Shown here: positions 1 to 64,000 of the stretch, one piece after another
Layout: every line of letters starts with the position of its first letter
How positions within the stretch are numbered: position 1 is the stretch's first letter
Origin: an uncultured Candidatus Saccharibacteria bacterium
Lineage (GTDB): Bacteria; Patescibacteriota; Doudnabacteria; UBA920
DNA: 64,000 bases
NCBI GenBank assembly: GCA_964348935.1
Contig: CAYGEJ010000004.1
Span: 4,538-68,537 of the forward strand
Direction of reading: 5' to 3'
Program-made: the position numbers and the translations under genes
The notes under the pieces: generated by a model
The model's database searches: none
Told to the model about the DNA's origin: nothing
The model's input: only the letters and a program-made list of their open reading frames with translations

Positions 1-416
1 ATTTTATTTATTTTTGTCCTTCTACTACTAGGATCCGGTTCTAACTGCATATAAAAATTACTCCCATCAGGATAAAAAGCAACTTTATCCCATTTACCAA
101 AGATAATACTATTATTGGTGTCCAATGCAGGCATCTGCAAAACCAGCGTATCCGCACCGGTGTTATATGTTATACCATTTACACTGGCACTAGAATAGAC
201 TCGATAGGATTGAGAAACATAACTTTGGATGTTGGATATCGCTGTTCTATTGGCAGAAGACACTCTAATAAATGCCTGTTGGTAACTATAAACCTTGCCA
301 TGCCAGTCATAAATATTAAACAGTACCACCAATAAAATTCCAGCAAAAAAAAGCACAATTAGTATTTCAATTATGGTAAATCCTTGATTATTTTTATTAC
401 TTTTGCTGTTTTTCAT
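1..416 (-). CDS. Type IV pilin-like protein, 3' end truncated by window edge. Start ATG at 416..414.
   Basis: N-terminus MKNSKSNKNNQGFTIIEILIVLFFAGILLVV has the class III signal and G|FTIIE prepilin cleavage motif plus a hydrophobic helix. Read off the minus strand, no internal stops to position 1. Confidence 0.6.
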   Translation of the reverse strand, partial: MKNSKSNKNNQGFTIIEILIVLFFAGILLVVLFNIYDWHGKVYSYQQAFIRVSSANRTAISNIQSYVSQSYRVYSSASVNGITYNTGADTLVLQMPALDTNNSIIFGKWDKVAFYPDGSNFYMQLEPDPSSRRTKINK

Positions 417-419
417 ATC

Positions 420-836
420 TTATAGGCCATACTTATTTACAAGTGTACTAAAAGTTACACTATGAAGATTTCTTGCACCGGGTTCCTCCCAAGTTACCGT
501 TACAGTTACTTGTTTGGTGTCAGCATTATAATCACTAGTTACAAGGTTGGCCGTAGCACCTGGTAAATTTCCAAGCAATACATGCGTAAAACTACCACTT
601 GCAGGCATTCCAGCATATCCCAAATTACGCAAATCTTCCATTTCACTTACTGCAATATAATGTGCTAAATCACTATCTTTTGAGTTCCGGTTAAGAAATA
701 CAGTATTGGAGGCAGCTCCATAAATTAACAAAACCGCCGATATTATGAATAACGTAATAGGTACTTCTAAAATACTAAAACCAAATTTTTTTGCTTGTAT
801 TTTCTTAGGCATTTTTATTTCAAACGCAATTTTCAA
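420..836 (-). CDS. Type IV pilin / pseudopilin-like protein
   Basis: KKFGFSILEVPITLFIISAVLLI shows a G|FS-ILE prepilin N-methylation motif followed by a hydrophobic helix. Confidence 0.65.
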   Translation of the reverse strand: MKIAFEIKMPKKIQAKKFGFSILEVPITLFIISAVLLIYGAASNTVFLNRNSKDSDLAHYIAVSEMEDLRNLGYAGMPASGSFTHVLLGNLPGATANLVTSDYNADTKQVTVTVTWEEPGARNLHSVTFSTLVNKYGL

Positions 837-865
837 TAATTTATTATACCATTTTTACAAGAAAA

Positions 866-896
866 ATAAAAAGACCCGCAATTACGGGTCTTTTAA
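866..896. terminator. Bidirectional intrinsic terminator hairpin (AGACCCG ... CGGGTCT) with flanking A/T tracts
   Basis: Inverted repeat seen directly between the convergent ends of the 420..836 and 905..1129 neighbourhoods. Confidence 0.5.
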
Positions 897-904
897 AATT
901 CTAA

Positions 905-1129
905 CTACTCAAGTGCTCCCTTACGAAATTCTGCTAGTGCTTCATATAGTTTCTTTAAATCAGAATTCTCGGCTTGTTCGACTGGGAGGAATGGTCGCGT
1001 ATCAATTTTTACAACATCTTTATTTTTAACCTTTTCACCATTTTGTTGCCTATTAACTTCAAAACGGAGTGCTGACACATCTTCAGTAATCCCATTATTT
1101 GAGACCTCGGGGTTAAAACCTTTTCTCAT
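905..1129 (-). CDS. Hypothetical small protein (74 aa)
   Basis: ORF followed by the terminator hairpin on its 3' side. No recognisable motif. Confidence 0.35.
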   Translation of the reverse strand: MRKGFNPEVSNNGITEDVSALRFEVNRQQNGEKVKNKDVVKIDTRPFLPVEQAENSDLKKLYEALAEFRKGALE

Positions 1130-1204
1130 ATATTTTTTAAATTAAAAACACAATTATTCTACTTAACTTAATTATACCATAACAATTTATAAGTCTAGTT
1201 CAAA

Positions 1205-1471
1205 TTAACCATTTTTTAAAGGTACAAAATCTTCCGTGAGTTCTAAGATTTCAATATTCTCCACCTTTGCACCTACTGGTCCCTGCTTAGCCCACTCCAC
1301 CAAAATATTTAGTTTACCCTCTTCACCTTCTGCGTGAATTGAAACAGAACCTTCAGGTAAATTTTCAGCTTTGCCGATTAAACCCAAATCTACAAATTTC
1401 TCGTAAGTGCAAAAACGAAAACCAACCCCTTGGACTTTACCTGAAATTTTAATACTAATATGCTTCTTCAT
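1205..1471 (-). CDS. acyP: Acylphosphatase
   Basis: 88 aa with the signature ISGKVQGVGFR and overall acylphosphatase length and pattern. Confidence 0.85.
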   Translation of the reverse strand: MKKHISIKISGKVQGVGFRFCTYEKFVDLGLIGKAENLPEGSVSIHAEGEEGKLNILVEWAKQGPVGAKVENIEILELTEDFVPLKNG

Positions 1472-1494
1472 TTAATATATCCTTACTAACTTAC

Positions 1495-1932
1495 TTAGTT
1501 AATTTGATGTTGAGTAAAAGATTGTAAAAATTTAATCCAATTCTCCGGCAGTTTATTTTCAATCGCCCCGGCAATAACTTTTTTTAAGTAACCTTCCTTT
1601 ATGTGCTGTCCCCCAAAAAAATGAGGCATTTCAATATATACCCAGGCTTTCACAGCCTCACCGTCACTATTAATAACTTCTATTTCTACTCGATGAAAAA
1701 CTTCCGGTACACCTTCAAATTCATCTAAAATACTCATACAATGTTCGTCTAAGTCGTAAAGCACACCATAAACCTGACTGTTACTTGCCGGGATAATATT
1801 AGCATAACCTCTAGAATCCGGCCCAAATTTATAGCTTAAAAGCTTGGCCATACCCAAAAGCTGGAAATGCCAACCGCATAGCCTTCTCATATGCTCCAAA
1901 TTCATATTTGAACCGTAAGCGAAATAATGCAT
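1495..1932 (-). CDS. Gamma-glutamyl cyclotransferase-like (AIG2/GGCT family) protein
   Basis: N-terminal YFAYGSNM motif typical of GGCT/AIG2-like proteins. About 145 aa. Confidence 0.7.
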   Translation of the reverse strand: MHYFAYGSNMNLEHMRRLCGWHFQLLGMAKLLSYKFGPDSRGYANIIPASNSQVYGVLYDLDEHCMSILDEFEGVPEVFHRVEIEVINSDGEAVKAWVYIEMPHFFGGQHIKEGYLKKVIAGAIENKLPENWIKFLQSFTQHQIN

Positions 1933-1984
1933 ATAAAAACCTCTATTCTCTATTATAGTTCAAAAAGAACAGCTCCGCAATATA

Positions 1985-3667
1985 TTACAATGTCCTTTTA
2001 ATATGTGCCATAGCATAGGACAAACTACCCCCCACTTTCTTACCGGGATTAAAAATATTTTGGGGGTCAAAAATCTGCTTAACTTCCGCAAACAACTTAG
2101 TTATATCTGGGCCAAACATTTTTTCCAAATAAGGCGAGCGAATAATCCCGTCATTATGCTCAGCGGTTATACTACCCTTATATTTGAGCACCAAGTCATA
2201 AACCTCATCAGCCAGTTTAGGAATAATTTCCCGTTGGTCCGGCTTAGTTAAATCCATAAGCGGAATTATATGAAAATTTGCGTCCCCCGCGTGGCCGGCA
2301 ATTGTATAAATTAAAGATGGATATTTATTTAATATGGTGTTGAGCTCAGGCAAGAATTGCGGTAACTCTTTTGGGTGCACCACAATATCGTCTATAAATG
2401 GAGCGGTAGACAGTCCGTGGGTATGCTGTCTTAGCAGGCTAAAACTCTCACGCCTGACAGTCCAATACTTCTGAGCCTCTTGGGCGTTTTTGGTAATATG
2501 GGTTTTAAGCTTAAATTTTGCCTGAACTTCCTTTTCTGCCATTAAGATTTTTTGATATATTTCCACTTCCGTATCACCAGTAAATTCCGCGATCAATATA
2601 AGCTTGGGTACTCCGCCGGTCAAAGTCATCCACAATTCTGGTAAGAATTGCAAACCTAGAAAAATTAAATTTCCTTTCATCCGCTTTAACATATCTGGAA
2701 AAAACTTCATTGCCAGCTTAAAAGTATGATCGTCAAAACTTTCAAAACTTTCCGGTTTATAACTCACTACTGTACTCACCACATCACCCAAATTTTTCAA
2801 ATCTTTAAGAAAAATTACCAACAGCTCACTTTTGGGTTTAGGCCTGACTAATTTAAATTTAATTTTAGTTATTAGTCCCAAGGTTCCTTGCGAACCGGTA
2901 ATTAACTTTGCCAAATTAAATTTGGATTTATTCCAAACTTCCCAAAGTAAATACCCAGCCGAGTTTTTACTAGTGGTTGGCTTAGCTAGTTGAATTCTCT
3001 CATAATTATCCTTAATTAACCGAAAGGTCTTGCGGTAGATATCGCCTTCAAAAGTAGATAATTTTAATTTCTGTTCCAGTTGTTTTTCATCCAGCTCTCC
3101 AAATACACAAGACTCACCGTTGGACATTACCATAGTCACTTCATCCACATAATCCTTGGTCTGCCCATAAGACAACGACTTTTCACCAGCTGAGTTATTC
3201 GCCACCATTCCGCCAACTGTATTTAAACTTTTAGAAGCGGTGTAGCACGGTAATAACAAATTTTGTTCTAAAGTTTTTTGTTCAAAATCGCGATAAAAAA
3301 CACCTGGCTCCACCACAGCAAACCCGGCAGTAGTGCTGCGCCCTACTGGTTGTAAACTGCTAACCGACAAAATATGGTGAAAATGCGAAGTGAAATCCGC
3401 AATTATACTTTCCCCCAATGCTCCGCCAGACATATCCGTCCCGGCGCTTCTGGCAGTTATGCAAAGCTCGGAATAGTTTTTCTTATTTTGGTTTACAAAT
3501 TTTACCAGAGTCTCTACATCTTTTTGGTCTTTAGGGTTAACAACGCACGCCGGTTTAATTTCAAAAATACTAGCGTCACGACTGTATTTCACCAAAGTCT
3601 CATCGTCAATTCTAACCTCGCCTTTAAACCCGCTACTATTTTTTAGCAACTCAAATAATTTATTCAT
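1985..3667 (-). CDS. FAD-linked oxidase (GlcD / D-lactate dehydrogenase-like FAD-binding dehydrogenase)
   Basis: 560 aa with an FAD-binding PCMH-type N-terminal region (VVNPKDQKDVETLVKFVNQ..., SAGTDMSGGALG) and a C-terminal FAD-oxidase domain. Confidence 0.75.
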   Translation of the reverse strand: MNKLFELLKNSSGFKGEVRIDDETLVKYSRDASIFEIKPACVVNPKDQKDVETLVKFVNQNKKNYSELCITARSAGTDMSGGALGESIIADFTSHFHHILSVSSLQPVGRSTTAGFAVVEPGVFYRDFEQKTLEQNLLLPCYTASKSLNTVGGMVANNSAGEKSLSYGQTKDYVDEVTMVMSNGESCVFGELDEKQLEQKLKLSTFEGDIYRKTFRLIKDNYERIQLAKPTTSKNSAGYLLWEVWNKSKFNLAKLITGSQGTLGLITKIKFKLVRPKPKSELLVIFLKDLKNLGDVVSTVVSYKPESFESFDDHTFKLAMKFFPDMLKRMKGNLIFLGLQFLPELWMTLTGGVPKLILIAEFTGDTEVEIYQKILMAEKEVQAKFKLKTHITKNAQEAQKYWTVRRESFSLLRQHTHGLSTAPFIDDIVVHPKELPQFLPELNTILNKYPSLIYTIAGHAGDANFHIIPLMDLTKPDQREIIPKLADEVYDLVLKYKGSITAEHNDGIIRSPYLEKMFGPDITKLFAEVKQIFDPQNIFNPGKKVGGSLSYAMAHIKRTL

Positions 3668-3774
3668 TTATTTTTATTTCAATTACCTTGAATTTATTTT
3701 ATTATAGCACTATATTTGCTTAAATTAAATTTTTTGATATACTTTCAATCAAGCTACCTACAAGGAGGCGCTTA

Positions 3775-3975
3775 ATGAATTACGCGATACTTTTCGCCAA
3801 ATGGATGCTGGGTGCAATGTTATTTCTCTGTTCTTTTTTTGAGCTCCGTGGTTTCTACCACCTATGCTCACGCCATACATTCAAACACTTCCACAACGGA
3901 TATTTTGTTTGCCTAGTTCTAATAGCACTTGGCTATTGGCTAATTAAACATTTAGACGCGCCAGAACAATCCTAA
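3775..3975 (+). CDS. Small hydrophobic membrane protein (66 aa)
   Basis: Strong RBS AAGGAGG 7 nt upstream of the ATG. Intrinsic terminator immediately downstream (3977..4009). Confidence 0.5.
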   Translation: MNYAILFAKWMLGAMLFLCSFFELRGFYHLCSRHTFKHFHNGYFVCLVLIALGYWLIKHLDAPEQS

Positions 3976-3976
3976 T

Positions 3977-4009
3977 GCCACGCAAACCTCCCCCACGCGT
4001 GGCTTTTTT
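3977..4009 (+). terminator. Intrinsic terminator (GCCACGC ... GCGTGGC + TTTTTT)
   Basis: GC hairpin followed by a T-tract directly after the stop of 3775..3975. Confidence 0.6.
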
Positions 4010-4727
4010 ATTTATAATCTAGCAAGTTAAAATCTTTAACTTCAAAAATTACATTCTTTCGCTCAACAACTATTTTCCAACCATTTTTTTTAGCTACTCT
4101 TGTAAGTTGTAAATTAGGATTAAATGCAAGCGGTTTGCCAACTAAAGACAGCATAGCTACGTCACTTTCCGTATCCCCCACAGCAATAGAATTTTTTAAA
4201 TCCACATTCAATTCTGTCGCCAAACTTTTTACAATTTTGCTTTTATGAAAAGCTGAATCTAAACTTACTGCCTTGCCTGTAAACTTTTCATTTATTACTT
4301 CTAGTTCTGTACCAAAACATAAATCAAACCCAATAGTTTTGGCGTAAGAAGAAACTATGTAAGACGGTGAACCAGAAATAGCTACTAAATAAAAACCCTG
4401 CTTTTTGAATTTTTTTATTAAGTCTCTAGTAAACCTATATACCCTATCTTTTTGGTAATTAATAACTAAATCTGCAACCTTCTTAACTAAAGTATAGCGC
4501 TTGCCAGTTATATGCTTTACGTAAATTTTTACTACTTTGTCTATGTAGGCTTCGTAGCTTCCTTTACGGTCTAACCATGCTAAATATTCTTTTTCTATTT
4601 CTTTTTTGGCTACTTGTGGAAAAATCCCAGCTTCTACCAAGGCATGACTAAGCTCAATAACCAAAGACGAACGAAATATTGTTCCGTCTATGTCAAAAAT
4701 TGCTAATTTTTTTAATTGGTTATTCAT
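4008..4727 (-). CDS. HAD superfamily hydrolase (HAD-IB / phosphoserine-phosphatase-like)
   Basis: FDIDGT motif I near the N-terminus and a GDTESD-type motif IV (AVGDTESDVAML). Confidence 0.75.
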   Translation of the reverse strand: MNNQLKKLAIFDIDGTIFRSSLVIELSHALVEAGIFPQVAKKEIEKEYLAWLDRKGSYEAYIDKVVKIYVKHITGKRYTLVKKVADLVINYQKDRVYRFTRDLIKKFKKQGFYLVAISGSPSYIVSSYAKTIGFDLCFGTELEVINEKFTGKAVSLDSAFHKSKIVKSLATELNVDLKNSIAVGDTESDVAMLSLVGKPLAFNPNLQLTRVAKKNGWKIVVERKNVIFEVKDFNLLDYK

Positions 4728-4754
4728 AATTCTTTAAGTACATTAATACTAACT

Positions 4755-4805
4755 CTTTTTTTGACAAAAAGAAAACGGGCGCGAAAGGTAATCCTTCCGC
4801 GCCCG
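4755..4805 (-). terminator. Intrinsic terminator for the GC-rich gene 4827..5192 (stem CGGGCGCG / CGCGCCCG)
   Basis: 8-bp GC stem. On the minus strand it is followed by TTTTCTTTTTGTCAAAAAAA. Confidence 0.6.
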
Positions 4806-4826
4806 AAGCAGACAATGTTCATGGGC

Positions 4827-5192
4827 TTATTTGCCCACCTTAGCACGAGCATGGTCGTCGTGTGCCCGCACCCCTTCCCGTACCCGCCTGGAATCCTCGG
4901 ACTCCCATAATTCGCGGGTCGACATACCCGGACTGAGTGGGTAATTTCCGGGATGGTTGAGTTCTGTAGGCTTAAAAACAAGTGCCCCGGCGTAGTACAG
5001 CCCGAAAGTAAGAACTCCCCACATTGGAACGAGGGAAAGTGGCCAGAACTTCTGAACAGGGTCTGGCACGCCCGACTGTTTCAGCCACTGGACAATTGAC
5101 GCCGGCTGGGTTACCAGCAAAGCGACGATAATCACCCAAAGCACAGAGCCGACAAAAATCAGTCGACCCAAGGTCAAACGGGGTAAATACAT
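4827..5192 (-). CDS. Hypothetical membrane protein encoded in a GC-rich islet (about 121 aa, start MYLPRL...)
   Basis: RBS GGAGGAG immediately upstream of ATG at 5192. Two or three predicted TM helices. Terminator downstream. GC content markedly above the surroundings. Confidence 0.5.
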   Translation of the reverse strand: MYLPRLTLGRLIFVGSVLWVIIVALLVTQPASIVQWLKQSGVPDPVQKFWPLSLVPMWGVLTFGLYYAGALVFKPTELNHPGNYPLSPGMSTRELWESEDSRRVREGVRAHDDHARAKVGK

Positions 5193-5295
5193 AGCTCCTC
5201 CATCTATAACCACACAGCCGCATGTAAGATTTACGACTGTAATTAAAAATTTTACAGCAAAATTGCAAGCACGTCAATAAGGAAAAATTTACCAT

Positions 5296-5324
5296 TTGAC
5301 AACTTCTTAAAGCAGTAATACAAT
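5296..5324 (+). promoter_or_regulatory. Perfect sigma70 consensus promoter TTGACA-17 nt-TACAAT
   Basis: TTGACA at 5296-5301, a 17-nt spacer, TACAAT at 5319-5324. It drives rightward into an ORF-poor GC-rich segment. Confidence 0.55.
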
Positions 5325-5330
5325 TCAAAA

Positions 5331-5813
5331 ATCCCGTCACCTGTAGTGGGTTTTAAGTTCACTTGTTGATATGCAAGTGGATTACCTGTGCAAGGAATGG
5401 GTCTGGAGAAGACAACATGAACGTCAACCCCAACGGCGCCGGCTTAGTCGGCGTCACCTGCATCACTCCCGGCGCCACCAACCTCAACTAGCCAAATTTC
5501 GGCAAAGTGAAGGTTGAACCTTCGACAGCTAGTCATGCGAAGGTGGCTATTCAGACGTTCGGCTAGGAACATCCACACCATAAGGAGGCCTACTTGATTC
5601 CACCCTGGAACAAAGTTGTATAGGGCGATGTATCTTGCCCTATCGCTAAATCTGGATTCGGATAAAAACAATAGGCCTAAGCTTTCCTGCAATAAAGCCT
5701 ATCCGTGCTTGGTCAATTTGTGTATTTCCACCGCTTACGCCAACCGCACACCATCCACTCCAGAACTTCACTCTTGGGGGCGATTGTTTCCACATCGCCC
5801 CTACCCCTTTTTT
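5331..5813 (+). ncRNA. Candidate structured non-coding RNA of about 480 nt, family unidentified. Bounded by the consensus promoter and an intrinsic terminator.
   Basis: GC-rich and ORF-poor segment. It contains only a 24-codon ORF (5417..5491, MNVNPNGAGLVGVTCITPGATNLN) with a GGAGAAG RBS. It ends with GGGGCGAT...ATCGCCCC + TTTTTT at 5776..5813. Confidence 0.3.
5776..5813 (+). terminator. Intrinsic terminator (GGGGCGAT ... ATCGCCCC, then TACCCC TTTTTT)
   Basis: Seen directly. Closes the putative ncRNA unit. Confidence 0.55.
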
Positions 5814-5922
5814 AAACAACTCGCCTTAAGGCATTTTTTATTTACCCTTTTCACTTTTTACTTTCCTGTAAATATAAAATACTTTATACTTACCCTATTG
5901 CCTAATTACTATTTACTATAAA

Positions 5923-6624
5923 ATGATTAAACTTATTGCCTTTGACTACAACGGCACACTACTTTCCGACACTGCTATAGTTTTAAAAGCGGAAAATATC
6001 GCCTTAACATCTGTAGGCCTTAAGCCAATTACACTTAAGCACTTTCAGGAAACTTTCCAAATTCCCATTATAAAATATTGGGAGAATTTAAATATTCCTG
6101 AAAGCTTTGTTAAAAAACATTTTCAAACCATAGAAGACACTTTTCACTTAAATTACGAAAAACTTGTTAACACCAGTCGAACCAGAGCTGGAAGCAAAGA
6201 AGTCTTAACTTGGCTGAATACAAACCAAATTCAAGCGGTAATATATAGCAATCACCCAACGTACCGAATTAAAGAGCAACTAGTTAGACTTAAAATGTTG
6301 GAGAAATTTAATGCTATTTTAGGTCGCGAAACTACGGACGATTTCACTCACATGCTAGAACGAGGTAAAGAAAAAAAACTGGCTGAATATATAAAAAAGC
6401 ATAAGTTTAAACCGCACGAAGTAATATCTATTGGCGACACCGAGGAAGAAATAGAAGTAGGAAAGAAATTTGGATTTTATACAGTTGGAATAACCGGTGG
6501 ATACAACTCTGCAAAGAGACTTAAAAAACACCAACCAAATTTTTTAATCCATAATATGTTGGAATTAAAAAATATTATTAAAAGAATTTCCGCCAAAGGC
6601 GGATCCGCCTTTGGCGAAAAATAA
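5923..6624 (+). CDS. HAD superfamily hydrolase (phosphatase)
   Basis: LIAFDYNGTLL motif I, a conserved GDTEEE motif, and 233 aa length. Confidence 0.7.
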   Translation: MIKLIAFDYNGTLLSDTAIVLKAENIALTSVGLKPITLKHFQETFQIPIIKYWENLNIPESFVKKHFQTIEDTFHLNYEKLVNTSRTRAGSKEVLTWLNTNQIQAVIYSNHPTYRIKEQLVRLKMLEKFNAILGRETTDDFTHMLERGKEKKLAEYIKKHKFKPHEVISIGDTEEEIEVGKKFGFYTVGITGGYNSAKRLKKHQPNFLIHNMLELKNIIKRISAKGGSAFGEK

Positions 6625-6629
6625 TAAGT

Positions 6630-6899
6630 ATGAACGAATTGAGTTCACAACCAGAAATAAATAATCGAGAAAAGCATTTTACAATTCAAGAAGGCTTAAA
6701 CGGCGAGACTTTACCAGTATTAGAATCTTTATCTGCGGACGGAAAAAATTATTCCGCAACTATTCAAAAAAATGGTCGACAATATACCGGAACAGGACCT
6801 CTAAATGAACATCGAGGAACAGCTGTATTAGATGCTCTCATACAATTACACAAAGACCCAAAAGAAAAAGACCTTTGGACAGTAAAATGGGATATTTAA
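6630..6899 (+). CDS. Hypothetical protein (89 aa)
   Basis: ORF tightly following the HAD gene, then the terminator at 6906..6932. Confidence 0.45.
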   Translation: MNELSSQPEINNREKHFTIQEGLNGETLPVLESLSADGKNYSATIQKNGRQYTGTGPLNEHRGTAVLDALIQLHKDPKEKDLWTVKWDI

Positions 6900-6905
6900 T
6901 TCCTT

Positions 6906-6932
6906 ACCCCGCTATGGCGGGGGTTTTATTTT
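6906..6932 (+). terminator. Intrinsic terminator (CCCCGC ... GCGGGGG + TTTTATTTT)
   Basis: Seen directly after the stop of 6630..6899. Confidence 0.6.
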
Positions 6933-7153
6933 CCTACGACCTAAACTTCACGATTTTTTAATTAAACTATAATTGTTCTTCAACAGGTTCCGGACGAGAC
7001 TATAAGTCTTCAAAAATTGTGGATACTAGAACTATCAAAACATCAAAATCTTCATTTTTTGACGCTCATGTTCATAATTCTCTAAAAAAATTACAACAAA
7101 ATATTCAAACTACTAAAAGAGTTAAATCTATTGGTTATATCTGCTAACTTTTA

Positions 7154-8062
7154 TTAACCTTGAAAAGCATTTTGTAACTCTTTTAAATTAAACTTTTTCA
7201 TTTTTAAAAATGCTTTAGTTACCCTGTCTATTTGCTCAGGGGTTCCAGTAGACATTATTCTACCCATTAACGCTGGCCAAACTTGCCAAGATACTCCAAA
7301 CTTGTCTTTTAGCCAACCACATTGTTCCGCATTAGGGTCTGCCGACATTTTATCCCAATAATAATCTATTTCTTCTTGTGTCTCGCATGGAATTATTAAA
7401 GACACGGCTTCGTTAAAAACAAAGTTATGCGGGCCTGCGCTGTCCATACAAGCAAGCCAAGTGTCTAAAATGCTAAAGTCGGCAAACATTAAACTATTTT
7501 CTTTGTTTGGATCCATCCCCTTTCCATAACGTGCTAGCGTTCCAATTTTACCACCTTTAAAAACCGAGGTATAAAAATTCAATGCTTCTTCTGCTCTTCC
7601 TGCCATCTCCTGTGTATACATTAAACTTGGAATTATAAATGGTCGCGACTCACCACCTGGATTAGTTAACATTAACTGCCAACTTACCCCATATTTATCT
7701 TGTACCCAACCATACTTTTCTGAAAATGGATACTGACTCAAAGGCATTAAAGCACTTCCACCCTCTACTAACTTATTCCACATCGTTTCCAAATTTACTT
7801 TGGCATTATTGTCTTGTGATGGATCAAAATTTACAAAAAAGGAAATAGAAGGGTTTATTTTAAAAACTGGTCCGGCATTAATTGCCATAAATTGCAGTCC
7901 ACCCAACACAAAAGAGACTATATCGCTATTACCTGAGTCACTAGGCACTCCGTGTAAAGTATTTTTATACTCAATTTTAGAACTAGGAAAAATAGATAAA
8001 TAAAAATCTACCGCTTCTAAAGCTTCCTTGTCAAACCATAAATGAGGAATAATTTTAGACAT
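7154..8062 (-). CDS. Tandem two-domain PhnB-like / 3-demethylubiquinone-9 3-methyltransferase-like (VOC/glyoxalase fold) protein
   Basis: Two repeats of the HLWFD...A..FY type motif (IPHLWFDKEALEAVDFY and FIIPSLMYTQEMAGRAEEALNFY). 302 aa. Confidence 0.7.
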   Translation of the reverse strand: MSKIIPHLWFDKEALEAVDFYLSIFPSSKIEYKNTLHGVPSDSGNSDIVSFVLGGLQFMAINAGPVFKINPSISFFVNFDPSQDNNAKVNLETMWNKLVEGGSALMPLSQYPFSEKYGWVQDKYGVSWQLMLTNPGGESRPFIIPSLMYTQEMAGRAEEALNFYTSVFKGGKIGTLARYGKGMDPNKENSLMFADFSILDTWLACMDSAGPHNFVFNEAVSLIIPCETQEEIDYYWDKMSADPNAEQCGWLKDKFGVSWQVWPALMGRIMSTGTPEQIDRVTKAFLKMKKFNLKELQNAFQG

Positions 8063-8068
8063 AAATAT

Positions 8069-8485
8069 TTATAAACTCTCAGTATACTTTTTAAAGTTAT
8101 CTAAAATACCTTGCCAGCCAGCACGTTGCATTTCTTCTGAGTTTTCATTTTCTGGGTCAAAGGTTTCTACAATTTTTACTCCTTCCGGTTTTATAACAAA
8201 TTCTATTTTTACATGCCTTCTATCTTCCCCGTCCATATCATACTCAATTAGTGAATTTTCTTGTACTGCAGTATATATACCTGCAAAGTCAAAACTAGCA
8301 CTCCCATCTTTTGCCGACATTACGGTTTTAAACCTTCCACCAATTCTTACGTCATTTTCTGCACTCGGCGCCTGCCAAGTATCAGAAGCAAACGCCCAAT
8401 TTACAATATGTTCTGGTTTTGTCCAACACTCCCAGACTTTTTCTATGGGGGCATTAATAACTGCTTCAACACTAATTTTGTTCAT
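8069..8485 (-). CDS. SRPBCC superfamily protein (AHSA1 / activator of Hsp90 ATPase-like, START fold)
   Basis: INAPIEKVWECWTKPEHIVNW pattern typical of AHSA1/polyketide-cyclase-like SRPBCC proteins. 138 aa. Confidence 0.7.
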   Translation of the reverse strand: MNKISVEAVINAPIEKVWECWTKPEHIVNWAFASDTWQAPSAENDVRIGGRFKTVMSAKDGSASFDFAGIYTAVQENSLIEYDMDGEDRRHVKIEFVIKPEGVKIVETFDPENENSEEMQRAGWQGILDNFKKYTESL

Positions 8486-8697
8486 AACAATATATTAATT
8501 TTATATAATAAATTTACCGAAAAATCTTAGTATAGGCTAATATTTTTGGTAAACTTGTAAATATACGGATATAATTTTACAGTGCTTATTTTATAAATTG
8601 CTTCTCGGTATAAAAGCATAACTAGTTTCTGACCATGACTCAGATTGCACTTTGATCTACAAAATTGACCGGTTTAAGATCTCTAAAATATAATTAC

Positions 8698-8855
8698 TTA
8701 TTACAGCTTTTTAATATTCCTACGATACCTCCAATAACAATAATAACTCCGAGCAATTGTGCTCCTGGGCTGTCATCATATCCGCCATAAAAAAATATAA
8801 ATACTCCGAAAAGTACTGCAAAAATTAAAAATGTTATTTTGAGCTTTTTATTCAT
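8698..8855 (-). CDS. Possible small hydrophobic peptide (52 aa) below the ORF-track cutoff
   Basis: MNKKLKITFLIFAVLFGVFIFFYGG...GIVGILKSCNK. No clear RBS. Low confidence. Confidence 0.2.
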
Positions 8856-8959
8856 AATTGTTTGCACTTGATCATTTTAATAACTCAAAAATAATACCAC
8901 TTTCAGACATATTGGAAGACGGTAAAATAAATATTTATGTAATTAATTTCGATTATTAG

Positions 8960-9295
8960 TTAAGATTTTTTTAATTTCCCAACTATATAATAAATAATTG
9001 AGGCGAGTATGGACCAGTAAAAAATAAAATATAACCCAACAAAGGGTGGAGGTGGATCTTCTTGTAAGAAATTTTTTGAAAGTAGTAATGGACCCATTAA
9101 CACAACTTTTATTGGTACTATTATTTTAGAACCAGTAATTTTCCATGCTTCTGGTGAAGCTGTGGTAAGTAATGTATCTGGTTGTTTAGGAAAACCTCTA
9201 GGTCCAGTTGAACCAAACAGTGAAGTGGCAACAAACATAAAAACAAACCCAAAAATAATAAACAAAAATACAAAATTTTTTCTTGATATATTCAT
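8960..9295 (-). CDS. Hypothetical membrane protein
   Basis: N-terminal TM segment and hydrophobic C-terminus. No motif recognised. Confidence 0.45.
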   Translation of the reverse strand: MNISRKNFVFLFIIFGFVFMFVATSLFGSTGPRGFPKQPDTLLTTASPEAWKITGSKIIVPIKVVLMGPLLLSKNFLQEDPPPPFVGLYFIFYWSILASIIYYIVGKLKKS

Positions 9296-9403
9296 ACTAT
9301 AAATTATACCATTTTAGAATAACGACTTACAAATTAAAAGCACCAATTTAAATTGGTGCTTTTAATGTCTCCGCTTAATCGTACGGATTAAATCTCAAAT
9401 ATT

Positions 9404-9832
9404 TTATTTGTTTGGATAAAATTCAATTATCCACTCAATGCCATATCTATCTCTAAACATACCGGCGTAAGATCCCCAAGGACCATCGCCCATTGGACCT
9501 TCCACATCCCCACCGGCGGAGAGACCATTAAATATTTTATCTGCTTCTTCTTTGCTTTCTGCGTTTACGGAAATTTTACTTCTATTTTCTCGTTCGTTAA
9601 CCTTACCCATTACTTCAGGAACGTCATTTGCAATTAACATACTATTTTTACCTATTGGTAAAGCAATATACATTATTTTATTTTTTTCGTTTTCTGGTAC
9701 TGGAAATTCGGCACTTTCCAGGTCTTTAAAACGAACCACCTTTGTAAACTCTCCACCAAAGACAGATTTGTAAAAAGCAAAAGCTTCTTCAGCATTACCG
9801 TTAAAATTTATCCAAGGATTTATTGATGCCAT
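9404..9832 (-). CDS. PhnB-like / 3-demethylubiquinone-9 3-methyltransferase-like VOC family protein
   Basis: WINFNGNAEEAFAFYKSVFGGEF N-terminal motif. 142 aa. Confidence 0.7.
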   Translation of the reverse strand: MASINPWINFNGNAEEAFAFYKSVFGGEFTKVVRFKDLESAEFPVPENEKNKIMYIALPIGKNSMLIANDVPEVMGKVNERENRSKISVNAESKEEADKIFNGLSAGGDVEGPMGDGPWGSYAGMFRDRYGIEWIIEFYPNK

Positions 9833-9859
9833 ATTTTCATAATTATGTTATTTAAAATC

Positions 9860-10036
9860 TTAAGCTGCTTCAAAGCGAGCTTTGTTTTCTGCCATCCATT
9901 TTTGCATGTCGCCACTTGGGTCGTTCATAACTTCCGGATGAACTTCCATATAATGAGGCTGCAAGTTTTTCATCCAGTCTTCAAAAGTTTCCCCACTAGC
10001 CATGTAATCGCACAAGTCACATTTTAATGATTTCAT
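9860..10036 (-). CDS. Small metal-binding protein (DUF1059-like), 58 aa, not in the ORF track
   Basis: MKSLKCDLCDYMASGETFEDWMKNLQPHYMEVHPEV carries the C-x2-C ... GET ... H ... H pattern of DUF1059 proteins. Read from the minus strand by hand. Confidence 0.45.
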   Translation of the reverse strand: MKSLKCDLCDYMASGETFEDWMKNLQPHYMEVHPEVMNDPSGDMQKWMAENKARFEAA

Positions 10037-10207
10037 ATTTTATTAGTTTAATAATTTCTTTTATTATATCATCTTTTGGTCTTAAAACTCAATAAATTTT
10101 ATTTACTTAAATAAAAAACACCAGTAAATCCTAGTGTTTTTGAATGGCTCGGTACAGTTGACCTTGTTAGAAATTATTTTTCTGCGAACTTGCTATAATT
10201 ATGATAT

Positions 10208-10780
10208 ATGAAAGAAATCATCAGTGCTATCGCAGTAACTTTAACGCTTTTCGCTTATATCCCTTATTACCGAGATATTTTAAAAGGCAAAACACACCCG
10301 CATGTATACAGTTGGTCCTTGTGGGGACTCCTGACTATTTTGATTGTTATGCTTCAAATTAAAGGAGGTGCTGGACCCGCTACCTGGGTAACTGCCGCGG
10401 TAGGCTTGCCTTGTTTGGGAGTCGCTATCTTAAGTCTGAAGCGAGGTAAAAAAGATATTACTTTTGCAGATACAGTTACTACTGTTTTATCGTTGATAGC
10501 AATAGGCTTTTGGCTCATAGCCAATCAACCTACTGTTTCCATTATTTTGGTAGTCGTAGCGGACTTGTTGGCATTTTTTCCAACAGTACGTAAGTCTTGG
10601 GATAAACCATACACCGAAACACTATCCCTTTACGTAACCAATACACTCCGTTTTATTCTTACATTGTTGGCAGTTGAAAACTATACGATTTTATCATCAC
10701 TTTGGATAGTAGCATGGGCAATCGCAAATGGGCTATTTTCCATTATGCTAGTCATAAGGCGTAAATATAAAAGTGGATAG
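10208..10780 (+). CDS. Hypothetical polytopic membrane protein (190 aa)
   Basis: Five to six hydrophobic helices, followed by a bidirectional terminator. Confidence 0.55.
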   Translation: MKEIISAIAVTLTLFAYIPYYRDILKGKTHPHVYSWSLWGLLTILIVMLQIKGGAGPATWVTAAVGLPCLGVAILSLKRGKKDITFADTVTTVLSLIAIGFWLIANQPTVSIILVVVADLLAFFPTVRKSWDKPYTETLSLYVTNTLRFILTLLAVENYTILSSLWIVAWAIANGLFSIMLVIRRKYKSG

Positions 10781-10800
10781 TACATAATAGGTTAATTACA

Positions 10801-10831
10801 AAAACCACAATCAGAAGATTGTGGTTTTTGT
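10801..10831. terminator. Bidirectional intrinsic terminator (AAAACCACAATC AGAA GATTGTGGTTTT)
   Basis: Perfect 12-bp inverted repeat flanked by A and T tracts. Confidence 0.65.
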
Positions 10832-11080
10832 TTGGCTCCCTCCTTCGCTAAAGCTACGGCGGACAAGCGGGAGATGGGATTCCTTTTTGCTTGCCGCCCC
10901 ATTCCTGCCAAACAGAAGAATGGGGAACCCCGCTTTCCGACAAAAAGCCGCGGTGCTACACTCAAGAAGCTGCGCTCGCTCGCTTCTCTTCCGTCCCGTT
11001 TCGGGACTATCTCGCACCGTTCGAATCCTTGCTCCGACACATGAAAAAATGGACCAACACAAGGTTGATCCATTTTTTTA
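10832..11080. other. GC-rich, ORF-incoherent 250-bp segment directly 3' of tRNA-Asn. Candidate structured RNA or integration scar.
   Basis: Five overlapping ORFs in different frames (probably spurious). GNRA hairpin GTCCCGAAACGGGAC on the minus strand. A TTCGAATCC-like element that does not fold as a tRNA. Confidence 0.25.
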
Positions 11081-11155
11081 TGGCTCGGGAGCTGGGATTC
11101 GAACCCAGGACCCATCGGTTAACAGCCGATTGCTCTACCGCTGAGCTACTCCCGA
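11081..11155 (-). tRNA. tRNA-Asn (anticodon GTT), CCA encoded
   Basis: Reverse complement folds as acceptor TCGGGAG/CTCCCGA, D-arm GCTCAGCGGTAGAGC, anticodon stem ATCGG/CCGAT with loop CTGTTAA, T-arm GGGTCCTGGGTTCGAATCCCAG, discriminator G + CCA. Confidence 0.85.
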
Positions 11156-11194
11156 ACGATTATCTTACTATATTCTTTGGTTTAAAAAATTTCT

Positions 11195-11404
11195 TCAGAA
11201 TCCTGTTTTAAAATATTTCTCTCTTTTAAGAGACTTGTTTTTATCCAAACAGGCTTCATAATAAACCAACTTTAAAGGTCTTCTATTTTTTGTGGATTCT
11301 ACAAAACCTTTATTATGATTTGCTACTCTATTTTTTAAATCGTTGGTCCAGCCTATATACAAATTATCATCTTTTAGGCTTTTTAATACGTAAGTATAAT
11401 ACAT
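11195..11404 (-). CDS. GIY-YIG nuclease superfamily protein (YhbQ-like), probably C-terminally short
   Basis: YTYVLKS...LYIGWTNDLKNRVANHNKG motif. 69 aa, against roughly 90-100 aa for typical family members. Confidence 0.7.
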   Translation of the reverse strand: MYYTYVLKSLKDDNLYIGWTNDLKNRVANHNKGFVESTKNRRPLKLVYYEACLDKNKSLKREKYFKTGF

Positions 11405-11665
11405 AATTTTAAGCTACCCCACCTGCCAACGACTGAGCCGTAGGCGATGGCGGGCAGGTCCCGAACATTGTATTTTTGGTTCAGTCCTAAAATTAGCTTC
11501 TAGGTATTAAACCCTATATATTTACTAACTTTTGATAGTTTAACAAATATTTGAAAATATATCAACCTCTTGAAAAATAGCTAATTTAGGTATATTATTG
11601 AAATTCGGTTAGCGATTGCCCGCGTAATAATACCGACAAATACACACCAGTGGCACTACTGGAAA

Positions 11666-12535
11666 ATGAATAGAGGAATAGAAATGTCTTGGTCTAGCCC
11701 TGTCCTACACCCCACAGTTGAGCAGTACCGTAAAAATGGACTGGTCTACTACAGAGTAGCCAACGCCTATTGCACGGGTACTGTACACCAGCAAGGTGCG
11801 CACGTGACCGAATACTCCCCCGGAATGCACAAACCGGTACTGTGGATGAGCGAACTGTCCAACTTCGAACCCGGAAAGCCTTTTCGTGGCGGGATCCCCA
11901 TCTGCTTTCCTTGGTTTGGCAAAGGCCCAAATGGTGACATGGAACCCCTTCACGGCCCTGTCCGGATCGCTAACTGGCAACTGGAAAAAAATACCCTGAA
12001 TCACTACGGAGAGACCAAGCTGGTGTTTTACTACAGCGAACCGGAAATGTTCATTCTCCGGTATTCCGTAGTGTTCGGTAGTGCTCTTACCACCACCCTG
12101 GAAATTAAAAACTCCAGCACCAAAAACATCCACTCGTACGAGGCCATGCTTCACAACTACTTTGCAGTTAAGGACGCACAAAAAACTTACGTTACCGGAC
12201 TCGGGAGCGTGCCGTACCTGAACCGTATAAACAACGAGCAAACTCAAGGGGAACCTACGGCAACTTTTTTCAATCAACGGATTGACCGGCTGTACAATAA
12301 CCGGAACACTCTAAGAATAAGTGACACCGTCAACAATCGCATTATTACCACCGACTGTGACGGTATGAAATCAACCTGCCTGTGGAACCCCGGACCGGAC
12401 ATGAAGTTCGACGACATAAAACCCGATGGCTGGAAAGACTTCGTCTGCGTGGAAAACGGGAATGCGAGTGACCAAATTATTTCACTTCAACCCGGAAGCA
12501 CCTGCTACCTCAAGCAAACCATTTCTGTGGTGTAA
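11666..12535 (+). CDS. Aldose 1-epimerase family protein (YeaD-like D-hexose-6-phosphate mutarotase), GC-rich gene
   Basis: GGIPICFPWFG signature. 289 aa. GC content clearly above the flanks. Confidence 0.75.
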   Translation: MNRGIEMSWSSPVLHPTVEQYRKNGLVYYRVANAYCTGTVHQQGAHVTEYSPGMHKPVLWMSELSNFEPGKPFRGGIPICFPWFGKGPNGDMEPLHGPVRIANWQLEKNTLNHYGETKLVFYYSEPEMFILRYSVVFGSALTTTLEIKNSSTKNIHSYEAMLHNYFAVKDAQKTYVTGLGSVPYLNRINNEQTQGEPTATFFNQRIDRLYNNRNTLRISDTVNNRIITTDCDGMKSTCLWNPGPDMKFDDIKPDGWKDFVCVENGNASDQIISLQPGSTCYLKQTISVV

Positions 12536-12548
12536 AACTTCAACCCAT

Positions 12549-12600
12549 CAGCTAGCATCGCCCGTCCTCCAAGGACGCGCCGATGCTAGCTGTATTTTTT
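12549..12600 (+). terminator. Intrinsic terminator (CAGCTAGCATCG ... CGATGCTAGCTG + TATTTTTT)
   Basis: 12-bp perfect inverted repeat with a nested inner stem, then a T-tract. Confidence 0.65.
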
Positions 12601-12632
12601 ACTCTATAATATTCTAAGTGTATAATTAAATT

Positions 12633-12902
12633 ATGAATAGTTCTAACTATACCTTAATTGACGTACGGGAACCAGACGAATTTGAGCGTGAGCATTTGCA
12701 GGGTGCAATTAATATCCCCTCGGAAAGTCTAATGTCCGGTGCTCCGGAATTGAAAAATATTCCTAAAGATACCAACCTCTTAATCTATTGTCGTACCGGT
12801 AGCCGGTCACAAATTGCTATAAATATATTTCGTTCTATGGGCTATACTAACTTGATAAACGGTATTAACAAAGACATAGCACATGACCGATTCGGGGTTT
12901 AA
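12633..12902 (+). CDS. Rhodanese-domain sulfurtransferase (single domain)
   Basis: Active-site loop YCRTGSRS and rhodanese fold pattern. 89 aa. Confidence 0.8.
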   Translation: MNSSNYTLIDVREPDEFEREHLQGAINIPSESLMSGAPELKNIPKDTNLLIYCRTGSRSQIAINIFRSMGYTNLINGINKDIAHDRFGV

Positions 12903-12967
12903 CGTACTTTAATTTGTTTAAAATAAGAGTATAATTATAGTGTGCAAAAAAATTAAAATATAAAAAA

Positions 12968-13336
12968 ATGACAAACGAAAAAAAGGTAGAATGGCTACTT
13001 AGAATTGGAGTAGCCGGAGAGTTCTTAGGTCACGGTCTTCTTGCCATAGACAAAAAGGCTGACTGGGTTAAATGGATAGGGCAAATACTCCATACTAACC
13101 CGGAAACCTCGGCCACCCTACTTATACTTATTGGGATAACCGACGTAATTGTGGCATTAATTGTTTTAACTAAACCTATAAAACCCGTGTTGCTCTGGGC
13201 AGCTTTTTGGGGTTTCTGGACAGCCTTAGTCAGGCCACTGGTTGGACAATCCTGGTTGGACTTTATTGAACGCTTCGCCAATTGGGCCGCTCCCCTGGCA
13301 TTATACTTTTTTTACCAATCAAAAAATAACAAGTAA
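12968..13336 (+). CDS. DoxX-like small membrane protein
   Basis: Three to four TM helices (GVAGEFLGHGLLAI...). A diverged remnant of its C-terminus recurs at 22084..22167. Confidence 0.5.
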   Translation: MTNEKKVEWLLRIGVAGEFLGHGLLAIDKKADWVKWIGQILHTNPETSATLLILIGITDVIVALIVLTKPIKPVLLWAAFWGFWTALVRPLVGQSWLDFIERFANWAAPLALYFFYQSKNNK

Positions 13337-13353
13337 AGATTTCCCATATAAAA

Positions 13354-13758
13354 TTGGATAATTCTATGAATATTCATAACGAATTGCTTTTTACTATCTC
13401 CATAATTGGACTCCTAGACACCTTATACCTTTCTTATCACTCCATTACTAAGACAGACGTGGCTTGTTGGTTTTTTCCAAAAGAATGGTGCCAAAAAGTT
13501 CAATACAGCAGTTACAGTAAAACATTTGGCATCCCCAACCCTTACCTAGGACTCTTAATGTATACTATTATTTTAGTATTACTTTTTAACCCTCTACTTG
13601 CTCCAACTTGGGTATTGCCTTTTATAATAATATTCGGCTTTGCCTTTTCCATGTACTTTACCTTTATTCAAATGTTTATACTCAGAGCTTTTTGCACTTG
13701 GTGCGTAGTTTCTGCAATAAACTTTACCATAATGTTTATTTCACTGTGGTTTAAATAA
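13354..13758 (+). CDS. Vitamin K epoxide reductase (VKOR) family membrane protein
   Basis: Loop cysteine pair (VACWFFPKEWC) and a C-terminal CxxC in a TM helix (FCTWCVVS). About 134 aa, four TM helices. Confidence 0.6.
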   Translation: MDNSMNIHNELLFTISIIGLLDTLYLSYHSITKTDVACWFFPKEWCQKVQYSSYSKTFGIPNPYLGLLMYTIILVLLFNPLLAPTWVLPFIIIFGFAFSMYFTFIQMFILRAFCTWCVVSAINFTIMFISLWFK

Positions 13759-13765
13759 ATATTTT

Positions 13766-14134
13766 ATGCAGCATAACTCAAAATCAGTAACAACTATTAA
13801 CAGCTACATTAAGTTGTTCCCAAAAGAGTTGCAAAAAACTTTAACCCAATTAAAACAGCTTATAAAATCCGTTGCCCCGCAGGCCGAAGAAGCCATAAAG
13901 TACCAAATGCCAACATTTGTTCTCAAAGGGAAAAATTTAGTCCATTTTGCCAGTTATCAAAAACACATTGGTTTTTATCCTACCCCCTCACCCATCTCGT
14001 TATTTAAAAAGGAGCTCTCGGGTTACAAAACCTCAAAAGGAGCAATTCAATTTCCAATCGAGCAGCCACTCCCTTTGAAACTGATAAAAAAAATTACCAA
14101 ATACCGCGTAAAAGAAATTTCTAATAAATTATAA
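13766..14134 (+). CDS. DUF1801 (YdhG-like) domain protein
   Basis: PQAEEAIKYQMPTF...HIGFYP pattern. Confidence 0.6.
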   Translation: MQHNSKSVTTINSYIKLFPKELQKTLTQLKQLIKSVAPQAEEAIKYQMPTFVLKGKNLVHFASYQKHIGFYPTPSPISLFKKELSGYKTSKGAIQFPIEQPLPLKLIKKITKYRVKEISNKL

Positions 14135-14249
14135 ATTAGATGTCCGTTCATGGGTGGCCATTAATTTTAGCAATATTAATTAGTACTTTTAGCTATTTAT
14201 GTTCGTTAAATAAATATTTTTTAACTAACTTAAAATTAATAACACAATA

Positions 14250-14720
14250 ATGCAAAAAATTACTCCTTTCCTATGGTTTAACAATTTGGCCGAAGAAGCC
14301 GTAAATTTTTACATTAACCTTTTCTCCGGAAAAGATAGTGAGACTAAAATCCTTAACAAAATCCCTGGTCCAAATGGAACTGTTATGGGTTTAAGTTTCC
14401 AACTTTTTGGTCAACATTTTCAAGCTTTAAACGGAGGTCCACAATTCCCCTTTACTGAGGCAATATCGCTCTACGTTTCTTGTGACACACAGGAAGAAGT
14501 TAATGAATACTGGGACAAATTTATTTCTGGTGGCGGAACTGAAAGTAACTGTGGCTGGCTTAAAGACAAATTTGGACTTTCTTGGCAAATAATACCTAAA
14601 CAACTTAGTCAAATGCTTGGCGACTCAGACCGTGAAAAAGCTAACCGCGTCATGCAAGCTATGCTTAAAATGAAGAAGATAGATATAAATACCTTAAAAA
14701 TTGCGTATGAGCAAAAGTAG
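14250..14720 (+). CDS. PhnB-like / 3-demethylubiquinone-9 3-methyltransferase-like VOC family protein
   Basis: ITPFLWFNNLAEEAVNFYINLF. Third paralog in the window. Confidence 0.7.
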   Translation: MQKITPFLWFNNLAEEAVNFYINLFSGKDSETKILNKIPGPNGTVMGLSFQLFGQHFQALNGGPQFPFTEAISLYVSCDTQEEVNEYWDKFISGGGTESNCGWLKDKFGLSWQIIPKQLSQMLGDSDREKANRVMQAMLKMKKIDINTLKIAYEQK

Positions 14721-15618
14721 AGAATTTATTAACCGACTTCATACAGAATTTCCCGAATCCAAAATTCGTCCGATTAAGGAACAAATAAAAGCTGGGGAAG
14801 AAATACCTGAAGACACCCATACTAAAGCAGAAATTAATGCAATTACTGCTTTGTTAATAGAAGAAACTTGGAAAAAAACCTCCCGAGATATCAACTTAGA
14901 GCCCCCGGGTATAGCTATTCGACCTGAACCAAATTTGACAACACCACCTCATGTTTATAATCTTGAAGAAACAGAGCAATTTGTAAACAAATTTAAAAAA
15001 CAACCCAAAGAATTATTTCGATTCATTAAAAATGGAACTACAGGCTTTGTAATTTTAAAATTTAATGAGTGGCAACCAGATAATTTACAAGCATTTAATA
15101 GGTTAGAAACTTTGTTAAAGAAACAAAGTGGCATCCCGACAAGTATTCACACCCCAAGACAGCACATATCAAGAGGTGTAAATACCGCCATGTTCAGTAT
15201 ATGGGAAACCATTGCAGTTATTCCTGAGGTTTATAAAAATCAATACAAAAGACCGATGCAAAAAGATGAATTTATAAAACTAGCCCAAAATAGCCTACCC
15301 TTAATTTATACCATTGCCAGTTCTCATTTAGATGTTTTTATAGAAATTGAACCAGGATATACAGGATTCACTTCAGAAAACAACAACCTTAAAAAATTTG
15401 TAGCACAGAACTTTTATTACATTGAAAAAGGTGAGGATAAAAAATTAGAGCTAACCGAAAAAACACTACAAAATATAAATATACCATATAATACAGAAAC
15501 CCCTAGGACAGGCTGTCCTGCCATTTATGCCATTGGTCCAAACAAGAAAAATGTAATTGCAGAAATGTCTGACTGGCTAATAGATTTAGCTAACAAATAC
15601 TATATTCCAAATATTTAA
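14707..15618 (+). CDS. Hypothetical protein (about 303 aa)
   Basis: Long ORF. Start taken at MSKSREF to limit overlap with the previous gene. No motif recognised. Confidence 0.45.
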   Translation: MSKSREFINRLHTEFPESKIRPIKEQIKAGEEIPEDTHTKAEINAITALLIEETWKKTSRDINLEPPGIAIRPEPNLTTPPHVYNLEETEQFVNKFKKQPKELFRFIKNGTTGFVILKFNEWQPDNLQAFNRLETLLKKQSGIPTSIHTPRQHISRGVNTAMFSIWETIAVIPEVYKNQYKRPMQKDEFIKLAQNSLPLIYTIASSHLDVFIEIEPGYTGFTSENNNLKKFVAQNFYYIEKGEDKKLELTEKTLQNINIPYNTETPRTGCPAIYAIGPNKKNVIAEMSDWLIDLANKYYIPNI

Positions 15619-15629
15619 TATTATAAGAA

Positions 15630-15662
15630 AAACAGCCTCGCTCTAGCCGAGGCTGTTTTTTG
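15630..15662. terminator. Bidirectional intrinsic terminator (AACAGCCTCG ... CGAGGCTGTT + TTTT)
   Basis: 10-bp inverted repeat between convergent genes. Confidence 0.65.
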
Positions 15663-15703
15663 CAAATATAAAACTTCTAATAGAAGGTTATTGCTTTAAA
15701 ATA

Positions 15704-17188
15704 TTATTTGGCAGGAACGGTCTCGTTCATAATGTTAACCGGTCCGCCTCCTGAGTTGTTTAATAACTCTTTTACCAAAGGCACTACAATATGCTTCGGC
15801 AGATAGACTTGTCCTATTTTCTCAGGAGTTCTCACTGGGAAGACATAAGCCGGAACATACAACTCTTTAGAGGCACCGTTTGCAAAATGCCAAATTTGCA
15901 CTAGTTCTAATTTTGGAGTCCCTAATTCTACAGTTAATGTCTCCGCACCCTCTTGCGAGTAAGGAAGATAGTTTCTAAACCCACCAGTTTCGGCAATTTT
16001 AATAATTCTCGACTGATCGGTTTCTCCTTGATAGTTAGACTGCTCGTACTTGCGACTAAATAATCCATAAACTCCGTTAACTCTTTGGTTTCTTGCATCC
16101 ACACTCACAGATATTCCGGTTGGGTTTCCACCTTCGTCCAAAACCGATTTACCTTCTATAATTAATGGAAACACCACACTAACAGAATCGGGAATATAAA
16201 AACTAGACTTGTCGGCGCTTCGTTCGTAATCTTGCAACCAATCTTTTTGAACTATTGGGTCACTGTAACCCGCTAAAGGCACTCCGTATTCTGTTAGAAA
16301 ATTCTTGGCAATCCCTAGCACCACAGAATCTTCAGGAATATCTGACAACTTTACCCTGTACTGCCTGTAGCAGTCTTCAGATTGGCAGGAAGCTTCCGGA
16401 TGAGGCCATTTTTCCCAGTTCTGATAAATATTTATACTTCCTTGAGTTAAATCTACGCTCACCCCGTAACCAAACTCCTTGTCTTCGCTTAAAGTAAAGT
16501 TTTGTAATTTTACTTGAGTGAATTTATTAATATTAATTAAACCGAAACTAAACTTTTTTATTAAATCTACAACCCCGCTTTTACCGCTGTCGGTTAGCCT
16601 GCGAAGCACAGATTGTTCGCCAGCCAATTCAGGAAGCTTGTCGCCAACATAAGTATATTTTAAATTCTGCATTGGCGGGACAAATCCCATATCGCCTCCG
16701 CCGCCTATACCAATTTTTGGATCAATAGCACTTAAAGATGAGCCTCCACCACCTAACCCCCCTCCACCACTTTGATTTCTAAATCCAGTCTGTTCATTTA
16801 AAGCCAAACTACCAAAAGCGTTACCTGAAGATTTGGTTATTTCCACTTTTGAACTCAAAATTTCAGTTACTTGCTGAGGGAAAACTTCGGGTTTGGTTCT
16901 AAAATAGCCAAACACAGCCACCGCAACCACCACAGTCAACGCACCGCTAAAAATATAACTAAATTTGCTTGTTTTATTGTCGTTCATATAAGTTTGATTA
17001 GTACTGATTAAACTGGCCTTGGCCTCTAACTTCTTTCGCAAATTCTTTGCAAAAGTTTCATCTACACTCACATTCGGTTTTGTAGCTATTAACTCGGCAA
17101 TTAATTGCCCCAGTTGTTTTTCATATTTTTTTAACTCCGGATCTATAACATAAAGCTCCGAAATAATTTGATTAATTAGTTGTTCCAT
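15704..17188 (-). CDS. Putative anti-sigma factor-like membrane protein. N-terminal cytoplasmic region, one TM helix, Gly-rich linker, C-terminal extracytoplasmic domain.
   Basis: Overlaps the ECF sigma gene stop (17176..17188). Single TM FSYIFSGALTVVVAVAVFGYF. GGGGLGGGGSS low-complexity linker. Confidence 0.5.
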   Translation of the reverse strand: MEQLINQIISELYVIDPELKKYEKQLGQLIAELIATKPNVSVDETFAKNLRKKLEAKASLISTNQTYMNDNKTSKFSYIFSGALTVVVAVAVFGYFRTKPEVFPQQVTEILSSKVEITKSSGNAFGSLALNEQTGFRNQSGGGGLGGGGSSLSAIDPKIGIGGGGDMGFVPPMQNLKYTYVGDKLPELAGEQSVLRRLTDSGKSGVVDLIKKFSFGLININKFTQVKLQNFTLSEDKEFGYGVSVDLTQGSINIYQNWEKWPHPEASCQSEDCYRQYRVKLSDIPEDSVVLGIAKNFLTEYGVPLAGYSDPIVQKDWLQDYERSADKSSFYIPDSVSVVFPLIIEGKSVLDEGGNPTGISVSVDARNQRVNGVYGLFSRKYEQSNYQGETDQSRIIKIAETGGFRNYLPYSQEGAETLTVELGTPKLELVQIWHFANGASKELYVPAYVFPVRTPEKIGQVYLPKHIVVPLVKELLNNSGGGPVNIMNETVPAK

Positions 17189-17748
17189 AAATTTTGTAAA
17201 ATTAACATGTAAATTAAAACTTGGGGCATATCTTGTGACAGCTGGGACATTACTCTAGAAAAAATCATTTTGGAATTCGCCTCGCTTATCTCCAATATGC
17301 TGGCAATTTCTTTATGAGACAGCCCGTCCCAAACTCTCATAATAACAATATCACGCTGACGAGCAGGTAAAGATTTTAAATAACTCTTAACCATTGCTAG
17401 TTTTTCTTTAGAATCAAATTCAGATTCTATATTAGTTCCGTCGGGCATATCCCAAACGTCTTCAATATTTAACACTTCTTTTTTAGTACGATAGTGGTCA
17501 ATTAAGCTATTCTTGGCAATTTGGAATAACCAGGTAGAAAATCCGGCCTTGGCTTTATCATAGTCGGAAAAATTTTCCAAAACCTTGGTAAATACCAAGC
17601 TAGTTATATCTTCCGCTGTTTCTTTATGCAAGGTACGAAAATAAATAAACTGATATATTTTTTTATAATAAGCGTCAAATAAAAGTCCAAACCTGTCCAA
17701 ATTTCCTTTATGACACTCCGCCACCACTGTCTCTAATTCAAATTCCAT
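17176..17748 (-). CDS. RNA polymerase ECF-type sigma factor (sigma-70 family group IV)
   Basis: Region 2 (IAKNSLIDHYR) and region 4 HTH (LPARQRDIVIMRVWDGLSHKEIASILEISEANSKMIFSR). Confidence 0.85.
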   Translation of the reverse strand: MEFELETVVAECHKGNLDRFGLLFDAYYKKIYQFIYFRTLHKETAEDITSLVFTKVLENFSDYDKAKAGFSTWLFQIAKNSLIDHYRTKKEVLNIEDVWDMPDGTNIESEFDSKEKLAMVKSYLKSLPARQRDIVIMRVWDGLSHKEIASILEISEANSKMIFSRVMSQLSQDMPQVLIYMLILQNLWNN

Positions 17749-17896
17749 ATCTGCTAGATGATTTAATCATTAATACATTAATTATACCCTATGTTTTGAG
17801 TATGCACTTTTCCACTTCCTACCAAGTTCCTTTCATAACATTATACGAGCCTAAAGCCAAAAAGTAACAACTTCACAAGACTGTGGAAAACAGGGC

Positions 17897-17925
17897 TTGA
17901 CATATACCCCCTAGGGGTATATAAT
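17897..17925 (+). promoter_or_regulatory. Consensus sigma70 promoter TTGACA-17-TATAAT. Its spacer is a near-perfect palindrome ATACCCC(C)TAGGGGTAT, a candidate CsoR/RcnR-family operator.
   Basis: TTGACA 17897-17902, spacer TATACCCCCTAGGGGTA, TATAAT 17920-17925. It lies 27 nt upstream of the csoR-like start. Confidence 0.6.
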
Positions 17926-17951
17926 ACAAATAATTATTAATTCTCTAAATT

Positions 17952-18218
17952 ATGCAGAAACATTACCAAAGTAAACTAAGTAGTCATTTGCACAGAATTC
18001 AAGGACAATTGCAAGGCTTGGAACGTATGCTCGACAACAATAAATACTGTGTAGATATTATTATTCAATCCCGGGCAATTCAGAAATCTTTAGAAAGCTT
18101 TAATCAATCCTTGTTAAAAAACCATTTGGAAGAACATGTAGCCCACCAATTTACTCACGGGCAAACCGCCAAGGCTGTTAGTGAACTTCTAAATATTTAT
18201 AACTTGCATAACAAATAA
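17952..18218 (+). CDS. csoR: CsoR/RcnR family metal-sensing transcriptional repressor
   Basis: 88 aa. Fingerprint residues His4, Cys33, His58, His62 with the 25/4 spacing characteristic of the family (an H-C-H-H, RcnR-like set). Confidence 0.75.
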   Translation: MQKHYQSKLSSHLHRIQGQLQGLERMLDNNKYCVDIIIQSRAIQKSLESFNQSLLKNHLEEHVAHQFTHGQTAKAVSELLNIYNLHNK

Positions 18219-18227
18219 CAACATTTT

Positions 18228-20522
18228 ATGAAAAATAACACTGTCCAAATAAAAGGTATGCATTGTGCTTCTTGCTCAAATATTATTGAGAAGACTTTTA
18301 AAAAAATCAGCGGCGTAGAATCTGCAGAAGTAAGCTATGCCACGGAAAAAGCTAAAATTGCCTTCGATCCGACAAAAACCAGTTTACATGAACTCTCCAA
18401 ACACATTGAACCGCTTGGCTATTCCATAGACCTTCCCAAAACTGCTGAAGAAATGGGTATGTCCGCCAACGAACACGCTGAGCATATGGGCCTGAACCAA
18501 TCAAAAAAAGAAAAATTGGCCGAGGTAGCCGATATGAAAACCAAAGTATTCACCGCAATTCCGCTTGCGGTATTTAGTGTGTTGGTAATGAGTTGGGATT
18601 CTTTAGTCCAACTCAAGCTTATTTCTGAAATGACTCCTACAATCTACCAATTTATTCACCACTTGTTACCAATTTTTGCCACTTACATACTCTTTGTAAT
18701 TGGCAAGCCTTACTTGTTAGGCTTTTATCGTTTCCTCCGCTACGGCAAAGCCAATATGGACTCTTTAATAGGAATTGGCACCTCGGTCGCCTTTTTGTAT
18801 AGTTTTATAATTACCGCGTTTGAAAATCCCCTCCGTCCGTTTATAAATGTCGATCAAACTTACTACGATGTTACTATTGTAGTAATTGCTTTTATTACCC
18901 TTGGAAAATATTTGGAAGCCAAGGCAAAAATAAAAACCGGAGATGCTATAGAAAAATTGCTCAATCTTCAAGCAAAATCCGCACTGGTAATTCGCGACGG
19001 TCAACAACTGGAAATTCCTATCACTCAAGTCACCCATGGCGACAATATTGTAGTCAAACCGGGTGCCCGTATTCCTGTAGATGGGGTGGTTACCGAAGGC
19101 TCTTCTTTTGTAGACGAATCTATGATTACCGGAGAACCTATGCCCGTAGAAAAAAAACTTAATCAGTCGGTAGTCGCAGGGACAATTAATACAACCGGGT
19201 CATTTATTTTTAAAGCCACTAAAGTTGGTGCTGAAACCCTGCTGGCCAACATAATTAAAATGGTTGAGGAAGCTCAGGGAAGCAGGGCTCCGATTCAGGC
19301 ACTGGCAGACAAAATATCCGCGATCTTTGTGCCTATAGTTTTAGTACTGGCCTTTGCCACATTAAGCGCCTGGTTAATTTTAGGTAGCACCACGTTTGGC
19401 TTTTCTCAAGCTCTTTCTTACGGTTTAACTTCGCTAGTGGGGATTTTAATTATTGCTTGCCCATGCGCGCTTGGTCTGGCTACACCAACCGCAATAATTG
19501 TCGGGGTTGGAAAAGGAGCTAAAGAAGGAATATTAATTAAAGATGCTGCGACTTTAGAAAAATTGCACAATGTCACTGCTGTTGTTGTAGATAAAACCGG
19601 CACTATTACCAAAGGTAAGCCCGAACTGGTCGGTATACAAAATTTATCCAAACTTGCAGATTCAAAACTTATTTCTATTCTCGCTAGTCTTGAAAATAAA
19701 TCCGAGCATCCAATTGCTCACGCCATAATGGAATATGCTAAAATCAAAAATATTCCGCTATCTGAACTTTCTAATTTTGAAATAATTCAAGGCCGTGGTC
19801 TTAAAGCCACGATTGAAAATATAGAATACTTTGCCGGCAATCTTCTATTAATCTCTGAACTACATTTAACTCTGAATTTACAAAATATTGAACGCGACAC
19901 CTTACAAGGTAAAACTCCTATTGTTCTCGCCACCAAAGAACAAGTTCTTGGGGTGTTTATGGTGGCAGACGCAATTAAACCGGAAAGCTTTGCAGCAGTA
20001 AAAAACCTTCACAAAATTGGAATTAAAGTAATTATGCTTACTGGCGACCATAAAAATACCGCGGAAGCTATTGCCAAGGAGGTTGGAATAGACGAAGTAG
20101 TAGCCGAAGTATTACCTGAAGATAAACTTAATAAAATTAAAGCATTGCATACCCAAGGCTTTATTGTAGCTATGGCTGGTGACGGCATCAACGACGCCCC
20201 TGCTCTGGCTGCGGCCGATGTCGGGATCGCTATGGGAACTGGTACAGATGTAGCCATAGAAACCGCAGGAATTATTCTGCTCAATGGCGATATATCCAAG
20301 CTGGTAAAAGCAATTCACTTATCCAAATTCACTATGCGAGGCATTAGACAAAATTTATTCTGGGCATTTATATACAATATAGTTGGAATTCCACTAGCCA
20401 GCGGAATATTCTTTCCGTTCTTTGGCTGGCTATTGTCTCCGGTATTCGCCGGACTGGCTATGGCGCTATCCAGCGTTTCCGTGGTTAGTAACTCATTAAG
20501 ACTCAAGACTAAAAAATTATAA
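18228..20522 (+). CDS. copA: Copper-translocating P1B-type ATPase
   Basis: N-terminal HMA domain GMHCASCS. TM CPC motif (IIACPCALGLATP). DKTGTIT phosphorylation site. GDGINDAP. TM7/8 YN and M-x-x-SS motifs typical of the Cu(I) subtype. Confidence 0.9.
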   Translation: MKNNTVQIKGMHCASCSNIIEKTFKKISGVESAEVSYATEKAKIAFDPTKTSLHELSKHIEPLGYSIDLPKTAEEMGMSANEHAEHMGLNQSKKEKLAEVADMKTKVFTAIPLAVFSVLVMSWDSLVQLKLISEMTPTIYQFIHHLLPIFATYILFVIGKPYLLGFYRFLRYGKANMDSLIGIGTSVAFLYSFIITAFENPLRPFINVDQTYYDVTIVVIAFITLGKYLEAKAKIKTGDAIEKLLNLQAKSALVIRDGQQLEIPITQVTHGDNIVVKPGARIPVDGVVTEGSSFVDESMITGEPMPVEKKLNQSVVAGTINTTGSFIFKATKVGAETLLANIIKMVEEAQGSRAPIQALADKISAIFVPIVLVLAFATLSAWLILGSTTFGFSQALSYGLTSLVGILIIACPCALGLATPTAIIVGVGKGAKEGILIKDAATLEKLHNVTAVVVDKTGTITKGKPELVGIQNLSKLADSKLISILASLENKSEHPIAHAIMEYAKIKNIPLSELSNFEIIQGRGLKATIENIEYFAGNLLLISELHLTLNLQNIERDTLQGKTPIVLATKEQVLGVFMVADAIKPESFAAVKNLHKIGIKVIMLTGDHKNTAEAIAKEVGIDEVVAEVLPEDKLNKIKALHTQGFIVAMAGDGINDAPALAAADVGIAMGTGTDVAIETAGIILLNGDISKLVKAIHLSKFTMRGIRQNLFWAFIYNIVGIPLASGIFFPFFGWLLSPVFAGLAMALSSVSVVSNSLRLKTKKL

Positions 20523-20532
20523 ACACCCCTAT

Positions 20533-21588
20533 ATGAACACTAATGAACAAACATATACTTTCCACGTCCACGGCATGCACTGTAAAGCCTGTGTAGTACT
20601 CACAGAAAGCGAACTCATGACCAACCCAAATATTTCCCAAGCCAAGTCTTTTCTTGACTCACGCACTGTGAAAATTACCGGACAATTCGGAGAAAAGAAT
20701 CCTGTGGCAATTGCCGAAGAGCTCAGTAAAATTTTAAAGCCTTACGGATATACCCTTGGTTTGGAAAAAGAAAAATTCTTGGTGAATTGGGCAGACTTTA
20801 AATTTGCCGTCCCATTCGCATTTGGTTTTATTGGCTTATTTATTATCTTACAAAAACTCGGAATTGTGAATTTAGTTACCGCCTCCGAAGTTGGTTACGG
20901 CACGGCATTTGTAATCGGCCTTATTGCCTCAGTCTCTACTTGCATGGCTGTAGTGGGAGGACTAGTACTTTCCATGTCCGCCAGCTTTGCCAAGGAAGAA
21001 AACAATTTAAATACTTCAACCCCTTATAAACTTCAACCCCAAATCTTTTTCCATGTTGGACGCCTAGTATCTTTTTTTGTACTAGGCGGAGTTATTGGTC
21101 TTTTAGGTTCTGCATTTCAGCTTGGCGTTACCGGAACATTCATACTCAACTTCATTATTGCCGTAGTATTATTAATATTAGGAATTAATCTGCTTGATAT
21201 TTTCCCCGGCTTTAAAAAATTCCAACCCACACTTCCTGGCTTTCTTGGCAAACGAATCCATAATTTAAAAAATTTCAACCATATTTTAACACCAATACTT
21301 ATTGGCATAGCCACTTTTTTTCTCCCCTGTGGTTTTACTCAATCTATGCAAATATATGCTTTAAGTACTGGTAATTTTTTAACAGGAGCTTTAATTATGC
21401 TGGCTTTTGCCTTGGGTACATTTCCGGTCTTAGCACTCTTAAGTATTAGTTCACTTGGTATTCATAAAAAAACTCAAACCGGAATTTTCTTTAAGACTGC
21501 TGGGTTAGTAGTTATTTTCTTCGGTATTTTTAACCTTTTAAACGCTCTGGTAGCTGGCGGATATATTCCTCCGCTGTTTAACTTTTAA
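20533..21588 (+). CDS. HMA (heavy-metal-associated) domain fused to a polytopic permease (TauE/SafE- or DsbD/CcdA-like). Putative metal transporter or chaperone-permease.
   Basis: N-terminal GMHCKACVV CxxC ferredoxin-like HMA fold followed by about 8 TM helices with Gly-rich repeats. Confidence 0.6.
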   Translation: MNTNEQTYTFHVHGMHCKACVVLTESELMTNPNISQAKSFLDSRTVKITGQFGEKNPVAIAEELSKILKPYGYTLGLEKEKFLVNWADFKFAVPFAFGFIGLFIILQKLGIVNLVTASEVGYGTAFVIGLIASVSTCMAVVGGLVLSMSASFAKEENNLNTSTPYKLQPQIFFHVGRLVSFFVLGGVIGLLGSAFQLGVTGTFILNFIIAVVLLILGINLLDIFPGFKKFQPTLPGFLGKRIHNLKNFNHILTPILIGIATFFLPCGFTQSMQIYALSTGNFLTGALIMLAFALGTFPVLALLSISSLGIHKKTQTGIFFKTAGLVVIFFGIFNLLNALVAGGYIPPLFNF

Positions 21589-21615
21589 TAATAATTTGTT
21601 AAACTGATATTATAT

Positions 21616-22014
21616 ATGAAAACTATTATAACATTTGTATTGCTTTCTATTTTAGTAATTGTGGGGACAATTATAAGTATTCAAGGCGACAACCCTACGC
21701 CAAATTCCAATTCGAACGAAACTTTAAGCAATATTACTACTGCAGAAGGTAAACAAATTATAAATATCAAAGCCAAGGGCGGGTACAGCCCAAAAATTAC
21801 CGAGGGCAAAGCCGAGACTCCAACCATTATTCGGTTAGCCACTCAAGGAACTTTTGACTGCTCGGCCAGCTTAACAATTCCCAGCTTGAATATTCGTAAA
21901 AATCTTTCCCCAACCGGAAATACTGACATTGAAATTCCACCTCAAAAAGCCGGAACTAAGCTTTTAGGCATCTGCTCAATGGGAATGTATAATTTTGCCA
22001 TTAATTTTAACTAA
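21616..22014 (+). CDS. Secreted small protein in the cop operon (possible cupredoxin/Ig-like fold), hypothetical
   Basis: Signal peptide or TM (ITFVLLSILVIVGTIISI). Position immediately after the cop genes. One Cys pair, one Met-rich spot. Confidence 0.4.
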   Translation: MKTIITFVLLSILVIVGTIISIQGDNPTPNSNSNETLSNITTAEGKQIINIKAKGGYSPKITEGKAETPTIIRLATQGTFDCSASLTIPSLNIRKNLSPTGNTDIEIPPQKAGTKLLGICSMGMYNFAINFN

Positions 22015-22083
22015 ACAGCTTAAACCACTTTTATTACAGGTAACTTTTTACACTTTCTGAACAATTTTAATCAGACCTATTAA

Positions 22084-22167
22084 GGGCAGTCTTGGCTGGA
22101 CTTTATAGAATGTTTTACCAATTGGGCCGCACCACTAGCGCTGTATTTCTTTTACAAGAATAACTAG
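22084..22167 (+). pseudogene. Remnant of a DoxX-like gene (C-terminal 26 codons only). Diverged paralog of the 12968..13336 C-terminus.
   Basis: Translates to G(Q)SWLDFIECFTNWAAPLALYFFYKNN*, against SWLDFIERFANWAAPLALYFFYQSKNNK* at the end of 12968..13336. Preceded by an in-frame stop and no start. Confidence 0.5.
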
Positions 22168-22213
22168 AAATAAAATGCTATAATATATTAAGTTAATAAT
22201 TAATAAAAAAATT

Positions 22214-22507
22214 ATGATTATAGTTCATGACATATTCGTTTGCAAACCAGGCAATGCCTCTAAGCTTGCCAAGTTATTTAAGGAAGTAATGGCAAATAGC
22301 AAAGAACTGCTAAATATCCTTACAGATGTCACAGGCCAGTATAATAGGGTTATAATGGTCACCCAGTTTGAAAATTTAACCGCCTATGAAAAGTTTATGG
22401 AAGGATATAAAAACCCTTCTGAAGAACAGAAACAAATGTTTTCCAAAATGCAAGGGTATACAGAACTATATATGACTGGCACTAGGGAAATATACCAAGT
22501 AATGTAA
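22214..22507 (+). CDS. Hypothetical protein (97 aa)
   Basis: ORF with a downstream intrinsic terminator (22533..22560). Confidence 0.5.
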   Translation: MIIVHDIFVCKPGNASKLAKLFKEVMANSKELLNILTDVTGQYNRVIMVTQFENLTAYEKFMEGYKNPSEEQKQMFSKMQGYTELYMTGTREIYQVM

Positions 22508-22532
22508 AAAAACACCCTAAACTAATGTTTTT

Positions 22533-22560
22533 AAGCCTAGACAACGTCTAGGCTTTTTGT
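22533..22560 (+). terminator. Intrinsic terminator (AGCCTAG ACAACGT CTAGGCT + TTTTGT)
   Basis: Seen directly. Confidence 0.6.
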
Positions 22561-22628
22561 TACTATATTAAATCCCTTGCAATGAGTGTTAGAAGTAAGC
22601 AAGGGAAAACTGCAGGAGGAACTGCAAA

Positions 22629-22787
22629 ATGCCGGCTGTTGAAGAACCCATTGAATCACCAGTCAAGCCACCCAATCCGTTAGATCCCAGAATTTCTCCC
22701 GATACGCACCGAGAAGAGCGTATTCCAACGCCTTTCCGACCGCGTACTATCCCAAAACCAACTCGGTATGAACCGAGCAAGAACTGA
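22629..22787 (+). CDS. Small proline-rich protein (52 aa) inside a GC-rich islet. Alternative to the 85-aa minus-strand ORF of the track.
   Basis: RBS GGAGG 9 nt upstream of the ATG. Hairpins flank it on both sides, and the downstream one (CACAAGCGAG...CTCGCTTGTG + CTTTT) is terminator-like. The opposite-strand ORF has no RBS and spans that hairpin. Confidence 0.3.
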   Translation: MPAVEEPIESPVKPPNPLDPRISPDTHREERIPTPFRPRTIPKPTRYEPSKN

Positions 22788-22887
22788 ACGTGACAACCTA
22801 GCACAAGCGAGACTGGAGGACTCGCTTGTGCTTTTAATATGTCCATACTAATTTTGTATTCTTAAAATTTAGGAATATAATACTAAT

Positions 22888-23958
22888 ATGGGTAATATAA
22901 ACAAAAAATATTATATTTTTATACTGCTATCGCTGGTTATAGGTATTACCTATAAATTTTTTCTTACAAAAGAAACCAGTTTCTCAACTGAACATACACC
23001 AATAGTTATGTCTGCAGAAACAATAATACCTGAATCAGAAAAACCAAAATTAAATATTGTAGATTACGACAAAAAAATACTTGAAAATGCCAACCTTCAA
23101 GTTCAAACCATATCCAGCTCTTCCACATCCACTCTATCTTCATCCGCCTGGCCAGTAAAAACTACTTACCCTAACTTCGGCGCACTACTCCCCTTTAACC
23201 GTATTGTTGCCTATTATGGCAATTTATATTCCAAATATATGGGCGTACTTGGTGAATACCCGGAAAATATAATGCTGGATAAATTACTTGTTGAAGTAAA
23301 TAAATGGGAGAAGGCAGACCCGAAAACTGCAGTTATTCCAGCGCTACATTATATTGCAGTCGTCGCGCAGGCCGGTCCGGGACGCGATGGAAAATACCGA
23401 GCTCGAATGCCAGACAAAGAAATAGATAAAGTGCTATCTATTGCAAAAAAGATAAACGCTTTAGTCTTTTTAGACATTCAACTTGGCTTTAGTAATTTGG
23501 AAACAGAACTACCGCTTTTGAAAAAATATTTAAAGCTACCCAACGTGCATTTAGGAATAGATCCTGAATTTGCCATGCCCGGAAGCAAACGACCCGGAAC
23601 AGTTATTGGGACACTAGATGCCAAACAAATCAATATTGCCGCGAACTTTCTAGCCACAACTGTGCAAGAAAATAATTTAACCCCAAAAATTTTAGTCATC
23701 CATCGCTTTACCAAACCCATGGTAACCAACTACAAAAATATAACCCCTCTCCCAGAAGTTCAAATAGTCATAGATATGGATGGTTTTGGCAGTCGGGGTA
23801 GCAAACTCAATACCTACAAACAATACATAACCAAAGAACCTGTACAATTTACAGGCTTTAAACTTTTTTACAAAAATGATATTGTAAACAGTACTATTTT
23901 AACTCCTGAAGATCTACTGAAACTCACCCCCATACCACTGTATATTCAATTTCAATAA
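22888..23958 (+). CDS. Hypothetical membrane-anchored protein (356 aa), possibly a TIM-barrel glycoside-hydrolase-like domain
   Basis: N-terminal TM. Ser-rich linker. Conserved-looking LGIDPEF and ALVFLDIQLG segments. Assignment uncertain. Confidence 0.5.
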   Translation: MGNINKKYYIFILLSLVIGITYKFFLTKETSFSTEHTPIVMSAETIIPESEKPKLNIVDYDKKILENANLQVQTISSSSTSTLSSSAWPVKTTYPNFGALLPFNRIVAYYGNLYSKYMGVLGEYPENIMLDKLLVEVNKWEKADPKTAVIPALHYIAVVAQAGPGRDGKYRARMPDKEIDKVLSIAKKINALVFLDIQLGFSNLETELPLLKKYLKLPNVHLGIDPEFAMPGSKRPGTVIGTLDAKQINIAANFLATTVQENNLTPKILVIHRFTKPMVTNYKNITPLPEVQIVIDMDGFGSRGSKLNTYKQYITKEPVQFTGFKLFYKNDIVNSTILTPEDLLKLTPIPLYIQFQ

Positions 23959-23960
23959 TT

Positions 23961-24521
23961 ATGATATTTTATAACAAACAAAAAGAAATTTTAAAACTCC
24001 AAAAGCTCATTAATCTACATACAGCTGACTCTATTGCGGATATTGGAGCTGGTATTGGTTTCTATTCTCTTGGCTTTTCTAAAATTGTCGAGAATTCAGG
24101 TATGGTGTTTGCAACAGAATTTAAAAGCCAACTTCTATTAACCTTAGGTAATAAAATCAAATCCAATAGAATTACAAATATTACTTTATTGCAAAGTAGT
24201 AACGATAATTGTAATCTTCAAGAAAATTCAGTTGATTACATTTTTTTGAGAGGTGTATACCACCATCTTTCAAACCCTATTAAATTCAATAGTAGTTTAT
24301 ACAAAGCACTTAAACAAACTGGCAAGTTAGTAATTATTGACTTCCCTCCAAAATTTTTTTTATCTTTATTTTCACCAGTAAAAAATGTACCCGCAAATAG
24401 AAAAGGTCATGGGATTAGCCAAGAAATTTTAGTTAATGAAATGAGCGATGCAGGATTTAAATTAGAACAGGCAATTCCAAATTGGGTTTGGGGTAGGTAT
24501 TGTTTAGTATTTAAGAAATAA
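23961..24521 (+). CDS. Class I SAM-dependent methyltransferase
   Basis: Motif I DIGAGIGFYSLGF and overall Rossmann-MTase spacing. Confidence 0.7.
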   Translation: MIFYNKQKEILKLQKLINLHTADSIADIGAGIGFYSLGFSKIVENSGMVFATEFKSQLLLTLGNKIKSNRITNITLLQSSNDNCNLQENSVDYIFLRGVYHHLSNPIKFNSSLYKALKQTGKLVIIDFPPKFFLSLFSPVKNVPANRKGHGISQEILVNEMSDAGFKLEQAIPNWVWGRYCLVFKK

Positions 24522-24818
24522 ATGAATAAATTTAAACTTAAAAGCAAAGTTTGGGTTTACCCCGGCATGTCAGCATGGAGGTTTGTAAATTTGCCCCAAA
24601 AAGACTCAGCTCTTATTAAAAAATTATTTAACGGGCTAACGAGAGGCTTTGGCTCGTTGCCGGTTATGGTCACGGTAGGGCAAACATCCTGGAAAACCTC
24701 TATTTTTCCAGACAAAAAAGCAGGAGCTTATTTGCTCCCGCTCAAAAGCGAAGTTAGAAAAAAAGAAAAAATTCTAGACAATCAAATGCTGAGTTTTAAA
24801 CTAGAAATTTTAATTTAA
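24522..24818 (+). CDS. DUF1905 domain protein
   Basis: WRFVNLPQ ... RGFGSLPVMVTVGQTSWKTSIFPDKK ... YLLPLK pattern. Confidence 0.65.
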   Translation: MNKFKLKSKVWVYPGMSAWRFVNLPQKDSALIKKLFNGLTRGFGSLPVMVTVGQTSWKTSIFPDKKAGAYLLPLKSEVRKKEKILDNQMLSFKLEILI

Positions 24819-24822
24819 ACTC

Positions 24823-25671
24823 CTAATGCTCTACAAGTAAATTAAAGTCTGTAGCTACTAATTCCAAAAGAGTTTTTTTATTCTTACTCCAATCACCTTT
24901 TAAATCATCGGTGAGTTCCACTGTTATTGCCGGTTTACCGTAAGCTTCCTCAAACCACTTAGTGGCAGTACCCGGAAAATCCCAATAATCATAATAAGTA
25001 TAACCAGCGCTTTTGGCGTACCATTTTGCCAAAGTAATTGAAGCCTTGCCACCTTCAGGAGAGACTAAAGCACCCTCGGCATGAAAAGCTATCATTGCCA
25101 CAGGTTTATACTCTTCCACAACCTGTTTTAAAACTTGACTCTCTTTTTCCGAAAAAGGAAATTCACCGGCAAAAGTCCCTAGAGGTCCGTATTTTTGCCA
25201 ATCTTTTGTTTGAAAATTTAAATTTAAATTTACGCCTCTGGAGTTTAATTTATCTGTTCGGTCATAGTAACCATCCGGATTTGCAATAGGGATAATAACC
25301 AATTTTGTTGTCGATGCTACCAATTCAGGATCCGACTGTAACTCCTCCGCAAAAACATTCAATAAATCCGTAGTTCCAATTTCGTCTCCGTGCAAAGAAG
25401 CGTGGATTAGTATTACGTTCGCACCCCAACCAACTTCATAACCTTCAATCGTTCTTCCAGTTTCCGAATAACCAAAGACTTTCTTATTAAAAAAATAATC
25501 GTCCTCGGATTCCTCAACAGGAGGTTCAGCTTCGGTTAAAGTTACCCCTTGTACCTCAGGTTCAATAATTGAATTCTGTTTTTTTGCACTAACAAAATAA
25601 ACGTATAACCCAATAGCGATTAAACACAAAATAAATATTCCTTTTATTTTTATACTTCTGTTAACCACCAT
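24823..25671 (-). CDS. M14-family zinc carboxypeptidase-like protein (gamma-D-Glu-mDAP peptidase / MpaA-like), membrane anchored
   Basis: N-terminal TM. HASLHGDE zinc-binding HxxE. A second His in FHAEG. Confidence 0.7.
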   Translation of the reverse strand: MVVNRSIKIKGIFILCLIAIGLYVYFVSAKKQNSIIEPEVQGVTLTEAEPPVEESEDDYFFNKKVFGYSETGRTIEGYEVGWGANVILIHASLHGDEIGTTDLLNVFAEELQSDPELVASTTKLVIIPIANPDGYYDRTDKLNSRGVNLNLNFQTKDWQKYGPLGTFAGEFPFSEKESQVLKQVVEEYKPVAMIAFHAEGALVSPEGGKASITLAKWYAKSAGYTYYDYWDFPGTATKWFEEAYGKPAITVELTDDLKGDWSKNKKTLLELVATDFNLLVEH

Positions 25672-25760
25672 TTTGTAAGTATTATTTATTTTTCAATTCT
25701 ATGTGTAATTTATTTTAGCACATAGAAGCTCTATTACCACCGTACCTTGAAAATTAGGTT

Positions 25761-27227
25761 TTATAGTGAACTTAAATCTATAGTATTATCGATTCTAATT
25801 TGCGAAACAAAATCTGGAATATGGGAGACCATAAGCATAGCTCCTTGAAATTCGCTTAATGCCTGGGCAATAATTGGTAAATGGCGGAAATTAATATGAT
25901 TTGTAGGCTCGTCTAAAATTAATAAACCCGGCTTCATTAACACCAAACGGCAAAAGGCCAAAAGTCCTTTTTGTCCTTCAGACAAAGCCATAATTGGCTG
26001 GTCTAAAAGCTTGCCATCGAGCAAGAATCCCGCTGCAGTACTTCGAAGTGCATGGTCGTCAAACTTCTCCATAACATCTTTTAAGGCATCATAAGCTTTT
26101 TCTTCAAAATTCATGTTGCCAAAATCTTGTTTATAGTAACCCACTTTAATATCTTTGGCGATTTTAAAGCCTTCGCCTTCACCTTGAGCAATCTTCTCGA
26201 GCATAGTGCTTTTCCCTATTCCATTCGGTCCGGCAATTAAAACGTGAGAGTTTTTTCTAGCGGTAAATTCCAAATCTTTCATTACGGCTTGACCGTTTTT
26301 AATTGCAGAAACAGCTGTAAATTCAATAATCTTCCCGTCAAAAAATTTGTCGAACTCTTGGCAAGGAATGTTAAACTCACGAATAGTCCGGTCTTCCTGC
26401 CTAACGTTCACAATACTCTCGGTAGCCTCTTCTGCAGATTCTCGCATTCGCTTAGCAACAGCACGAAGCTTACCACCCTTATGAGCAAAAACCTCGGCTT
26501 GAGCAAGTTTCTCTTTTATTTGTGACTGCATACGGGCATTCTGTAAATTTTCACGTTCTATTCTATTTTTAATCTCTTCCACCACATCATAGTAATTCCC
26601 GGCATACTGTTCTAATTTATGAGTATGTACGTCCAAATATAATACGCCGTCTGAGAAAGCGTTCAAAAAATCCGCATCGTGAGAAATAACAATCACAGTT
26701 TTTTCATACATCATTAAAAACCCGGTCAAATGTTCTATTCCTTGCTGGTCTAAATTGTTAGTCGGCTCGTCTAGCAATAAAATATCTGGGTTTTGAATAA
26801 GCGCATGTGCAAGTAAAAGACGAGCTTGTTGTCCACCAGAAAGCTCTTTAACTTTTCGCTCCAGTGGCAAGTCTACATTTACCACTTCAAAAATTTCTTT
26901 AATAAGTTTATCTAAATTATATTTCTTTTCTGTAAAAGCGGTGGCAAAATAATCCCGTACGGAAAGCTCGGCCATATCTTTAGGCATAACTTGTCTGGCA
27001 ATTGCAATACTGGCATCGCGCGGGGTTAAATTAATACTCCCATCCTGAGGTTTTAATTCGCCGGTAATCATTTTAAACAAAGAACTTTTTCCTGCCCCAT
27101 TTTGACCCATTAAAGTTATCCTGCTTCCACTACGAAGCGAAAAACTAGCCTCATCTAAAATGTGCTTATTGTGTCCATATTCAAAGGTAACATCACTAAA
27201 TCTAAGTACTACGTTTTCGTTGGCCAT
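25761..27227 (-). CDS. ABC-F family ATPase (two tandem ABC domains, no TM domain)
   Basis: Two Walker A motifs (GQNGAGKSS, GPNGIGKST). Two signature LSGGQ-type motifs (LSGGQQARL, LSEGQKGLL). Two Walker B LLLDEPTN/LILDEPTN. Confidence 0.85.
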   Translation of the reverse strand: MANENVVLRFSDVTFEYGHNKHILDEASFSLRSGSRITLMGQNGAGKSSLFKMITGELKPQDGSINLTPRDASIAIARQVMPKDMAELSVRDYFATAFTEKKYNLDKLIKEIFEVVNVDLPLERKVKELSGGQQARLLLAHALIQNPDILLLDEPTNNLDQQGIEHLTGFLMMYEKTVIVISHDADFLNAFSDGVLYLDVHTHKLEQYAGNYYDVVEEIKNRIERENLQNARMQSQIKEKLAQAEVFAHKGGKLRAVAKRMRESAEEATESIVNVRQEDRTIREFNIPCQEFDKFFDGKIIEFTAVSAIKNGQAVMKDLEFTARKNSHVLIAGPNGIGKSTMLEKIAQGEGEGFKIAKDIKVGYYKQDFGNMNFEEKAYDALKDVMEKFDDHALRSTAAGFLLDGKLLDQPIMALSEGQKGLLAFCRLVLMKPGLLILDEPTNHINFRHLPIIAQALSEFQGAMLMVSHIPDFVSQIRIDNTIDLSSL

Positions 27228-27323
27228 GTTGTAAGTTAATTGGTGATAAAAAATTATCCCGTACTTTTAAAATCGGGATAATTTATGAAAATATTATATT
27301 ATATTTTGCTTGCAAAGTCAACC

Positions 27324-27740
27324 TTAAACACTAAGGACTTGAGTACAAAAAGCACAGCGCTTTGCATCTTTTGGAATTTCACTAAAACATTCCGGACATT
27401 TTTTAGTCGAAGGATCTGCCGGTGCTTCTTTCTTAGACCTCGACACCAGGGCGTTAACTGGAGTAACAACAAAAAAATAAATTGTGGCAGCCACTAGAAT
27501 AAAAGAAATTAAATGATTAACAAAACTTCCAAGCATAAATTTACTACCATTAACTGTAAAATACCAACCGGAAAGATCAGGAATTTTTGCAATCGCACCA
27601 ATAAATGGAGTTAGTATATCGGCAACCAGTGAACCCACTACTGCACTAAAAGCCGCTCCAATAACAACACCAACAGCCAGGTCCACAACGTTTCCTCTTA
27701 ATATAAACTGTTTAAAGCCCTTTAATGCATTTTTAATCAT
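27324..27740 (-). CDS. mscL: Large-conductance mechanosensitive channel MscL with a C-terminal C4 zinc-ribbon extension
   Basis: FILRGNVVDLAVGVVIGAAF and a second TM. C-terminus CPECFSEIPKDAKRCAFC. Confidence 0.8.
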   Translation of the reverse strand: MIKNALKGFKQFILRGNVVDLAVGVVIGAAFSAVVGSLVADILTPFIGAIAKIPDLSGWYFTVNGSKFMLGSFVNHLISFILVAATIYFFVVTPVNALVSRSKKEAPADPSTKKCPECFSEIPKDAKRCAFCTQVLSV

Positions 27741-27786
27741 ATTATTATCATTAATTTCATACCTTATATATTATACTTTCTTTACT

Positions 27787-29121
27787 TTACTTATTCAAAT
27801 CACTAATATCCTTTTCATACTTTGCGGTTAAATTCATTACACTGTCTCCGTAAAATCTAAACCGAGCATTCGTAGAACCGGAAAAATAGCGCATAGCTGC
27901 ATTCCATTGCCCTTGGTAAGTTCCGTCGGCTCCACCAGCTACCAACTTAATAGCAGAAGCAGCAAACGCGTCACGAATATCCCATGGGTTAGCCGGGCTT
28001 TTCCCGGTCAGCTTTGCCACTTTGTCTTTGTATCCCATCCAAGTCGATGGAATGAATTGTGCCGGCCCCATAGCTCCGCCCCAACCTACCTGGTTACCAT
28101 TCTTGTCTTTCATAGCACAGGACACCGGTGTAATATCCGGATTCATACCAAGTTCTTGAGTAATTTGTTTAAATGGCTCCTGGTCACGACTAGGCTTCAT
28201 AACCGCTCTCCACGATTTACTTTCCGGGTCACCCAAACGGTTACAAGTCCCCACGTTTTTTCCAAGATTAGATTCCTGAGTTAATATTGCTAATAAAAAA
28301 GCTGGGTTAATTCCTGTCGCGCCTTGTGCCCACTTGGCAATTACCAAAGCTTCGCCAAAAGTAATTTGCCCGCTTATACCTAGCAACTGATAAATTCTTC
28401 CACTAATTTCACTTGCCCGAGCTTTAGTGTCGTTTAAAGTAATTTGGTAGTCTAACTCACGTCCTTTTGTTTGTTGTAGAATTTGATTTTGTTCGCTTAC
28501 TGAACTGGTCAGCTGCACTTGTTGGAGCGACTTAATTGCAAGTAAATTTTTTGCCTCTTCTTGTTTATCACTCAAGTCTTGCTTATCTGTCTCTAGTTGA
28601 GTATTGGTAACTTTAATTTGATTTACTATATCACTCAATCCTTTATTTAATTGTACAAAATCTTGATATACACCAAACACCTCTGACAAATTCTTTTTGC
28701 TCACTACAGTAAATACAAAAGGACTATCATCATTTTGGTTGATAACTCGTATAACACTAGCCATTTGGGCTTTTAAATTATTAGATTTTTTTATATTTTG
28801 ATTAATTGAGTTTTCAGTAGAAGAAATTTTTCCGCTAAGCTCTGCAACTTGTAAATTAGTAGACTTAATTTGTAAATTTAAAACATCTTGCTGTTTTTTC
28901 AAAGCTTTAATTTTATTGGCTAAAGTATTTTTTTGCGCTGTGGTTTGACTTAGTTGTTTCTGCAAGTCATCTATTTGACCTTGTAATTCTTGTAGTTGTC
29001 TTTGAAGTTCTGTCTGCTCTGCAATTTTATCAATTGGATTTTGGGCAAAAATTTGATTGGAATTTAATACCAACCCAAGAAATAAAAAAATTAATATAAA
29101 AAATTTTATTTTAGTTTTCAT
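27787..29121 (-). CDS. Secreted coiled-coil protein with a C-terminal lytic-transglycosylase (SLT/lysozyme-like) domain
   Basis: Signal peptide. About 250 aa of Q/L-rich heptad coiled coil. C-terminal AFLLAILTQESNLG catalytic Glu-Ser motif of SLT domains. Confidence 0.6.
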   Translation of the reverse strand: MKTKIKFFILIFLFLGLVLNSNQIFAQNPIDKIAEQTELQRQLQELQGQIDDLQKQLSQTTAQKNTLANKIKALKKQQDVLNLQIKSTNLQVAELSGKISSTENSINQNIKKSNNLKAQMASVIRVINQNDDSPFVFTVVSKKNLSEVFGVYQDFVQLNKGLSDIVNQIKVTNTQLETDKQDLSDKQEEAKNLLAIKSLQQVQLTSSVSEQNQILQQTKGRELDYQITLNDTKARASEISGRIYQLLGISGQITFGEALVIAKWAQGATGINPAFLLAILTQESNLGKNVGTCNRLGDPESKSWRAVMKPSRDQEPFKQITQELGMNPDITPVSCAMKDKNGNQVGWGGAMGPAQFIPSTWMGYKDKVAKLTGKSPANPWDIRDAFAASAIKLVAGGADGTYQGQWNAAMRYFSGSTNARFRFYGDSVMNLTAKYEKDISDLNK

Positions 29122-30217
29122 TTATTTCTCCTTTCCCTATTGCTTCAGAAATATTTCTGTAACCGTCTTTTGCTAAAAGCTTCACTAAACCTATATTTAT
29201 TTCGTTAATTAACTGCGGACCTTGAAAAACCATTCCAGTAATTAATTGGAGCAGCGTTGCACCAGCTTTTATTTTTTTATAAGCATCATCTGCCGAAAAT
29301 ATTCCACCTGCTCCAATAATTAGTTTAGTTCCATTAAAATACTTATAAACTTTAGCTATTAAATTATTTGCTAATTCATCCATTAACTTACCAGAAAAAC
29401 CTCCCTTACCTAAATGCCCAACAGCATTTTTCTTTGTTAAGTTTGAACAAACAAATCCATCTATTGAAAAACTTTTACACACCTCTAATATTTTAAATAA
29501 CTGTTCGTCCGTTAAGTCAGGTGAAAGCTTTATAAATATTGGTTTACTTTTAGTAATACTAAAAATTTTATTTAAAAGAAGTTGCAAATTTTCTGGCTCA
29601 GCAAATATTGGTTTTTCTTCGCAGGTATTCGGACAACTAATATTAATAGTAAAATAATCGCCAATATCTTTAAAGGTTTTATAAGTAAAAAAGTAGTCTT
29701 CTACCCCAACACTTACCTGTGAAGTTTCTGGTGCGTTTGTCTTGGCAATACTAATCCCAACAGGAAACTCCCATTTTTGCCCTGCTAATTTATTATAAAG
29801 CTCCACTGCGCCTAAATTTTTAAGCCCATAATTTACCCTCAATGATTGTTGCTCGGGAAGCCTATACAACCTTGGTTTAACATTCCCTTGGTATGGAAGT
29901 GCAGTAAAAGAACCAATTTCTTCGTAACCAAAACCAACACTTGGTAAAATACTCATTAACTTAGCGTCTTTGTCAAACCCAGCAGAAAGCCCAATTGGGT
30001 TTAAAAATTGTATACCGAGAACATTTTGTTCTAAAGCTCGATGTTTAAAATTTAAAAACCAACTGGTAATTTTTTTAAGCACCCAAAATTTTCCTAAAAA
30101 ACTGCCAATACTTGAGACAAAATCGTGAATATTTTCTGGATCAAATAAAAAAAATATAGGCTTGGCAAAGTTTCTATAGGTAAAACCAATAGCTATATTT
30201 AGAATTTGTTTAGTCAT
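29111..30217 (-). CDS. pyrD: Dihydroorotate dehydrogenase (quinone), class 2
   Basis: N-terminal membrane-association helix. GFDKDAK, NISCPNT and the C-terminal GAGGIFSADDAYKKIKAGATLLQL FMN-binding pattern. Confidence 0.85.
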   Translation of the reverse strand: MTKQILNIAIGFTYRNFAKPIFFLFDPENIHDFVSSIGSFLGKFWVLKKITSWFLNFKHRALEQNVLGIQFLNPIGLSAGFDKDAKLMSILPSVGFGYEEIGSFTALPYQGNVKPRLYRLPEQQSLRVNYGLKNLGAVELYNKLAGQKWEFPVGISIAKTNAPETSQVSVGVEDYFFTYKTFKDIGDYFTINISCPNTCEEKPIFAEPENLQLLLNKIFSITKSKPIFIKLSPDLTDEQLFKILEVCKSFSIDGFVCSNLTKKNAVGHLGKGGFSGKLMDELANNLIAKVYKYFNGTKLIIGAGGIFSADDAYKKIKAGATLLQLITGMVFQGPQLINEINIGLVKLLAKDGYRNISEAIGKGEINEN

Positions 30218-30291
30218 ATTAACCTCTCCTTTATTATAGCAATTTATTCGTATTTATAGTACAATATAACAGTATTTTTAATCTTTAATTT

Positions 30292-31221
30292 ATGAATTCA
30301 AAAATTGTTACCGTTGGGCTTATACAAAGCAAAGTTTCTGCCGACATTAAAGAAAATGTTTCCAAAACAGAAAAAATGGTGCGTACAGCTGCTAAAAAAG
30401 GCGCCCAAATTATTTGCCTGCAAGAACTTTTCCAAACTCCTTACTTCCCACAATGGGAAAAAATGGACAAAGAGCAATACGCCGAAAGTTTAACCGGTTT
30501 TACTACTTCCGCCATGCAAAAGTTAGCAAAAGAACTTGGCGTGGTTATTGTTGTACCGATTTATGAAAAAGGTGATGACGGAAAATTTTACAATACCGCT
30601 GTGGTGTTTAACGAAACCGGAAAGATGCTTGGCAAGTACCACAAAATTCACATTCCACACGACCCGGGTTTTTACGAAAAAGAATATTTTGAGGAAGGTA
30701 TGAATGGTTACAAAATATTTAAAACCAAATTTGGTACTTTTGCAGTACTTATTTGTTTTGACCAATGGTTTCCAGAAGCCGCCCGCGAGGTCCGTTTGCA
30801 AGGAGCTGAAATTATTTTCTACCCGACCGCAGTTGGAAATATAATTGGTTATAAACCCGAAGGCGACTGGCACGACGCTTGGGAAACTATTCAGCGAGGT
30901 CACGCTATTGCCAACAGCCTCTATGTAGCTACTGTTAACCGCACCGGACGAGAAGGCAAAATGCAATTTTACGGACAAAGCTTTGTAAGCGACCCGTTTG
31001 GTAAAATTTTAAAACGCGCCAGTAAAGACAAAGAAGAAATAATAGTCCAAAAATTAGACTTAGATCGAAATACTTTTTTTGCCGAAGGCTGGGGCTTTTT
31101 ACGCAACCGCAGACCCGACACCTATAAAAATTTGGTGGCTAACAAACTTATTAAAAAATCTAAGAACCTACAAAACGTCGCCCACTACGAAGAAGAAAAA
31201 CGCGCACTAGGACAACTCTAA
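30292..31221 (+). CDS. aguB: Carbon-nitrogen hydrolase family amidase (N-carbamoylputrescine amidase-like)
   Basis: Nitrilase-superfamily Glu-Lys-Cys triad context (ICLQELF...KIHIP...LICFDQWFPE). Adjacent to the agmatine deiminase gene. Confidence 0.75.
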   Translation: MNSKIVTVGLIQSKVSADIKENVSKTEKMVRTAAKKGAQIICLQELFQTPYFPQWEKMDKEQYAESLTGFTTSAMQKLAKELGVVIVVPIYEKGDDGKFYNTAVVFNETGKMLGKYHKIHIPHDPGFYEKEYFEEGMNGYKIFKTKFGTFAVLICFDQWFPEAAREVRLQGAEIIFYPTAVGNIIGYKPEGDWHDAWETIQRGHAIANSLYVATVNRTGREGKMQFYGQSFVSDPFGKILKRASKDKEEIIVQKLDLDRNTFFAEGWGFLRNRRPDTYKNLVANKLIKKSKNLQNVAHYEEEKRALGQL

Positions 31222-31225
31222 CCAT

Positions 31226-32299
31226 ATGGCAGACACACCAAAAAAATTAGGCTTTGTAGCACCAGCAGAATGGGAAAAACATTCTGCTATTTGGCTTGCT
31301 TGGCCACACGACACCGTTACCTTTGGCTCTCTTAACGAAAAAGGAGAAAAGCTAAATAAAAAACGCCTACCTTTGGTAGAGCAAAAATACATAGAAATTA
31401 TTAAGGCTATATCTCCTACCGAAGACGTTGAACTTTTGGTGTTAAATGAGGAAATGCAAACCAAAGTTACCAAAATGTTAACCGAGGCAGAAGTTAATTT
31501 AAAAGACGTTAGCTTTACCATTACCGACTACGCCGACGTTTGGCTTCGCGACTACGGCCCATTTTTTATTAACAACACTTCAATTCACGAACAAGGCTGG
31601 GTAAAATGGACTTACAACGCTTATGGAGAAAAATTTGAAGGCTTACTTAAAGACAATGAAGTATTTTTAAAGTTGCGCGGTAGTATTGGCAAACGTATGT
31701 TTGAACCAGAAATAGTTTTAGAAAGTGGCGCTTTCGACGTTAACGGCAACGGCATTGTACTAACTAGCGAACAATGTTTACTAAGCCCAAACCGCAACCC
31801 ACACTTAACTAAACTAGATTACGAAAAATATTTTTCCGATTTTTTAAGCGCCAAAAAAACTATTTGGTTAAAAAACGGACTTGTTGGTGACCATACCGAC
31901 GGCCACATAGACGAAATTGCTCGCTTTGTTTCTAAGGACACTATTGTTTGTGCTTATGAGGAAGACGAGAAAAACCCAAACTTTGCAGTACTAGATGAGA
32001 ACTTTAAACTTTTAGAAAAAGCCACTGACCCAGAAGGTAACAAATTTAAAATAATAAAACTTCCACTTCCACATTTAACTTATAGCAACGAGGAGCCGGT
32101 CCCTGCTTCCTACACCAATTTTTATATTGGTAATGAAGTAGTACTCGCCGCTGTGTTTAAAGACGAGAACGACAAGAAGGCAATTGAAATATTGAAAGAA
32201 TGTTTTCCAGACCGCAAAATTGTTCCAATAGATTGTAGCCAAATTATTTATGGTGGTGGTGCCATTCACTGTATGACTATGCAACAGCCTGCAGTCTAG
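31226..32299 (+). CDS. aguA: Agmatine deiminase
   Basis: WLRDYGP motif. C-terminal GGGAIHCMT catalytic Cys motif of the agmatine deiminase / PAD family. Confidence 0.85.
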   Translation: MADTPKKLGFVAPAEWEKHSAIWLAWPHDTVTFGSLNEKGEKLNKKRLPLVEQKYIEIIKAISPTEDVELLVLNEEMQTKVTKMLTEAEVNLKDVSFTITDYADVWLRDYGPFFINNTSIHEQGWVKWTYNAYGEKFEGLLKDNEVFLKLRGSIGKRMFEPEIVLESGAFDVNGNGIVLTSEQCLLSPNRNPHLTKLDYEKYFSDFLSAKKTIWLKNGLVGDHTDGHIDEIARFVSKDTIVCAYEEDEKNPNFAVLDENFKLLEKATDPEGNKFKIIKLPLPHLTYSNEEPVPASYTNFYIGNEVVLAAVFKDENDKKAIEILKECFPDRKIVPIDCSQIIYGGGAIHCMTMQQPAV

Positions 32300-32396
32300 G
32301 TTATAGATGTTAGGTTTTAGGAAAAAAATAAATTACAAAAAAATAAGGCAGTCCCGCTGTTGTAAGCGGGACCGCCAGAAACTCAGATGATGAGTG

Positions 32397-32690
32397 TTAG
32401 TCGTATTTGTACATAAAAGCGAATGTTGACGTGGCAAGAATATCTACACTCTCACCAGCGGGAATAATCACCGACTGCCCTTCAACAAAAGGGCAACAAT
32501 TAATAGAACAAAAACCTAGCGTAACGGTCATCTTCCTCTTGCGAGGGTTAGGCTCCAAACTATACGCGTTAAACTCATTGCCGGGGTCAAATACCCCAAT
32601 CTCGTAATCGGAAAAATTGATACTGAAGCCAATGCTCCTAATTCTATTCTCGCCCAATCTGTTCCTCTTTCTGTCTTTTAGACAACTCAA
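32397..32690 (-). CDS. Hypothetical protein (97 aa)
   Basis: ORF with a terminator hairpin (CAGTCCCGC...GCGGGACCG) on its 3' side. No motif. Confidence 0.35.
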   Translation of the reverse strand: MSCLKDRKRNRLGENRIRSIGFSINFSDYEIGVFDPGNEFNAYSLEPNPRKRKMTVTLGFCSINCCPFVEGQSVIIPAGESVDILATSTFAFMYKYD

Positions 32691-32884
32691 TATATCAACA
32701 TTTTCAACTATTGTCTAGAGGCAATGCATCTGTTAAAATAATTTTGTCCTCTATAGGAGGGCAAGTAATTAATCCTTTTCGCAAATACCCGAACAAAGTC
32801 TCCCGACAAATTGGGATCTGAAGGTCACGAGGCTCCGCAGTTCAGCGGAGTAAAAATTAGCGGAAAGAAAGGGATTTTAAAAAA

Positions 32885-33982
32885 ATGGCAAACACAAAGT
32901 TTAATAAGCTATCTCGGGAACTAAAAAAACATATAGTTCCAGACAAGCGCAAAAGCACTGGCACTCTTAGCGAGAATATTAAAAAAGCAAAGACACCAGT
33001 TAGTACCTTTGCAGAAAAAACTCTAAACCATTTAAACGGTGGTTCTACTTTGCAGTCCGCATTGTGGCTTAAGGAACACATAAAAAATGGCGGTAAGTTA
33101 GTAGTTACACTTGCTGGTGCACTTAGTTCCTTCCAAGTTGGAGTAATGCTCGCCGAGTTAATAAGACAAAACAAAGTTCACTTAGTTTCCGCTACCGGGG
33201 CTAACCATGAAGAAAGTTATTACCGCTACGTTGCGCATTCTCACTACGCTAACATTCCTCGCTATACCGAATTAACTCCCGACCAAGAGGCAGAACTGCG
33301 TGATGCCGGACTTAGAAGAATAACCGATACCTTCTTACCAGAAGACGAAAGCGTACGCATAATGGAACCACATTTATTTAAAATGTGGCAAGAAGCCGAG
33401 GCAAAAGGTGAAAGCTATTTACCACACGAATATTTTAGACGTCTTTTTAAAGAAAACTTAATTAAGGCCGACCCACAAGCTAACCCAAAAGACTGCTGGA
33501 CTCTAGCAGCTTACGAAAAAAACATTCCAATAGTTGTTCCGGGTTTTGAAGACTCAACTATGGGTAATATTTTTGCTAGCTACACTTACAATGGGCCACA
33601 CAAACCAAAAGACCTTCCAACTGTTTCTCCAACAGTTATGAAGTCTGGACTCGACTACTTTCACTTAATGTACGATTGGTATATGAAAGAAAGCAAAACC
33701 GCTCCTATTGCCTTCTTGCAACTTGGTGGTGGAATTTCTGCCGACTTTCCAATTTGTGTAGTACCTTCACTTAAGCATGACTTAGGCATTCGCAAAGTCC
33801 GTGACTGGGCAGGCTTTATAGAAATAGGTTCCTCCCCAATGTCTTACGGTTCCTACTCTGGCGCTGGTGGTAAAGAAAAAATTACTTGGGATAAACTTTC
33901 TACCAGCAGTTACTACCAAATAATTCAAAGTGATGTAACCGTAGCCTTCCCATGGATAGCCGCTGTATTACTAGGATTATAG
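32885..33982 (+). CDS. Deoxyhypusine synthase-like protein (DHS / homospermidine-synthase-related)
   Basis: 365 aa with a DHS-family NAD-binding pattern (VTLAGALSS..., VSATGANHEE, PGFEDSTMG). Confidence 0.8.
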   Translation: MANTKFNKLSRELKKHIVPDKRKSTGTLSENIKKAKTPVSTFAEKTLNHLNGGSTLQSALWLKEHIKNGGKLVVTLAGALSSFQVGVMLAELIRQNKVHLVSATGANHEESYYRYVAHSHYANIPRYTELTPDQEAELRDAGLRRITDTFLPEDESVRIMEPHLFKMWQEAEAKGESYLPHEYFRRLFKENLIKADPQANPKDCWTLAAYEKNIPIVVPGFEDSTMGNIFASYTYNGPHKPKDLPTVSPTVMKSGLDYFHLMYDWYMKESKTAPIAFLQLGGGISADFPICVVPSLKHDLGIRKVRDWAGFIEIGSSPMSYGSYSGAGGKEKITWDKLSTSSYYQIIQSDVTVAFPWIAAVLLGL

Positions 33983-33991
33983 TTTACTAAT

Positions 33992-34024
33992 AAAAACCCT
34001 TCCGTTAACGGAAGGGTTTTTATT
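33992..34024. terminator. Bidirectional intrinsic terminator (AAAACCCTTCCG TTAA CGGAAGGGTTTT)
   Basis: 12-bp perfect inverted repeat. Confidence 0.65.
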
Positions 34025-34044
34025 ATATAATACTTTATATAATT

Positions 34045-34335
34045 TTATTTTTTAGGAAGTCCCCACTGCCAGCGAGGCGCTTCCCCTTTTTTATAACAAA
34101 TACGAATAAGGGTAATTGTTAGCAATATAATTGGCAGTAATGCAGTAAACAAAATTTCATTCTTTGGTGAATTATTATCTACTGTAAAAGCGAACACAAA
34201 CACTAACGCAATATAACCAAGTACTACTACCCAGCCTTGCCATGTTACTGGCGTCCAACCCCAACCATAAATTTTTCTTTTAAACCACAAGTGCTCAGGG
34301 TTATTTTTATAATACTCTACATAGTCTTTAAGCAT
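34045..34335 (-). CDS. Small membrane protein (96 aa), hypothetical
   Basis: Two TM helices. Upstream extended -10 element (TGTATAAT) on the minus strand. Confidence 0.5.
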   Translation of the reverse strand: MLKDYVEYYKNNPEHLWFKRKIYGWGWTPVTWQGWVVVLGYIALVFVFAFTVDNNSPKNEILFTALLPIILLTITLIRICYKKGEAPRWQWGLPKK

Positions 34336-34535
34336 ATATTTTTAGATTAATTATTAATATTTATAGGCTTACTTTGTTATATTATACATCAAGTTAACTG
34401 TGGACAACTCAACTTGAGTATGGTATAATAGTGGTACAAAAACCTGTCAACCGAACTGTCTACGTATGTGGGCGTGGCTAGGACAACTAGTCTAGGAACG
34501 TGGTTGGAAAATACCCTTAATTGGGTATTTTTTTA

Positions 34536-35159
34536 TTACCTAAATTTCCATTCATCTTCAATGTGTTTTTTAATTACTGATTTATAATCATTCGCATCAT
34601 TTTTACCAGAATAAGATCGGTTTATACTTCCTGCAATCATATCCGCCATTTGAATTAATACATTACTCTTAGAATCCTCCATTCTGCACTTCTTCATTAC
34701 TATTCTTTCTCTATTATTTAATTCTCTGCGTAAATAAGACAAAAAAGTTCTTCTAAAAACTCTATCCCCACTTCCGTCTATTTTAATTTTTGCATCTAAA
34801 ATTTTACCATCATTATGTTTTAATACCTCTTTGATAAAATAACTATAAAATTTATCTTTCTTAGTTTTTAATTCATCACTTCGAATTAAATTCTTTTCAA
34901 CCACCAATGTCCTCATACGAAAATTAAATGGCTTAATTTTATTTAAAAATTTTAATCTTATTTCACTATTCAGTTTAAAAAAGCGAAACTCTCTATAGTC
35001 AGCCCAACCCAATTCACTACGCAATTCTTTAATAGCAACTGCCACTTTCTCGGCTTCCAGCTCATCATCAAAAATAACCATTGCAATAATAAAAAAGTCC
35101 GTTGAGCCTTTTCCTAATTTAAATCCTGCATCTCCAGAATCATCTATAAAAACTAACAT
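34536..35159 (-). CDS. DUF3800 domain protein (last gene of the candidate defense operon)
   Basis: N-terminal MLVFIDDSGD motif and the C-terminal QMADMIAG motif typical of DUF3800. Confidence 0.65.
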   Translation of the reverse strand: MLVFIDDSGDAGFKLGKGSTDFFIIAMVIFDDELEAEKVAVAIKELRSELGWADYREFRFFKLNSEIRLKFLNKIKPFNFRMRTLVVEKNLIRSDELKTKKDKFYSYFIKEVLKHNDGKILDAKIKIDGSGDRVFRRTFLSYLRRELNNRERIVMKKCRMEDSKSNVLIQMADMIAGSINRSYSGKNDANDYKSVIKKHIEDEWKFR

Positions 35160-35189
35160 ATAAAACCTAATACTAAATTATTAATATAT

Positions 35190-35429
35190 CTACCTATGTG
35201 GGCAACCTGCCCAGCAACACGGCCGGCGCATTCCACCCGAAAGTTTAGATACCGCTTTTTCTATTCGTATTCCCCTAGTCTCTTGTTTCTTGCCACTAGT
35301 TACCCAACAAACCCATTCGTTCTTAGCCAATGGAGTAACACTCTCCCAAACCACCTTTGCCTTTGGGCTAGCCATAATAGCCTTACCCAAATCCCCAGGC
35401 ACACTATGTATTTTTTCTTTTTTGGTCAT
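35190..35429 (-). CDS. YdeI/OmpD-associated (bacteriocin-protection) family small protein
   Basis: PGDLGKAIMASPKAKVVWESVTPLAKNEWVCWVTSGKKQETRGIRIEKAVSKL matches the YdeI C-terminal family pattern. Start trimmed to MTKKEK to avoid overlap with the Mrr gene. Confidence 0.55.
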   Translation of the reverse strand: MTKKEKIHSVPGDLGKAIMASPKAKVVWESVTPLAKNEWVCWVTSGKKQETRGIRIEKAVSKLSGGMRRPCCWAGCPHR

Positions 35430-35439
35430 GGGATTTAAA

Positions 35440-36117
35440 TTAAATTTTTCTTGTACCTTTGCATTCTGGAAATTTTGAGCAGCCATAGAATTCACCAAAT
35501 TTTCCATTCCTTTTAACCATCGGGCTTTTACAAATTGGACATAAAATAGTTTCTGCTTTGCCAGGTATGGCAAAACTATCCATTTTTGCTTTTTCTAATA
35601 AATCTGCCAATTTAAAACCATCAATGAGTTCAATAGGTTTACTTTCGGCAAACTTTTCTGCTTCTAATGTAAATTTATTTGTTGTAATAAAAAAGCCTTT
35701 TGCCTGAGCTCCTTTATCTGCCATTGCTCCATAAAAATCCCTTACAGCACTAACAGGAACTTGCTGGGTAATAAATTTTTTACATTGGATATAATGTTTA
35801 ACTCCATTTTTTTCCGCTACTACATCTATTCCGCCATCATAAGCAGAGCCAGTTACTTCAACTATAAACCCAAGATTTTCAAACATATGGGCAATATATT
35901 GTTCAAATTCTTTTGGGCTTAAATCTTGTAACCATTTTATTAAACTTCTACCGCTTCTGTATTTTTCACCAATACTAAATTTTCTTTTTCTATTCCATGC
36001 GCCTATAATAACAGGTCCTATTTCACGAATTACCCAAACAACAATTATAAAAGCTAAAAACGGCCAAAAGGTTTTTAAAATATTTTCTATAACATTTCCC
36101 AAAAAATCTGGTTGCAT
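35440..36117 (-). CDS. Mrr-family (Mrr_cat) restriction endonuclease with an N-terminal TM helix and a C-terminal topoisomerase-type C4 zinc ribbon
   Basis: Mrr catalytic core (FENLGFIVEVTGSAYDGGIDVVAEKNGVKHYIQCKKF, D-x(n)-D/E-x-K-type). C-terminus CPICKSPMVKRNGKFGEFYGCSKFPECKG. Confidence 0.75.
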   Translation of the reverse strand: MQPDFLGNVIENILKTFWPFLAFIIVVWVIREIGPVIIGAWNRKRKFSIGEKYRSGRSLIKWLQDLSPKEFEQYIAHMFENLGFIVEVTGSAYDGGIDVVAEKNGVKHYIQCKKFITQQVPVSAVRDFYGAMADKGAQAKGFFITTNKFTLEAEKFAESKPIELIDGFKLADLLEKAKMDSFAIPGKAETILCPICKSPMVKRNGKFGEFYGCSKFPECKGTRKI

Positions 36118-36127
36118 AAAAATAAAA

Positions 36128-38152
36128 CTAAAGAATTTCTTGTACTATCCCTTGTACAATATCGCCATCATCAGGAACAATTGGAACATGTACAGGATTA
36201 TTACTTTTAGGTAATAAAATCCTTCGACCATCTCGTTTGTCATAATATTTTATAGTAACATTTTCACCACCCAATAAAGCAACAACCCTATCACCTGTTT
36301 GTCCTTTTTCTGAAAATCTACATAATACCAAATCTTGTTCATTTATACCTGCCATATTCATAGAATCGCCAACTGCCCTCACAATAAAATATTTACCGCC
36401 TGGTTTAAGTTTACTTTTTTCCACATTAATATATTCTTCAATATTTTCTTCACTAAGCAAAGGATTACCACATGGTGCTAAACCAACTAATGGTATTTTG
36501 ACCATTTCTTTAATTTTATCTACTAATTTTACTAAATTATGAGCTGGTATTACATGATCTAAATTTTGTTTTTTATGTTCATTAAAAATACTATTAAAAT
36601 AATTTCTAAGATTCAGATCTACAATATATACATATGTACCCATTATACCTCTAGTAAGTAGGGTCTTATAAATATTAATTATATATCTTTCAAGTTCATT
36701 TGGATCTGTAATACCGTTTCGCCCATTAATATCAAAATATTTTTCTTTATTCACCCCAAATTTTTTATTTATAGGATCGAAATAAAATTCAGGCCCTATA
36801 ATAACCCCAACATAATTTAAATCATACCCTTGAACAGTATGTATACAACCAATCTCATTTATAGCATTCGGAGAATTAACCCAATCTCTTGCTGTGGAAT
36901 TCCAAATCATTTTTAAACCTTCTATTTCAATATCGTAATCAACTAAACTTTTCTTGCCCTCCTTTGTATGCCATGGCCATGCATAGCCTGCCACAACTCT
37001 TGAAAGTTTGTGTAGCTGCTCCTTCTCCTTAATTTTATTTACCATATCTTCTGCATTTTCAAAAATTCTAAAATCATAATTTTGAAATATTGTAGTTTTA
37101 GGCTTCACTAAATTAAATATATCTTCTATAGCAGTAATGTATGTATCTCCTGCCTCAACACGCATTTGTATATTTAAGCCGTACTCTTTAGCTTTTAAAT
37201 TTTTAAAATCTTCAGGTCTAATGTCGGCAGGTTTTACTGTTTGATTCTCATCATAAAAAAAGATTTTATGCTTCGCTGATTTAATAACCCAATCAAGTTG
37301 TGTTCCTTCATTTCCGAAACCTAGAAATTGATTTACTTTATCAAAAGCACCAAAACCCATAATGCCTTTTCTACGTTGCAACCTATGTGATTCATCTACA
37401 ATTAAAACGTCGTATTTCTCCTTTACCACATCGTTTGGGCCTATAACCATATTCGCCTTCAAACCTTTAACTTTACTAAAGACTTTTTTTATTGTTGTGC
37501 GTAACGAAGCCATCGGCACAACTAATGCAATAGATAAATCTTTTGTCTCTTCCTGTTCTTTTAAGTATTTAAAAAGGTAAGTTGCAAGAATAGTCTTACC
37601 TGTACCAGGCTTCCCATTTACTATAAAAGTATTTTCATTATTCTTTTTAATATCATTAAAAATTTGTTTTACAACAAAAAACTGATCTTCGTTTAAAGAT
37701 TTATATGGGGAATATTTAAATAAATCACTATTTTTTATTACCTCCAATGGATTTACTACAACCCCCATTTCCATAAGCTTGGACCAAGCAATTTCAAATT
37801 TAGCTCTATACTTAAACCTGTCGTAGTAGTTATGATTCTTTAAGCCACCATTACCATTTTGAATAATATATTTTCCGTCAGCTGATATGTACTGAATAAG
37901 CCAAGACTCAATATCCAAAGCTGCAGAAACATTAAACTCCTCATCTGTAATAATATGAATTTCTTCTAATTTTCTTCTCTCTGGATTTTCATAATGTTGT
38001 TTACTTCTGTAATAGGCATTTACAGTCTGCCCAATATAAACCTCCTGTTTGTTTTCTAATACATAAACTACAGGCCAATTTCTACCAAAATTAAAATTTT
38101 TAATTTTGTCAAAATTGTCTTTATTATATTTAAATGTGACAATATTTGACAT
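36128..38152 (-). CDS. Tripartite fusion protein: N-terminal GIY-YIG nuclease domain, central P-loop DUF2075 (Schlafen-group-3-like helicase) NTPase, C-terminal LexA/UmuD-type S24 serine peptidase domain
   Basis: GIY-YIG: VYVLENKQEVYIGQTVNAYYRSKQH. Walker A GKPGTGKT at aa 180-187. Walker B VLIVDESHR at aa 248-257. S24: Cys561-Gly562 (APCGNP), Ser597 in AVGDSMNMAGI, Lys635 in VTIKYY. The Cys-to-Ser distance is 36 aa, from my recollection identical to the UmuD Cys24-Ser60 spacing. Confidence 0.8.
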   Translation of the reverse strand: MSNIVTFKYNKDNFDKIKNFNFGRNWPVVYVLENKQEVYIGQTVNAYYRSKQHYENPERRKLEEIHIITDEEFNVSAALDIESWLIQYISADGKYIIQNGNGGLKNHNYYDRFKYRAKFEIAWSKLMEMGVVVNPLEVIKNSDLFKYSPYKSLNEDQFFVVKQIFNDIKKNNENTFIVNGKPGTGKTILATYLFKYLKEQEETKDLSIALVVPMASLRTTIKKVFSKVKGLKANMVIGPNDVVKEKYDVLIVDESHRLQRRKGIMGFGAFDKVNQFLGFGNEGTQLDWVIKSAKHKIFFYDENQTVKPADIRPEDFKNLKAKEYGLNIQMRVEAGDTYITAIEDIFNLVKPKTTIFQNYDFRIFENAEDMVNKIKEKEQLHKLSRVVAGYAWPWHTKEGKKSLVDYDIEIEGLKMIWNSTARDWVNSPNAINEIGCIHTVQGYDLNYVGVIIGPEFYFDPINKKFGVNKEKYFDINGRNGITDPNELERYIINIYKTLLTRGIMGTYVYIVDLNLRNYFNSIFNEHKKQNLDHVIPAHNLVKLVDKIKEMVKIPLVGLAPCGNPLLSEENIEEYINVEKSKLKPGGKYFIVRAVGDSMNMAGINEQDLVLCRFSEKGQTGDRVVALLGGENVTIKYYDKRDGRRILLPKSNNPVHVPIVPDDGDIVQGIVQEIL

Positions 38153-38153
38153 T

Positions 38154-38501
38154 TTATAAATTTGTATACTTTGTATACTTACCCTTTGCCTTAACTACTG
38201 GATATTTTCTTTTATTTATTAACATCTTTTTATTAAAGGTCTTTACAATATCTATATTTAAATCCCAACTCATTAACAGCACCCAATATAATACATCTGC
38301 TAATTCTGCAGCAATATCATTTTTATTTTCTTTTACATATTTTTCAAGCTCTGTATTATTTTTCCATTGAAAATGTTCTAAAACTTCAGTTGCCTCCAAA
38401 ACCAAAGACAATGCAGAATCTTTTGGATTATGAAACTGTTTCCAGTTTCTTGCATTTCTGAAATCTAGAATACTTTTCGTTAATTTTTTAATTTCTGACA
38501 T
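38154..38501 (-). CDS. MazG-like nucleoside triphosphate pyrophosphohydrolase (small all-alpha NTP-PPase)
   Basis: RNWKQFHNPKDSALSLVLEATEVLEHFQW and AAELADVLYWVLLMS. The EExxE/D metal-binding helices of the MazG/dCTPase family. Confidence 0.7.
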   Translation of the reverse strand: MSEIKKLTKSILDFRNARNWKQFHNPKDSALSLVLEATEVLEHFQWKNNTELEKYVKENKNDIAAELADVLYWVLLMSWDLNIDIVKTFNKKMLINKRKYPVVKAKGKYTKYTNL

Positions 38502-38505
38502 AAAC

Positions 38506-38700
38506 TTACTTTTTCTTAATGGGTTTCTTTTTCCAGTCGCTAATAATTAGCTTGGTTCCTTTTTTTATTACTACTACCTTCTGCTTTTCTTTCCAACCTA
38601 ATTCTTTTACAAACTCAATAGGAAGGCTAACGACTAGGCTTTTGCCTGCCATTTTCATTAGCTTGCGAATATTGCGGTTTTCTAGGGTTTGGGTGGACAT
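38506..38700 (-). CDS. AbrB/MazE/SpoVT-family swapped-hairpin DNA-binding protein (antitoxin-like regulator)
   Basis: KSLVVSLPIEFVKELGWKEKQKVVV. 64 aa with a basic tail. Ends 4 nt before the MazG-like start. Confidence 0.65.
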   Translation of the reverse strand: MSTQTLENRNIRKLMKMAGKSLVVSLPIEFVKELGWKEKQKVVVIKKGTKLIISDWKKKPIKKK

Positions 38701-38703
38701 AGT

Positions 38704-38799
38704 AGATATAAGATTTAGGATATAAGATGTAAGATTTAAAAACAGGGAACAACGGATTTAGCTTGCCTACCTTCGGTAGGGATGTAAGATATAAGATTT
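38704..38799. repeat. Two clusters of tandem heptad repeats (GATRTAA on +, TTAYATC on -) flanking a UUCG-tetraloop hairpin (CCTACC TTCG GTAGG). Immediately upstream of the AbrB-like gene.
   Basis: 38704-38738 GATATAAGATTTAGGATATAAGATGTAAGATTT. 38781-38799 GATGTAAGATATAAGATTT. Hairpin 38766-38780. Confidence 0.6.
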
Positions 38800-39164
38800 G
38801 GGAACAAATGCGCTGGCAGGCGGGAGATTTGAATTCTATTATATAATGTATTATATAATAGTTTTAACTAAGTAAAAAGTGGTTGAGTTTTGCCTTAATT
38901 TTTAGACAACAAAAAATACTTTTTAACGATAATGGTACCCATAAACGTGAAATAATTAGAAAATAACCTCACCCTGCCCCTGCCTACCGGACAGGCAGGC
39001 TCTCCTCTTCCTACTTCGCCAAGGCTATGATGGACAAGAGGCTATGGCGGATCTTCGAGCAAGGAGAGGAATTTTGCATATAAACAACCTAGACAACAAC
39101 TCCCCTGTTCTGGTAATATTAGTCAGTTCCAAAAATCCAAAAACACTAGCCCCAAGGAGGCAGT

Positions 39165-39671
39165 ATGAGTTATGGTTTAACCGACCTTACCAGCGGTAAA
39201 GAAGTCGATACAAACTTTATTGGATATCAGCCGATGACCGGTATACGCATTGGCGAAGACCAATTCGACTGGGAAAACATGTGCAAGGTATTTTTGCACG
39301 TTTTCGTGAAAGTTTCGATGAATGCAATTCCTCAAATTGTGCAAGAGGTTCTAATGAAGCTGCACAAGGATTACCAACCCATTCAAAGCAGCTTCCAACT
39401 CTCACGCCATGCCCCAGTTTCCCAGGAGCCCGGGCAGTTTTGCAACATCAACAGCGTTGGCCAAAAAGCTTTCTGCGTAACAGTTGACGAAGACTGCCAC
39501 AAAGTGCGCTTTGGTCTCTACATCTTCAGCGTCAACGACTTCTGCTGCTTCGCATACCACATAATTTCCGGCGGGTTTCACGGAATCACGCCAACCCCGC
39601 AAGCGGTGAACAAACTCCTCAACAGCCTGTTCGCCAACTTCCACCCCATGTGGATTCGTCCGCGAATGTAA
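39165..39671 (+). CDS. Hypothetical protein (168 aa) in a GC-rich islet, Cys-rich
   Basis: Strong RBS AAGGAGG 6 nt upstream. Downstream hairpin + T-tract. About 50% GC versus AT-rich flanks. No motif recognised. Competing minus-strand ORFs lack RBS. Confidence 0.4.
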   Translation: MSYGLTDLTSGKEVDTNFIGYQPMTGIRIGEDQFDWENMCKVFLHVFVKVSMNAIPQIVQEVLMKLHKDYQPIQSSFQLSRHAPVSQEPGQFCNINSVGQKAFCVTVDEDCHKVRFGLYIFSVNDFCCFAYHIISGGFHGITPTPQAVNKLLNSLFANFHPMWIRPRM

Positions 39672-39731
39672 CTCACACCCCCACTACCTTCACACCCGCG
39701 CAAAGATTAATTTCGATGCCGGGTGTATTTT

Positions 39732-40853
39732 TTATCTAATAGATTCATAACCACCAACAACACCATTTTTAGTTAGAACTATTTGCCACAACTGAGTTGC
39801 TCTTGCTCTAAAAAGACCAGCACAGGAAAGTAAATAATATTTCCACATTCTATAAAACTTTTCATCGTAATCATTTTTTATTTCCGGCCAAGATTCTTCG
39901 AACTTTGAAAACCAAGCTAACAATGTTTTGTCATAATCTGCGCCAAAATTATGCCAATCTTCAATTATAAATATATTATCTATTGCTTCACAAATTTGTT
40001 TCGCCCCTGGCAATTGTCCATTTGGAAATATATATTTGTCTAGCCAAGGGTCTGATGAATCTATAATTTTTGAACTTTTGGCTCCAATGGTGTGCAATAA
40101 AAATATTCCGTCATCTGTTAGGTTTTTACTTACAACCTTCATATACTCTCTATAATTCTTATTCCCTACTGCTTCCAACATTCCAATAGAAACAATTCTG
40201 TCATAGGTTCCATTTAATTCTCTATAATCTTGAAAAATAAATTCAATGGGCAATCCTTGGCATATTTTTTTTCCTAATTCAATTTGTGATGGTGAAATAG
40301 TAATACCCACACAACTCACACCATAATTTTCTACTGCGTACTTCATAAAACTTCCCCACCCACATCCTATATCTAAAATTCGCATACCCTTCTGCAAACC
40401 TATTTTTTTACAAATAAGTTCAAATTTTGCAATTTGGGCATCGTCTATATTCTTTGCTGTTTTCCAGTAACCACATGTATACCCCATAGTGGCACCGAGC
40501 ATTTTAGAATAGAGCTTATTGCCAATATCATAATGTTTTAAATCAAAAACTTCTTTTTGTGTTTGTAAATTAAATAGTTTGTTTTTTACAAAGTGAAGTA
40601 TTAACGGTAAATTATATTTCACTTTAGTATTTAAATCGGCGCGCATCATTTTAAAAAAAAGTTGATCCAAAGCTTTACATTCCCATAACCCTTCCACATA
40701 TGTTTCCCCAAGACCCAAACTACCCTGACTTAAAACTCTTCCATAAACAGAATCGCAAAGAATTTGTATATCCCAATCTCTTTTACCATTTATCTCTATA
40801 TCCGCTTGTAATAATAATTCAGATACTATTTGTTTTTCTTTTGAATATTTCAT
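39732..40853 (-). CDS. cfa: Cyclopropane-fatty-acyl-phospholipid synthase family SAM-dependent methyltransferase
   Basis: ILDIGCGWGSFMKYAVENYGVSCVGITIS SAM motif and CFA-synthase N- and C-terminal architecture. 373 aa. Confidence 0.8.
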   Translation of the reverse strand: MKYSKEKQIVSELLLQADIEINGKRDWDIQILCDSVYGRVLSQGSLGLGETYVEGLWECKALDQLFFKMMRADLNTKVKYNLPLILHFVKNKLFNLQTQKEVFDLKHYDIGNKLYSKMLGATMGYTCGYWKTAKNIDDAQIAKFELICKKIGLQKGMRILDIGCGWGSFMKYAVENYGVSCVGITISPSQIELGKKICQGLPIEFIFQDYRELNGTYDRIVSIGMLEAVGNKNYREYMKVVSKNLTDDGIFLLHTIGAKSSKIIDSSDPWLDKYIFPNGQLPGAKQICEAIDNIFIIEDWHNFGADYDKTLLAWFSKFEESWPEIKNDYDEKFYRMWKYYLLSCAGLFRARATQLWQIVLTKNGVVGGYESIR

Positions 40854-41595
40854 AATAACTATAGAATAGCAAAAAACAATAAACCCAGCTACCGTCCTAC
40901 TGTTAGGAGTGGAAGGGGTTTACCCAGCCCCAATTATTATACTTAATTATCATCCAATTTTTATCAAGACTTACAATAAACCCAGCTCACACTTTGATTC
41001 AAGTAATTGGAGCTGGGTTTATTTCAGGCTTGCTTTTCCCATATGCGATTTTCTTTTTTATCTACTTAAGTAGATGCTAAGGCTTAGCCGCCTTTGGGCT
41101 TTTCGCGAACTTTAGAAAAGCAACCTGGCTAGACACTGTAACCTGTTAATCATCTATGCTCTTTCCTTTCTACTTAAATGTTACGCCTGTTCAAAAACCT
41201 CTGCAAGTATATAGAGGTGGATAACTAAAGAAAACCAGAGAATTAAAATTAATAATCTTTTTTATGCCTTAACTATAAGAAATTATTTCGCCTATAGTTA
41301 AGGTGTAAATCTGAGTTTTCCACTTTTAGCCAAAAAATCCGTCCCAATTTCTCAGAACGGAATTTTATCTCTAGCAACTAATCACTCACCATTATCTATT
41401 TTCCTGATTTAATCGCACTATCTATAAGAGATTTAACTTTTAATAAATCTAATATGAACCCATTTTTTTATATAGTTCAAACGCTTCCTCTAAAGCTCTT
41501 AAAGAAATTCTACTAAGAGTTTGAAAAGCCTTAGCAGCCGCTTCTATTTCCTCTAAATTTTTTCCCTAATCTCACTATTACGCATAAATTTATCC

Positions 41596-41643
41596 GTTTT
41601 ATTTATACTTACAAACTTACAAGCTTATTTACTTACCAGCTTA
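41596..41643. repeat. 8-bp periodic CTTAC/GTAAG repeat array directly 3' of the rpoD stop (REP-like spacer)
   Basis: CTTACAAA CTTACAAG CTTATTTA CTTACCAG CTTACTAG. Shares the 13-mer CTTACCAGCTTACT with 56452-56464. Confidence 0.55.
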
Positions 41644-42930
41644 CTAGTAGTCTCTAAGTTTATTTATATCCACATGGTCGCGCATGCGCTCTAGGGCTTT
41701 GCTTTCAATTTGGCGAATACGTTCACGAGTAACTCCAAACTCTTCCCCTACTTCTTCCAAAGTGTGAGTTACCCCGTCTTCAAGTCCAAAACGCATTTTA
41801 AGAATTTTTTGTTCTCTTGGGTCTAAGTCCTTTAAAATATTTCCAACATACTCTTTAAGAATTTGTCTGCCGGCTACTTCGTTTGGTTTAGTGGTTTCTT
41901 CGTCAACAATAAAGTCACCAAGGCTGGAATCTTCACCGTCGTCTTCACCTACAGGAGAGTCTATAGAAACTGTTTCTTGAGAAATTTTCTTTAAATGATA
42001 AACTTTTTCTACTTCAATACCCATTTCTGCAGCAATTTCTTCTGGAAGTGGTTCACGTCCCAAGTCTTGCACTAAAGAACGTTCTGCTTGAGCATACTTG
42101 TTCAAAGTTTCCACCATATGCACAGGAATACGAATAGTACGGCTTTGGTCAGCAAGCGCGCGGGTTATAGCCTGGCGAATCCACCAGGTGGCATATGTTG
42201 AAAATTTATAACCTTTTCTCCAATCAAACTTTTCTACCGCTCTAAACAACCCAATATTACCTTCCTGGATTAAGTCCAACAGCCCCAAGTTTCTACCCAT
42301 ATACTTTTTGGCAATACTAACCACCAAACGCAAGTTAGCTTCGGTTAGCTTTTTACGAGCAGCAACATCCCCTTTATCTATTCGCTTTGCCAGTTCAATT
42401 TCTTCCGGTCCCTTCAACAATGAAACTTTACCAATTTCACGCAAATACATTTGAATAGAGTCGTCATAAATGTCACCCAAATCAAAAGCATCTATGGTAT
42501 CTTCTTTCTTTTGCTTTTTGGCCTTAGCACCTTTGGCTGGTTTTTCATCTACCGGAGTTTCTTCCGCTTTATTCTGTTCCCAAACACTTGCCACTTCTTG
42601 GTCAACAATTTCAATTCCGCGTTTTTCCAATAAATTCATTACAGCTTCAAGTCCGTCTATGTCGTCTTCAAAATTTGGCAAAGCATGTAAAATTTCCGCT
42701 TCAGTTACAAAACTGCGCTCAGCTGCTTTTTCCATTAACTTTGCCATTAACTTCTCCGCATCTGGAGAAATTCCTGGAAAAGCCAAAACACCCTGTGTTG
42801 GTTTTTTCACAGAAACTTTCGCCTTGGCTTTTACCTTAGGTTTAAAGGCTTTCTTTACTGTTTTTTTCAGGCCTTTTTTTGGTTTGGTAAATTTCTTTTT
42901 TGGAGTAGTTTTCTTGAGTTTTTTTACCAT
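41644..42930 (-). CDS. rpoD: RNA polymerase primary sigma factor (sigma-70) with a Lys-rich N-terminal extension
   Basis: Regions 2-4 conserved ([40 protein letters not shown], region 4.2 [27 protein letters not shown]). Confidence 0.9.
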
Positions 42931-42940
42931 ATATAAAATA

Positions 42941-44707
42941 TTAAATACTCTTTTCCAGACTCATTCTTAAAGAAATAATGGAGGCAAATTTTTTGTTTAA
43001 CTCACTTAGCTTTTCCTTGTCGCCTGTGGTTTCAGCCTGCTTAATTGCGGACTGAAGTAACTTTTGTTGAGTTTTAAGCGAATGGAGCTTGAGTAAAATA
43101 AAAGATTTGTCTAAACTTTTCTTAAGTTTTTGCCTGTCGCCATTTAAGTCTTCCAACTGTGATTCTACCATAAAAACGGCTTCTTTGGCTAATGTGCTAT
43201 TTTTTAAAATTGCTCCATTATTGGAATTATTAAGCCATACTTCCACCAATTCAGCAATAGCAGGCTCTTCATAATCACTGGTTTCAACCTGCATTCTTAC
43301 GGACTCGGCAAACTCTTCCAAGCACAACAAGCCACCCAAGACTTCTTTTTGGAGCAACAGACTACCGGAATTAGGGTTAGTTGCCGCTGGCTTACTTACT
43401 GGCTTACCCGCTGATTGGCTGATTGGCTGACCAGCTTTCTTTATTTGGTCTCGAATAACTTTGTCGGAAATTTCAAACTTGCTCACCATTTTGTTTATAT
43501 AATGGTCTTGCTCTAGAGGATCTTGAATAAAATGCAAAAACGGCAAAACCTCTTTGCTTAAATACAATTTCTGCTCGACCGAGCCTCCCGGAAAATCGAC
43601 TTCAGTTTTATTTATATAATAATCTAAAAACCACACGGCTTCGCTAACGGCTTTTTCCCAAAGTCCGGGACTTTTTTTTATAAGCTCGTCTGGATCTTTT
43701 ACTGCTTTTAAAATAATTAATTTTAATTTAAAATTATTTTTTAAAGCTAACTCTCCGCTTCTGCGGGTGGCGGTTTGCCCGGCCACATCTGCGTCGAAAC
43801 AAAATTTTAAATTTTTGGTTAACCTGGCAAGTTGCGCAAATCCATATTCGTTTAAAGCTGTACCGCTGACCGCAATAGTGTTGGCAAATCCGGCCTGGTG
43901 AGCTGAAATACAGTCCATTTGTCCTTCTACTAACACAGCTTCGTCTTTTTTTCGAATAGTGTCTTTTGCAAAATTTAAACCAAATAATATTTTACTTTTA
44001 TTGTAAATAATTGTTTCTGGGCTGTTTACATACTTGGCAGACTTTCCGTCATCATTCAATATACGCGCAGAAAAACCAACTGTCTCACCAAAATAATTAT
44101 AAATAGGAAAAGTTATACGGCCACGGAAACGGTCGTACATTTGTCCGCGTTCGTTTCTACTACTCACCCCAGCCTTAACCATTTGTTCCGGCTTTATACC
44201 TTTTTGCATTAAGGCTCGCTCAAGTGCGTGAAAATCTTCTGGAGCAAAACCTATTTGCCATTTTACAATGGTTTGCTCACTAAGCCCCCGGTTTTTTAAA
44301 TACTCTAAAGCAACTGCTCCAGTTTTACTCATTAGTACTTGATGGTAGTAGCGAGATGCAAAGTTATTAATTTTGTATAAAATTTCTTTCTCGTCTTCTT
44401 CTACTTTGTTTGTGGGTGAATAGGAAGGGAGTTGTACGCCAGCTTTGTCTGCCAAAATTTTTAAAGTATCTTTAAAATCTAAATTCTCATATTTCATTAC
44501 AAAGCCAAACACGTCCCCGCCTTCCCCACAACCAAAACAGTGCCAAATTTGTTTTTGAGGGCTAATCATTAAACTTGGACTTTTTTCGTTATGAAAAGGA
44601 CAAGGCGCCTTATAATTTGCGCCAGATTTTTTAACTTGGATATAACCGGAAAGGACGTCAGCTATATTCAATCTATCCTTAATTTCTTGTAGTACGTTGT
44701 CTTGCAT
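42941..44707 (-). CDS. dnaG: DNA primase
   Basis: CHC2 zinc finger [32 protein letters not shown] domain ([14 protein letters not shown]...FDADVAGQ). Confidence 0.9.
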
Positions 44708-44824
44708 ATGTATATTTTAGCGGTAATAGCTTAGAACGGCAACCTCGACAAATTAGCAATATAATGTTAAAATTATTGAAGTTTACATGGCTCTCTGAAA
44801 CTTCAGAAGCCTGAAAAGTTCATG

Positions 44825-44913
44825 GAGAGGTCGCATAGTGGTCGAGTGCACGCGCTTGGAAAGCGCGCAGACCTTCACCGGTCTCGGGGGTTCGAATCCC
44901 CCTCTCTCCGCCA
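44825..44913 (+). tRNA. tRNA-Ser (anticodon GGA), class II long variable arm, CCA encoded
   Basis: Acceptor GGAGAGG/CCTCTCC. Anticodon stem CGCGC/GCGCG with loop TTGGAAA. Long variable arm. T-arm GGGGGTTCGAATCCCCC. Discriminator G + CCA. Confidence 0.85.
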
Positions 44914-44945
44914 AAAAATACCAACTTATTAGTTGGTATTTTTTG
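44914..44945 (+). terminator. Intrinsic terminator after tRNA-Ser (AATACCAACT TATT AGTTGGTATT + TTTTGT)
   Basis: 10-bp inverted repeat + T-tract. Confidence 0.65.
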
Positions 44946-44970
44946 TTACAAAATTATTGTTGTACTGAGA

Positions 44971-47442
44971 CTATAAACCCAATCTATCTTCTACTTCCTT
45001 AATGTGAATATTTGCTTTCAGAACTGTGTCCGGGTTTATAGAAATTGAATCTATGCCTTCCTTAACCAACATTTCGGCAAAGTCTGCAAAATCACTTGGC
45101 CCTTGTCCGCAAATTCCAACTTTTAAACCTAAAGCATGGGCGTCTTTAATTAACATTTTAATTAATTTTTGCACTGAAACATTTCGCTCATTACCAATAT
45201 TAGCCACTAGCTTACTATCGCGGTCGAGACCTAAAGTCAACTGGGTTAAGTCGTTCGATCCAATAGAAAAACCGTCAAAAATTTTCGCAAATTCATCAAC
45301 CTGTAAAATGTCGGAGGGAATTTCCGCCATAACCCAAATTTCCACTCCTTCCACCAAATCCCCAGACTTTTTGAATTTACGTTCTTCGGCAGTAATTCGT
45401 TTAGTTAGCCCATACTTCTGCATAACTTCAATGACCTTCTTCCCTTCTTCTGGAGTCCTGCAAAAAGGCACCATTACACTTAAATTCCAAAGACCCATTT
45501 CTTCGCGTACTCTTTTTACAGCCTGAACCTCCAAAGCAAATGCATCTTCAAAATTCGGATCATAATACCTGCTCGCACCTCGCCAACCGATCATTGGGTT
45601 TTCCTCAGATGGCTCATATAATTTTCCACCAATTAGGCTTGAGTATTCGTTACTCTTGAAATCGCTAAATCTTAATAGTACATCGTTCGGATAAAAAGCA
45701 GCGGCCAACTGTCCAATCCCATAAGATAGTTTTTGCACAAAGTATTCTTTTTTGTCTGTATACCCAACGGTCAATTCTTCCACTTGTAATTTTAATTTTT
45801 CATCGGTCAGCTTCTCAAAATCAATTAACGCTTTAGGGTGAATTTTAATAAAATTCGAAATTATAAACTCTTCGCGAGCCAAACCCACGCCCTTATTAGG
45901 TAAAAAAGAATTAGAAAAAGCAGTTTCTGGGTCCGCAGCTATCATTTTAATCGGAGTTTTTGGAGGTTGAAAATTGGTCAAGTCAGTTCTGTTAACTTGA
46001 AATTTTAAAAGTCCTTCATAAATTTTACCTAGTTCGCCTTCGGCACAAGAGACGGTTATTTCTGCGCCTTCCTGAATTTCTTTGGTGGCATTTCCAGTCC
46101 CCACCACTGCCGGAATTCCAATTTCACGAGAGACAATTGCCGCATGACTGGTTCTTCCACCGGAATTTGTCACAATAGCACTGGCAATTTTCATAATCGG
46201 TTCCCAATCCGGATCGGTCATTTCAGCAATCAGCACCTCACCAGCTTTAAACTCGGACAACTGTGTCGCATCTTTAATATAGTGCGCCTTACCGGCACCA
46301 ATTTTAGCACCAACCGCAGCGCCTTGGGTTATAACTTTTCCTTTTTCTAACATTACAAACTCTTCAAGAATATTGCTATTTTTTCTGGCCTGTACGGTTT
46401 CAGGGCGCGCCTGCACTATAAACAACTCTTTAGTATCACCGTCATATGCCCATTCAATATCCATAGGACGTTGGTAATGCTCTTCAATAATTACCGCCCA
46501 CCTGGCTAACTTAAGTACCTGCTCGTCATTTAAAGTAAAAGCGTGTCTCTCAGCGTCTGCCACAGCTATTTCCTTAGTCGGATTAATTCCCTCTGTTGCG
46601 TAAATGAGTTTCTTTTCTTTGCTCCCCAAGCGCTTGCTAATTATCGAATGAAAACCTTTTTTTAAAGTAGGTTTAAATACCTTAAATTCATCCGGCGTCA
46701 CAACCCCCTTCACCACCATTTCTCCCAAACCCCAGGAAGAATTAATCAGCACCATATCCTTAAAGCCACTTTCGGTATCGATAGTAAATATAACCCCCGA
46801 TGTCCCGCGGTCGCTTCTCACCATTTTTTGTACTGCCACAGAAAGAGCAATATCAAAATGGTCAAATTCTTGATCGTGTCTGTAGGAGATAGCCCTGTTG
46901 GTAAAAAGGGAAGCAAAAGCTTTTTTAATTGCTTCTAATAATTCGTATTCACCTCTAATATTTAAAAAACTTTCCTGCTGTCCTGCAAATGACGCATCTG
47001 GAAGGTCTTCCGCCGTTGCGGATGAACGCACAGCTACATCCAAGTCTAAAATCGTTAAATTCAAATGTTCTGCCAATTTTCCAAAGGCACTTTTTACTTC
47101 CATTTCCAAATCTTTTGGAAAAGTCGATTCTAATATTAGTTGCCTAACCTTTTGACCTTTTTCTTCAAGCTGTTTAATATTCCCGGTATTTAAATCGGCT
47201 AAAGTCTGAGTAATTTTATCGTCTAAATTATTCTCCTTAATAAAATACTTATAAGCATAAGCCGTTACCGCAAAACCAAACGGTACTGCAATTTTGTCAT
47301 TTGGAAACAACTGGCTATTTGCCTGAGTTAAATTCTGATACATTTCTCCCAAATTAGCATTCTTCCCCCCTACCAAAGACACATCCCCCTTTGCAACTTC
47401 GTTAAACCATAAAATGAACGCGTTTTTTTTATCTGTAGTCAT
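44971..47442 (-). CDS. ppsA: Phosphoenolpyruvate synthase (pyruvate, water dikinase)
   Basis: 823 aa. N-terminal ATP-grasp-like nucleotide domain, central phosphohistidine domain (GGRTSHAAIVSRE), C-terminal PEP-utilizing TIM barrel. Confidence 0.9.
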   Translation of the reverse strand: MTTDKKNAFILWFNEVAKGDVSLVGGKNANLGEMYQNLTQANSQLFPNDKIAVPFGFAVTAYAYKYFIKENNLDDKITQTLADLNTGNIKQLEEKGQKVRQLILESTFPKDLEMEVKSAFGKLAEHLNLTILDLDVAVRSSATAEDLPDASFAGQQESFLNIRGEYELLEAIKKAFASLFTNRAISYRHDQEFDHFDIALSVAVQKMVRSDRGTSGVIFTIDTESGFKDMVLINSSWGLGEMVVKGVVTPDEFKVFKPTLKKGFHSIISKRLGSKEKKLIYATEGINPTKEIAVADAERHAFTLNDEQVLKLARWAVIIEEHYQRPMDIEWAYDGDTKELFIVQARPETVQARKNSNILEEFVMLEKGKVITQGAAVGAKIGAGKAHYIKDATQLSEFKAGEVLIAEMTDPDWEPIMKIASAIVTNSGGRTSHAAIVSREIGIPAVVGTGNATKEIQEGAEITVSCAEGELGKIYEGLLKFQVNRTDLTNFQPPKTPIKMIAADPETAFSNSFLPNKGVGLAREEFIISNFIKIHPKALIDFEKLTDEKLKLQVEELTVGYTDKKEYFVQKLSYGIGQLAAAFYPNDVLLRFSDFKSNEYSSLIGGKLYEPSEENPMIGWRGASRYYDPNFEDAFALEVQAVKRVREEMGLWNLSVMVPFCRTPEEGKKVIEVMQKYGLTKRITAEERKFKKSGDLVEGVEIWVMAEIPSDILQVDEFAKIFDGFSIGSNDLTQLTLGLDRDSKLVANIGNERNVSVQKLIKMLIKDAHALGLKVGICGQGPSDFADFAEMLVKEGIDSISINPDTVLKANIHIKEVEDRLGL

Positions 47443-47473
47443 AAATTTAACTATTTAATTGCTGTTAAAAATA

Positions 47474-48868
47474 TTAAACCGTTTTAACTTCTACTAAATT
47501 CAGGTTTTCCGTTTGTCCTAACGGCTCCCCGGAAACCAAAATAATTCTATCACCCTTTTTTACAAACTTTTTTGCTTTTGCCGAATTAAGCATTTCCTGC
47601 AATAAGTTCTCTAAATTTTTAACTTTAGGTATGAAAAATGAATTTATACCCCATATTAGATTAATTTGCCGTAATATTTTTTGCCTGGAAGTTAACATGA
47701 CAAGTTCCGCGGTTCTCGGTCGCTCGTGAGCCACTTCGCGGGCGGTAAATCCGGTGTCCGTAAAACCAACCACGGCTTTGGCTTGAGTATGCTCCACCAA
47801 ATGGTAAATTGATTCAGCTACGGCTTCAATTTTATTTACAATATTCTCTCTCAAATGTTTATGTTCAGGAATAAACTCACTCTTTTCTGTTGTTTCAATT
47901 ATTCGAGCCATCTCGCTTACGGCTTTCACTGGGAATTTACCAAAAGCACTCTCTCCGCTGAGCATTACGCAGTCCGCCTGATCAATAACCGCATTCGCTA
48001 CATCGGAAACCTCGGCTCTGGTCGGACGCGGATTACGGATCATTGAGTCCAACATTTGAGTAGCAACAATTACTGGCTTGGCAGCTTTCAAACATTTTTG
48101 AATTATAGTCTTTTGAATTATAGGCACTTGATTCTCTGGCATTTCTACTCCCAGGTCACCTCTAGCAACCATTATAGCGTCAGCGACTTTCAATATACTC
48201 TCAAAATTTTTAACCCCTTCCGGCTTCTCTATTTTGGCAATAATTTTTGGCAATTCAAAACTTTTAGGATTATATTGTAAAATTAATTTTTTTAAATTTA
48301 AAATATCCTTTGCCGTTCTCACAAAAGACAAAGCAACATAGTCTACGTCTTGTTTCAGTCCAAATTTTAAATCTAAGATATCCTTTTTTGTCAGAATAGG
48401 AATTTTGAGTTTTGTTCTTGGTAAATTCACCCCTTTGTGTGATTGAATTTTTCCCGGAGACAACGCCACACAATAAATTAGCTTACCGGAAATTTTTTCC
48501 ACTTCCAACTCAATTAGCCCGTCCTCAATTAAAATCCGCTGTTTAACTCTAATTGATTTCGCCACGTTGAGGTCTAAATAAAAATCTTGCCCAATAACCA
48601 CAGTTTGCCCAACCTTAACCACAACAGGTGCTTTCATTTCCAAAACCCTAATTTTCGGTCCATGCAAATCTTGAATTATTGTTATGGTTTTGTCTAATTT
48701 CTTGGCTACGGTCCGAATATTTCTAATAAGCAAAGCATGGTTCTCATGGTCGCCATGTGAGAAATTAAGCCTGGCCACATTCATTCCGGATTTTGCCATT
48801 TCTGTTAATGTTTTCACCGACTGTGACGCCGGTCCTATTGTACATACAATTTTAGTTTTATTATTCAT
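47474..48868 (-). CDS. pyk: Pyruvate kinase
   Basis: TKIVCTIGPAS, NVARLNFSHG, MVARGDLG motifs. 464 aa. Confidence 0.9.
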   Translation of the reverse strand: MNNKTKIVCTIGPASQSVKTLTEMAKSGMNVARLNFSHGDHENHALLIRNIRTVAKKLDKTITIIQDLHGPKIRVLEMKAPVVVKVGQTVVIGQDFYLDLNVAKSIRVKQRILIEDGLIELEVEKISGKLIYCVALSPGKIQSHKGVNLPRTKLKIPILTKKDILDLKFGLKQDVDYVALSFVRTAKDILNLKKLILQYNPKSFELPKIIAKIEKPEGVKNFESILKVADAIMVARGDLGVEMPENQVPIIQKTIIQKCLKAAKPVIVATQMLDSMIRNPRPTRAEVSDVANAVIDQADCVMLSGESAFGKFPVKAVSEMARIIETTEKSEFIPEHKHLRENIVNKIEAVAESIYHLVEHTQAKAVVGFTDTGFTAREVAHERPRTAELVMLTSRQKILRQINLIWGINSFFIPKVKNLENLLQEMLNSAKAKKFVKKGDRIILVSGEPLGQTENLNLVEVKTV

Positions 48869-48890
48869 GTTTTTATTATAGCAACCAAGA

Positions 48891-50141
48891 TTAAAATAAA
48901 CTAGATTGCTTGTCGTTTTTATTACTTAATATATGAATTCTGCCAAATACTCCGTCGTAACCCGGTTCTATACGGACATTGCCTTCCCTAACGTTAACCA
49001 CTGCCTTGGCAATTTCCGGGTTTGATATTTCAGTAATTTGCTCCTCTGATAAATCCAACAAAATTTCAAATTCACTCACTCGCGTGCTGAGCATTTGATT
49101 ATATATAGAAATTACTTTTTTACTCTGCACGCCAACTCCAACAGACTCTGCAATAATTTCTTCAAGTGGAATTACGCTTTTATAAGGCACGGCTCGATTT
49201 GGCACAAAACCCGAATCTCTGTCTGCCAACGCCTCTGTTCTATTCAATACCCCCACCAATAATTTCTTTCCGCAGACTGGACACAACCCTTTTAACTTCT
49301 TGGTTTTGCTCGGTACACAAGAAAATTTACAATCTCTATGTCCGTCTAAATGATATTTCCCTTCCTCTGGAAAAAATTCAATAGTGTATAAAAATCTTTT
49401 TGGGTCTTTGCTGTAAAGAGCCTCAATAATTTCGTCGTAAGACAATTTCTTTTCTGGAATTTCAAAAACATTTGCCTCTCTTCCAAGTTTTCTTAAACTA
49501 TGTGCGTCGGAATTTGAGGTAAGGGAGTATTTATCAAGACTGGATATTTGCCAATTCATTTTCGGGTCAGAAGATAAACCGGTTTCGACAGCACGAATAT
49601 ATTTGGCTTGATCACCAAAGGCTTCCGATATGGAATCAAAACCCGAAAGCGAACCAAGTACTCCAAAATGAGGGGTCCAAACATGCGCCGGAATTACCTC
49701 GGCTTCAGAGGACGCCTCTTTAACTATTTTTACTAAGTCGTCGCAGTGTACCCCCATAATCGGCCTACCGTCAGATTTTAAATTAGCACCTCTTTTTTCC
49801 AAACCTTGAATAATTTTATCCGCTGCTGCAAAATTGGGGGCAAAGATCATATTATGTACACGGCGAACCTTATCCCCTTGCTTATAAATACTGGAGACTT
49901 CACAGGTTAACATAAAATAAGCCTTAGCAGATTTGTCACGCAACTGGTATAAACCAGGGCAAACTTCTACCAAGCTTTCTTTAAGTTCAAATAGCCATTT
50001 TGGATGGGTAAAATCACCGGTACCTATAACGGCAATACCTTTCTTGTCGGCCCACAACCCAATATTTTTTGGATTTAAATCTTGTGAGCACGCTCTGCTA
50101 TATTTCGAATGAATTTGGAGGTCAGCGATAACTCTCATATT
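48891..50141 (-). CDS. PHP-domain metal-dependent phosphoesterase (TIGR00375-like), start taken at internal MRVIADLQIHS
   Basis: PHP His motifs (DLQIHSKYS, HVWTPHFG, NSDAHS) and an internal C4 zinc ribbon (CPVCGKK...). The 49-aa N-terminal extension in the ORF track is probably spurious. Confidence 0.65.
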   Translation of the reverse strand, partial: NMRVIADLQIHSKYSRACSQDLNPKNIGLWADKKGIAVIGTGDFTHPKWLFELKESLVEVCPGLYQLRDKSAKAYFMLTCEVSSIYKQGDKVRRVHNMIFAPNFAAADKIIQGLEKRGANLKSDGRPIMGVHCDDLVKIVKEASSEAEVIPAHVWTPHFGVLGSLSGFDSISEAFGDQAKYIRAVETGLSSDPKMNWQISSLDKYSLTSNSDAHSLRKLGREANVFEIPEKKLSYDEIIEALYSKDPKRFLYTIEFFPEEGKYHLDGHRDCKFSCVPSKTKKLKGLCPVCGKKLLVGVLNRTEALADRDSGFVPNRAVPYKSVIPLEEIIAESVGVGVQSKKVISIYNQMLSTRVSEFEILLDLSEEQITEISNPEIAKAVVNVREGNVRIEPGYDGVFGRIHILSNKNDKQSSLF

Positions 50142-50175
50142 GGCATTATAACATTTATAATATATAATTATCCAT

Positions 50176-50964
50176 ATGAAAGATGAACAAAAATACTTGA
50201 ATTTAGCTGTTAAAGTCGCCAAAGAAGGCGGTATAATTTTTAAAAAATTTTTTGGTAAACCAAAAAGCATTAAAAGTAAAAACGGCAACCCTCGAGACCA
50301 CGTTACCGAGGTAGACTTGAAGTTAGAAAAACTAATTCGTTCTAAAATTCAAAAAAGTTTCCCTACCCATAAAATTATAGGTGAGGAGTTCGGTAGCCAG
50401 ACATTGGATAAAAATGACCTAATTTGGATTATTGACCCAATAGATGGCACTAACAATTTTATCCAAGGAATTCCAATTTGCTGTATTTCTATTGCACTTT
50501 GGGACAGTAACGGACCTTTGATTGGTGTGGTATTTAACCCAATTACCAACCAATTATGCACTGCTGTTAGGGGTCAAGGCGCCTATTTAAATTCAAAAAA
50601 AATAAAATGCTCAACTCATTCAGAACTAATCCAAGCCTTTGGCGGTTACGGTTGGGGTAGAAATCTGGCTGGAGCTTCAATAAGCTTTCCAAAACTTATA
50701 AAGATGCTTCACAAAATGAGAACTCTTGGCTCCTCAACTTCTGAACTCGCCTTTGTCGCCCAAGGTGTATACGATTTCCATATCCAAGCAGATATTAATG
50801 TCTGGGATTACGCCGCCTCAGTATTACTAATTATAGAGTCCGGTGGCAAAGTCACCGACTGGCAAGGAAATAATGTTAACTTAACTACCAAAAACCTTTT
50901 AGCCAGCAACGGTAGACTTCATCCACTATTACTTGCAGGTTTAAAAACAGCTAACTTGGTTTAA
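50176..50964 (+). CDS. Inositol monophosphatase family protein (SuhB/IMPase-like), paralog 1
   Basis: IGEEFG, WIIDPIDGTNNF, and WDYAAS motifs. Confidence 0.8.
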   Translation: MKDEQKYLNLAVKVAKEGGIIFKKFFGKPKSIKSKNGNPRDHVTEVDLKLEKLIRSKIQKSFPTHKIIGEEFGSQTLDKNDLIWIIDPIDGTNNFIQGIPICCISIALWDSNGPLIGVVFNPITNQLCTAVRGQGAYLNSKKIKCSTHSELIQAFGGYGWGRNLAGASISFPKLIKMLHKMRTLGSSTSELAFVAQGVYDFHIQADINVWDYAASVLLIIESGGKVTDWQGNNVNLTTKNLLASNGRLHPLLLAGLKTANLV

Positions 50965-51000
50965 AAAAATCCCGAAGCTTAAAGCTTCGGGATTTTTTTA
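50964..51000. terminator. Bidirectional intrinsic terminator (AAATCCCGAAGC TTAA AGCTTCGGGATTT)
   Basis: Perfect inverted repeat between convergent genes. Confidence 0.65.
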
Positions 51001-51840
51001 ATTTTTCTTTGTCCGTTTAGTAGCTTGTTGGTAGGCAGACTCCGAGGAAATATCTAACCACATACCTTCGTATGCGTACCCGCTTAACCTGCCTTCTTCT
51101 GCCAGTCTTGGAAAGACATCACTCTCTAACTTTACAGCCGTTGGGGTAATATAGTTAAATATGGCAGGCTTCATAAAATACATCCCGGCATTTACTAGGT
51201 GAGAAAAAGTTTTTGGTTTTTCCGGTTTCTCTTCAAAATTTACTATTTTACTTCCCTGCATTTTAGCTAGTCCCCACATAGAAACGGTTTCTGCACTGGA
51301 CAAGGCCATAGTACACACCGTTAACTGCTGAGCTTTGTGAAACTGATAAAAATCCATAAAATTTATTTCACTTAAAACATCTCCATACAATAGTAAGAAA
51401 TGACTGTCCTTCATAAGCTCTTTAGCTTGAGCTAGAGCCTGAGCAGTACCTTTTACCGACTTAGATTGTTCTAAATAACTAATATTAACCGACCACTTAG
51501 AACCATCTTTAAAATAATCTCGGATAATTTCTCCGCCTTCACCAACAGATATAACAACGTCAGTAAGTTTCGCTTCTTTAAGCCTGAGTAATGTGTGTTC
51601 TAACAATGGTTTTCCGGAAATACTAACCATAGCCTTTGGCAACGAACGTCCTTCGGACTTAAAAAATACCGGATTACCTCCTGCCAAAATTAAAACTTTC
51701 GAATCTTTTTCAGCTAAAGATTTAGACAAAAAATATTCAATCGCATGACTTCTATTACGAAGCCTTTGACCGTCTATAAGACTGTCTAATGTTTTAAGTA
51801 AATCTGTCCTTAAAGTAATTGTGAGTCGCTCTCTTTTCAT
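50998..51840 (-). CDS. Ribbon-helix-helix (CopG/Arc-like) domain fused to a sugar-phosphate nucleotidyltransferase (NTP_transferase fold)
   Basis: N-terminus MKRERLTITLRTDLLKTLDSL...RNRSHAIEYFL (beta-strand + two helices). Then VLILAGGNP...SGKPLL and the rest of a glycosyl-1-phosphate nucleotidyltransferase core. Confidence 0.65.
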   Translation of the reverse strand: MKRERLTITLRTDLLKTLDSLIDGQRLRNRSHAIEYFLSKSLAEKDSKVLILAGGNPVFFKSEGRSLPKAMVSISGKPLLEHTLLRLKEAKLTDVVISVGEGGEIIRDYFKDGSKWSVNISYLEQSKSVKGTAQALAQAKELMKDSHFLLLYGDVLSEINFMDFYQFHKAQQLTVCTMALSSAETVSMWGLAKMQGSKIVNFEEKPEKPKTFSHLVNAGMYFMKPAIFNYITPTAVKLESDVFPRLAEEGRLSGYAYEGMWLDISSESAYQQATKRTKKN

Positions 51841-52085
51841 ATTATAATTTTACCTGCTTGATTCGTTCTCCAAGTTAGGACAAGGTAATGAATCCTAGCT
51901 GAATATTGATTTTAATCTATTGTATGATTTTATCATACAATAATTTTTAATAAGTGTAAAAAAGTGGCCGGAAAAGTAACCACTAAGACAAATTTGTGGG
52001 AAGTTAATGCCCAAGAGAGCGAATAAACTTCATATGTCTAATGTATTACCTTCCGGCCACAGCTCGTAGTTAATCTGCCTGATGC

Positions 52086-52265
52086 CTAGCTAGTTGCGCC
52101 AGACAAGTTAACAACGTAGTTGACTCCATCTTGGTCGGTCATAGTATGACCGACTTTCGAAAAATCGACTTTCATCCCTCCTTCTTGCGGGGTTGCCGCA
52201 GTTGCTCCACCACCACCGGTGCTACCGGTTTTTGCCCCATCAGGGGCAGGATTTTCTTGTGTCAT
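52086..52265 (-). CDS. Possible small Gly-rich protein (59 aa) in a GC-rich islet, below the ORF-track cutoff
   Basis: MTQENPAPDGAKTGSTGGGGATAATPQEGGMKVDFSKVGHTMTDQDGVNYVVNLSGATS. GAGGTG 4 nt upstream of the ATG. Speculative. Confidence 0.25.
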   Translation of the reverse strand: MTQENPAPDGAKTGSTGGGGATAATPQEGGMKVDFSKVGHTMTDQDGVNYVVNLSGATS

Positions 52266-52433
52266 GCATCACCTCAATGAGAATTTACAGATATTATCTG
52301 CATAGTAGGTCCAGCTTTCCCCCTACAAAACAAACCCTTAACCACAAAGGTAAATTTTGCAAAGGAAAAATATTTTAGACACCTAACTAATAAATATACT
52401 ATACTAACCTTATAAACATGTAAAATCTTAACT

Positions 52434-53189
52434 ATGAATGAATATTTAAAAACTGCACTCCAGGCTGCCAAAGCTGCATCCAAAATTCTCAACGAAGGCT
52501 TTGTCAAAGGCGCTGTGGCAAAAGATAAGAATACCAGCGAGACTGGAGACTGGATAACCGAGTACGATTACAAAGCCCAAAGTGCAATTGTCAAAATAAT
52601 TGCAAAACAATTCCCTTCCCACAGCATTCTGTCCGAAGAAGGTATTGATGAAGACCGAAGATCAGATTACAAATGGATTATAGATCCACTAGACGGCACA
52701 ACGAATTTTAGCCACGGCTTCCCTAATTTTGCCACCGCCATAGCTTTAGAATACAAAAACAAACCCTTTATCGGCGTTATTGCTCTCCCTTCCCAAAATC
52801 AAATATTTTGGGCAGTAAAAAATCAAGGTGCCTTTTTAAATGGGAAACCAATTCATATCAGTGACACAGCTCAGACTAACAAGGCGCTAATTGGTATTTC
52901 CATGGCAAGGTCCGCAAATGCCTTGAAACTTGGTAATAATACTTTTAATAAAATTACTCTTGCTCCTGCCAAGCCACGAGTCTATGGTTCCATTGCCGCA
53001 GATTTAGCTAGAGTAGCATTAGGTCAGTTAGACGCCACTGTTTGTAATCATTTGTTCCCATGGGACTATTTGGCAGGCATACTGCTGGTAACTGAAGCCG
53101 GTGGAAAAGTGACTTGGGTGAAAGAAAAAACCCAATTTGTAGCCTCGAATAAATTTTTACACACCAAATTAGTATCAATTTTAAAATAA
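52434..53189 (+). CDS. Inositol monophosphatase family protein, paralog 2
   Basis: SEEG, WIIDPLDGTTNF, and WDYLAG motifs. Confidence 0.8.
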   Translation: MNEYLKTALQAAKAASKILNEGFVKGAVAKDKNTSETGDWITEYDYKAQSAIVKIIAKQFPSHSILSEEGIDEDRRSDYKWIIDPLDGTTNFSHGFPNFATAIALEYKNKPFIGVIALPSQNQIFWAVKNQGAFLNGKPIHISDTAQTNKALIGISMARSANALKLGNNTFNKITLAPAKPRVYGSIAADLARVALGQLDATVCNHLFPWDYLAGILLVTEAGGKVTWVKEKTQFVASNKFLHTKLVSILK

Positions 53190-53219
53190 ATAAAAAAGAG
53201 AAGCTGCGTAATCCGAAGA

Positions 53220-54230
53220 TCAGGCAACTTCTCGAGTCGTTACGATATTTTTGAGTTCGGCGAGTGTAGGCATTCCACTATGCCCGCCAATGTGTTCAAT
53301 GTTCCTAGCCGCCACCCATGAGCCGAGCCGTAAAGATTCGGAGTGGGTTGCACCAGAAAACAAACCGTATAAAAAACCGGTTGTAAACGCATCACCCGCA
53401 CCAGTGGTGTCGACCACTTTGGAAGGCAAAGGTTTGCTGTAAAGCACTTCGTGATTACCGTTTTCACGAAACACCGCAACTGCCGCACCTCGGTCACCCA
53501 AAGTAATAAGGGTAACTTTTGGTCCCATCTTCAACAGCTCAAGAGCTGCCAATTCAGGTTCCAGTTGGGTACCCAGCAAAATACGAGCTTCCTTCTCGTT
53601 GACTTGTAGCACGTCAGTGGAATGAAGAAGACCGAGCATCCTTTCCCGATAAACCAAGAGTTCGGAATTCGGAGTGAGCATATTGCAAACCGAACCAGTA
53701 AGACGGACTTTAAAAATTTGCTCAACCAACTCAAGCTCAGCCATACGCACACCTGTGGCAACCACAAACTTTGCTTCAATTTTGGAAACAAGTTCCAGCA
53801 TTTTAGCATTGTCTAAAGTATACGTTGGCTTGTGGCAAAAAAGTGTTGCCGAGCCGTCATCTTCAAGGACACACAGGGTGTGAGGTGTCGCTGTATCACG
53901 GTCAACCATGAATGGCGTTATGCCATTGGAAGATAATTCGTTCTGGAGTAATACCCCTTCAGAATCCTGTCCAACAGCCCCAGCAATGGTAACACTCAAC
54001 CCCAAACGGGATAAACCCACCGCGCAGTTCACTGAAGAACCAGCAGGAAGCTGAGAATAACCACCGACCGCAAAACGCAAAGTTTGTCCGTCTAGACAAA
54101 CGACATACTCCTGTCCTTCCACAAAAAGATTTTGAACGGTAACTTTCTGCCCCCGAATTTCCGGAGGAACAAAGCCACGAACTTCAGTCTCAACGTTGAG
54201 ACTGGGTAAACACAAAACATCGTGTTTCAT
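53220..54230 (-). CDS. PfkB-family (ribokinase-like) carbohydrate kinase, GC-rich gene
   Basis: C-terminal DTTGAGDAF signature and the GG dipeptide N-terminal motif. GC content well above the neighbours. Confidence 0.75.
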   Translation of the reverse strand: MKHDVLCLPSLNVETEVRGFVPPEIRGQKVTVQNLFVEGQEYVVCLDGQTLRFAVGGYSQLPAGSSVNCAVGLSRLGLSVTIAGAVGQDSEGVLLQNELSSNGITPFMVDRDTATPHTLCVLEDDGSATLFCHKPTYTLDNAKMLELVSKIEAKFVVATGVRMAELELVEQIFKVRLTGSVCNMLTPNSELLVYRERMLGLLHSTDVLQVNEKEARILLGTQLEPELAALELLKMGPKVTLITLGDRGAAVAVFRENGNHEVLYSKPLPSKVVDTTGAGDAFTTGFLYGLFSGATHSESLRLGSWVAARNIEHIGGHSGMPTLAELKNIVTTREVA

Positions 54231-54315
54231 TATCCCTCCCAGGATTTTTCAAAGGAACAGAACTTATTCAGTTCATACTTTATCATACCTTATCATACTT
54301 TTTAATGTCAATTAC

Positions 54316-54346
54316 TAAAAACCCCCTGAACTAAGGGGGTAAAAAG
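54316..54346. terminator. Bidirectional intrinsic terminator (CCCCCT GAACTAA GGGGG flanked by A/T tracts)
   Basis: Seen directly. Preceded by ATCATAC(C)TT tandem repeats. Confidence 0.55.
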
Positions 54347-54368
54347 TATGATATCCACCGTTAAATTA

Positions 54369-55106
54369 TTACTCCATTAAACTCTCAGCCATTTTTAAAT
54401 CTTCTCTACTATTTACCCCAATCACTTCTTTTGCATCCACCGTAATGCTTTCGGCGTTTATACCACTATGCATGGCCACCTCCACAATATCGGTCAAATA
54501 ATATTCACCTTGAACGTTCTTATTTTGGATTTTTTGCAAATTTTCCCAAAGCCATTTGGAATTAAACATATAAATTCCAGGGTTGATTTCGGAAATTTTT
54601 CGCTGCCCGCTACTCGCGTCTTTGTATTCAATAATTTTACAAATTTTTTTGTTCGTATCCCTAATAATTCGACCGTAAGTCTCTAAAGATTTAAATTTAC
54701 CATTAAAATTATCTACGCTAGCAGTCAACATAGAAATTTTGGATTTTCTATCGTGATGTAATTTCATTAACCTTTTTAAGCTCTCAGCTGTAATAAATGG
54801 CATATCGCCATAAAGAACTAAAACATTCTCACCTTTTGCCAACCTTTTTGCAGATTGCAGAGCATGGGCAGTCCCAAGCTGCTCTCTTTGAATAACATAA
54901 AAATAATCATCACCCAAAACAGTTTTTACCATTTCTCCTTTATACCCAATAACCACCACGGGTTTAATAAGTTGATTTATTTTTGCTATTTGCTCCAATA
55001 AATACAAAATTAAAGGTTTATTTTTCAGCAATACTAAAACCTTAGGTAGATCCCCTCCCATTCTAGTACCTTTACCCCCAGCTAAAATAATTATTTGATT
55101 ACGCAT
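54369..55106 (-). CDS. Sugar-1-phosphate nucleotidyltransferase resembling the N-terminal uridyltransferase domain of GlmU (no LbH acetyltransferase domain)
   Basis: LAGGKGTRM, QLGTAHA, YGDMPF, and YYLTD motifs. 245 aa ending where GlmU would begin its left-handed beta-helix. Confidence 0.7.
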   Translation of the reverse strand: MRNQIIILAGGKGTRMGGDLPKVLVLLKNKPLILYLLEQIAKINQLIKPVVVIGYKGEMVKTVLGDDYFYVIQREQLGTAHALQSAKRLAKGENVLVLYGDMPFITAESLKRLMKLHHDRKSKISMLTASVDNFNGKFKSLETYGRIIRDTNKKICKIIEYKDASSGQRKISEINPGIYMFNSKWLWENLQKIQNKNVQGEYYLTDIVEVAMHSGINAESITVDAKEVIGVNSREDLKMAESLME

Positions 55107-55107
55107 A

Positions 55108-55437
55108 TTAAAAATTAATTCTGAATTCTAAACCATGATGTTTAAATCCAAGTTTTTTATACAACTTATGAACCAATGGCTTTGATGTTCTGCTGGTAGC
55201 AACTAGCTTATAACACTTTTGCTTTTTGGCGGTTTTTATAAGCTCGATTATAAGCTCACTCCCAATACCCTGCCCTCTTAGTGATTCACTTACAAAAACA
55301 TCTTCAATTAAGCCATATGGCCGTTTATGCAAATCATTTTTTATTAAATATAAAAACCCGCGGGCAACTTGATTGCCTTTTTCTTTTAATTCCAATTTAA
55401 TAACTTTTGATGCTTTAATAGTTTTAGTAAATTTCAT
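55108..55437 (-). CDS. GNAT-family N-acetyltransferase (109 aa)
   Basis: Acetyl-CoA binding motif RGQGIGSELI and a C-terminal GNAT core. Confidence 0.7.
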   Translation of the reverse strand: MKFTKTIKASKVIKLELKEKGNQVARGFLYLIKNDLHKRPYGLIEDVFVSESLRGQGIGSELIIELIKTAKKQKCYKLVATSRTSKPLVHKLYKKLGFKHHGLEFRINF

Positions 55438-55438
55438 A

Positions 55439-56401
55439 TTAAATTAATTCGTAAATTATTCGCGCCAGTTTTTTTGCGTTATGTCTTATTATACTTCTAT
55501 TTAATATATCTCCCTTACTTTTTGTAAACACAACCTTTGATGAAAGGTTCCCAGAAATAATTTTAGCATTAATATTTTTACTGTCCAACTCCACAAATTC
55601 CGCTTTCTCCTTTTTATACAACTTTTGAATTCTTGCTTCGGGCTTTGTATTATTTGCTAACACATAAGTTATTCTGCCTTCCAAGTATCTTTCTAATTCA
55701 TTCACAAAATCTGAAACCTTAAACCCATTAGTCTGACCATTTTTGATCATTATATTTGTAACCAAAACTTTTTTTGCTCGAGATGTATTTATAGCCTCTT
55801 TTACACCTTTAACTAAAAGGTTTGGTAGAGTGCTAGTATGTAAATCCCCGGGACCAAAAACTATAACATCTGCCTGACTTATTGCCTCTAATGCCTTAGG
55901 GTTAGCCTGTATCCCTGGTTTCAATCTTATATCTTCAATCTTATATCTTATATCTCCCAGAGGCTCGTCTATGTTATGCTCGCCTTCAATAACTTTTCCA
56001 TTTTCTAAAGTTGCTGATAGTATAGTTGGGTTTAAAGTCACTGGAATTACACTACCATTAACATGCAAAAAATTAGAAACTAGATCAATAGCTTTTTCTG
56101 CGCTTCCTAACTCCTTTTCCAAATTAGCTAAAATTAAATTCCCAATTGTATGACCTTTTTGCTCTCCGCTAGTTATTCGATGCGCAAAAATACTTGCCAA
56201 CTTTTTGTTAGCAGATAAAGCAACTAAACACTGTCTAACATCCCCAGGTGGCAGTACCCCAAGTTCTCTTCTTAAAATCCCACTTGAACCACCGTCATCA
56301 GAAGTTGTAACAATAACACTTAAGTTAACAGGATATTTTTTTAAACCTTCTAATAATGTGGATGTTCCCGTCCCACCACCAATAATTACAATATTATGCA
56401 T
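55439..56401 (-). CDS. YvcK / CofD-like (UPF0052, gluconeogenesis factor) family protein carrying an in-frame heptad-repeat insertion
   Basis: IVIIGGGTG...TSDDGGSSG. The insertion encodes GDIRYKIEDIRLKPG from AATCTTATATC repeats at 55925-55957. Confidence 0.75.
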   Translation of the reverse strand: MHNIVIIGGGTGTSTLLEGLKKYPVNLSVIVTTSDDGGSSGILRRELGVLPPGDVRQCLVALSANKKLASIFAHRITSGEQKGHTIGNLILANLEKELGSAEKAIDLVSNFLHVNGSVIPVTLNPTILSATLENGKVIEGEHNIDEPLGDIRYKIEDIRLKPGIQANPKALEAISQADVIVFGPGDLHTSTLPNLLVKGVKEAINTSRAKKVLVTNIMIKNGQTNGFKVSDFVNELERYLEGRITYVLANNTKPEARIQKLYKKEKAEFVELDSKNINAKIISGNLSSKVVFTKSKGDILNRSIIRHNAKKLARIIYELI

Positions 56402-56474
56402 AATAAGTTTATAAGCTTGTAAGCCAATAAGTGTGTAAGTTACTGATTTACTTACATGCTTACCAGCTTACTTT
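56402..56474. repeat. Intercistronic REP-like spacer: 5x TAAGNNNN followed by 4x (N)CTTANNN at 8-bp period, foldable into a long imperfect hairpin
   Basis: TAAGTTTA TAAGCTTG TAAGCCAA TAAGTGTG TAAGTTAC TGA TTTACTTACATGCTTACCAGCTTACTTTC. Confidence 0.55.
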
Positions 56475-57719
56475 CTAATGAATTACTCCCATCTCTTTCC
56501 CCACTTCTTCAAATGCCTTTATACATTTTTCCATTTGCTCTTTTGTATGCGCTGCGGAAATTTGTACCCGAATACGAGCTTTACCTTTTGGCACAACTGG
56601 ATATGTAAACCCTCGAACATAAATTCCTTTGTCAAATAATTTAGAAGCCATAAGGCTTGCCAGTTTTTCTTCTCCAAGTATAACAGGGGTAATTGGATGT
56701 TTGCCATCCCCACCCAAAGTAAACCCAAGTTTTTCCATTTCTGTTCTAAAAAACTTAGTGTTATTTTCTAACTGTTCTCTATTTTTTATAAATTCTGTAT
56801 TGTAATTTTGCAATACATAAAGAGCTGCATTCGCTATTGCTGGTGTAAGAGAATTAGAAAAAAGAGTGGTACGTGAACGTTGGTGTAACACTTGAATAAT
56901 TTCCTTTTTACCCGCTGTAAAACCTCCACCGGCACCACCCAAGGCTTTACCAAAAGTTGAAGTTAAAATATCTATTCTATCCATTACTCCTGCTTGCTCT
57001 ATACTCCCTCTGCCAGTTTTACCCAACACACCACTAGCATGAGAGTCATCTACCATAACCAAAGCACCGTATTTTTCTGCCAAGTCACAAATTTCTTTAA
57101 GCTTGGCTGTAATTCCATCCATACTAAATACACCATCAGTAGCAATTAACATTCTGCGTGGCTTATACTTAACAACATCTCCCACAAGCGGAACAGCCGG
57201 CAATACAGGTCTCGTCACAACCTCTTTAAGTTGCCTTTCCAAATCTTCCATATCGGAATTCTTAAAACGAAATCTTTCCGCTTTGCATAAACGAATACCG
57301 TCTATAATAGATGCGTGGTTTAACTCATCACTAAAAACCGCGTCCCCCTCTTTTAAAATTGTTTCAAACAGTCCTGTGTTTGCATCGAAACAGGAAGTGT
57401 ACGTAATAGCATCTTCCTGACTAAAAAATTTTGAAATTTCTTGCTCTAAATTTTTGTGCACTTGTGAAGTACCCACAATAAATCTTACACTTGCTTCACC
57501 AAATCCATATTTTTCTATTCCGAGCTTGGCAGCTTCTGCAAGTTTGTCCGAAGATGCAAGTCCTAAATAGTTATTGGCACAAAAGTTCAACAAGGCTTTG
57601 CCATTGGCAACTATTTCTGTCCCTTGTTTACCTTCTAAAACACCTTCCTCTTTCCAGGTCCCAGCGTCTTTAATTTCCTTTAGCTCTTTTTCAAATTGTT
57701 GTTTATAGTTTGTATACAT
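56475..57719 (-). CDS. kbl: 2-amino-3-ketobutyrate CoA ligase (glycine C-acetyltransferase)
   Basis: PLP-dependent alpha-oxoamine synthase family (TSTFGKALGGAGGGF with the PLP-Lys). Adjacent to tdh. Confidence 0.8.
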   Translation of the reverse strand: MYTNYKQQFEKELKEIKDAGTWKEEGVLEGKQGTEIVANGKALLNFCANNYLGLASSDKLAEAAKLGIEKYGFGEASVRFIVGTSQVHKNLEQEISKFFSQEDAITYTSCFDANTGLFETILKEGDAVFSDELNHASIIDGIRLCKAERFRFKNSDMEDLERQLKEVVTRPVLPAVPLVGDVVKYKPRRMLIATDGVFSMDGITAKLKEICDLAEKYGALVMVDDSHASGVLGKTGRGSIEQAGVMDRIDILTSTFGKALGGAGGGFTAGKKEIIQVLHQRSRTTLFSNSLTPAIANAALYVLQNYNTEFIKNREQLENNTKFFRTEMEKLGFTLGGDGKHPITPVILGEEKLASLMASKLFDKGIYVRGFTYPVVPKGKARIRVQISAAHTKEQMEKCIKAFEEVGKEMGVIH

Positions 57720-57798
57720 ATATTCGCTAATATACGAATTTCACTAATTTCACGAATTTGCACTTTGGTGTTATTCGCGTTATTTGCGTATTCGCGAG
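57720..57798. repeat. Intercistronic spacer with 8-9 bp periodic GYGAAAT-type repeats
   Basis: On the minus strand: CGCGAATA CGCAAATA ACGCGAATA ... TTCGTGAAAT TAGTGAAAT TCGTATAT TAGCGAATAT. Confidence 0.45.
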
Positions 57799-58998
57799 TT
57801 AATTAAATTTAATTAATATTTTCGGATTATTAATCATCATTTCTTCAAACTTTTCTTTGGAATAGTCTTTAATATTCAAAATAGTTCCATTTCCACCTTG
57901 CAAAATTACACTAAACAATTTTTCTGCCACACCGTTACTTGAGTCTTCCAATAATTTTTTGGTGGCTTCCCAAGTTTCCCAAAGCTCTCTGCCTGCAACG
58001 CAGTGCATGGTAATACCCTTCATAACTAGGCGGTTAAAATCTTCAAAAACAAAATCTCCGGTCTTAAGTCCAAACAATATAACATCACCACCACGGCGAA
58101 CACTGGCTATGGCATTATTTACCGAAGAATTAAATCCTGCCATTTCAAAAGCCACATCTACTCCAAGTCCGTCGGTTAGCTTCATTATTTCATCAACAAC
58201 CTCTTGGTTGTGCGAGTATTCATTTGCTGTGTGCTGTTTACTGTCTACTGATAACTTAATTAAATGATCAACGCCTAAAGCTTTACCCATTTCCAAAGCC
58301 TTTGGGTTTGGCTCTACTCCAATAATAGTTTTAGCACCCATTCCTTTAGCAACCAACACCAAGAAAGTTGCAATAGGGCCAAGACCAAAAATTGCAACAG
58401 TTTTTCCTTTTAAATTCACTTTGCTCGCTGCGTGAACAGCATTTCCAAAAGGTTCATGAAGTACAGCAACCTCTGGGCGAATTTTACTCATGTCTACTTT
58501 CCATGCAACCTGTGCTGGCACTTTAGCAAATTCTGCAAAACCACCGTCTACACTAATACCAAGTATTTTTTCATTGGTACAAACATTTTTTTGTCCATTT
58601 AGACATTGAAAACATTTATTACAAACTACATGACTCTCACAAGCAACAAAGTCTCCAACCTCAAGCCCTACAACCCTATCACCCTTTGCAATAACTTCCC
58701 CAAAAAACTCATGTCCGAGCTGCCTATAGCTCTTCGAATTAGTCTCCCTCCCCAAGTCTGGGGAGGGCTGGGGAGAGGTTGAATTTTGTTGTGCATCAAT
58801 ACTCCCAAGTATCGCCTCTTTAAAAGCTTGTCTATTCCAAATACCACGGTCAGTCCCACACACCCCAGCGTAATTAACTTTTAAAAGTATCTGGTCTTCA
58901 TCCCCAGCCCCCATTTCAGGCTTAGGAATATCTACCATATCAAAACCCTTTGTACTTTCCCAATCTGTTTTACTCTTGTCAAAAATTAACGCCTTCAT
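57799..58998 (-). CDS. tdh: L-threonine 3-dehydrogenase (zinc-dependent MDR family) with a roughly 25-aa low-complexity in-frame insertion
   Basis: GVCGTDRGIW ... GHEFFGEV zinc-ligand context and a GLGPIATF Rossmann motif. The insertion DAQQNSTSPQPSPDLGRETNSKSYRQL is encoded by a GC-rich palindrome at about 58735-58790. Confidence 0.75.
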   Translation of the reverse strand: MKALIFDKSKTDWESTKGFDMVDIPKPEMGAGDEDQILLKVNYAGVCGTDRGIWNRQAFKEAILGSIDAQQNSTSPQPSPDLGRETNSKSYRQLGHEFFGEVIAKGDRVVGLEVGDFVACESHVVCNKCFQCLNGQKNVCTNEKILGISVDGGFAEFAKVPAQVAWKVDMSKIRPEVAVLHEPFGNAVHAASKVNLKGKTVAIFGLGPIATFLVLVAKGMGAKTIIGVEPNPKALEMGKALGVDHLIKLSVDSKQHTANEYSHNQEVVDEIMKLTDGLGVDVAFEMAGFNSSVNNAIASVRRGGDVILFGLKTGDFVFEDFNRLVMKGITMHCVAGRELWETWEATKKLLEDSSNGVAEKLFSVILQGGNGTILNIKDYSKEKFEEMMINNPKILIKFN

Positions 58999-59019
58999 AA
59001 TATTATAGTTAATTACAAA

Positions 59020-59637
59020 TTAAACTCTCCTACTTTCTAAAATAGAATATATTTCCCTCATTGTACTTATTATTCTATTTAAAGATTTATCTGTCATAAA
59101 ATATTTCGCAGAATCTTCGCCGTTGGATTTTAAGACATCTTCAAAAACTTTATTTAATTCTTCTACCTCTCTGGGTAATGTTAGATTCAATGGCTGTATG
59201 CCTGGAGTAGATTCATCAACTTCATATTCATGCACCTCAACACCTTTTGTAACTGCTTGTTTAGGAATTTTATTTGGATTTAAAATTTTAAATACAGGTG
59301 AATAAATTCTAGCCAACTCAATAACGCCCCCATCCTTATTTTCTAAACTTTTTAAAATCCTATGCTCTAAATAAAATCCAACATCCCATAATGAAAAGCT
59401 ATAAGAACGTTTCATTTGATCCATTTCTTCCTTTCCAGAATTACTACCTCTAAATAAACCTGATAAATTTTCTACTTTTACTTCTGTTAATGAAGGTAAC
59501 TGTTGATTTTTAATAATTTGTAATGTTTCTTCTTCAGAAAACATATTAAACCATTCAGCTTTAATGTCCCTTTTAGTTTCAAACTCAGGGCTAGGTATTT
59601 TTAAAAATTCAGATTTTTTATATTTACCTTTTTCCAT
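59020..59637 (-). CDS. Hypothetical protein (205 aa)
   Basis: ORF in operon context between tdh and glmS. No motif recognised. Confidence 0.45.
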   Translation of the reverse strand: MEKGKYKKSEFLKIPSPEFETKRDIKAEWFNMFSEEETLQIIKNQQLPSLTEVKVENLSGLFRGSNSGKEEMDQMKRSYSFSLWDVGFYLEHRILKSLENKDGGVIELARIYSPVFKILNPNKIPKQAVTKGVEVHEYEVDESTPGIQPLNLTLPREVEELNKVFEDVLKSNGEDSAKYFMTDKSLNRIISTMREIYSILESRRV

Positions 59638-59673
59638 ATTTCATATCCTAAATCTTACGTCTTAAATCCTAAA
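59638..59673. repeat. Heptad repeats of the same family as 38704-38799 (CATATCC TAAATCT TACGTCT TAAATCC TAAAT). Shares the 15-mer TAAGATTTAGGATAT (minus strand here) with 38708-38722.
   Basis: Seen directly. Confidence 0.5.
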
Positions 59674-61590
59674 TTATTCTACGGTTACTGATTTCGCCAA
59701 ATTTCTAGGCCTGTCTACATCACGCCCCAAGGCAACTGCTATATGGTAAGCAAAAAGTTGTAGCGGGATGGTATTTAGTAGTGGCTCTAAAAGTTCCATA
59801 GTTCTTGGCACATAAATCACATCATCTGCTACTTCTTTGGCTTCTTCATCACCTTCGGTAGCAATTATTAATGTTCTAGCGCCACGAGCCCTTACTTCCA
59901 TTATACTACTTTTCATTTTTTCGTATAATTGATTTTTGCTTAATATTGCCACAACTGGAACGTCTTTACTTACCAGAGCAAGTGGACCGTGTTTAAGGGA
60001 GCCTGCTGCAAGACCTTCGGCATGAATGTAAGAAATTTCTTCTAACTTTAATGCACCCTCTAAAGCAACTGGGTAATTTATACCGCGACCTATAAACAAA
60101 ACGTCTTTATAATTTTTATACTTTTCTGCAATTTCTTTTATTTGATCATTTAACTTTAAAGTCTCGGTCATTTTTTCTGGAATTTCTAACAAGGCTTGCA
60201 AAACTCTTTGACCAGTTGCAATAGATGTGTGTTTAATTCTGCCAAACTCAATAGCGTACAAAAGTAATATTGCCACCATGTTGGTATAGGCTTTGGTAGA
60301 TGCCACAGCAAGCTCTGGGCCTGCGTGAATATAAGTTCCAGCGCCGGTTTCGCGGGCAATAGTAGAACCAACAACGTTTACTATTCCACGCACAAATGCA
60401 CCTTTACGCTTAGCCTCGCGAGCTGCCATTAAAGTGTCGGCAGTCTCACCGCTTTGAGAAATAACAAATACCAAAGTATTTTTGTTTACTATTGGGTCAC
60501 GGTACCTAAACTCACTAGAGAAATCTACTTCACAAGGAATATTTGCTAAACGCTCAAAAGCATATTTGGCAATAAGCCCAGCATGCCTGGCGGTTCCTTC
60601 GGCAATAATTAAAATTTTATTAACGCTTCTCTTTTGTTCTTCTGTCATATTAAGCCCGCCAAGCATAGCAGTACCCTCTTCCATATTTATTCTTCCGCGC
60701 AGAGCATCTTCAAACACCGAAGGTTGGTCAAAAATTTCTTTAAGCATAAAATTCTCAAAACCGTTCTTTTGTGCTTTTTCTTGGTCCCATTCAATATGTT
60801 GCACTTCTTTTTCAATTACTTGGTTCCGTAAATTTGAAATTTTTAGTTCGCTCCTGCTAATAGAAGCTATTTCACCGTCGTCAAGGAAACTTACATTTTT
60901 GGTAAATGGTAACATTGGAGTTACATCACTAGCAATATAATATTCACCATTTCCAAGGCCAATAGCCAAAGGACTTCCAAGTCTGGCTACTACAAGTTCA
61001 TTTGGGTGGTCTACATGCATAACCACAAGCCCATAAGTACCTCTCACCCAACGCAAAGATTTTTTTACTGCCTCTTCTAAATTACCATTATAGTTTTGGA
61101 ATATCCATTTAGCTAAAACTTCGGTATCTGTCTGAGATTCTAAATTTTTATCTTCCAATTTATTTATAAGCTCACGATAGTTTTCAATAATCCCATTGTG
61201 AACTACTGCGAGCTTACCACCAATAACATGTGGATGGGCATTAAATTCTGTTACCCCTCCATGCGTTGCCCAGCGTGTATGAGCAATTCCAATTGTTCCT
61301 TTTAAAAAATGCTCAGCGTCATCCTGAGTTCCGAATGCATCTGAGGAACGAAGGATCTCCTTATTATTAGATTCATCAGTCGGATGCACTCCTTCAGAAT
61401 GACGCCCTAAAGAAAGAATTTTTCCAGTTAGCTTATCTACCTTCCCCACTTCACGAACCCTGTCTATTTTAGCCTCATCTAAAACAGCTACTCCAGCACT
61501 GTCGTAGCCTCTATATTCTAAATCACGCAATCCTTGTAAAAGGATTGGTAATGCTTGTTTATTTCCTATATAAGCTACAATTCCACACAT
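59674..61590 (-). CDS. glmS: Glutamine--fructose-6-phosphate aminotransferase (isomerizing)
   Basis: N-terminal MCGIVAYIG Ntn amidotransferase. Two SIS domains. C-terminal ...SVTVE. Confidence 0.9.
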   Translation of the reverse strand: MCGIVAYIGNKQALPILLQGLRDLEYRGYDSAGVAVLDEAKIDRVREVGKVDKLTGKILSLGRHSEGVHPTDESNNKEILRSSDAFGTQDDAEHFLKGTIGIAHTRWATHGGVTEFNAHPHVIGGKLAVVHNGIIENYRELINKLEDKNLESQTDTEVLAKWIFQNYNGNLEEAVKKSLRWVRGTYGLVVMHVDHPNELVVARLGSPLAIGLGNGEYYIASDVTPMLPFTKNVSFLDDGEIASISRSELKISNLRNQVIEKEVQHIEWDQEKAQKNGFENFMLKEIFDQPSVFEDALRGRINMEEGTAMLGGLNMTEEQKRSVNKILIIAEGTARHAGLIAKYAFERLANIPCEVDFSSEFRYRDPIVNKNTLVFVISQSGETADTLMAAREAKRKGAFVRGIVNVVGSTIARETGAGTYIHAGPELAVASTKAYTNMVAILLLYAIEFGRIKHTSIATGQRVLQALLEIPEKMTETLKLNDQIKEIAEKYKNYKDVLFIGRGINYPVALEGALKLEEISYIHAEGLAAGSLKHGPLALVSKDVPVVAILSKNQLYEKMKSSIMEVRARGARTLIIATEGDEEAKEVADDVIYVPRTMELLEPLLNTIPLQLFAYHIAVALGRDVDRPRNLAKSVTVE

Positions 61591-61665
61591 AAATAAATAG
61601 TGATTAGTGACAAGTGGCTAGTTACAAGTTTTTGCAACCAACCACTCACAACTAGCAACTCGCCA
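61591..61665. repeat. Intercistronic spacer of heptad repeats in forward then inverted orientation (5x AGTGNNN then 4x CMACTNN)
   Basis: TAGTGATT AGTGACA AGTGGCT AGTTACA AGTTTTT GCAA CCAACCA CTCACAA CTAGCAA CTCGCCACTAA. Confidence 0.5.
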
Positions 61666-62418
61666 CTAAAGTTTTTGCCAATTAAACTCAAATATCATTT
61701 TTTGCATGTTGTAAATTTCTTCGTTCTGTATTACTACTCCAACCGGGTTTTCATTTTTATCTATACTAATATGAGCAACTTTTCCCGCATAAATAATTTC
61801 GTGAGTCGCTTTTAAATTTTCACATTTTGATGGCATGATTTTTCTCTCATCCAGCCCCACCAATTTACCACCTTCTCCAAGAGAAATAATTTTTACTGCA
61901 ATTTTTTTAGCCACTCTTTTTGTGCTAAAGTCGGGCATGGCTCCATAAACATTCTTGCGGTCTTCTGGGGTGGAAGATGAATATAAATAATAACTTTTAT
62001 CCTTATTACCTCCCACTTCTACTAAAACATCTTCCAAAATTTGTCTAATGCCTTTTGTGCCCTCGTAAAACCTTACAATTGGTTTTCCGCCCTGTTTTTC
62101 AAATAATGTTTTTATTAAAGGTAGTGACCTCTCTATATTATTTCTAACTTCTTCTAAATCTTCCTTTTTTTGGTCTATGGCACTAAGTAATTTTTCTGGA
62201 TTTTCTGCTATAAAATACTGTTTACTTTCTTTGTTGTAATAAGAAACTATTCCCAAAGTTATTAAAGACTTTAAAATATCGTAACTTGTACCACGGTTAA
62301 CTTTTGACTTACTAGCAATCTCCCTAACCGAAGAAGCGCCTAGCTCAACTAAAGCTAAGTATACAGCAATCTCCTTTTCACTAAGTCCAAAGTTTTTAAG
62401 AATTACCTGTATTTCCAT
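61666..62418 (-). CDS. TrmB-family sugar-responsive transcriptional regulator
   Basis: N-terminal winged HTH LSEKEIAVYLALVELGASSVREIASKSKVNRGTSYDILKSLITLGIV typical of TrmB. 250 aa. Confidence 0.7.
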   Translation of the reverse strand: MEIQVILKNFGLSEKEIAVYLALVELGASSVREIASKSKVNRGTSYDILKSLITLGIVSYYNKESKQYFIAENPEKLLSAIDQKKEDLEEVRNNIERSLPLIKTLFEKQGGKPIVRFYEGTKGIRQILEDVLVEVGGNKDKSYYLYSSSTPEDRKNVYGAMPDFSTKRVAKKIAVKIISLGEGGKLVGLDERKIMPSKCENLKATHEIIYAGKVAHISIDKNENPVGVVIQNEEIYNMQKMIFEFNWQKL

Positions 62419-62555
62419 TTACTAATAATACCTTGCATTGTCTTAACTGTCAACTATTTTCCTACAAAAAATGTGGATAAATTAAAATATCCCTTATTTA
62501 AAGGGTATTTTAATTTATCTTAAAATATAATCTTTCTACAATATACTAAATAAAC

Positions 62556-63083
62556 CTAAGGACACCACGCTAAGTCTGCTCCTGGCCCACAATTATTAAT
62601 TGCACAGTAAGTAGCTCCAAATACTGTGGACCCATTGCCGTTCGAACTAATTGCAACATATGTACACATGGAAAAACCATTACCAGCTCCCCCGTTCTTA
62701 GGGGCATAAAAATATTCGTCACAATTGCTACACATGCTACCATCACCTAAATTATTTCTAGGGGGAAGAGGTGCTCGGGATAAATACTCGGGCACAAGTA
62801 GTTGCGTTAACGGGGCATAGGGAGGCACACCTGTGTTTGGCGGGTTGCGTGAATCTGCGGGAGAGGTTGGATAGTGATTATTGTTGGAATAATAAAGTTC
62901 AAGTGCTTTAGTAATTTGGTTAATATCCGCTATTCGCCTTGCATCACGCGCCTTCATTAAGGCACTATTAAGTGCTACCAAACCGACACTGGCCAAAAGC
63001 CCAATAATAGAAATGACCACCAAAAGTTCAATTAAAGTAAACCCTCTGGAAGATTTCTTTAACGCGCTAGACTCTATAAACAT
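62556..63083 (-). CDS. Type IV pilin-like protein (third in window). Start position uncertain.
   Basis: LKKSSRG|FTLIELLVVISIIGLLASV prepilin motif. Cys-rich C-terminal domain. The annotated ORF start overlaps the upstream gene, so an internal Met was chosen. Confidence 0.6.
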   Translation of the reverse strand: MFIESSALKKSSRGFTLIELLVVISIIGLLASVGLVALNSALMKARDARRIADINQITKALELYYSNNNHYPTSPADSRNPPNTGVPPYAPLTQLLVPEYLSRAPLPPRNNLGDGSMCSNCDEYFYAPKNGGAGNGFSMCTYVAISSNGNGSTVFGATYCAINNCGPGADLAWCP

Positions 63084-63597
63084 AAACATCATGCTTTCTG
63101 GGCAAATAGTACTTCTCCGCACAAGACATAGTTGGAAAAGGGAAGTCCCGCACTATTGCTACGCTCCCCGGCTTCATTTCTGCCTGGAACTTTTTTTCTA
63201 TATTACCCATTAACGGTGGGTACAAATAACAATAAATAATATTCGCACCTGACCAATCTTCGTTAAAAAAGTTTCTATTTAAAAACTCAGCATTAGATTT
63301 TATAAATTTTGCCTTTAGTTTAGAAAAAATAATTGTCCACCAGCCTAGTTCAAAACCTTTCACCTTTGCTCCACTTAACTTCTCTACCAAAAAAACTACT
63401 TTACCATTCCCGCTTCCAAGGTCATAAAAAGTATCTTTCGGACTAATACCAAGTTTGCTTACTATAAACTCAATATCGTTTTGACTAGTTGGTACAAATG
63501 GAACTCTGGTTCTTATAAATGCCACAAGTTCGCTAAAAACAACAAACAATAAGACAGAAGAAAAAACTAAAAACATTAATAATATAAATAGTATCAT
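63067..63597 (-). CDS. Small membrane-anchored class I SAM-dependent methyltransferase
   Basis: N-terminal TM helix. Motif I FYDLGSGNGKVV. Confidence 0.55.
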   Translation of the reverse strand: MILFILLMFLVFSSVLLFVVFSELVAFIRTRVPFVPTSQNDIEFIVSKLGISPKDTFYDLGSGNGKVVFLVEKLSGAKVKGFELGWWTIIFSKLKAKFIKSNAEFLNRNFFNEDWSGANIIYCYLYPPLMGNIEKKFQAEMKPGSVAIVRDFPFPTMSCAEKYYLPRKHDVYVYRV

Positions 63598-63624
63598 TAA
63601 GTAATTATACTATAATACTTCCTA

Positions 63625-63653
63625 AAAATAAAAAACCTCCAGTTAAGGAGGTC
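63625..63653 (-). terminator. Intrinsic terminator for the partial gene at the window end (GACCTCC TTAACT GGAGGTT + TTTTTATTTTT on the minus strand)
   Basis: Seen directly. Confidence 0.55.
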
Positions 63654-63661
63654 TTAATTAT

Positions 63662-64000
63662 TTATTTCGTAACCCTAGAATCGTTATAGTCCATTAAACC
63701 TAGTAGTGGTAATTTTAAATCTCCATCATTTGCATTTTGGATTAAAGATTGCTTACCACCATTGTTTATAAATATTGCCCAAGTAGAAATTGGAATTATT
63801 CCATTTACATGGATATAAAAAACGGTTTTTCCACTTAACACCCAAGAATTAACAGGGTGAGAATTATTTGTGTAAGCACCGAGAATTGAGCCTGCGGTTT
63901 TTACCGTAGCATTTATCTCTAAGCAATTAACTAACTCTGTTCCTTCACAAAGGGTTAACTTAGTTGTACCAAGCGCTGCTCCGGTTAAAATTAAAGTGTT
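63662..64000 (-). CDS. Hypothetical protein, 5' end beyond the window
   Basis: Open frame to the window edge, ending ...LMDYNDSRVTK*. Hand translation. Confidence 0.4.
   Translation of the reverse strand, partial: NTLILTGAALGTTKLTLCEGTELVNCLEINATVKTAGSILGAYTNNSHPVNSWVLSGKTVFYIHVNGIIPISTWAIFINNGGKQSLIQNANDGDLKLPLLGLMDYNDSRVTK

Follow-up and report, generated by a model that had tools for sequence, protein, structure and literature searches.

The locus is a GC-rich islet of ~1 kb (positions 4776–5815) within a 64-kb stretch of DNA, the whole of which was analysed and is referred to here as the window. Two transcription units occupy it, running in opposite directions away from one another. The minus strand carries a gene for a 121-aa protein (P0001) with two predicted TM helices (4827–5192), and the plus strand an ORF-poor unit predicted to specify a structured RNA of ~480 nt. 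Host-like HAD hydrolase genes flank the islet and are mutually divergent, one on the minus strand (4008–4727) and one on the plus strand (5923–6624; 34% GC, no SD sequence). The source contig (ENA ERZ27247837, k141_873609), from sample ERR3094292, has no gene calls across the RNA interval.

The GC content of the RNA unit was stated in the first-pass annotation to be far above background, and this holds: it is 49.6% in 5330–5813 versus an average of 36.8% in the window. Among stretches of at least 250 nt without a 90-aa ORF, this region is the only one in the 64-kb window with a GC fraction above 0.45. GC at third codon positions (GC3) is 0.58 in the membrane-protein gene versus 0.24–0.39 in host genes. 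Strong SD sequences precede the islet genes; most host genes, by contrast, lack an SD, often with a TATAAT box just before the ATG. Because of the GC3 of the membrane-protein gene and the contrast between its strong SD signals and an SD-poor host, the islet looks foreign and horizontally acquired, in line with the earlier proposal of a shared GC-rich islet of horizontal origin. A 19-nt imperfect direct repeat flanks the islet (4749–4767 and 5801–5819); it is T-rich and cannot be claimed as a target duplication.

The promoter of the RNA unit, the 24-codon ORF described below and a putative terminator are all present. The promoter, TTGACA-17-TACAAT (5296–5324, plus strand), matches the sigma70 consensus at 11 of 12 positions, and its pattern, allowing one mismatch, occurs at only two sites in 64 kb, this one included. 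With a start placed 7 nt past the −10 box and an end at the U-tract, the predicted transcript is ~483 nt long (5331–5813, plus strand). It closes with the hairpin UGGGGGCGAU/AUCGCCCCUA (5775–5803, plus strand), whose 10-bp GC-rich stem is followed by CCCC and then by T6 at 5808–5813. Folded alone, this hairpin has z = −3.9. A simple scan for terminator patterns with a spacer of at most 2 nt did not list it, since 4 nt separate the stem from the U-tract. At 5823–5839 there is another, weak hairpin with T6. Both promoter and terminator had been recognized at first pass, the latter with its stem starting one nucleotide later, at 5776. The ORF list holds no ORF of at least 60 aa compatible with this promoter and terminator, and the long ORFs at the unit look as spurious as had been supposed: one crosses the terminator (5616–5921, plus strand) and the other is antisense (5444–5692, minus strand). 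Together, these signals in the sequence indicate a ~480-nt unit that is probably transcribed on its own.

The membrane-protein gene has its own set of signals. Its SD sequence is GGAGGA (5201–5196), and its promoter, TTGACG-17-TAAAAT (5277–5249, minus strand), matches consensus at 10 of 12 positions. Its intrinsic terminator (4776–4805, minus strand), whose 13-bp stem contains 10 GC pairs and precedes TTTTCTTTTT, forms the left edge of the islet. The gene had been described as convergent with the RNA unit, which is incorrect: it is divergent, being encoded on the minus strand, upstream of the promoter of the RNA, and driven by a promoter of its own. An imperfect palindrome, CTGTAATTAAAAATTTTACAG (5237–5257), overlaps the minus-strand −10 box and start region and is a candidate operator; its pattern is expected 0.08 times per window. 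An AlphaFold model of the 121-aa protein is of low confidence (pLDDT 64.5) and places helices at residues 8–28 and 50–67. The protein has no match in Pfam, NCBIfam, PADLOC or the PDB, nor among RiPP, defence or phage protein families, and no biosynthetic or export genes are found nearby.

The only close relative of this protein among 5.8 billion proteins (P0002, 64% identical) is encoded on a 924-bp Logan contig, L002 (SRR12901042), which is also the sole relative of the islet that we found. L002 ends 80 nt into the RNA and keeps the divergent arrangement of membrane-protein gene and RNA, with a hairpin homologous to the terminator of the membrane-protein gene. Both hexamers of each promoter are identical in the two sequences, and the spacer of the RNA promoter differs by a single change. 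The palindrome is 100% conserved and lies within a 46-nt identical block. Identity is 90% over the core intergenic region and 85% over the first 80 nt of the RNA, and at four-fold degenerate sites of the membrane-protein gene 17 of 36 positions differ (47%). For the RNA, the comparison is thus between two sequences over the first 80 nt, with the ORF and the 3′ 400 nt lying outside it. Within that range, it shows a pattern of purifying selection on the promoter and on the 5′ hairpin.

The 5′ domain is a predicted, extended irregular hairpin of ~70 nt with four stacked helices (5333–5401, plus strand). Its z score is −3.9 to −4.5 on the plus strand versus −0.8 on the minus strand. Folded independently, L002 forms the same hairpin (z = −4.2), and neither antisense strand does. 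The two RNAs differ by 12 substitutions. Two double compensatory changes (A-U to C-G; U-A to G-C) account for four of them, and three more alter one side of a pair that is kept. A single one disrupts a pair, and the other four fall at unpaired positions, where one of them gives L002 an extra basal pair in its own fold. In the two-sequence alignment of the hairpin, 98% of cells are paired. With two sequences, the covariation count is not decisive in statistical terms, 111 of 500 shuffles having reached it; slid controls gave zero compensatory changes. The SD-like site CUGGAG is conserved as well. We take the 5′ domain to be a conserved structured RNA element, judging from this comparison.

More distant relatives of the membrane protein lack the RNA. 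Six were returned when 1.84 billion representative proteins were searched with a profile; at 24–31% identity, they share the motif YPxRPDLSTxELW..ED and are encoded on contigs of 49–61% GC, twice with gatB as a neighbour. No related RNA was found at these loci by blastn, nhmmer or Rfam, and most of them have no sufficiently large gap. As the six distant relatives have no related RNA upstream, the linkage between RNA and protein appears specific to the islet lineage, in which it has persisted through 36% protein divergence. The shared control region, nearly invariant and with the palindrome inside it, suggests that the two genes are co-regulated and is no proof that they function together.

Other searches returned no further copy. 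Patterns built from the 5′ hairpin, promoter, ORF hairpin and SD-like site had no homologue in viral contigs or JGI metagenomes and gave eight chance matches in GTDB genomes, none with the native 14-nt spacing. A protein-guided search with the membrane protein found no further locus in metagenomes or viral contigs, and blastn against phages and plasmids found no homologue of the islet. The element is extremely rare, with two metagenomic sightings, one of them partial.

The full RNA is predicted to fold into a well-defined structure. On the plus strand, 5330–5813 has a minimum free energy of −163.3 kcal/mol (z = −5.1 versus shuffles). Control values are −2.7 to −3.6 for the minus strand, −2.6 for the mRNA of the membrane-protein gene and −1.7 for a 483-nt piece of a HAD gene, showing that the thermodynamic structure is strand-specific. 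Ensemble diversity is 0.093 per nt versus 0.23 ± 0.05 in shuffles, none of which (0/60) was as low, and most predicted helices have pair probabilities above 0.9. A predicted long-range helix, UCUGGAG/CUCCAGA (5402–5408 with 5758–5764; pair probability 0.97), closes a domain that spans most of the molecule. A second one (5419–5425 with 5554–5560; 0.99) is predicted to enclose three hairpins, and a predicted sub-domain (5586–5592 with 5672–5678) holds another three. The 3′ portion (5492–5774, plus strand), a predicted multi-hairpin region, has z = −2.3 on its own. Helices predicted in this portion, at 5479–5516, 5518–5544, 5586–5592/5672–5678, 5598–5610, 5620–5643, 5650–5663 and 5705–5713/5739–5749 (plus strand), have pair probabilities of 0.85–0.98. 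Sub-regions of the 3′ half are individually no more stable than shuffles, so the structure of this half rests on long-range pairings, which are predictions; over 480 nt, chance alone would be expected to yield 7-bp long-range complements. The pentamer UCCAC occurs five times in the 3′ half, and this repetition is not significant as a signal (P = 0.13 for the maximum 5-mer count).

Between the 5′ hairpin and the 3′ portion lies a 24-codon ORF (5417–5491, plus strand; product MNVNPNGAGLVGVTCITPGATNLN), with GGAG at 5405–5408, 8 nt before the ATG; both the ORF and its RBS had been pointed out in the first-pass annotation. Past the ATG, 21 of 23 sense codons end in C (C3 of 91%, almost no G3), versus a C3 of 25% in the membrane-protein gene, and the bias stops at the stop codon of the ORF. 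No other 75-nt window in the 64 kb equals 5412–5486 in period-3 power (455, against a median of 70 and 310 at the 99.9th percentile), and the next-ranked windows, those that were checked, lie inside long ORFs. This periodicity is a coding-like signal. An open frame follows automatically from NNC-periodic sequence, and openness alone is therefore no proof of coding. A C3 of 91% is abnormal as codon usage and may reflect a constraint at the level of the RNA or of protein binding. GNC triplets can pair with one another in phase, so some of the periodicity could be there to form an 8-bp hairpin, GGCGCCGG/CCGGCGCC. The encoded peptide would have no charged residues, and it has no homologue or family, RiPP, defence and phage protein families included.

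In the predicted full-length fold, the start of the micro-ORF is hidden: the SD has an unpaired probability of 0.01, and codons 2–3 are paired with 5554–5560. The long-range helices would thus mask the ORF start, as modelled. Some partial transcripts are predicted to leave the SD unpaired. The signals of the micro-ORF and the fold of the RNA would be compatible with a transcript that both encodes a small protein and acts as an RNA. The first-pass annotation offered a structured RNA or a small-protein mRNA as alternatives. Its view of an independent, ORF-poor unit stands, and its estimate of the 24-codon ORF was too low: given the strongest period-3 signal in the window, both alternatives probably apply.

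The unit matches no known RNA family. With cmscan, 4600–6100 was compared with the 4227 families of Rfam 15 at E ≤ 10; the five matches were at chance level, the best being Histone3 (E = 0.15), and no known housekeeping RNA was among them. At gathering thresholds, the whole window gave two tRNAs only, and ARAGORN found tRNA-Asn and tRNA-Ser and no tmRNA. No covariance-model match at E ≤ 10 was obtained for 6S RNA, SRP RNA, OLE, GOLLD, ROOL, HEARO or raiA, nor for RNAIII (RF00503). These results agree with the earlier remark that the P4 5′ strand and the hallmarks of tmRNA, SRP RNA and 6S RNA are missing. The same remark had drawn attention to a motif, GCCGGCTTAGTCGG, reminiscent of the 3′ strand of RNase P RNA P4. 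The motif is there (5438–5451), and its resemblance to P4 does not hold up. Bacterial RNase P RNAs of types A and B gave no Rfam match, either at E ≤ 10 in 4600–6100 or at the gathering threshold in the window. CR-I (GAGGAAAGUCC, the P4 5′ strand) is absent from 4700–5900 within two mismatches. CR-V (ACANAANNCGGCUUA, the P4 3′ strand) is more than three mismatches away from the GCCGGCTTA site at 5438–5446, which holds only the CGGCUUA part, and the GCCGGCUUA site likewise has no CR-V match within three mismatches. Coding remnants were sought too. Six-frame translations of the RNA unit had no Pfam match, and an 82-aa antisense ORF predicted by one gene caller had no relative among 5.8 billion proteins, matching only itself when used as bait.

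Taken together, these data make it likely that the locus is a genuine gene for a structured RNA, transcribed independently and belonging to an undescribed family. As to what the RNA does, our preferred reading, to which we assign a probability of roughly 40%, is a dual-function transcript that combines a folded regulatory or scaffold RNA with a conditionally translated micropeptide. The conserved 70-nt 5′ hairpin would stand first in the transcript, followed by the 24-codon micro-ORF. Once the RNA is full length, its SD and first codons would be occluded by long-range helices to the 3′ half, so that the peptide could be made only co-transcriptionally or after the RNA has been remodelled. The folded 3′ half would be the regulatory or scaffold part. 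The RNA appears to be co-inherited, and is probably co-regulated, with the divergent two-TM protein through a bidirectional promoter region.

Other readings divide the same evidence differently. The RNA could be purely non-coding, acting as a scaffold, protein sponge or riboregulator, with the frame a by-product of an RNA-level period of three and GGAG simply a strand of the domain-closing helix. The fold of the whole molecule is exceptional, the SD is almost never unpaired (0.01) and the first codons are paired; an NNC period forces an open frame, GNC triplets pair with themselves in phase and the flanks are CA-rich; a C3 of 91% versus 25% in a gene of the same islet is no ordinary codon usage; and the peptide has no relatives. 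Against this, the periodic run is bounded exactly by an ATG with a well-spaced GGAG and by a stop codon after the last NNC triplet, the period continues through predicted loops, for which the symmetry of a hairpin does not account, and the next-ranked period-3 windows that were checked lie inside long ORFs. We consider a purely non-coding RNA possible and somewhat unlikely. The opposite simplification, in which the transcript is a plain mRNA whose 24-aa product is preceded by a structured leader and followed by a long 3′ UTR of no function of its own, would draw on the SD, the ATG and a coding-like periodicity unequalled in the window. A role in translational control could then be assigned to the conserved 5′ hairpin, and the conserved divergent arrangement would allow the peptide and the membrane protein to be partners, as in peptide/immunity-like or peptide/receptor pairs. 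It leaves aside the 320 nt past the stop codon, which are GC-rich, free of ORFs and predicted to adopt a well-defined fold, as well as the long-range helices to the ORF start. The whole unit has z = −5.1, whereas the ORF region folded alone has z = −1.6, and biosynthetic or export genes are absent nearby. This makes an ordinary mRNA improbable.

Three further explanations were considered. A small membrane protein divergent from an RNA, a conserved palindrome over the promoter of the protein gene and a foreign- or mobile-looking islet recall type I-like toxin–antitoxin loci, with the two-TM protein as toxin, the RNA as a trans-acting antisense antitoxin as in tisB/istR-1 and a palindromic operator between them. 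The best RNA:mRNA duplex, however, was matched or beaten by 58% and 81% of shuffles, and exact complementarity extends over no more than 10 nt, as expected by chance; the protein, at 121 aa, has distant relatives beside gatB without the RNA, and the RNA is several-fold longer than known antitoxin sRNAs. On these grounds, a toxin–antitoxin pair is very improbable, and we give hardly any weight to the two remaining explanations. One of them, a cis-regulatory leader or attenuator of the downstream HAD hydrolase gene (5923–6624) with the 24-codon ORF as leader peptide, would account for the shared orientation and for the succession of short ORF, structures and terminator 110 nt upstream of that gene. 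It is at odds with composition (49.6% GC and SD sequences in the unit versus 34% GC and no SD in the HAD gene), with the 285 nt between stop codon and terminator, with the lack of a match to any riboswitch, T-box or leader model and with L002, in which the unit is linked to the membrane-protein gene instead. The other takes the unit for the decaying remnant of a foreign protein-coding gene, now without function and with a fortuitous promoter and terminator. GC-rich foreign composition, an RNY/GNN periodicity on both strands of 5411–5490 and the 82-aa antisense call would fit a remnant. They stand against six frames without Pfam similarity, an antisense product without relatives among 5.8 billion proteins, purifying selection on the promoter and on a 5′ hairpin with pair-preserving changes, and a strand-specific fold with z = −5.1.

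Large structured bacterial RNAs beyond the housekeeping set are, to our knowledge, rare, and new classes such as OLE, GOLLD, ROOL and RNAIII have each opened new biology. Stand-alone structured or dual-function RNAs are a known kind in bacteria; the sequence family of this one is new and its NNC-periodic ORF is unusual. The candidate offers clean transcription signals, an exceptionally well-defined predicted fold, evidence of selection on the 5′ domain and a micro-ORF with an unexplained recurrence of C at every third base. If its transcription and translation were confirmed, an uncultivated, SD-poor lineage would have contributed a dual-function RNA, and RNA-gated micropeptide synthesis could be studied in a compact system. 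Its present value is limited by its extreme rarity. A bolder extension of the dual-function reading is that this RNA founds a class of its own among large (~480 nt) bacterial dual-function RNAs, carried with a two-TM protein on a small transferable islet, in which a helix-gated NNC micro-ORF acts as a conditional switch coupling the micropeptide to its membrane partner; we regard it as speculative and unlikely.

Several known systems share parts of this organization. The tnaC leader, which has 24 codons and works with Rho, resembles the micro-ORF in its 24 codons, its C-rich surroundings and its 5′ position in a transcript that ends in a terminator. Here, by contrast, ~285 nt of structured RNA lie between stop codon and terminator, the C-rich stretch has a stable 8-bp GC hairpin and the downstream gene is compositionally unrelated. 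The tisB/istR-1, shoB/ohsC and zor/orz pairs likewise consist of divergent genes for a small membrane protein and an RNA, separated by a short conserved intergenic region with a palindrome. They differ in RNA:mRNA complementarity, which is not significant here, and in size (protein of 121 aa here versus fewer than 60; RNA of ~480 nt here versus 60–150 nt). OLE and OapA (RF01071) also combine a small multi-TM protein with a genetically linked RNA that is large, well folded and non-ribosomal. OLE is ~610 nt long, lies in the same orientation within an operon and is widespread in Bacillota, and OapA has four TM helices. The present RNA does not match the OLE model, is represented by two metagenomic contigs and is missing beside the distant relatives of its protein.

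A further parallel is S. aureus RNAIII (RF00503), a 514-nt RNA with 14 stem-loops and the 26-aa hld ORF in its 5′ region, whose translation is delayed by pairing with the RNAIII 3′ end (PMC12612679). The two RNAs differ in several respects, and the likeness is one of layout only. There is no sequence or covariance-model similarity (E ≤ 10), and agrBDCA genes are absent here; the present peptide is uncharged, whereas hld is an amphipathic cytolysin; C-rich seed loops are not significantly enriched; and the host is unrelated, uncultivated and AT-rich. In layout, both are RNAs of ~500 nt (514 versus ~483 here) with many hairpins, a terminal terminator hairpin, putative here, and a strong promoter of their own, divergent from a unit whose first product is a membrane protein. 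Both carry a micro-ORF of similar length (26 versus 24 aa) and position, the hld start lying ~85 nt from the RNAIII 5′ end and the present start at nt 87, and in both the start is masked by 3′ pairing, here as predicted by the fold. By this analogy, the arrangement of promoter, 5′ micro-ORF, masking 3′ half and terminator would be strikingly like that of RNAIII/hld.

Islet gene content differs from host to host: the only relative found for this ~1-kb GC-rich, foreign-looking stretch (4776-5815), the 924-bp Logan contig L002, carries an additional GC-rich 57-aa gene (686-859, MLSTNAANENLPLLDLRGWYKSNKDSIPTEPYTGCSVKVSVFGWKWWGRGSKSDTWF) that is missing from the window. This gene has its own Shine-Dalgarno (SD) sequence and terminator and, in window orientation, lies past the terminator of the membrane-protein gene (4827-5192, minus strand). 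An imperfect 19-nt direct repeat flanks the islet, with copies at 4749-4767 (CTAACTCTTTTTTTGACAA) and 5801-5819 (CTACCCCTTTTTTAAACAA) that are identical at 15/19 positions. These copies could mark the insertion boundaries; they are T-rich, and the match may also be due to chance.

In the membrane-protein mRNA, the predicted 5' UTR (5242-5193, minus strand) contains a 7-bp hairpin, ACAGUCG...CGGCUGU, directly 5' of the SD and 100% identical in L002. On contig L012 (57.5% GC), an uncalled Cys-rich ORF (~3430-3790, plus strand) lies between gatB and a distant homologue of this two-TM protein, and the gatB-linked context is seen again in L015.

A survey of SD and TATAAT motifs in the start regions of 38 ORFs in the window revealed that most host genes lack an SD, and that several carry TATAAT 5-12 nt upstream of the ATG, giving them a leaderless appearance. 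Strong SDs are confined to a few, GC-rich genes (4827-5192, 39165-39671 and 53220-54230). The protein genes 11666-12535, 39165-39671 and 53220-54230 have a GC3 of 0.42-0.60, compared with 0.24-0.39 in the host, and were probably also acquired horizontally. The period-3 power of 39486-39560 ranks second in the window. Another small GC-rich module in this AT-rich genome (22566-22862) comprises an SD (GCAGGAGG), a Pro-rich ORF of 52 codons (22629-22787, MPAVEEPIESPVKPPNPLDPR...) and, at 22800-22835, a strong terminator hairpin. Mini-genes of this kind, self-contained and GC-rich, may represent a recurrent type of foreign insert in the host genome.

The CTGTAA...TTACAG palindrome at 5237-5257, overlying the -10 box of the membrane-protein promoter, has a second copy, CTGTAATAGGCATTTACAG, at 38007-38025, close to the 5' end of an ORF of 674 aa (36128-38152, minus strand) with a LexA/S24-like C-terminal domain. 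Since the pattern is expected only 0.08 times per window, the two sites may share a common regulator. Besides the promoter of the RNA unit, the window contains a single near-consensus promoter, TTGACA-17-TATAAT at 17897-17925, whose spacer is the palindrome ATATACCCCCTAGGGGTATAT. This site is probably a metal-responsive operator, as a CopA-type P-type ATPase gene (18228-20522) lies ~300 nt downstream.

Follow-up and report, generated by a model that had tools for sequence, protein, structure and literature searches.

A conserved MazG-like and nuclease-helicase gene pair with a predicted LexA/UmuD-type tail and a probable role in anti-phage defence

ORF calling on a 64-kb stretch of DNA (the window) recovers six co-oriented minus-strand ORFs at 34536-38700, each where the first-pass annotation had placed it, and Pfam agrees with the domains proposed there for all six proteins, the GIY-YIG assignment being the weak one. 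In the direction of reading, the genes, domains and signals are as follows.

38838-38867, minus strand: promoter-like site upstream of the AbrB gene (TTAAAA-18-TATAAT, 10/12; consensus match only)
38506-38700, minus strand: AbrB/MazE-fold small protein, 64 aa (Pfam MazE_antitoxin, 32.5 bits)
38154-38501, minus strand: MazG-like all-alpha NTP pyrophosphohydrolase, 115 aa (Pfam PF12643, 51.4 bits against a cutoff of 27)
36128-38152, minus strand: fusion of GIY-YIG, DUF2075 (SLFN-g3) SF1 helicase and S24 domains, 674 aa (Pfam)
37850-38074, minus strand: GIY-YIG nuclease domain of this protein, residues 27-101 (Pfam E 0.0056, weak)
36617-37630, minus strand: its DUF2075/Schlafen-group-3 SF1 helicase core, residues 175-512 (Pfam SLFN-g3_helicase, 6e-65)
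36176-36493, minus strand: its predicted LexA/UmuD-type S24 autoproteolytic domain, residues 554-659 (Pfam Peptidase_S24, 5e-18)
36467-36472, minus strand: predicted self-cleavage site Cys561-Gly562, aligned with Ala84-Gly85 of E. coli LexA
35440-36117, minus strand: Mrr-type PD-(D/E)XK endonuclease (Pfam Mrr_cat, 5e-30, 104 bits; Zn_ribbon_Top1, 3e-13)
35190-35429, minus strand: YdeI/OmdA-domain small protein (Pfam OmdA, 7e-16)
34536-35159, minus strand: DUF3800 protein (Pfam, 1e-16; PADLOC PDC-M04A, 1.5e-11)
34505-34531, minus strand: terminator-like hairpin after DUF3800 (-11.6 kcal/mol, z -3.1, then UUUU)
33992-34024, both strands: strong bidirectional terminator hairpin (-23.9 kcal/mol, z -6.3)

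From AbrB to DUF3800 the intergenic gaps calculated from these coordinates are 4, 1, 10, 10 and 30 nt, which bears out the range of 1-30 nt given before, and with the genes so tightly packed and co-oriented co-transcription is plausible. As had also been noted, the stretch is flanked by housekeeping genes. Its GC content is 0.30-0.36 over 34001-39000, against 0.39-0.43 in the flanks, so that it looks horizontally acquired. Both hairpins proposed as flanking terminators fold well; the one at 33992-34024 separates the gene of a 96-aa membrane protein from a deoxyhypusine-synthase-like gene. A simple terminator scan listed neither hairpin and gave no minus-strand terminator-like site anywhere within the six-gene array. 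The promoter-like site overlaps a perfect 12-nt palindrome at 38836-38861, and promoter-like matches overall are at chance level (21 found, 26 expected). Rfam searches, run on the whole window and in a permissive mode over 38650-39760, gave only two tRNAs elsewhere and a chance match to MicF; the GC-rich gap upstream of the six genes is thus not a known RNA.

For the comparison across genomes we scanned with an alignment of the 674-aa protein family, a single-sequence query having matched nothing. The 80 core loci rank highest in score among at least 587 that have homologs of this protein and come mostly from CPR MAGs, of which some bins may be contaminated; the assignment to CPR follows how the relatives are labelled. 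A MazG-like gene adjoins the DUF2075 gene in 79 of the 80, usually 0-5 nt upstream, and the next commonest neighbour family is found in 13. The other genes of the stretch recur rarely at these loci (AbrB 3, full-length Mrr 1, YdeI 2, DUF3800 0). The first-pass annotation had taken all six genes for one composite system and had proposed their co-occurrence in other genomes as the check; co-occurrence was found for the MazG-like/DUF2075 pair and not, with any consistency, for the other four genes, and the claim of a single six-gene system fell, since only the MazG-like gene is linked to the DUF2075 gene.

The observed linkage extends to distant relatives. At 35-44% identity the two genes are still adjacent on the Bacillus cereus plasmid pC1L1 and on a gut 'phage' scaffold, and in two viral contigs (L174, L175) they are adjacent with the gene order swapped. 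At a further locus (L165) the MazG-like gene adjoins a DUF2075 partner that carries a PD-(D/E)XK-type nuclease, and the linkage thus follows the helicase core, not a particular nuclease type. Sampling from the MazG side covered four homologs; two of these precede an intact helicase and S24 gene, and behind the other two lie fragments or an IS element. The two-gene module occurs in at least 587 species-level genomes, and clustering at 50% identity gives 437 clusters with E<=1e-30. The homologs are 65-77% identical across CPR lineages; Bacillus megaplasmids and a small number of viral contigs also carry the pair, whose distribution is patchy, without conserved flanks. Judged from sequence, the conserved unit is the pair of MazG-like and nuclease-helicase genes at 36128-38501, predicted to be translationally coupled.

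The second gene of the pair encodes the 674-aa protein. Three close homologs (P0070, P0089, P0109; 25 bits) pass the Pfam threshold of 22.6 for GIY-YIG, and residues Y30, Y39, G41, R49, H53, E82 and N99 are invariant in 78/78 homologs. In a structure model of moderate quality (pLDDT 66.8) this region has beta-beta-alpha-beta-alpha topology, and hhalign of the family against one bona fide GIY-YIG protein aligned the motifs with a score that was not significant. In the helicase, the Walker A lysine K186, the DExH motif at 253-256, Q304, R331, Q441 and R501 are invariant among homologs, and the SF1 core resembles UvrD, Rep and HelD. The S24 domain scores 65.4 bits in Pfam against a cutoff of 23.3. 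A search of PDB sequences with the family profile returned nothing but LexA and UmuD structures (5e-15 to 7e-10); nuclease and helicase structures were not among the matches. Ser597 (GDSM) and K635 align with Ser119 and Lys156 of LexA, respectively. These two residues and Cys561-Gly562 are invariant wherever the S24 domain is present (43/43), so that the scissile Ala/Cys-Gly bond and the Ser-Lys dyad by which S24 autoproteases are recognised are both in place. The codons of Cys561-Gly562 and the translation of the GIY-YIG domain were checked against the sequence. The N-terminal winged-HTH repressor domain of LexA proper was not found, the N-terminus being the nuclease-helicase, and the NCBIfam lexA model, at 69 bits against a cutoff of 111, covers residues 547-670 only. 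The S24 domain is present in 43 of the 78 helicase homologs and, on a rough NJ tree, was gained or lost at least 14 times. A search of the 64-kb window with an approximate E. coli RecA sequence found no recA.

The product of the first gene has as its closest solved structures the pyrophosphatase 4qgp (1e-16) and the dCTP pyrophosphatase DCTPP1/RS21-C6 (1e-15). Scoring above the HMM threshold and with its EXXE...EXXD metal-binding motif intact (E36, E39, E42, E66 and D69, invariant in 78/78 partners), it belongs to the MazG/DCTPP1-type all-alpha NTP pyrophosphohydrolases. All catalytic residues of all four domains of the pair (MazG-like, GIY-YIG, helicase and S24) are thus invariant. S24, GIY-YIG, SF1 helicase and MazG domains are typical of DNA repair and the SOS response as well, a counterpoint to their reading as defence components.

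The remaining four genes behave differently from the pair. An AbrB gene is found upstream of MazG in 3/79 loci (L034, L043, L073), jackhmmer searches included. MazEF systems place such an antitoxin beside a MazF/PemK toxin; tblastn with a CPR PemK found no such toxin gene in the 64-kb window, and the next gene here is MazG-like. The AbrB-fold protein is probably a local regulator or an orphan antitoxin, an occasional accessory that is not part of the core. The view of AbrB-MazG as a remnant of mazEFG was considered and rejected, MazF being absent and AbrB present in only those three loci.

The Mrr protein (225 aa) has an N-terminal hydrophobic segment and a C-terminal topoisomerase-type zinc ribbon, and its D94, D98, Q111 and K113 are invariant in 25 homologs, as expected of a Mrr_cat nuclease. 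Pfam found no Mrr_N winged-helix domain in it, and the PADLOC mREase_IV models align over the nuclease part only. We found 721 homologs of about 225 aa with the same architecture, a stand-alone family in CPR and DPANN. Around 80 of them, YdeI and DUF3800 genes do not occur and AbrB occurs once; the MazG/DUF2075 pair lies near Mrr in five, in varying order. At one of the core loci (L044) a Mrr homolog is directly downstream of the DUF2075 gene. Its domain content and neighbours indicate that the Mrr/zinc-ribbon protein is a separate Type-IV-like nuclease. The start of YdeI is ambiguous, the gene caller having chosen 35486 with a 47-nt overlap with Mrr, and the Pfam match is the same either way; the protein has no PADLOC or PHROG match and is, by these comparisons, an unrelated passenger. 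PDC-M04, whose component the DUF3800 protein resembles, is a multi-gene system, and none of the six proteins matches another PDC-M04 model; the viral contigs searched contain no relative of the DUF3800 protein, which is best described as an independent single gene, likewise a passenger.

Among the six proteins themselves, PADLOC models match the 674-aa protein (Nhi/AbiO, partial), the Mrr protein (PDC-S02/mREase_IV) and the DUF3800 protein (PDC-M04A). The statement that every component is individually defence-associated is borne out for several of them; the MazG-like and YdeI proteins match no PADLOC model. Across genomes, 190 PADLOC families were matched at E<=1e-5 by 140 ORFs that lie no more than 1.5 kb from the pair, among them mREase_IV (4e-226), ThsB (9e-74), DruM, Type I S and AriA, against 61 families for 140 ORFs at least 5 kb away, a comparison that is semi-quantitative because it counts families, not proteins, and because the models are redundant. 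Neighbours of the pair also include PemK, NERD, MrcB_N+NucS_C, HNH and SocA/Panacea. The pair sits in defence-rich, variable neighbourhoods.

The reading that we favour, and hold to be rather likely, is that 34.5-38.7 kb is a small defence island, acquired horizontally and made up of independent modules that happen to share one orientation, with the pair as a Nhi-like anti-phage unit at its core. An anti-phage role of the pair is probable from its relatives and its surroundings, and DNA damage or RecA would probably be the trigger. The nuclease-helicase, like Nhi and Nhi-like, would unwind and cut phage DNA or replication intermediates. In the S24-bearing sub-lineage, the C-terminal domain would restrain or tether it and would cleave itself at Cys561-Gly562 on RecA-ssDNA filaments, which would signal phage replication or DNA damage; cleavage may activate, inactivate or relocalise the enzyme. 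The MazG-like partner would hydrolyse canonical or modified dNTPs, and thereby deprive phage DNA synthesis of its precursors or keep the nuclease's substrate out of host DNA.

A more specific proposal, which we put forward as doubtful, makes the pair a RecA-filament-triggered immune effector, a relative of the SLFN11 helicase wired to damage sensing through a self-cleaving LexA-type domain: phage replication would make the effector cleave itself at Cys-Gly and destroy the DNA being replicated, with its partner collapsing or cleaning the dNTP pool. If true, CPR bacteria, which are poor in CRISPR, could rely on the pair as a main line of defence, and its mechanism would parallel that of human SLFN11. 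The module is sharply delimited and widespread, and joins a nucleotide pyrophosphatase with a helicase-nuclease of the Schlafen type; if its S24 part reads RecA filaments, it would link the SOS signal directly to a nuclease effector, with a bearing on how bacteria mostly without CRISPR defend themselves.

The same domains could serve an SOS-type module for DNA-damage repair and nucleotide sanitation instead of immunity, in which the MazG-like enzyme clears dNTPs that are damaged or modified, the GIY-YIG/SF1 helicase acts on lesions or on forks that have stalled, and the S24 tail ties this activity to RecA, as in UmuD. The S24 domain is nearest to LexA and UmuD, GIY-YIG is the nuclease fold of UvrC and Cho, the helicase has its likeness to UvrD, Rep and HelD, and DCTPP1-type enzymes are house-cleaning enzymes. 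The very high conservation across CPR lineages would suit a repair function, as would the lack of phage protection by a Bacillus firmus pair. We nevertheless regard this explanation as unlikely: the patchy distribution and unconserved flanks, the richness of PADLOC defence models near the pair as compared with distal DNA and the occurrence on Bacillus megaplasmids and a few viral contigs argue against it, and so many gains and losses of S24 would be unusual for a core repair function.

Less probable still is a selfish, toxin-antitoxin-like pair that persists through addiction and not through any benefit, its nuclease-helicase toxin being neutralised by the MazG-like protein or by the S24 tail. 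The coupling is tight, with the small gene usually first, toxin-antitoxin genes (PemK, SocA/Panacea) are often nearby, and an AbrB/MazE-fold gene lies upstream at this locus. Toxicity would also fit the failed cloning of a B. thuringiensis pair (SG193), but many defence systems are toxic when cloned and a single failure is weak evidence. Against this explanation, the invariant catalytic residues of the MazG-like protein argue for an enzymatic role over that of a purely stoichiometric antitoxin.

That all six genes make one composite defence system, as their co-orientation, short gaps, single upstream promoter-like site and lack of an internal terminator-like site, the Mrr gene next to DUF2075 in L044, the proximity of the pair to Mrr in 5/80 loci and the recurrent AbrB-MazG-DUF2075 order in L034, L043 and L073 might suggest, is hardly credible in view of the neighbour counts (DUF3800 in 0/160 loci, YdeI in 2/160, AbrB in 4/160, Mrr in 1/80), the varying order and orientation wherever Mrr and the pair co-occur, and the abundance of each alone. 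In a compact CPR genome, genes can be tightly packed without forming a system.

The closest characterised relatives of the 674-aa protein are Nhi (Staphylococcus epidermidis SERP2475) and Nhi-like (Bacillus cereus SG141), validated anti-phage proteins that combine a nuclease with DUF2075. Like it, they carry a nuclease at the N-terminus, ahead of a DUF2075 SF1 helicase, whose Walker A and B motifs are intact in the 674-aa protein; their nuclease is of the PD-(D/E)XK type, whereas here it is GIY-YIG. The PADLOC Nhi model (Nhi/AbiO) matches residues 143-378 over positions 174-374 of 470 (E 9e-14), short of a full-length match. Nhi acts as a single gene, while in the family described here a MazG-like neighbour is obligate and about half of the members also have an S24 tail.

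The MazG-like protein can be compared with DCTPP1/RS21-C6, which shares its all-alpha MazG fold and EXXE...EXXD motif; E. coli MazG is a larger tandem-domain enzyme. In E. coli, the operon that includes mazG has the gene order mazEFG. A MazE-fold gene precedes a MazG-type gene at this locus as well, but the window has no MazF and AbrB/MazE accompanies the pair too seldom to be part of it. The 225-aa Mrr protein shares the Mrr_cat PD-(D/E)XK domain of Type IV Mrr enzymes and of PADLOC PDC-S02 and mREase_IV, and differs in having the hydrophobic segment and zinc ribbon in place of Mrr_N.

The combination had been thought undescribed. Literature searches on DUF2075 with MazG, MazG with Nhi, Schlafen with GIY-YIG and S24/LexA-like anti-phage helicases found neither the pair nor the S24 fusion described, and the fusion of S24 to a nuclease-helicase does appear to be undescribed. 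For the pair the claim was too broad: the supplement of Millman et al. 2022 lists two 'Pyrophosphatase' candidates, SG192 (Bacillus firmus LK28) and SG193 (B. thuringiensis Lr3/2), in which, as here, a small MazG-type pyrophosphatase lies beside a DUF2075 protein. SG192 was tested and scored 'x' (no defence), the cloning of SG193 failed, and the main text neither names nor discusses them. The SG192 pyrophosphatase is 44% identical to the MazG-like protein; it is paired with a DUF2075 protein that, unlike the 674-aa protein, begins with a PD-(D/E)XK-type domain and lacks S24.

The helicase also invites comparison with human SLFN11 (Schlafen group III). The 674-aa protein lacks the Schlafen/AlbA_2 RNase domain, and it is this RNase domain, not a DUF2075-type helicase, that published bacterial Schlafen defence proteins concern; any sensing of DNA damage by the 674-aa protein would be through S24. 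With LexA, UmuD and lambda CI the protein shares the S24 fold and the Ser-Lys dyad, its Cys-Gly scissile bond being that of UmuD, although the domain scores below the NCBIfam cutoffs for both LexA and UmuD. LexA has an N-terminal HTH where the 674-aa protein carries 560 residues of nuclease-helicase, a cargo that cleavage would release or retain. In about half of the family, then, an intact LexA/UmuD self-cleavage module is found on an effector enzyme and not on a repressor.

The six minus-strand ORFs at 34536-38700 lie where the first-pass annotation had placed them, and Pfam upholds every domain assignment:

38506-38700, minus strand, AbrB/MazE-fold protein
38154-38501, minus strand, MazG-like protein (PF12643)
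36128-38152, minus strand, 674-aa protein with GIY-YIG (weak), SLFN-g3_helicase (=DUF2075; strong) and Peptidase_S24 domains
35440-36117, minus strand, Mrr_cat and Zn_ribbon_Top1 protein
35190-35429, minus strand, OmdA/YdeI protein
34536-35159, minus strand, DUF3800 protein

The gaps between them are 4, 1, 10, 10, and 30 nt, in agreement with the 1-30 nt first reported, and both strong flanking hairpins fold far better than shuffled sequences. A pattern scan listed no terminator-like site between the six genes on the minus strand and one promoter-like site 5' of them (38867-38838). GC content is 0.30-0.36 over 34-39 kb versus 0.39-0.43 in the flanks, which do carry housekeeping genes as described: one flank has cyclopropane-fatty-acid synthase, rpoD and dnaG, the other has deoxyhypusine-synthase-like and agmatine deiminase genes. 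Close relatives of the island genes all come from Patescibacteria/CPR MAGs, which points to a CPR (Paceibacteria-like) source for the DNA. The YdeI/OmdA start is ambiguous (35429-35486): ATG 35429 gives 79 aa and a 10-nt gap, ATG 35486 gives 98 aa and a 47-nt overlap with the Mrr gene, and neither is preceded by a clear Shine-Dalgarno sequence. Next to the island, a 168-aa ORF (39165-39671, plus strand), which points away from the first island gene and towards the cfa-like gene, has a strong AAGGAGG ribosome-binding site, is also predicted by the gene caller, has a local GC of 43% versus ~30% in the adjoining island, and matches nothing in Pfam, NCBIfam, PHROG or Rfam.

To the first-pass annotation the six genes looked like one composite defense system, a view to be refuted if they did not co-occur in other genomes. 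With homologs of the 674-aa protein (43-75% identity) as anchors, we sampled 80 genome loci with flanks of up to 8 kb, the best-scoring 80 of at least 587. With the window proteins as tblastn queries, a MazG-like gene was found immediately 5' in essentially every locus, the sole exception (L047) ending at a contig edge. When the 1388 ORFs of these loci were clustered, the DUF2075 family was present in 80/80, the MazG-like family in 79/80, and the next commonest family in 13/80. Spacing within the pair is typically 0-5 nt or a slight overlap. An AbrB gene precedes the pair in 3/79 loci, even counting an iterated HMM search, YdeI occurs in 2/80, DUF3800 in none of the 80 (tblastn), and a full-length Mrr homolog adjoins the pair once, in L044. 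The Mrr/zinc-ribbon protein itself belongs to an abundant stand-alone family of ~225 aa; among 80 metagenome loci sampled around its homologs, YdeI and DUF3800 were absent from all and AbrB was present in one. The pair lies near the Mrr homolog in 5/80, on either side, so the two share residence in defense islands with no fixed architecture. Since the other genes are rare or absent around both the pair and the Mrr homologs, the six-gene claim is wrong.

The remaining four genes are better described singly. The AbrB-fold gene, for which no MazF partner was found in the window, probably encodes a local regulator. Immediately 5' of its start codon come runs of the heptad AGATNTA (38704-38744 and 38780-38806, read on the plus strand), and a perfect 12-nt palindrome, CTATTATATAAT/ATTATATAATAG, at 38836-38861 overlaps the promoter-like -10 element; the AbrB-fold protein may use these sites as operators. 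The Mrr/zinc-ribbon protein is an independent Type-IV-like nuclease that lacks the Mrr_N domain. DUF3800 matches the PADLOC candidate PDC-M04A, with no partner hit among the six genes, and YdeI/OmdA gave no defense signal.

All catalytic residues checked in the pair are invariant over 78 pairs: E36, E39, E42, E66 and D69 of the MazG-like protein; Y30, Y39, G41, R49, H53, E82 and N99 of GIY-YIG, which exceeds the Pfam threshold in three close homologs; and Walker A K186, DExH 253-256, Q304, R331, Q441 and R501 of the helicase. Helicase protein lengths are bimodal, with 35 proteins of 520-548 aa lacking S24 and 43 of 668-716 aa carrying it. In 43/43 of the latter, Cys561-Gly562, Ser597 (GDSM) and Lys635 are invariant and align in the family profile to LexA Ala84-Gly85, Ser119 and Lys156; Cys-Gly is a UmuD-type cleavage site. 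A rough NJ tree built from the helicase core requires S24 to have been gained or lost at least 14 times, as fits an accessory regulatory module.

Clustering at 50% gave 437 family representatives at E<=1e-30, a genome scan found the family in at least 587 species-level genomes, and the pairing reaches far outside CPR. Plasmid pC1L1 of Bacillus cereus has an annotated "nucleotide pyrophosphohydrolase" (44% identical) just 5' of a GIY-YIG/DUF2075 protein (35% identical), an arrangement matched on a human-gut scaffold. Among 2.9 million viral contigs only five have the pair; two of these (L174 3119-5031, L175 3451-5363) place DUF2075 first, with adjacency kept. Sampling four MazG-like homologs, we found a helicase-S24 gene directly next in two and fragments or an IS element in the others. 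One of these helicase-S24 forms, in L165 (3854-6199, plus strand) and L166, has 782 aa and joins a weak PD-(D/E)XK N-terminus to DUF2075 and S24; the preceding MazG-like protein is 71% identical to that of the window, the helicases just 35%. The pairing is thus kept across nuclease types and S24 states: the MazG-like enzyme is functionally tied to the helicase core of the DUF2075 protein, whose nuclease head and S24 tail can be swapped as modules. L165-L168 also share a Fic-domain gene and a 62-aa ORF just 5'. In L167/L168 (3501-4538) and L169 (3501-5825) the gene after the MazG-like one is a 102-aa HSDR_N-like fragment, or a 282-aa ORF with an IS (rve) transposase behind it; the partner has apparently decayed or been disrupted.

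Several observations favor a defense role. Nhi and Nhi-like proteins, which join a nuclease to DUF2075, are validated anti-phage proteins, the pair occurs on plasmids, and its neighborhoods are variable and defense-rich. A set of 140 ORFs within 1.5 kb matches 190 PADLOC families (E<=1e-5), with very strong hits to Type IV and Type II restriction, ThsB, DruM, Type I S and AriA, versus 61 families for 140 ORFs lying 5 kb or more from the pair, a semi-quantitative comparison that counts families of redundant models rather than proteins. Recurrent neighbors include PemK, NERD, MrcB_N+NucS_C, HNH, XRE-SocA/Panacea and a second DUF2075 protein of PDC-S41-like type (one matches PDC-S41 at 4e-287). 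In L023, L043 and L073 this second protein, of 657 aa with a PD-(D/E)XK-like N-terminus, lies directly 3' of the MazG/GIY-YIG-DUF2075-S24 pair and comes without a MazG partner. As a side observation, a 130-aa PemK/MazF-like family (F3) with an N-terminal extension lies within 8 kb in 11/80 loci, usually 5' and with no obvious adjoining antitoxin ORF. A family-less 96-aa two-helix membrane protein in the low-GC stretch (34045-34335, minus strand) has homologs (48-67% identity) 2-7 kb 3' of the pair in four other loci (L007, L025, L032, L034), not clearly in excess over chance.

Against defense, the MazG-like protein matches no PADLOC model, the sole tested pyrophosphatase+DUF2075 pair, SG192 from Bacillus firmus, gave a negative result, and each of the four domains would suit DNA repair just as well. 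A module for SOS-linked repair and sanitation is a conceivable, if unlikely, reading of the pair, and an addiction-type toxin-antitoxin pair a still more improbable one. We favor a Nhi-like effector: the nuclease-helicase would unwind and cut phage DNA or replication intermediates, the MazG-like enzyme would hydrolyze canonical or modified dNTPs, and the S24 tail could act as a switch that turns the enzyme either on or off, cleaving itself at Cys561-Gly562 once RecA-ssDNA filaments build up.

The first-pass view that the combination is undescribed holds in part. Our literature search found no mention of DUF2075 with MazG, nor of an S24-fused helicase in defense, and the papers on bacterial Schlafen proteins deal with the RNase domain rather than with the DUF2075-type helicase. 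GIY-YIG-DUF2075 fusions, however, had been noted, and the pyrophosphatase+DUF2075 pairing is on record, solely as an unverified supplement candidate (Millman et al. 2022), where SG193 could not be cloned. The two-gene core with its LexA-type tail offers a clean lead that can be tested.

Follow-up and report, generated by a model that had tools for sequence, protein, structure and literature searches.

Two adjacent genes on the minus strand were the focus of our analysis of the 64-kb window, that is, the whole stretch of CPR bacterial DNA that was examined. Gene 1 (38154–38501) encodes a 115-aa MazG-like, or DCTPP1-like, all-alpha (d)NTP pyrophosphatase, as assigned from Pfam and PDB matches, and its stop codon lies 1 nt ahead of the start of gene 2. 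Gene 2 is a single ORF of 674 aa (36128–38152, including the stop codon at 36128–36130), in which a GIY-YIG nuclease, a DUF2075 helicase and an S24 domain are fused. From the N-terminus, it comprises the GIY-YIG nuclease core (aa 24–105; 37838–38083), a DUF2075/Schlafen-group-3 SF1B helicase core (aa 175–512; 36617–37630), a variable, predicted-disordered linker (aa 523–552; 36497–36586) recognized from pLDDT values and the family alignment, and a LexA/UmuD-type S24 domain of subtype A (aa 553–674; 36131–36496) delimited by Pfam and the alignment to LexA. All of these features are on the minus strand. The three-domain fusion in one protein, as proposed by the first-pass annotation, was borne out by Pfam, the LexA alignment, and family profiles, and the motifs quoted there (GKPGTGKT, DESH, APCGNP, GDSM, and TIK) were all located at the residues claimed. 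The full-length architecture was repeated in >120 independent 90%-identity clusters, across which the fusion was 65–77% identical; an assembly artefact as the source of the fusion was thereby ruled out.

The product of gene 1 scored 51 bits against the Pfam MazG-like family (PF12643; cut-off, 27 bits), and its PDB matches included 4qgp (E = 1e-16) and mouse and human DCTPP1 (E = 1e-15). The E-x-x-E ... E-x-x-D motif was present, and E36, E39, E42, E66, and D69 were invariant among 83 orthologues; the pyrophosphatase is predicted to be catalytically intact. The pyrophosphatase gene was found directly upstream of the fusion-gene relatives in 82 of 84 loci, and the two genes were separated by only 0–5 nt in 71 of 85 loci. 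The same pairing was observed in a Bacillus plasmid copy and in distant S24-containing lineages. The locus is a two-gene cassette, with the pyrophosphatase as an obligatory operon partner.

Regarding the enzyme core of gene 2, the GIY-YIG domain was the weakest-supported part. A Pfam search with this protein alone gave 17.4 bits (E = 0.006), below the cut-off of 22.6, so that this check on the first-pass assignment fell short for the protein itself, but its relatives scored 25–31 bits, over the cut-off, and the family profile and invariant residues also supported the assignment. When a family profile of aa 1–145 was compared with the PDB, the top matches were GIY-YIG nucleases only, namely T4 EndoII (1.7e-4), I-TevI (2.5e-3), and UvrC (2.9e-3), as well as SLX1. 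The residues Y30, Y39, and G41 (the latter two in Y39-I-G41), R49, H53, E82, and N99 were invariant among 83 relatives, and the order of secondary-structure elements in the AF2 model was beta-beta-alpha-beta-alpha. Judged from these similarities, the N-terminal domain belongs to the GIY-YIG superfamily, with its hairpin and the predicted catalytic Arg, Glu, and Asn. The helicase was recovered over the full DUF2075 profile, as the first-pass annotation had anticipated: PF09848 (SLFN-g3_helicase/DUF2075) matched at profile positions 3–354 of 354 with 220 bits (E = 6e-65), far over the gathering cut-off. The Walker A (GKPGTGKT, aa 180–187; 37592–37615) and Walker B (DESH, aa 253–256; 37385–37396) motifs were both intact, and K186, D253, and E254 were invariant in relatives. 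According to Foldseek, the helicase fold resembles those of RecD2, Upf1, Dna2, Dda, and SLFN11.

The C-terminal tail was recovered by Peptidase_S24 (PF00717) at aa 554–659, with 65.4 bits against a cut-off of 23.3 (E = 5e-18), which agrees with the complete S24 module read by the first-pass annotation. The NCBIfam models of LexA (E = 4e-19, 69 bits) and UmuD (E = 1e-11, 45 bits) also matched, in both cases over the C-terminal domain only and under their cut-offs of 111 and 110 bits, respectively; no HTH domain was found, whereas LexA has an N-terminal wHTH and UmuD is a stand-alone protein of ~139 aa, and by these NCBIfam models the protein is neither LexA nor UmuD proper. A Ser-Lys dyad is among the defining features of the self-cleaving S24 domain (PMC8565304). 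In a phmmer alignment with E. coli LexA, Ser597 (GDSM; 36362–36364) and Lys635 (TIK; 36248–36250) fell on S119 and K156, so the dyad postulated by the first-pass annotation corresponds to that of LexA. Its second expectation, that Cys561–Gly562 has the geometry of the UmuD self-cleavage site, held as well: this dipeptide (APCGNP; 36467–36472) aligned with A84–G85 of LexA and lies 36 residues before Ser597. An S24-only AF2 model was superposed on the LexA C-terminal domain with a TM of 0.84 and an rmsd of 2.3 A (Foldseek), and the best-fitting LexA conformers were RecA-bound and cleavable ones. The linker had pLDDT values <50 at aa 526–548 in the AF2 model, a stretch that is the least conserved in the family alignment, and values <50 were also obtained near the putative scissile bond, at aa 559–562 in the full-length model and at aa 563–567 in the S24-only model.

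We surveyed the S24 domain in 150 representatives using a local S24 HMM. The Ser/Lys dyad (the serine of G-x-S-M, and the lysine) was invariant in the 47 close S24-containing members and in approximately 15 distant S24-containing lineages, which share 37–47% identity. The C-G dipeptide was present in all 47 close members, and A-G or C-G was found in most of the distant lineages, with none in P0147 and P0171 within the interval scanned. The retention of both the scissile dipeptide and the dyad in close and distant lineages points to selection acting on cleavage itself.

S24 was absent from about half of the close relatives; these short forms stop at positions corresponding to aa ~519–525 of the query, near the linker, with every catalytic residue of nuclease and helicase retained and the operon partner unchanged. 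On the core tree, forms with and without S24 were interspersed, as were S24 subtypes A and B. Near-identical cores with exchanged tails were also observed, with core identity reaching 0.86 where S24 identity was 0.47. S24 is therefore an add-on that has been gained, lost, and swapped recurrently, and from these comparisons it behaves like a plug-in regulatory or sensor module. Among subtype-A proteins, the median identity was 0.74 for S24 versus 0.62 for the enzyme core, as would be expected of a tail constrained to fit a strongly conserved partner such as RecA. We also considered a stand-alone UmuD-like gene as the S24 donor, because S24-only proteins of 126–131 aa with 76–78% identity were found; tblastn identified them as 5'-truncated relics of the fusion gene, and this candidate was rejected. 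Decayed, 5'-truncated copies of the fusion gene thus exist.

In species-representative genomes, the family occupied at least 587 loci, and its range extended from CPR bacteria to megaplasmids of Bacillus. The first-pass annotation was silent on how common the family is, as well as on the minus-strand orientation, the pyrophosphatase partner, and the optional and swapped nature of S24. Across 84 loci, the MazG-like gene was the sole conserved flank, and the remaining flanks differed at every locus. The flanking ORFs (n = 150) matched 104 heterogeneous Pfam families, among which the commonest were NYN, Fic, NucS, McrB-N, YhcG, and Mrr nucleases, PemK, AbiEii, and methyl-directed restriction enzymes, each found at 2–4 loci (raw counts). 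One distant S24-containing member adjoins a type III R-M system, and an HNH gene and a zeta toxin gene lie beside the Bacillus megaplasmid copy. In line with the defence role suggested by the first-pass annotation, the genomic position was never conserved, and nuclease, TA, and restriction families were the commonest among the matched flanks. Repair genes were occasional neighbours, including pyrimidine-dimer glycosylase (Pyr_excise) in 2 of 78 surveyed loci and DNA_alkylation, UvrA, and Smr in some loci. Carriage by phages or plasmids was rejected: the family was found on 5 of 2.9 million viral contigs in IMG/VR and on one unverified gut ‘Bacteriophage sp.’ contig, and the plasmid matches were Bacillus and Streptomyces homologues of ~35% identity without S24.

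A literature search found no characterized protein with this architecture, in agreement with the first-pass annotation; the only DUF2075–S24 or MazG–DUF2075 system found was in the supplementary table of Millman et al., and recent papers on ‘bacterial Schlafen’ proteins deal with the RNase domain instead of the DUF2075 helicase. The closest characterized proteins are Nhi (S. epidermidis SERP2475), AbiO, and ‘Nhi-like’ (B. cereus, Millman 2022), single nuclease–DUF2075 proteins with experimentally supported anti-phage activity. They share with the present family an N-terminal nuclease followed by a DUF2075 SF1B helicase and defence-type neighbourhoods, whereas their nuclease is PD-(D/E)XK and the one here is GIY-YIG, and the present family additionally has its obligatory MazG-like operon partner and carries S24 as the accessory domain at the C-terminus. 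PADLOC detected Nhi (E = 9e-14) and AbiO (E = 5e-12) in the helicase part, with matches spanning only aa 142–379 (profile positions 174–374 of 470) rather than the full length. Nhi acts as a dimer that is believed to sense intermediates of phage replication; it also ends in an additional domain of low conservation (glyoxalase/bleomycin-R), which marks the C-terminus as an accessory slot. Together with the variable flanks rich in nuclease, TA, and R-M genes, the analogy to Nhi, AbiO, and Nhi-like makes a defence-type setting plausible.

The ‘Pyrophosphatase’ candidate of Millman et al. has the gene pair of the cassette, with a MazG-like pyrophosphatase of ~100 aa followed by a nuclease–DUF2075 protein. 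Its pyrophosphatase was 43.6% identical to that in the window, while its DUF2075 protein has no S24 and its N-terminus, judged by eye from the motif, is of the PD-(D/E)XK type. This pair was shortlisted as a candidate defence system from B. firmus (SG192) and B. thuringiensis (SG193); SG192 was scored ‘x’ for defence (none observed), and the cloning of SG193 failed (bioRxiv 10.1101/2022.05.11.491447, Table S2). The S24 tail itself, ~30% identical to the LexA C-terminal domain, shares with LexA, UmuD, and lambda CI the S24 fold, the Ser-Lys dyad, a UmuD-type Cys-Gly at the LexA position, and the cleavage-site strand PLVG..A.CG.PLL, but the predicted cargo is a 561-aa nuclease-helicase, neither a DNA-binding domain nor a 24-aa peptide. 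Group-3 Schlafens such as SLFN11, which have been linked to DNA-damage and replication-stress responses, contain a homologous helicase domain (PF09848 and Foldseek); they differ in having the Schlafen RNase core as the N-terminal nuclease and in carrying neither S24 nor a pyrophosphatase partner.

We tentatively propose, with slightly less than even confidence, that RecA*-stimulated self-cleavage frees the nuclease-helicase from a pro-enzyme and yields the equivalent of the natural short form. The effector would be an Nhi-like nuclease-helicase acting most likely against phage or other invading DNA, and the full-length protein would be its restrained form, with S24 tethered via the flexible linker. 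RecA-ssDNA filaments, arising from DNA damage or from phage replication or recombination intermediates, would act as the trigger by stimulating intramolecular cleavage of Cys561–Gly562 by the Ser597/Lys635 dyad. The 113-aa S24 fragment would thereby be lost and the 561-aa nuclease-helicase freed, and this product would approximate the natural S24-less form. Because S24-less forms keep the catalytic residues and the partner, the cleavage product would resemble a form that probably functions on its own. The freed enzyme would move along DNA and cut, and as part of this response the pyrophosphatase may work on the (modified) dCTP/dNTP pool. A defence role is supported by the variable flanks, the anti-phage activity of Nhi, Nhi-like, and AbiO, the shortlisting by Millman et al., the decayed relics, and the lower-GC setting of the window copy with its Mrr nuclease and DUF3800 genes. 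Several observations count against it: the negative result for SG192, the sole relative of the pair to have been assayed; the partial PADLOC matches, confined to the first half of the helicase; the identity of 65–77%, which is high for a defence gene; and the rarity on viral contigs and the repair genes at some flanks. The pLDDT values <50 around the scissile bond likewise count against the cleavage reading.

A broader formulation is held with somewhat more doubt: the S24 tail may be a post-translational sensor of infection and damage coupled straight to an immune effector, with RecA or phage recombinase filaments arming the nuclease-helicase proteolytically within seconds and with no transcription. 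This would make it the first LexA/UmuD switch that activates an enzyme instead of inactivating a repressor or trimming UmuD, and CPR bacteria may shuffle the S24 sensor cassette between effector alleles, alongside a dCTP-type pyrophosphatase acting on the (modified) nucleotide pool. If true, an effector that itself reads RecA filaments proteolytically would represent a new input logic in prokaryotic immunity, and the S24 self-cleavage switch would extend past repressors and UmuD. A function would also be assigned to the very common, uncharacterized pair of MazG-like and GIY-YIG/DUF2075 genes (at least 587 loci), which is especially frequent in the small-genome, poorly understood Patescibacteria. 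Pairing a DCTPP1-like pyrophosphatase with a Schlafen-type helicase also invites comparison with humans, in whom the counterparts of both are involved in nucleotide-pool control and in replication-stress or antiviral responses.

The direction of the switch could be the reverse, such that S24 dimerizes or tethers the enzyme and is needed for its activity, and RecA* removes it upon host DNA damage, as an autoimmunity brake that spares host repair intermediates. The same cleavage inactivates LexA, Nhi is dimeric and thought to sense phage intermediates resembling those of host repair, and conserved S24 catalytic and scissile residues fit this direction too; nevertheless, relatives without S24 are plentiful, lie among the S24-containing forms, and keep every catalytic residue along with the partner gene, so that S24 cannot be a general requirement for activity, and we regard such a brake as unlikely. 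A tail that does not cleave and is a mere dimerization or RecA-binding adaptor would have precedent in the LexA-like proteins without cleavage that occur in some lineages. We consider this very improbable, because Ser and Lys are kept in S24-containing members, as is C/A-G in all close and most distant ones, and the conservation of all three is more than an adaptor would need.

Instead of immunity, the cassette might serve DNA repair or damage tolerance in small-genome bacteria, such that the pyrophosphatase sanitizes dNTPs, the GIY-YIG/SF1B protein processes gaps or stalled forks, and the UmuD-like S24 couples it to RecA filaments and SOS timing. DCTPP1 and MazG are classical house-cleaning enzymes and GIY-YIG is the nuclease fold of UvrC, and a repair role would also accord with the high sequence conservation (S24 above the core), the chromosomal location in reduced CPR genomes and near-absence from viral contigs, the occasional repair-gene flanks (Pyr_excise in 2 loci, DNA_alkylation, UvrA, and Smr), and the negative defence test of SG192. 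It is difficult to reconcile with the patchy distribution, a genomic position that is never conserved, the decayed relics, and the repeated gain, loss, and swapping of S24. Nuclease, TA, and restriction genes being the commonest neighbours, and the Bacillus megaplasmid copies lying beside HNH and zeta toxin genes, also speak against repair, and no shared operator or LexA-box-like motif was detected upstream of the cassette, as the 79 upstream regions compared shared neither a k-mer nor a palindrome. We judge a repair module to be improbable.

No RecA or LexA gene was found within the 64-kb window. The Mrr_cat+Zn-ribbon nuclease, OmdA, DUF3800, and MazE-like genes were rejected as system partners, with none recurring across the 84 loci. 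The repeats and palindrome upstream of the MazE-like gene were local to the window, where the cassette lies in a lower-GC stretch (30–33%) together with the Mrr nuclease and DUF3800.

A single 674-aa ORF on the minus strand (gene 2, 36128-38152) encodes the fusion of a GIY-YIG nuclease, a DUF2075 helicase, and a UmuD/LexA-type S24 autoprotease described in the first-pass annotation; the observation is confirmed, and every motif quoted there was located at its assigned residue. Pfam matched both SLFN-g3_helicase/DUF2075 (aa 175-512; E=6e-65, profile covered end to end) and Peptidase_S24 (aa 554-659; E=5e-18), while NCBIfam matches to LexA (E=4e-19) and UmuD (E=1e-11) were confined to the C-terminal domain and fell far under the equivalog cut-offs. 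The N-terminal GIY-YIG domain scored below threshold in the protein itself (17.4 bits vs the Pfam cut-off of 22.6), but the assignment is secured by relatives that exceed the cut-off, by a profile of aa 1-145 whose best PDB matches include T4 EndoII, I-TevI, UvrC, and SLX1, and by residues invariant in the family alignment (Y30, Y39, G41, R49, H53, E82, and N99).

In a phmmer alignment with E. coli LexA, Cys561-Gly562 fell on Ala84-Gly85, Ser597 on Ser119, and Lys635 on Lys156, and the cleavage-site strand of LexA (PLVG..A.CG.PLL) was reproduced, which upholds the proposed equivalence to the LexA-type scissile and catalytic residues. The Ser-Lys dyad and such cleavage-site features are defining marks of self-cleaving S24 proteins (PMC8565304). 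The full-length AF2 model (pLDDT 80.9) contained an SF1B helicase core like those of RecD2, Upf1, Dna2, Dda, and SLFN11, joined through a disordered linker (aa 526-548) to a C-terminal domain like that of LexA. Modelled alone, aa 521-674 (core pLDDT ~90) came closest to RecA-bound or cleavable LexA, with the best fits to 1jhe_A, 8s7g_A, 8gms_A, and 1jhh_B (TM 0.82-0.84, rmsd 2.3-2.5 Å, 125 columns) and poorer fits to nanobody-locked and G91D forms (rmsd 4.3-4.7 Å). RecA complexes were recognised from PDB titles, and we take 1jhe and 1jhh chain B to be the cleavable conformers (Luo et al. 2001). Near the scissile bond pLDDT fell below 50 (at aa 559-562 for the full-length protein, at aa 563-567 for S24 alone), so placement of the bond in the cleft is uncertain in both models.

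A word-index search yielded >7000 matches, the best 120 clusters of which were full-length, 65-77% identical, common in architecture, and, where the source is named, from Patescibacteria/CPR. An exhaustive HMMER search found 6659 relatives (437 below 1e-30), the majority of 520-600 aa, and at least 587 loci in species-representative genomes encode relatives. ORF calls at 89 loci revealed two forms, one of ~670-716 aa with S24 and one of ~520-548 aa ending at query residue ~522, both keeping all nuclease and helicase catalytic residues. A C-terminal S24 was also present in about 20 of the top 150 50%-identity representatives (706-820 aa, 37-47% identity), mostly with A-G or C-G 34-36 residues ahead of G-x-S-M; two of these lineages, P0147 and P0171, showed neither in the interval scanned. 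The two forms were intermixed in a neighbour-joining tree of the nuclease-helicase core, built without bootstrap. Two S24 subtypes, A (APCG..PL, the window copy) and B (SVGCGELM), have been swapped, as pairwise identities show independently of the tree: core identity reached 0.86 where S24 identity was just 0.47. Within subtype A, the S24 was better conserved than the core (0.74 vs 0.62). Candidate stand-alone S24 proteins were rejected as 5'-truncated relics of the fusion gene; two S24-only ORFs of 126-131 aa, at L090:4773-5375 (query aa 471-674) and L092:4857-5375 (query aa 498-674), are evidence of gene decay and carry the label 'repressor LexA', a source of mis-annotation.

Sequence comparison thus suggests that S24 is a regulatory, probably cleaving module added to an effector able to function by itself: its scissile bond and dyad are invariant wherever it occurs, forms without it are intact and abundant, the predicted cleavage product is nearly identical to the natural short forms, and the module is exchangeable and better conserved than its cargo. 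Given this conservation, the short forms, and the exchange, the most economical model, which we hold tentatively, is that the full-length protein would be a pro-enzyme whose nuclease-helicase is armed when the RecA-ssDNA filament state (RecA*) stimulates self-cleavage, releasing a product resembling the short form. Were cleavage instead an off-switch protecting host repair intermediates, the same bond and dyad would be used; we consider this, one of the two main rivals, unlikely, the short forms and module exchange favouring the pro-enzyme as more economical. That S24 is a non-cleaving adaptor is very improbable given the invariant bond and dyad.

The other main rival, a DNA-repair rather than immune role, also appears unlikely. 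Repair genes (Pyr_excise and NUDIX) were occasional among the 150 ORFs immediately flanking related loci, while the commonest of 104 Pfam families, each seen just 2-4 times, were NYN, Fic, NucS, McrB-N, YhcG and Mrr nucleases, PemK, AbiEii, YgjP, and NERD, and likewise methyl-directed restriction enzymes. These varied flanks, rich in nucleases, toxins, and restriction enzymes, make a defence setting plausible. At three GTDB loci, a second, distinct DUF2075 protein adjoined the cassette (PADLOC PDC-S41, best E=3.6e-290). In one CPR genome, a Multi_ubiq/ThiF(E1)/BubE set (L005:10124-11850), a defence-type module of bacterial ubiquitin-like conjugation, and an M78 peptidase-HTH pair lay just 3' of the cassette.

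Flanks differed at every locus compared except for one gene. In 82 of 84 loci, a MazG-like gene of 112-115 aa lay directly 5' of gene 2 on the same strand, usually 0-5 nt away, as the sole conserved neighbour; here it occupies 38154-38501 (gene 1). Matches to Pfam PF12643 and, at E~1e-16, to PDB 4qgp and DCTPP1 identify its product as a DCTPP1/RS21-C6-type pyrophosphatase. The residues that bind metal are invariant, and from the homology to DCTPP1 the enzyme may hydrolyse dCTP or modified dCTP. The pairing recurred on Bacillus cereus/thuringiensis megaplasmids (35% identity) beside HNH and zeta toxin, on all five IMG/VR contigs with a relative, on the putative gut 'Bacteriophage sp.' contig MT836409 (40% identity), and in distant S24-bearing lineages, one adjoining a type III R-M system.

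Nuclease-DUF2075 proteins are established anti-phage enzymes, with Nhi, AbiO, and Nhi-like proteins in one group; Nhi is a dimer combining PD-(D/E)XK, DUF2075, and a variable C-terminal glyoxalase/bleomycin-resistance domain, and phage SSB gives protection against it. As the PADLOC Nhi and AbiO models match just the first half of the gene 2 helicase, the protein is an analogue rather than a member. Glyoxalase genes adjoined the cassette in three loci (3/150 flanking ORFs), and at L004:7519-7998 a glyoxalase/bleomycin-resistance-like gene stands where the MazG-like gene is expected; as Nhi carries that domain, the association may not be chance. A 'Pyrophosphatase' candidate (pyrophosphatase plus DUF2075), whose pyrophosphatase is 43.6% identical to the gene 1 product, is listed by Millman et al. 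2022 (Table S2; bioRxiv 10.1101/2022.05.11.491447); there, the B. firmus entry SG192, the sole related pair tested experimentally, showed no defence and cloning of the B. thuringiensis entry SG193 failed. From genomic context and analogy, we infer a defence role for the cassette. It represents a nuclease-helicase system of the Nhi-like kind, and its mode of regulation may be new. Literature searches found no paper on an S24-DUF2075 fusion, in line with the earlier remark that no characterised defence protein is known to have this architecture; the JGI automatic name 'DUF2075 family protein/SOS-response transcriptional repressor LexA' shows that databases already register the fusion, though without study. 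The earlier interpretation of the fusion is partly supported, and is widened by the operon partner and the optional, swappable S24.

The cassette lies between the genes for cfa synthase and deoxyhypusine synthase. GC content there is 30-33% (vs roughly 35-40% for most other 2-kb bins across the window), and the stretch resembles a small islet of variable or defence genes. Its other genes, encoding MazE/AbrB-like, Mrr/zinc-ribbon, OmdA, and DUF3800 proteins, were rejected as cassette partners, none being conserved. The 64-aa MazE/AbrB-like ORF (38506-38700, minus strand) lies 4 nt upstream of gene 1, an order reminiscent of the E. coli mazE-mazF-mazG operon. Upstream of it, 38704-38867 holds three direct repeats of ~27 nt (GGATATAAGATGTAAGATTT...; 38704-38806) and, overlapping a promoter-like -10 element, a perfect 12-nt palindrome, CTATTATATAAT/ATTATATAATAG (38836-38861). 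These may form a local regulator and operator; the arrangement was not conserved at the other loci compared. MazF/PemK toxins occurred within ~4.5 kb of the cassette at 10 related loci. Downstream of gene 2 by 10 nt, a 225-aa protein (35440-36117, minus strand) joins an Mrr_cat restriction-endonuclease domain to a topoisomerase-I-type C4 zinc ribbon and matches PADLOC PDC-S02, mREase_IV, and the ZorD nuclease domain; Mrr_cat proteins adjoin two other related loci. The same-strand gene run is completed at 34536-35573 (minus strand) by a small OmdA/YdeI-like ORF together with a DUF3800 protein that matches the PADLOC candidate PDC-M04A (E=1.5e-11).
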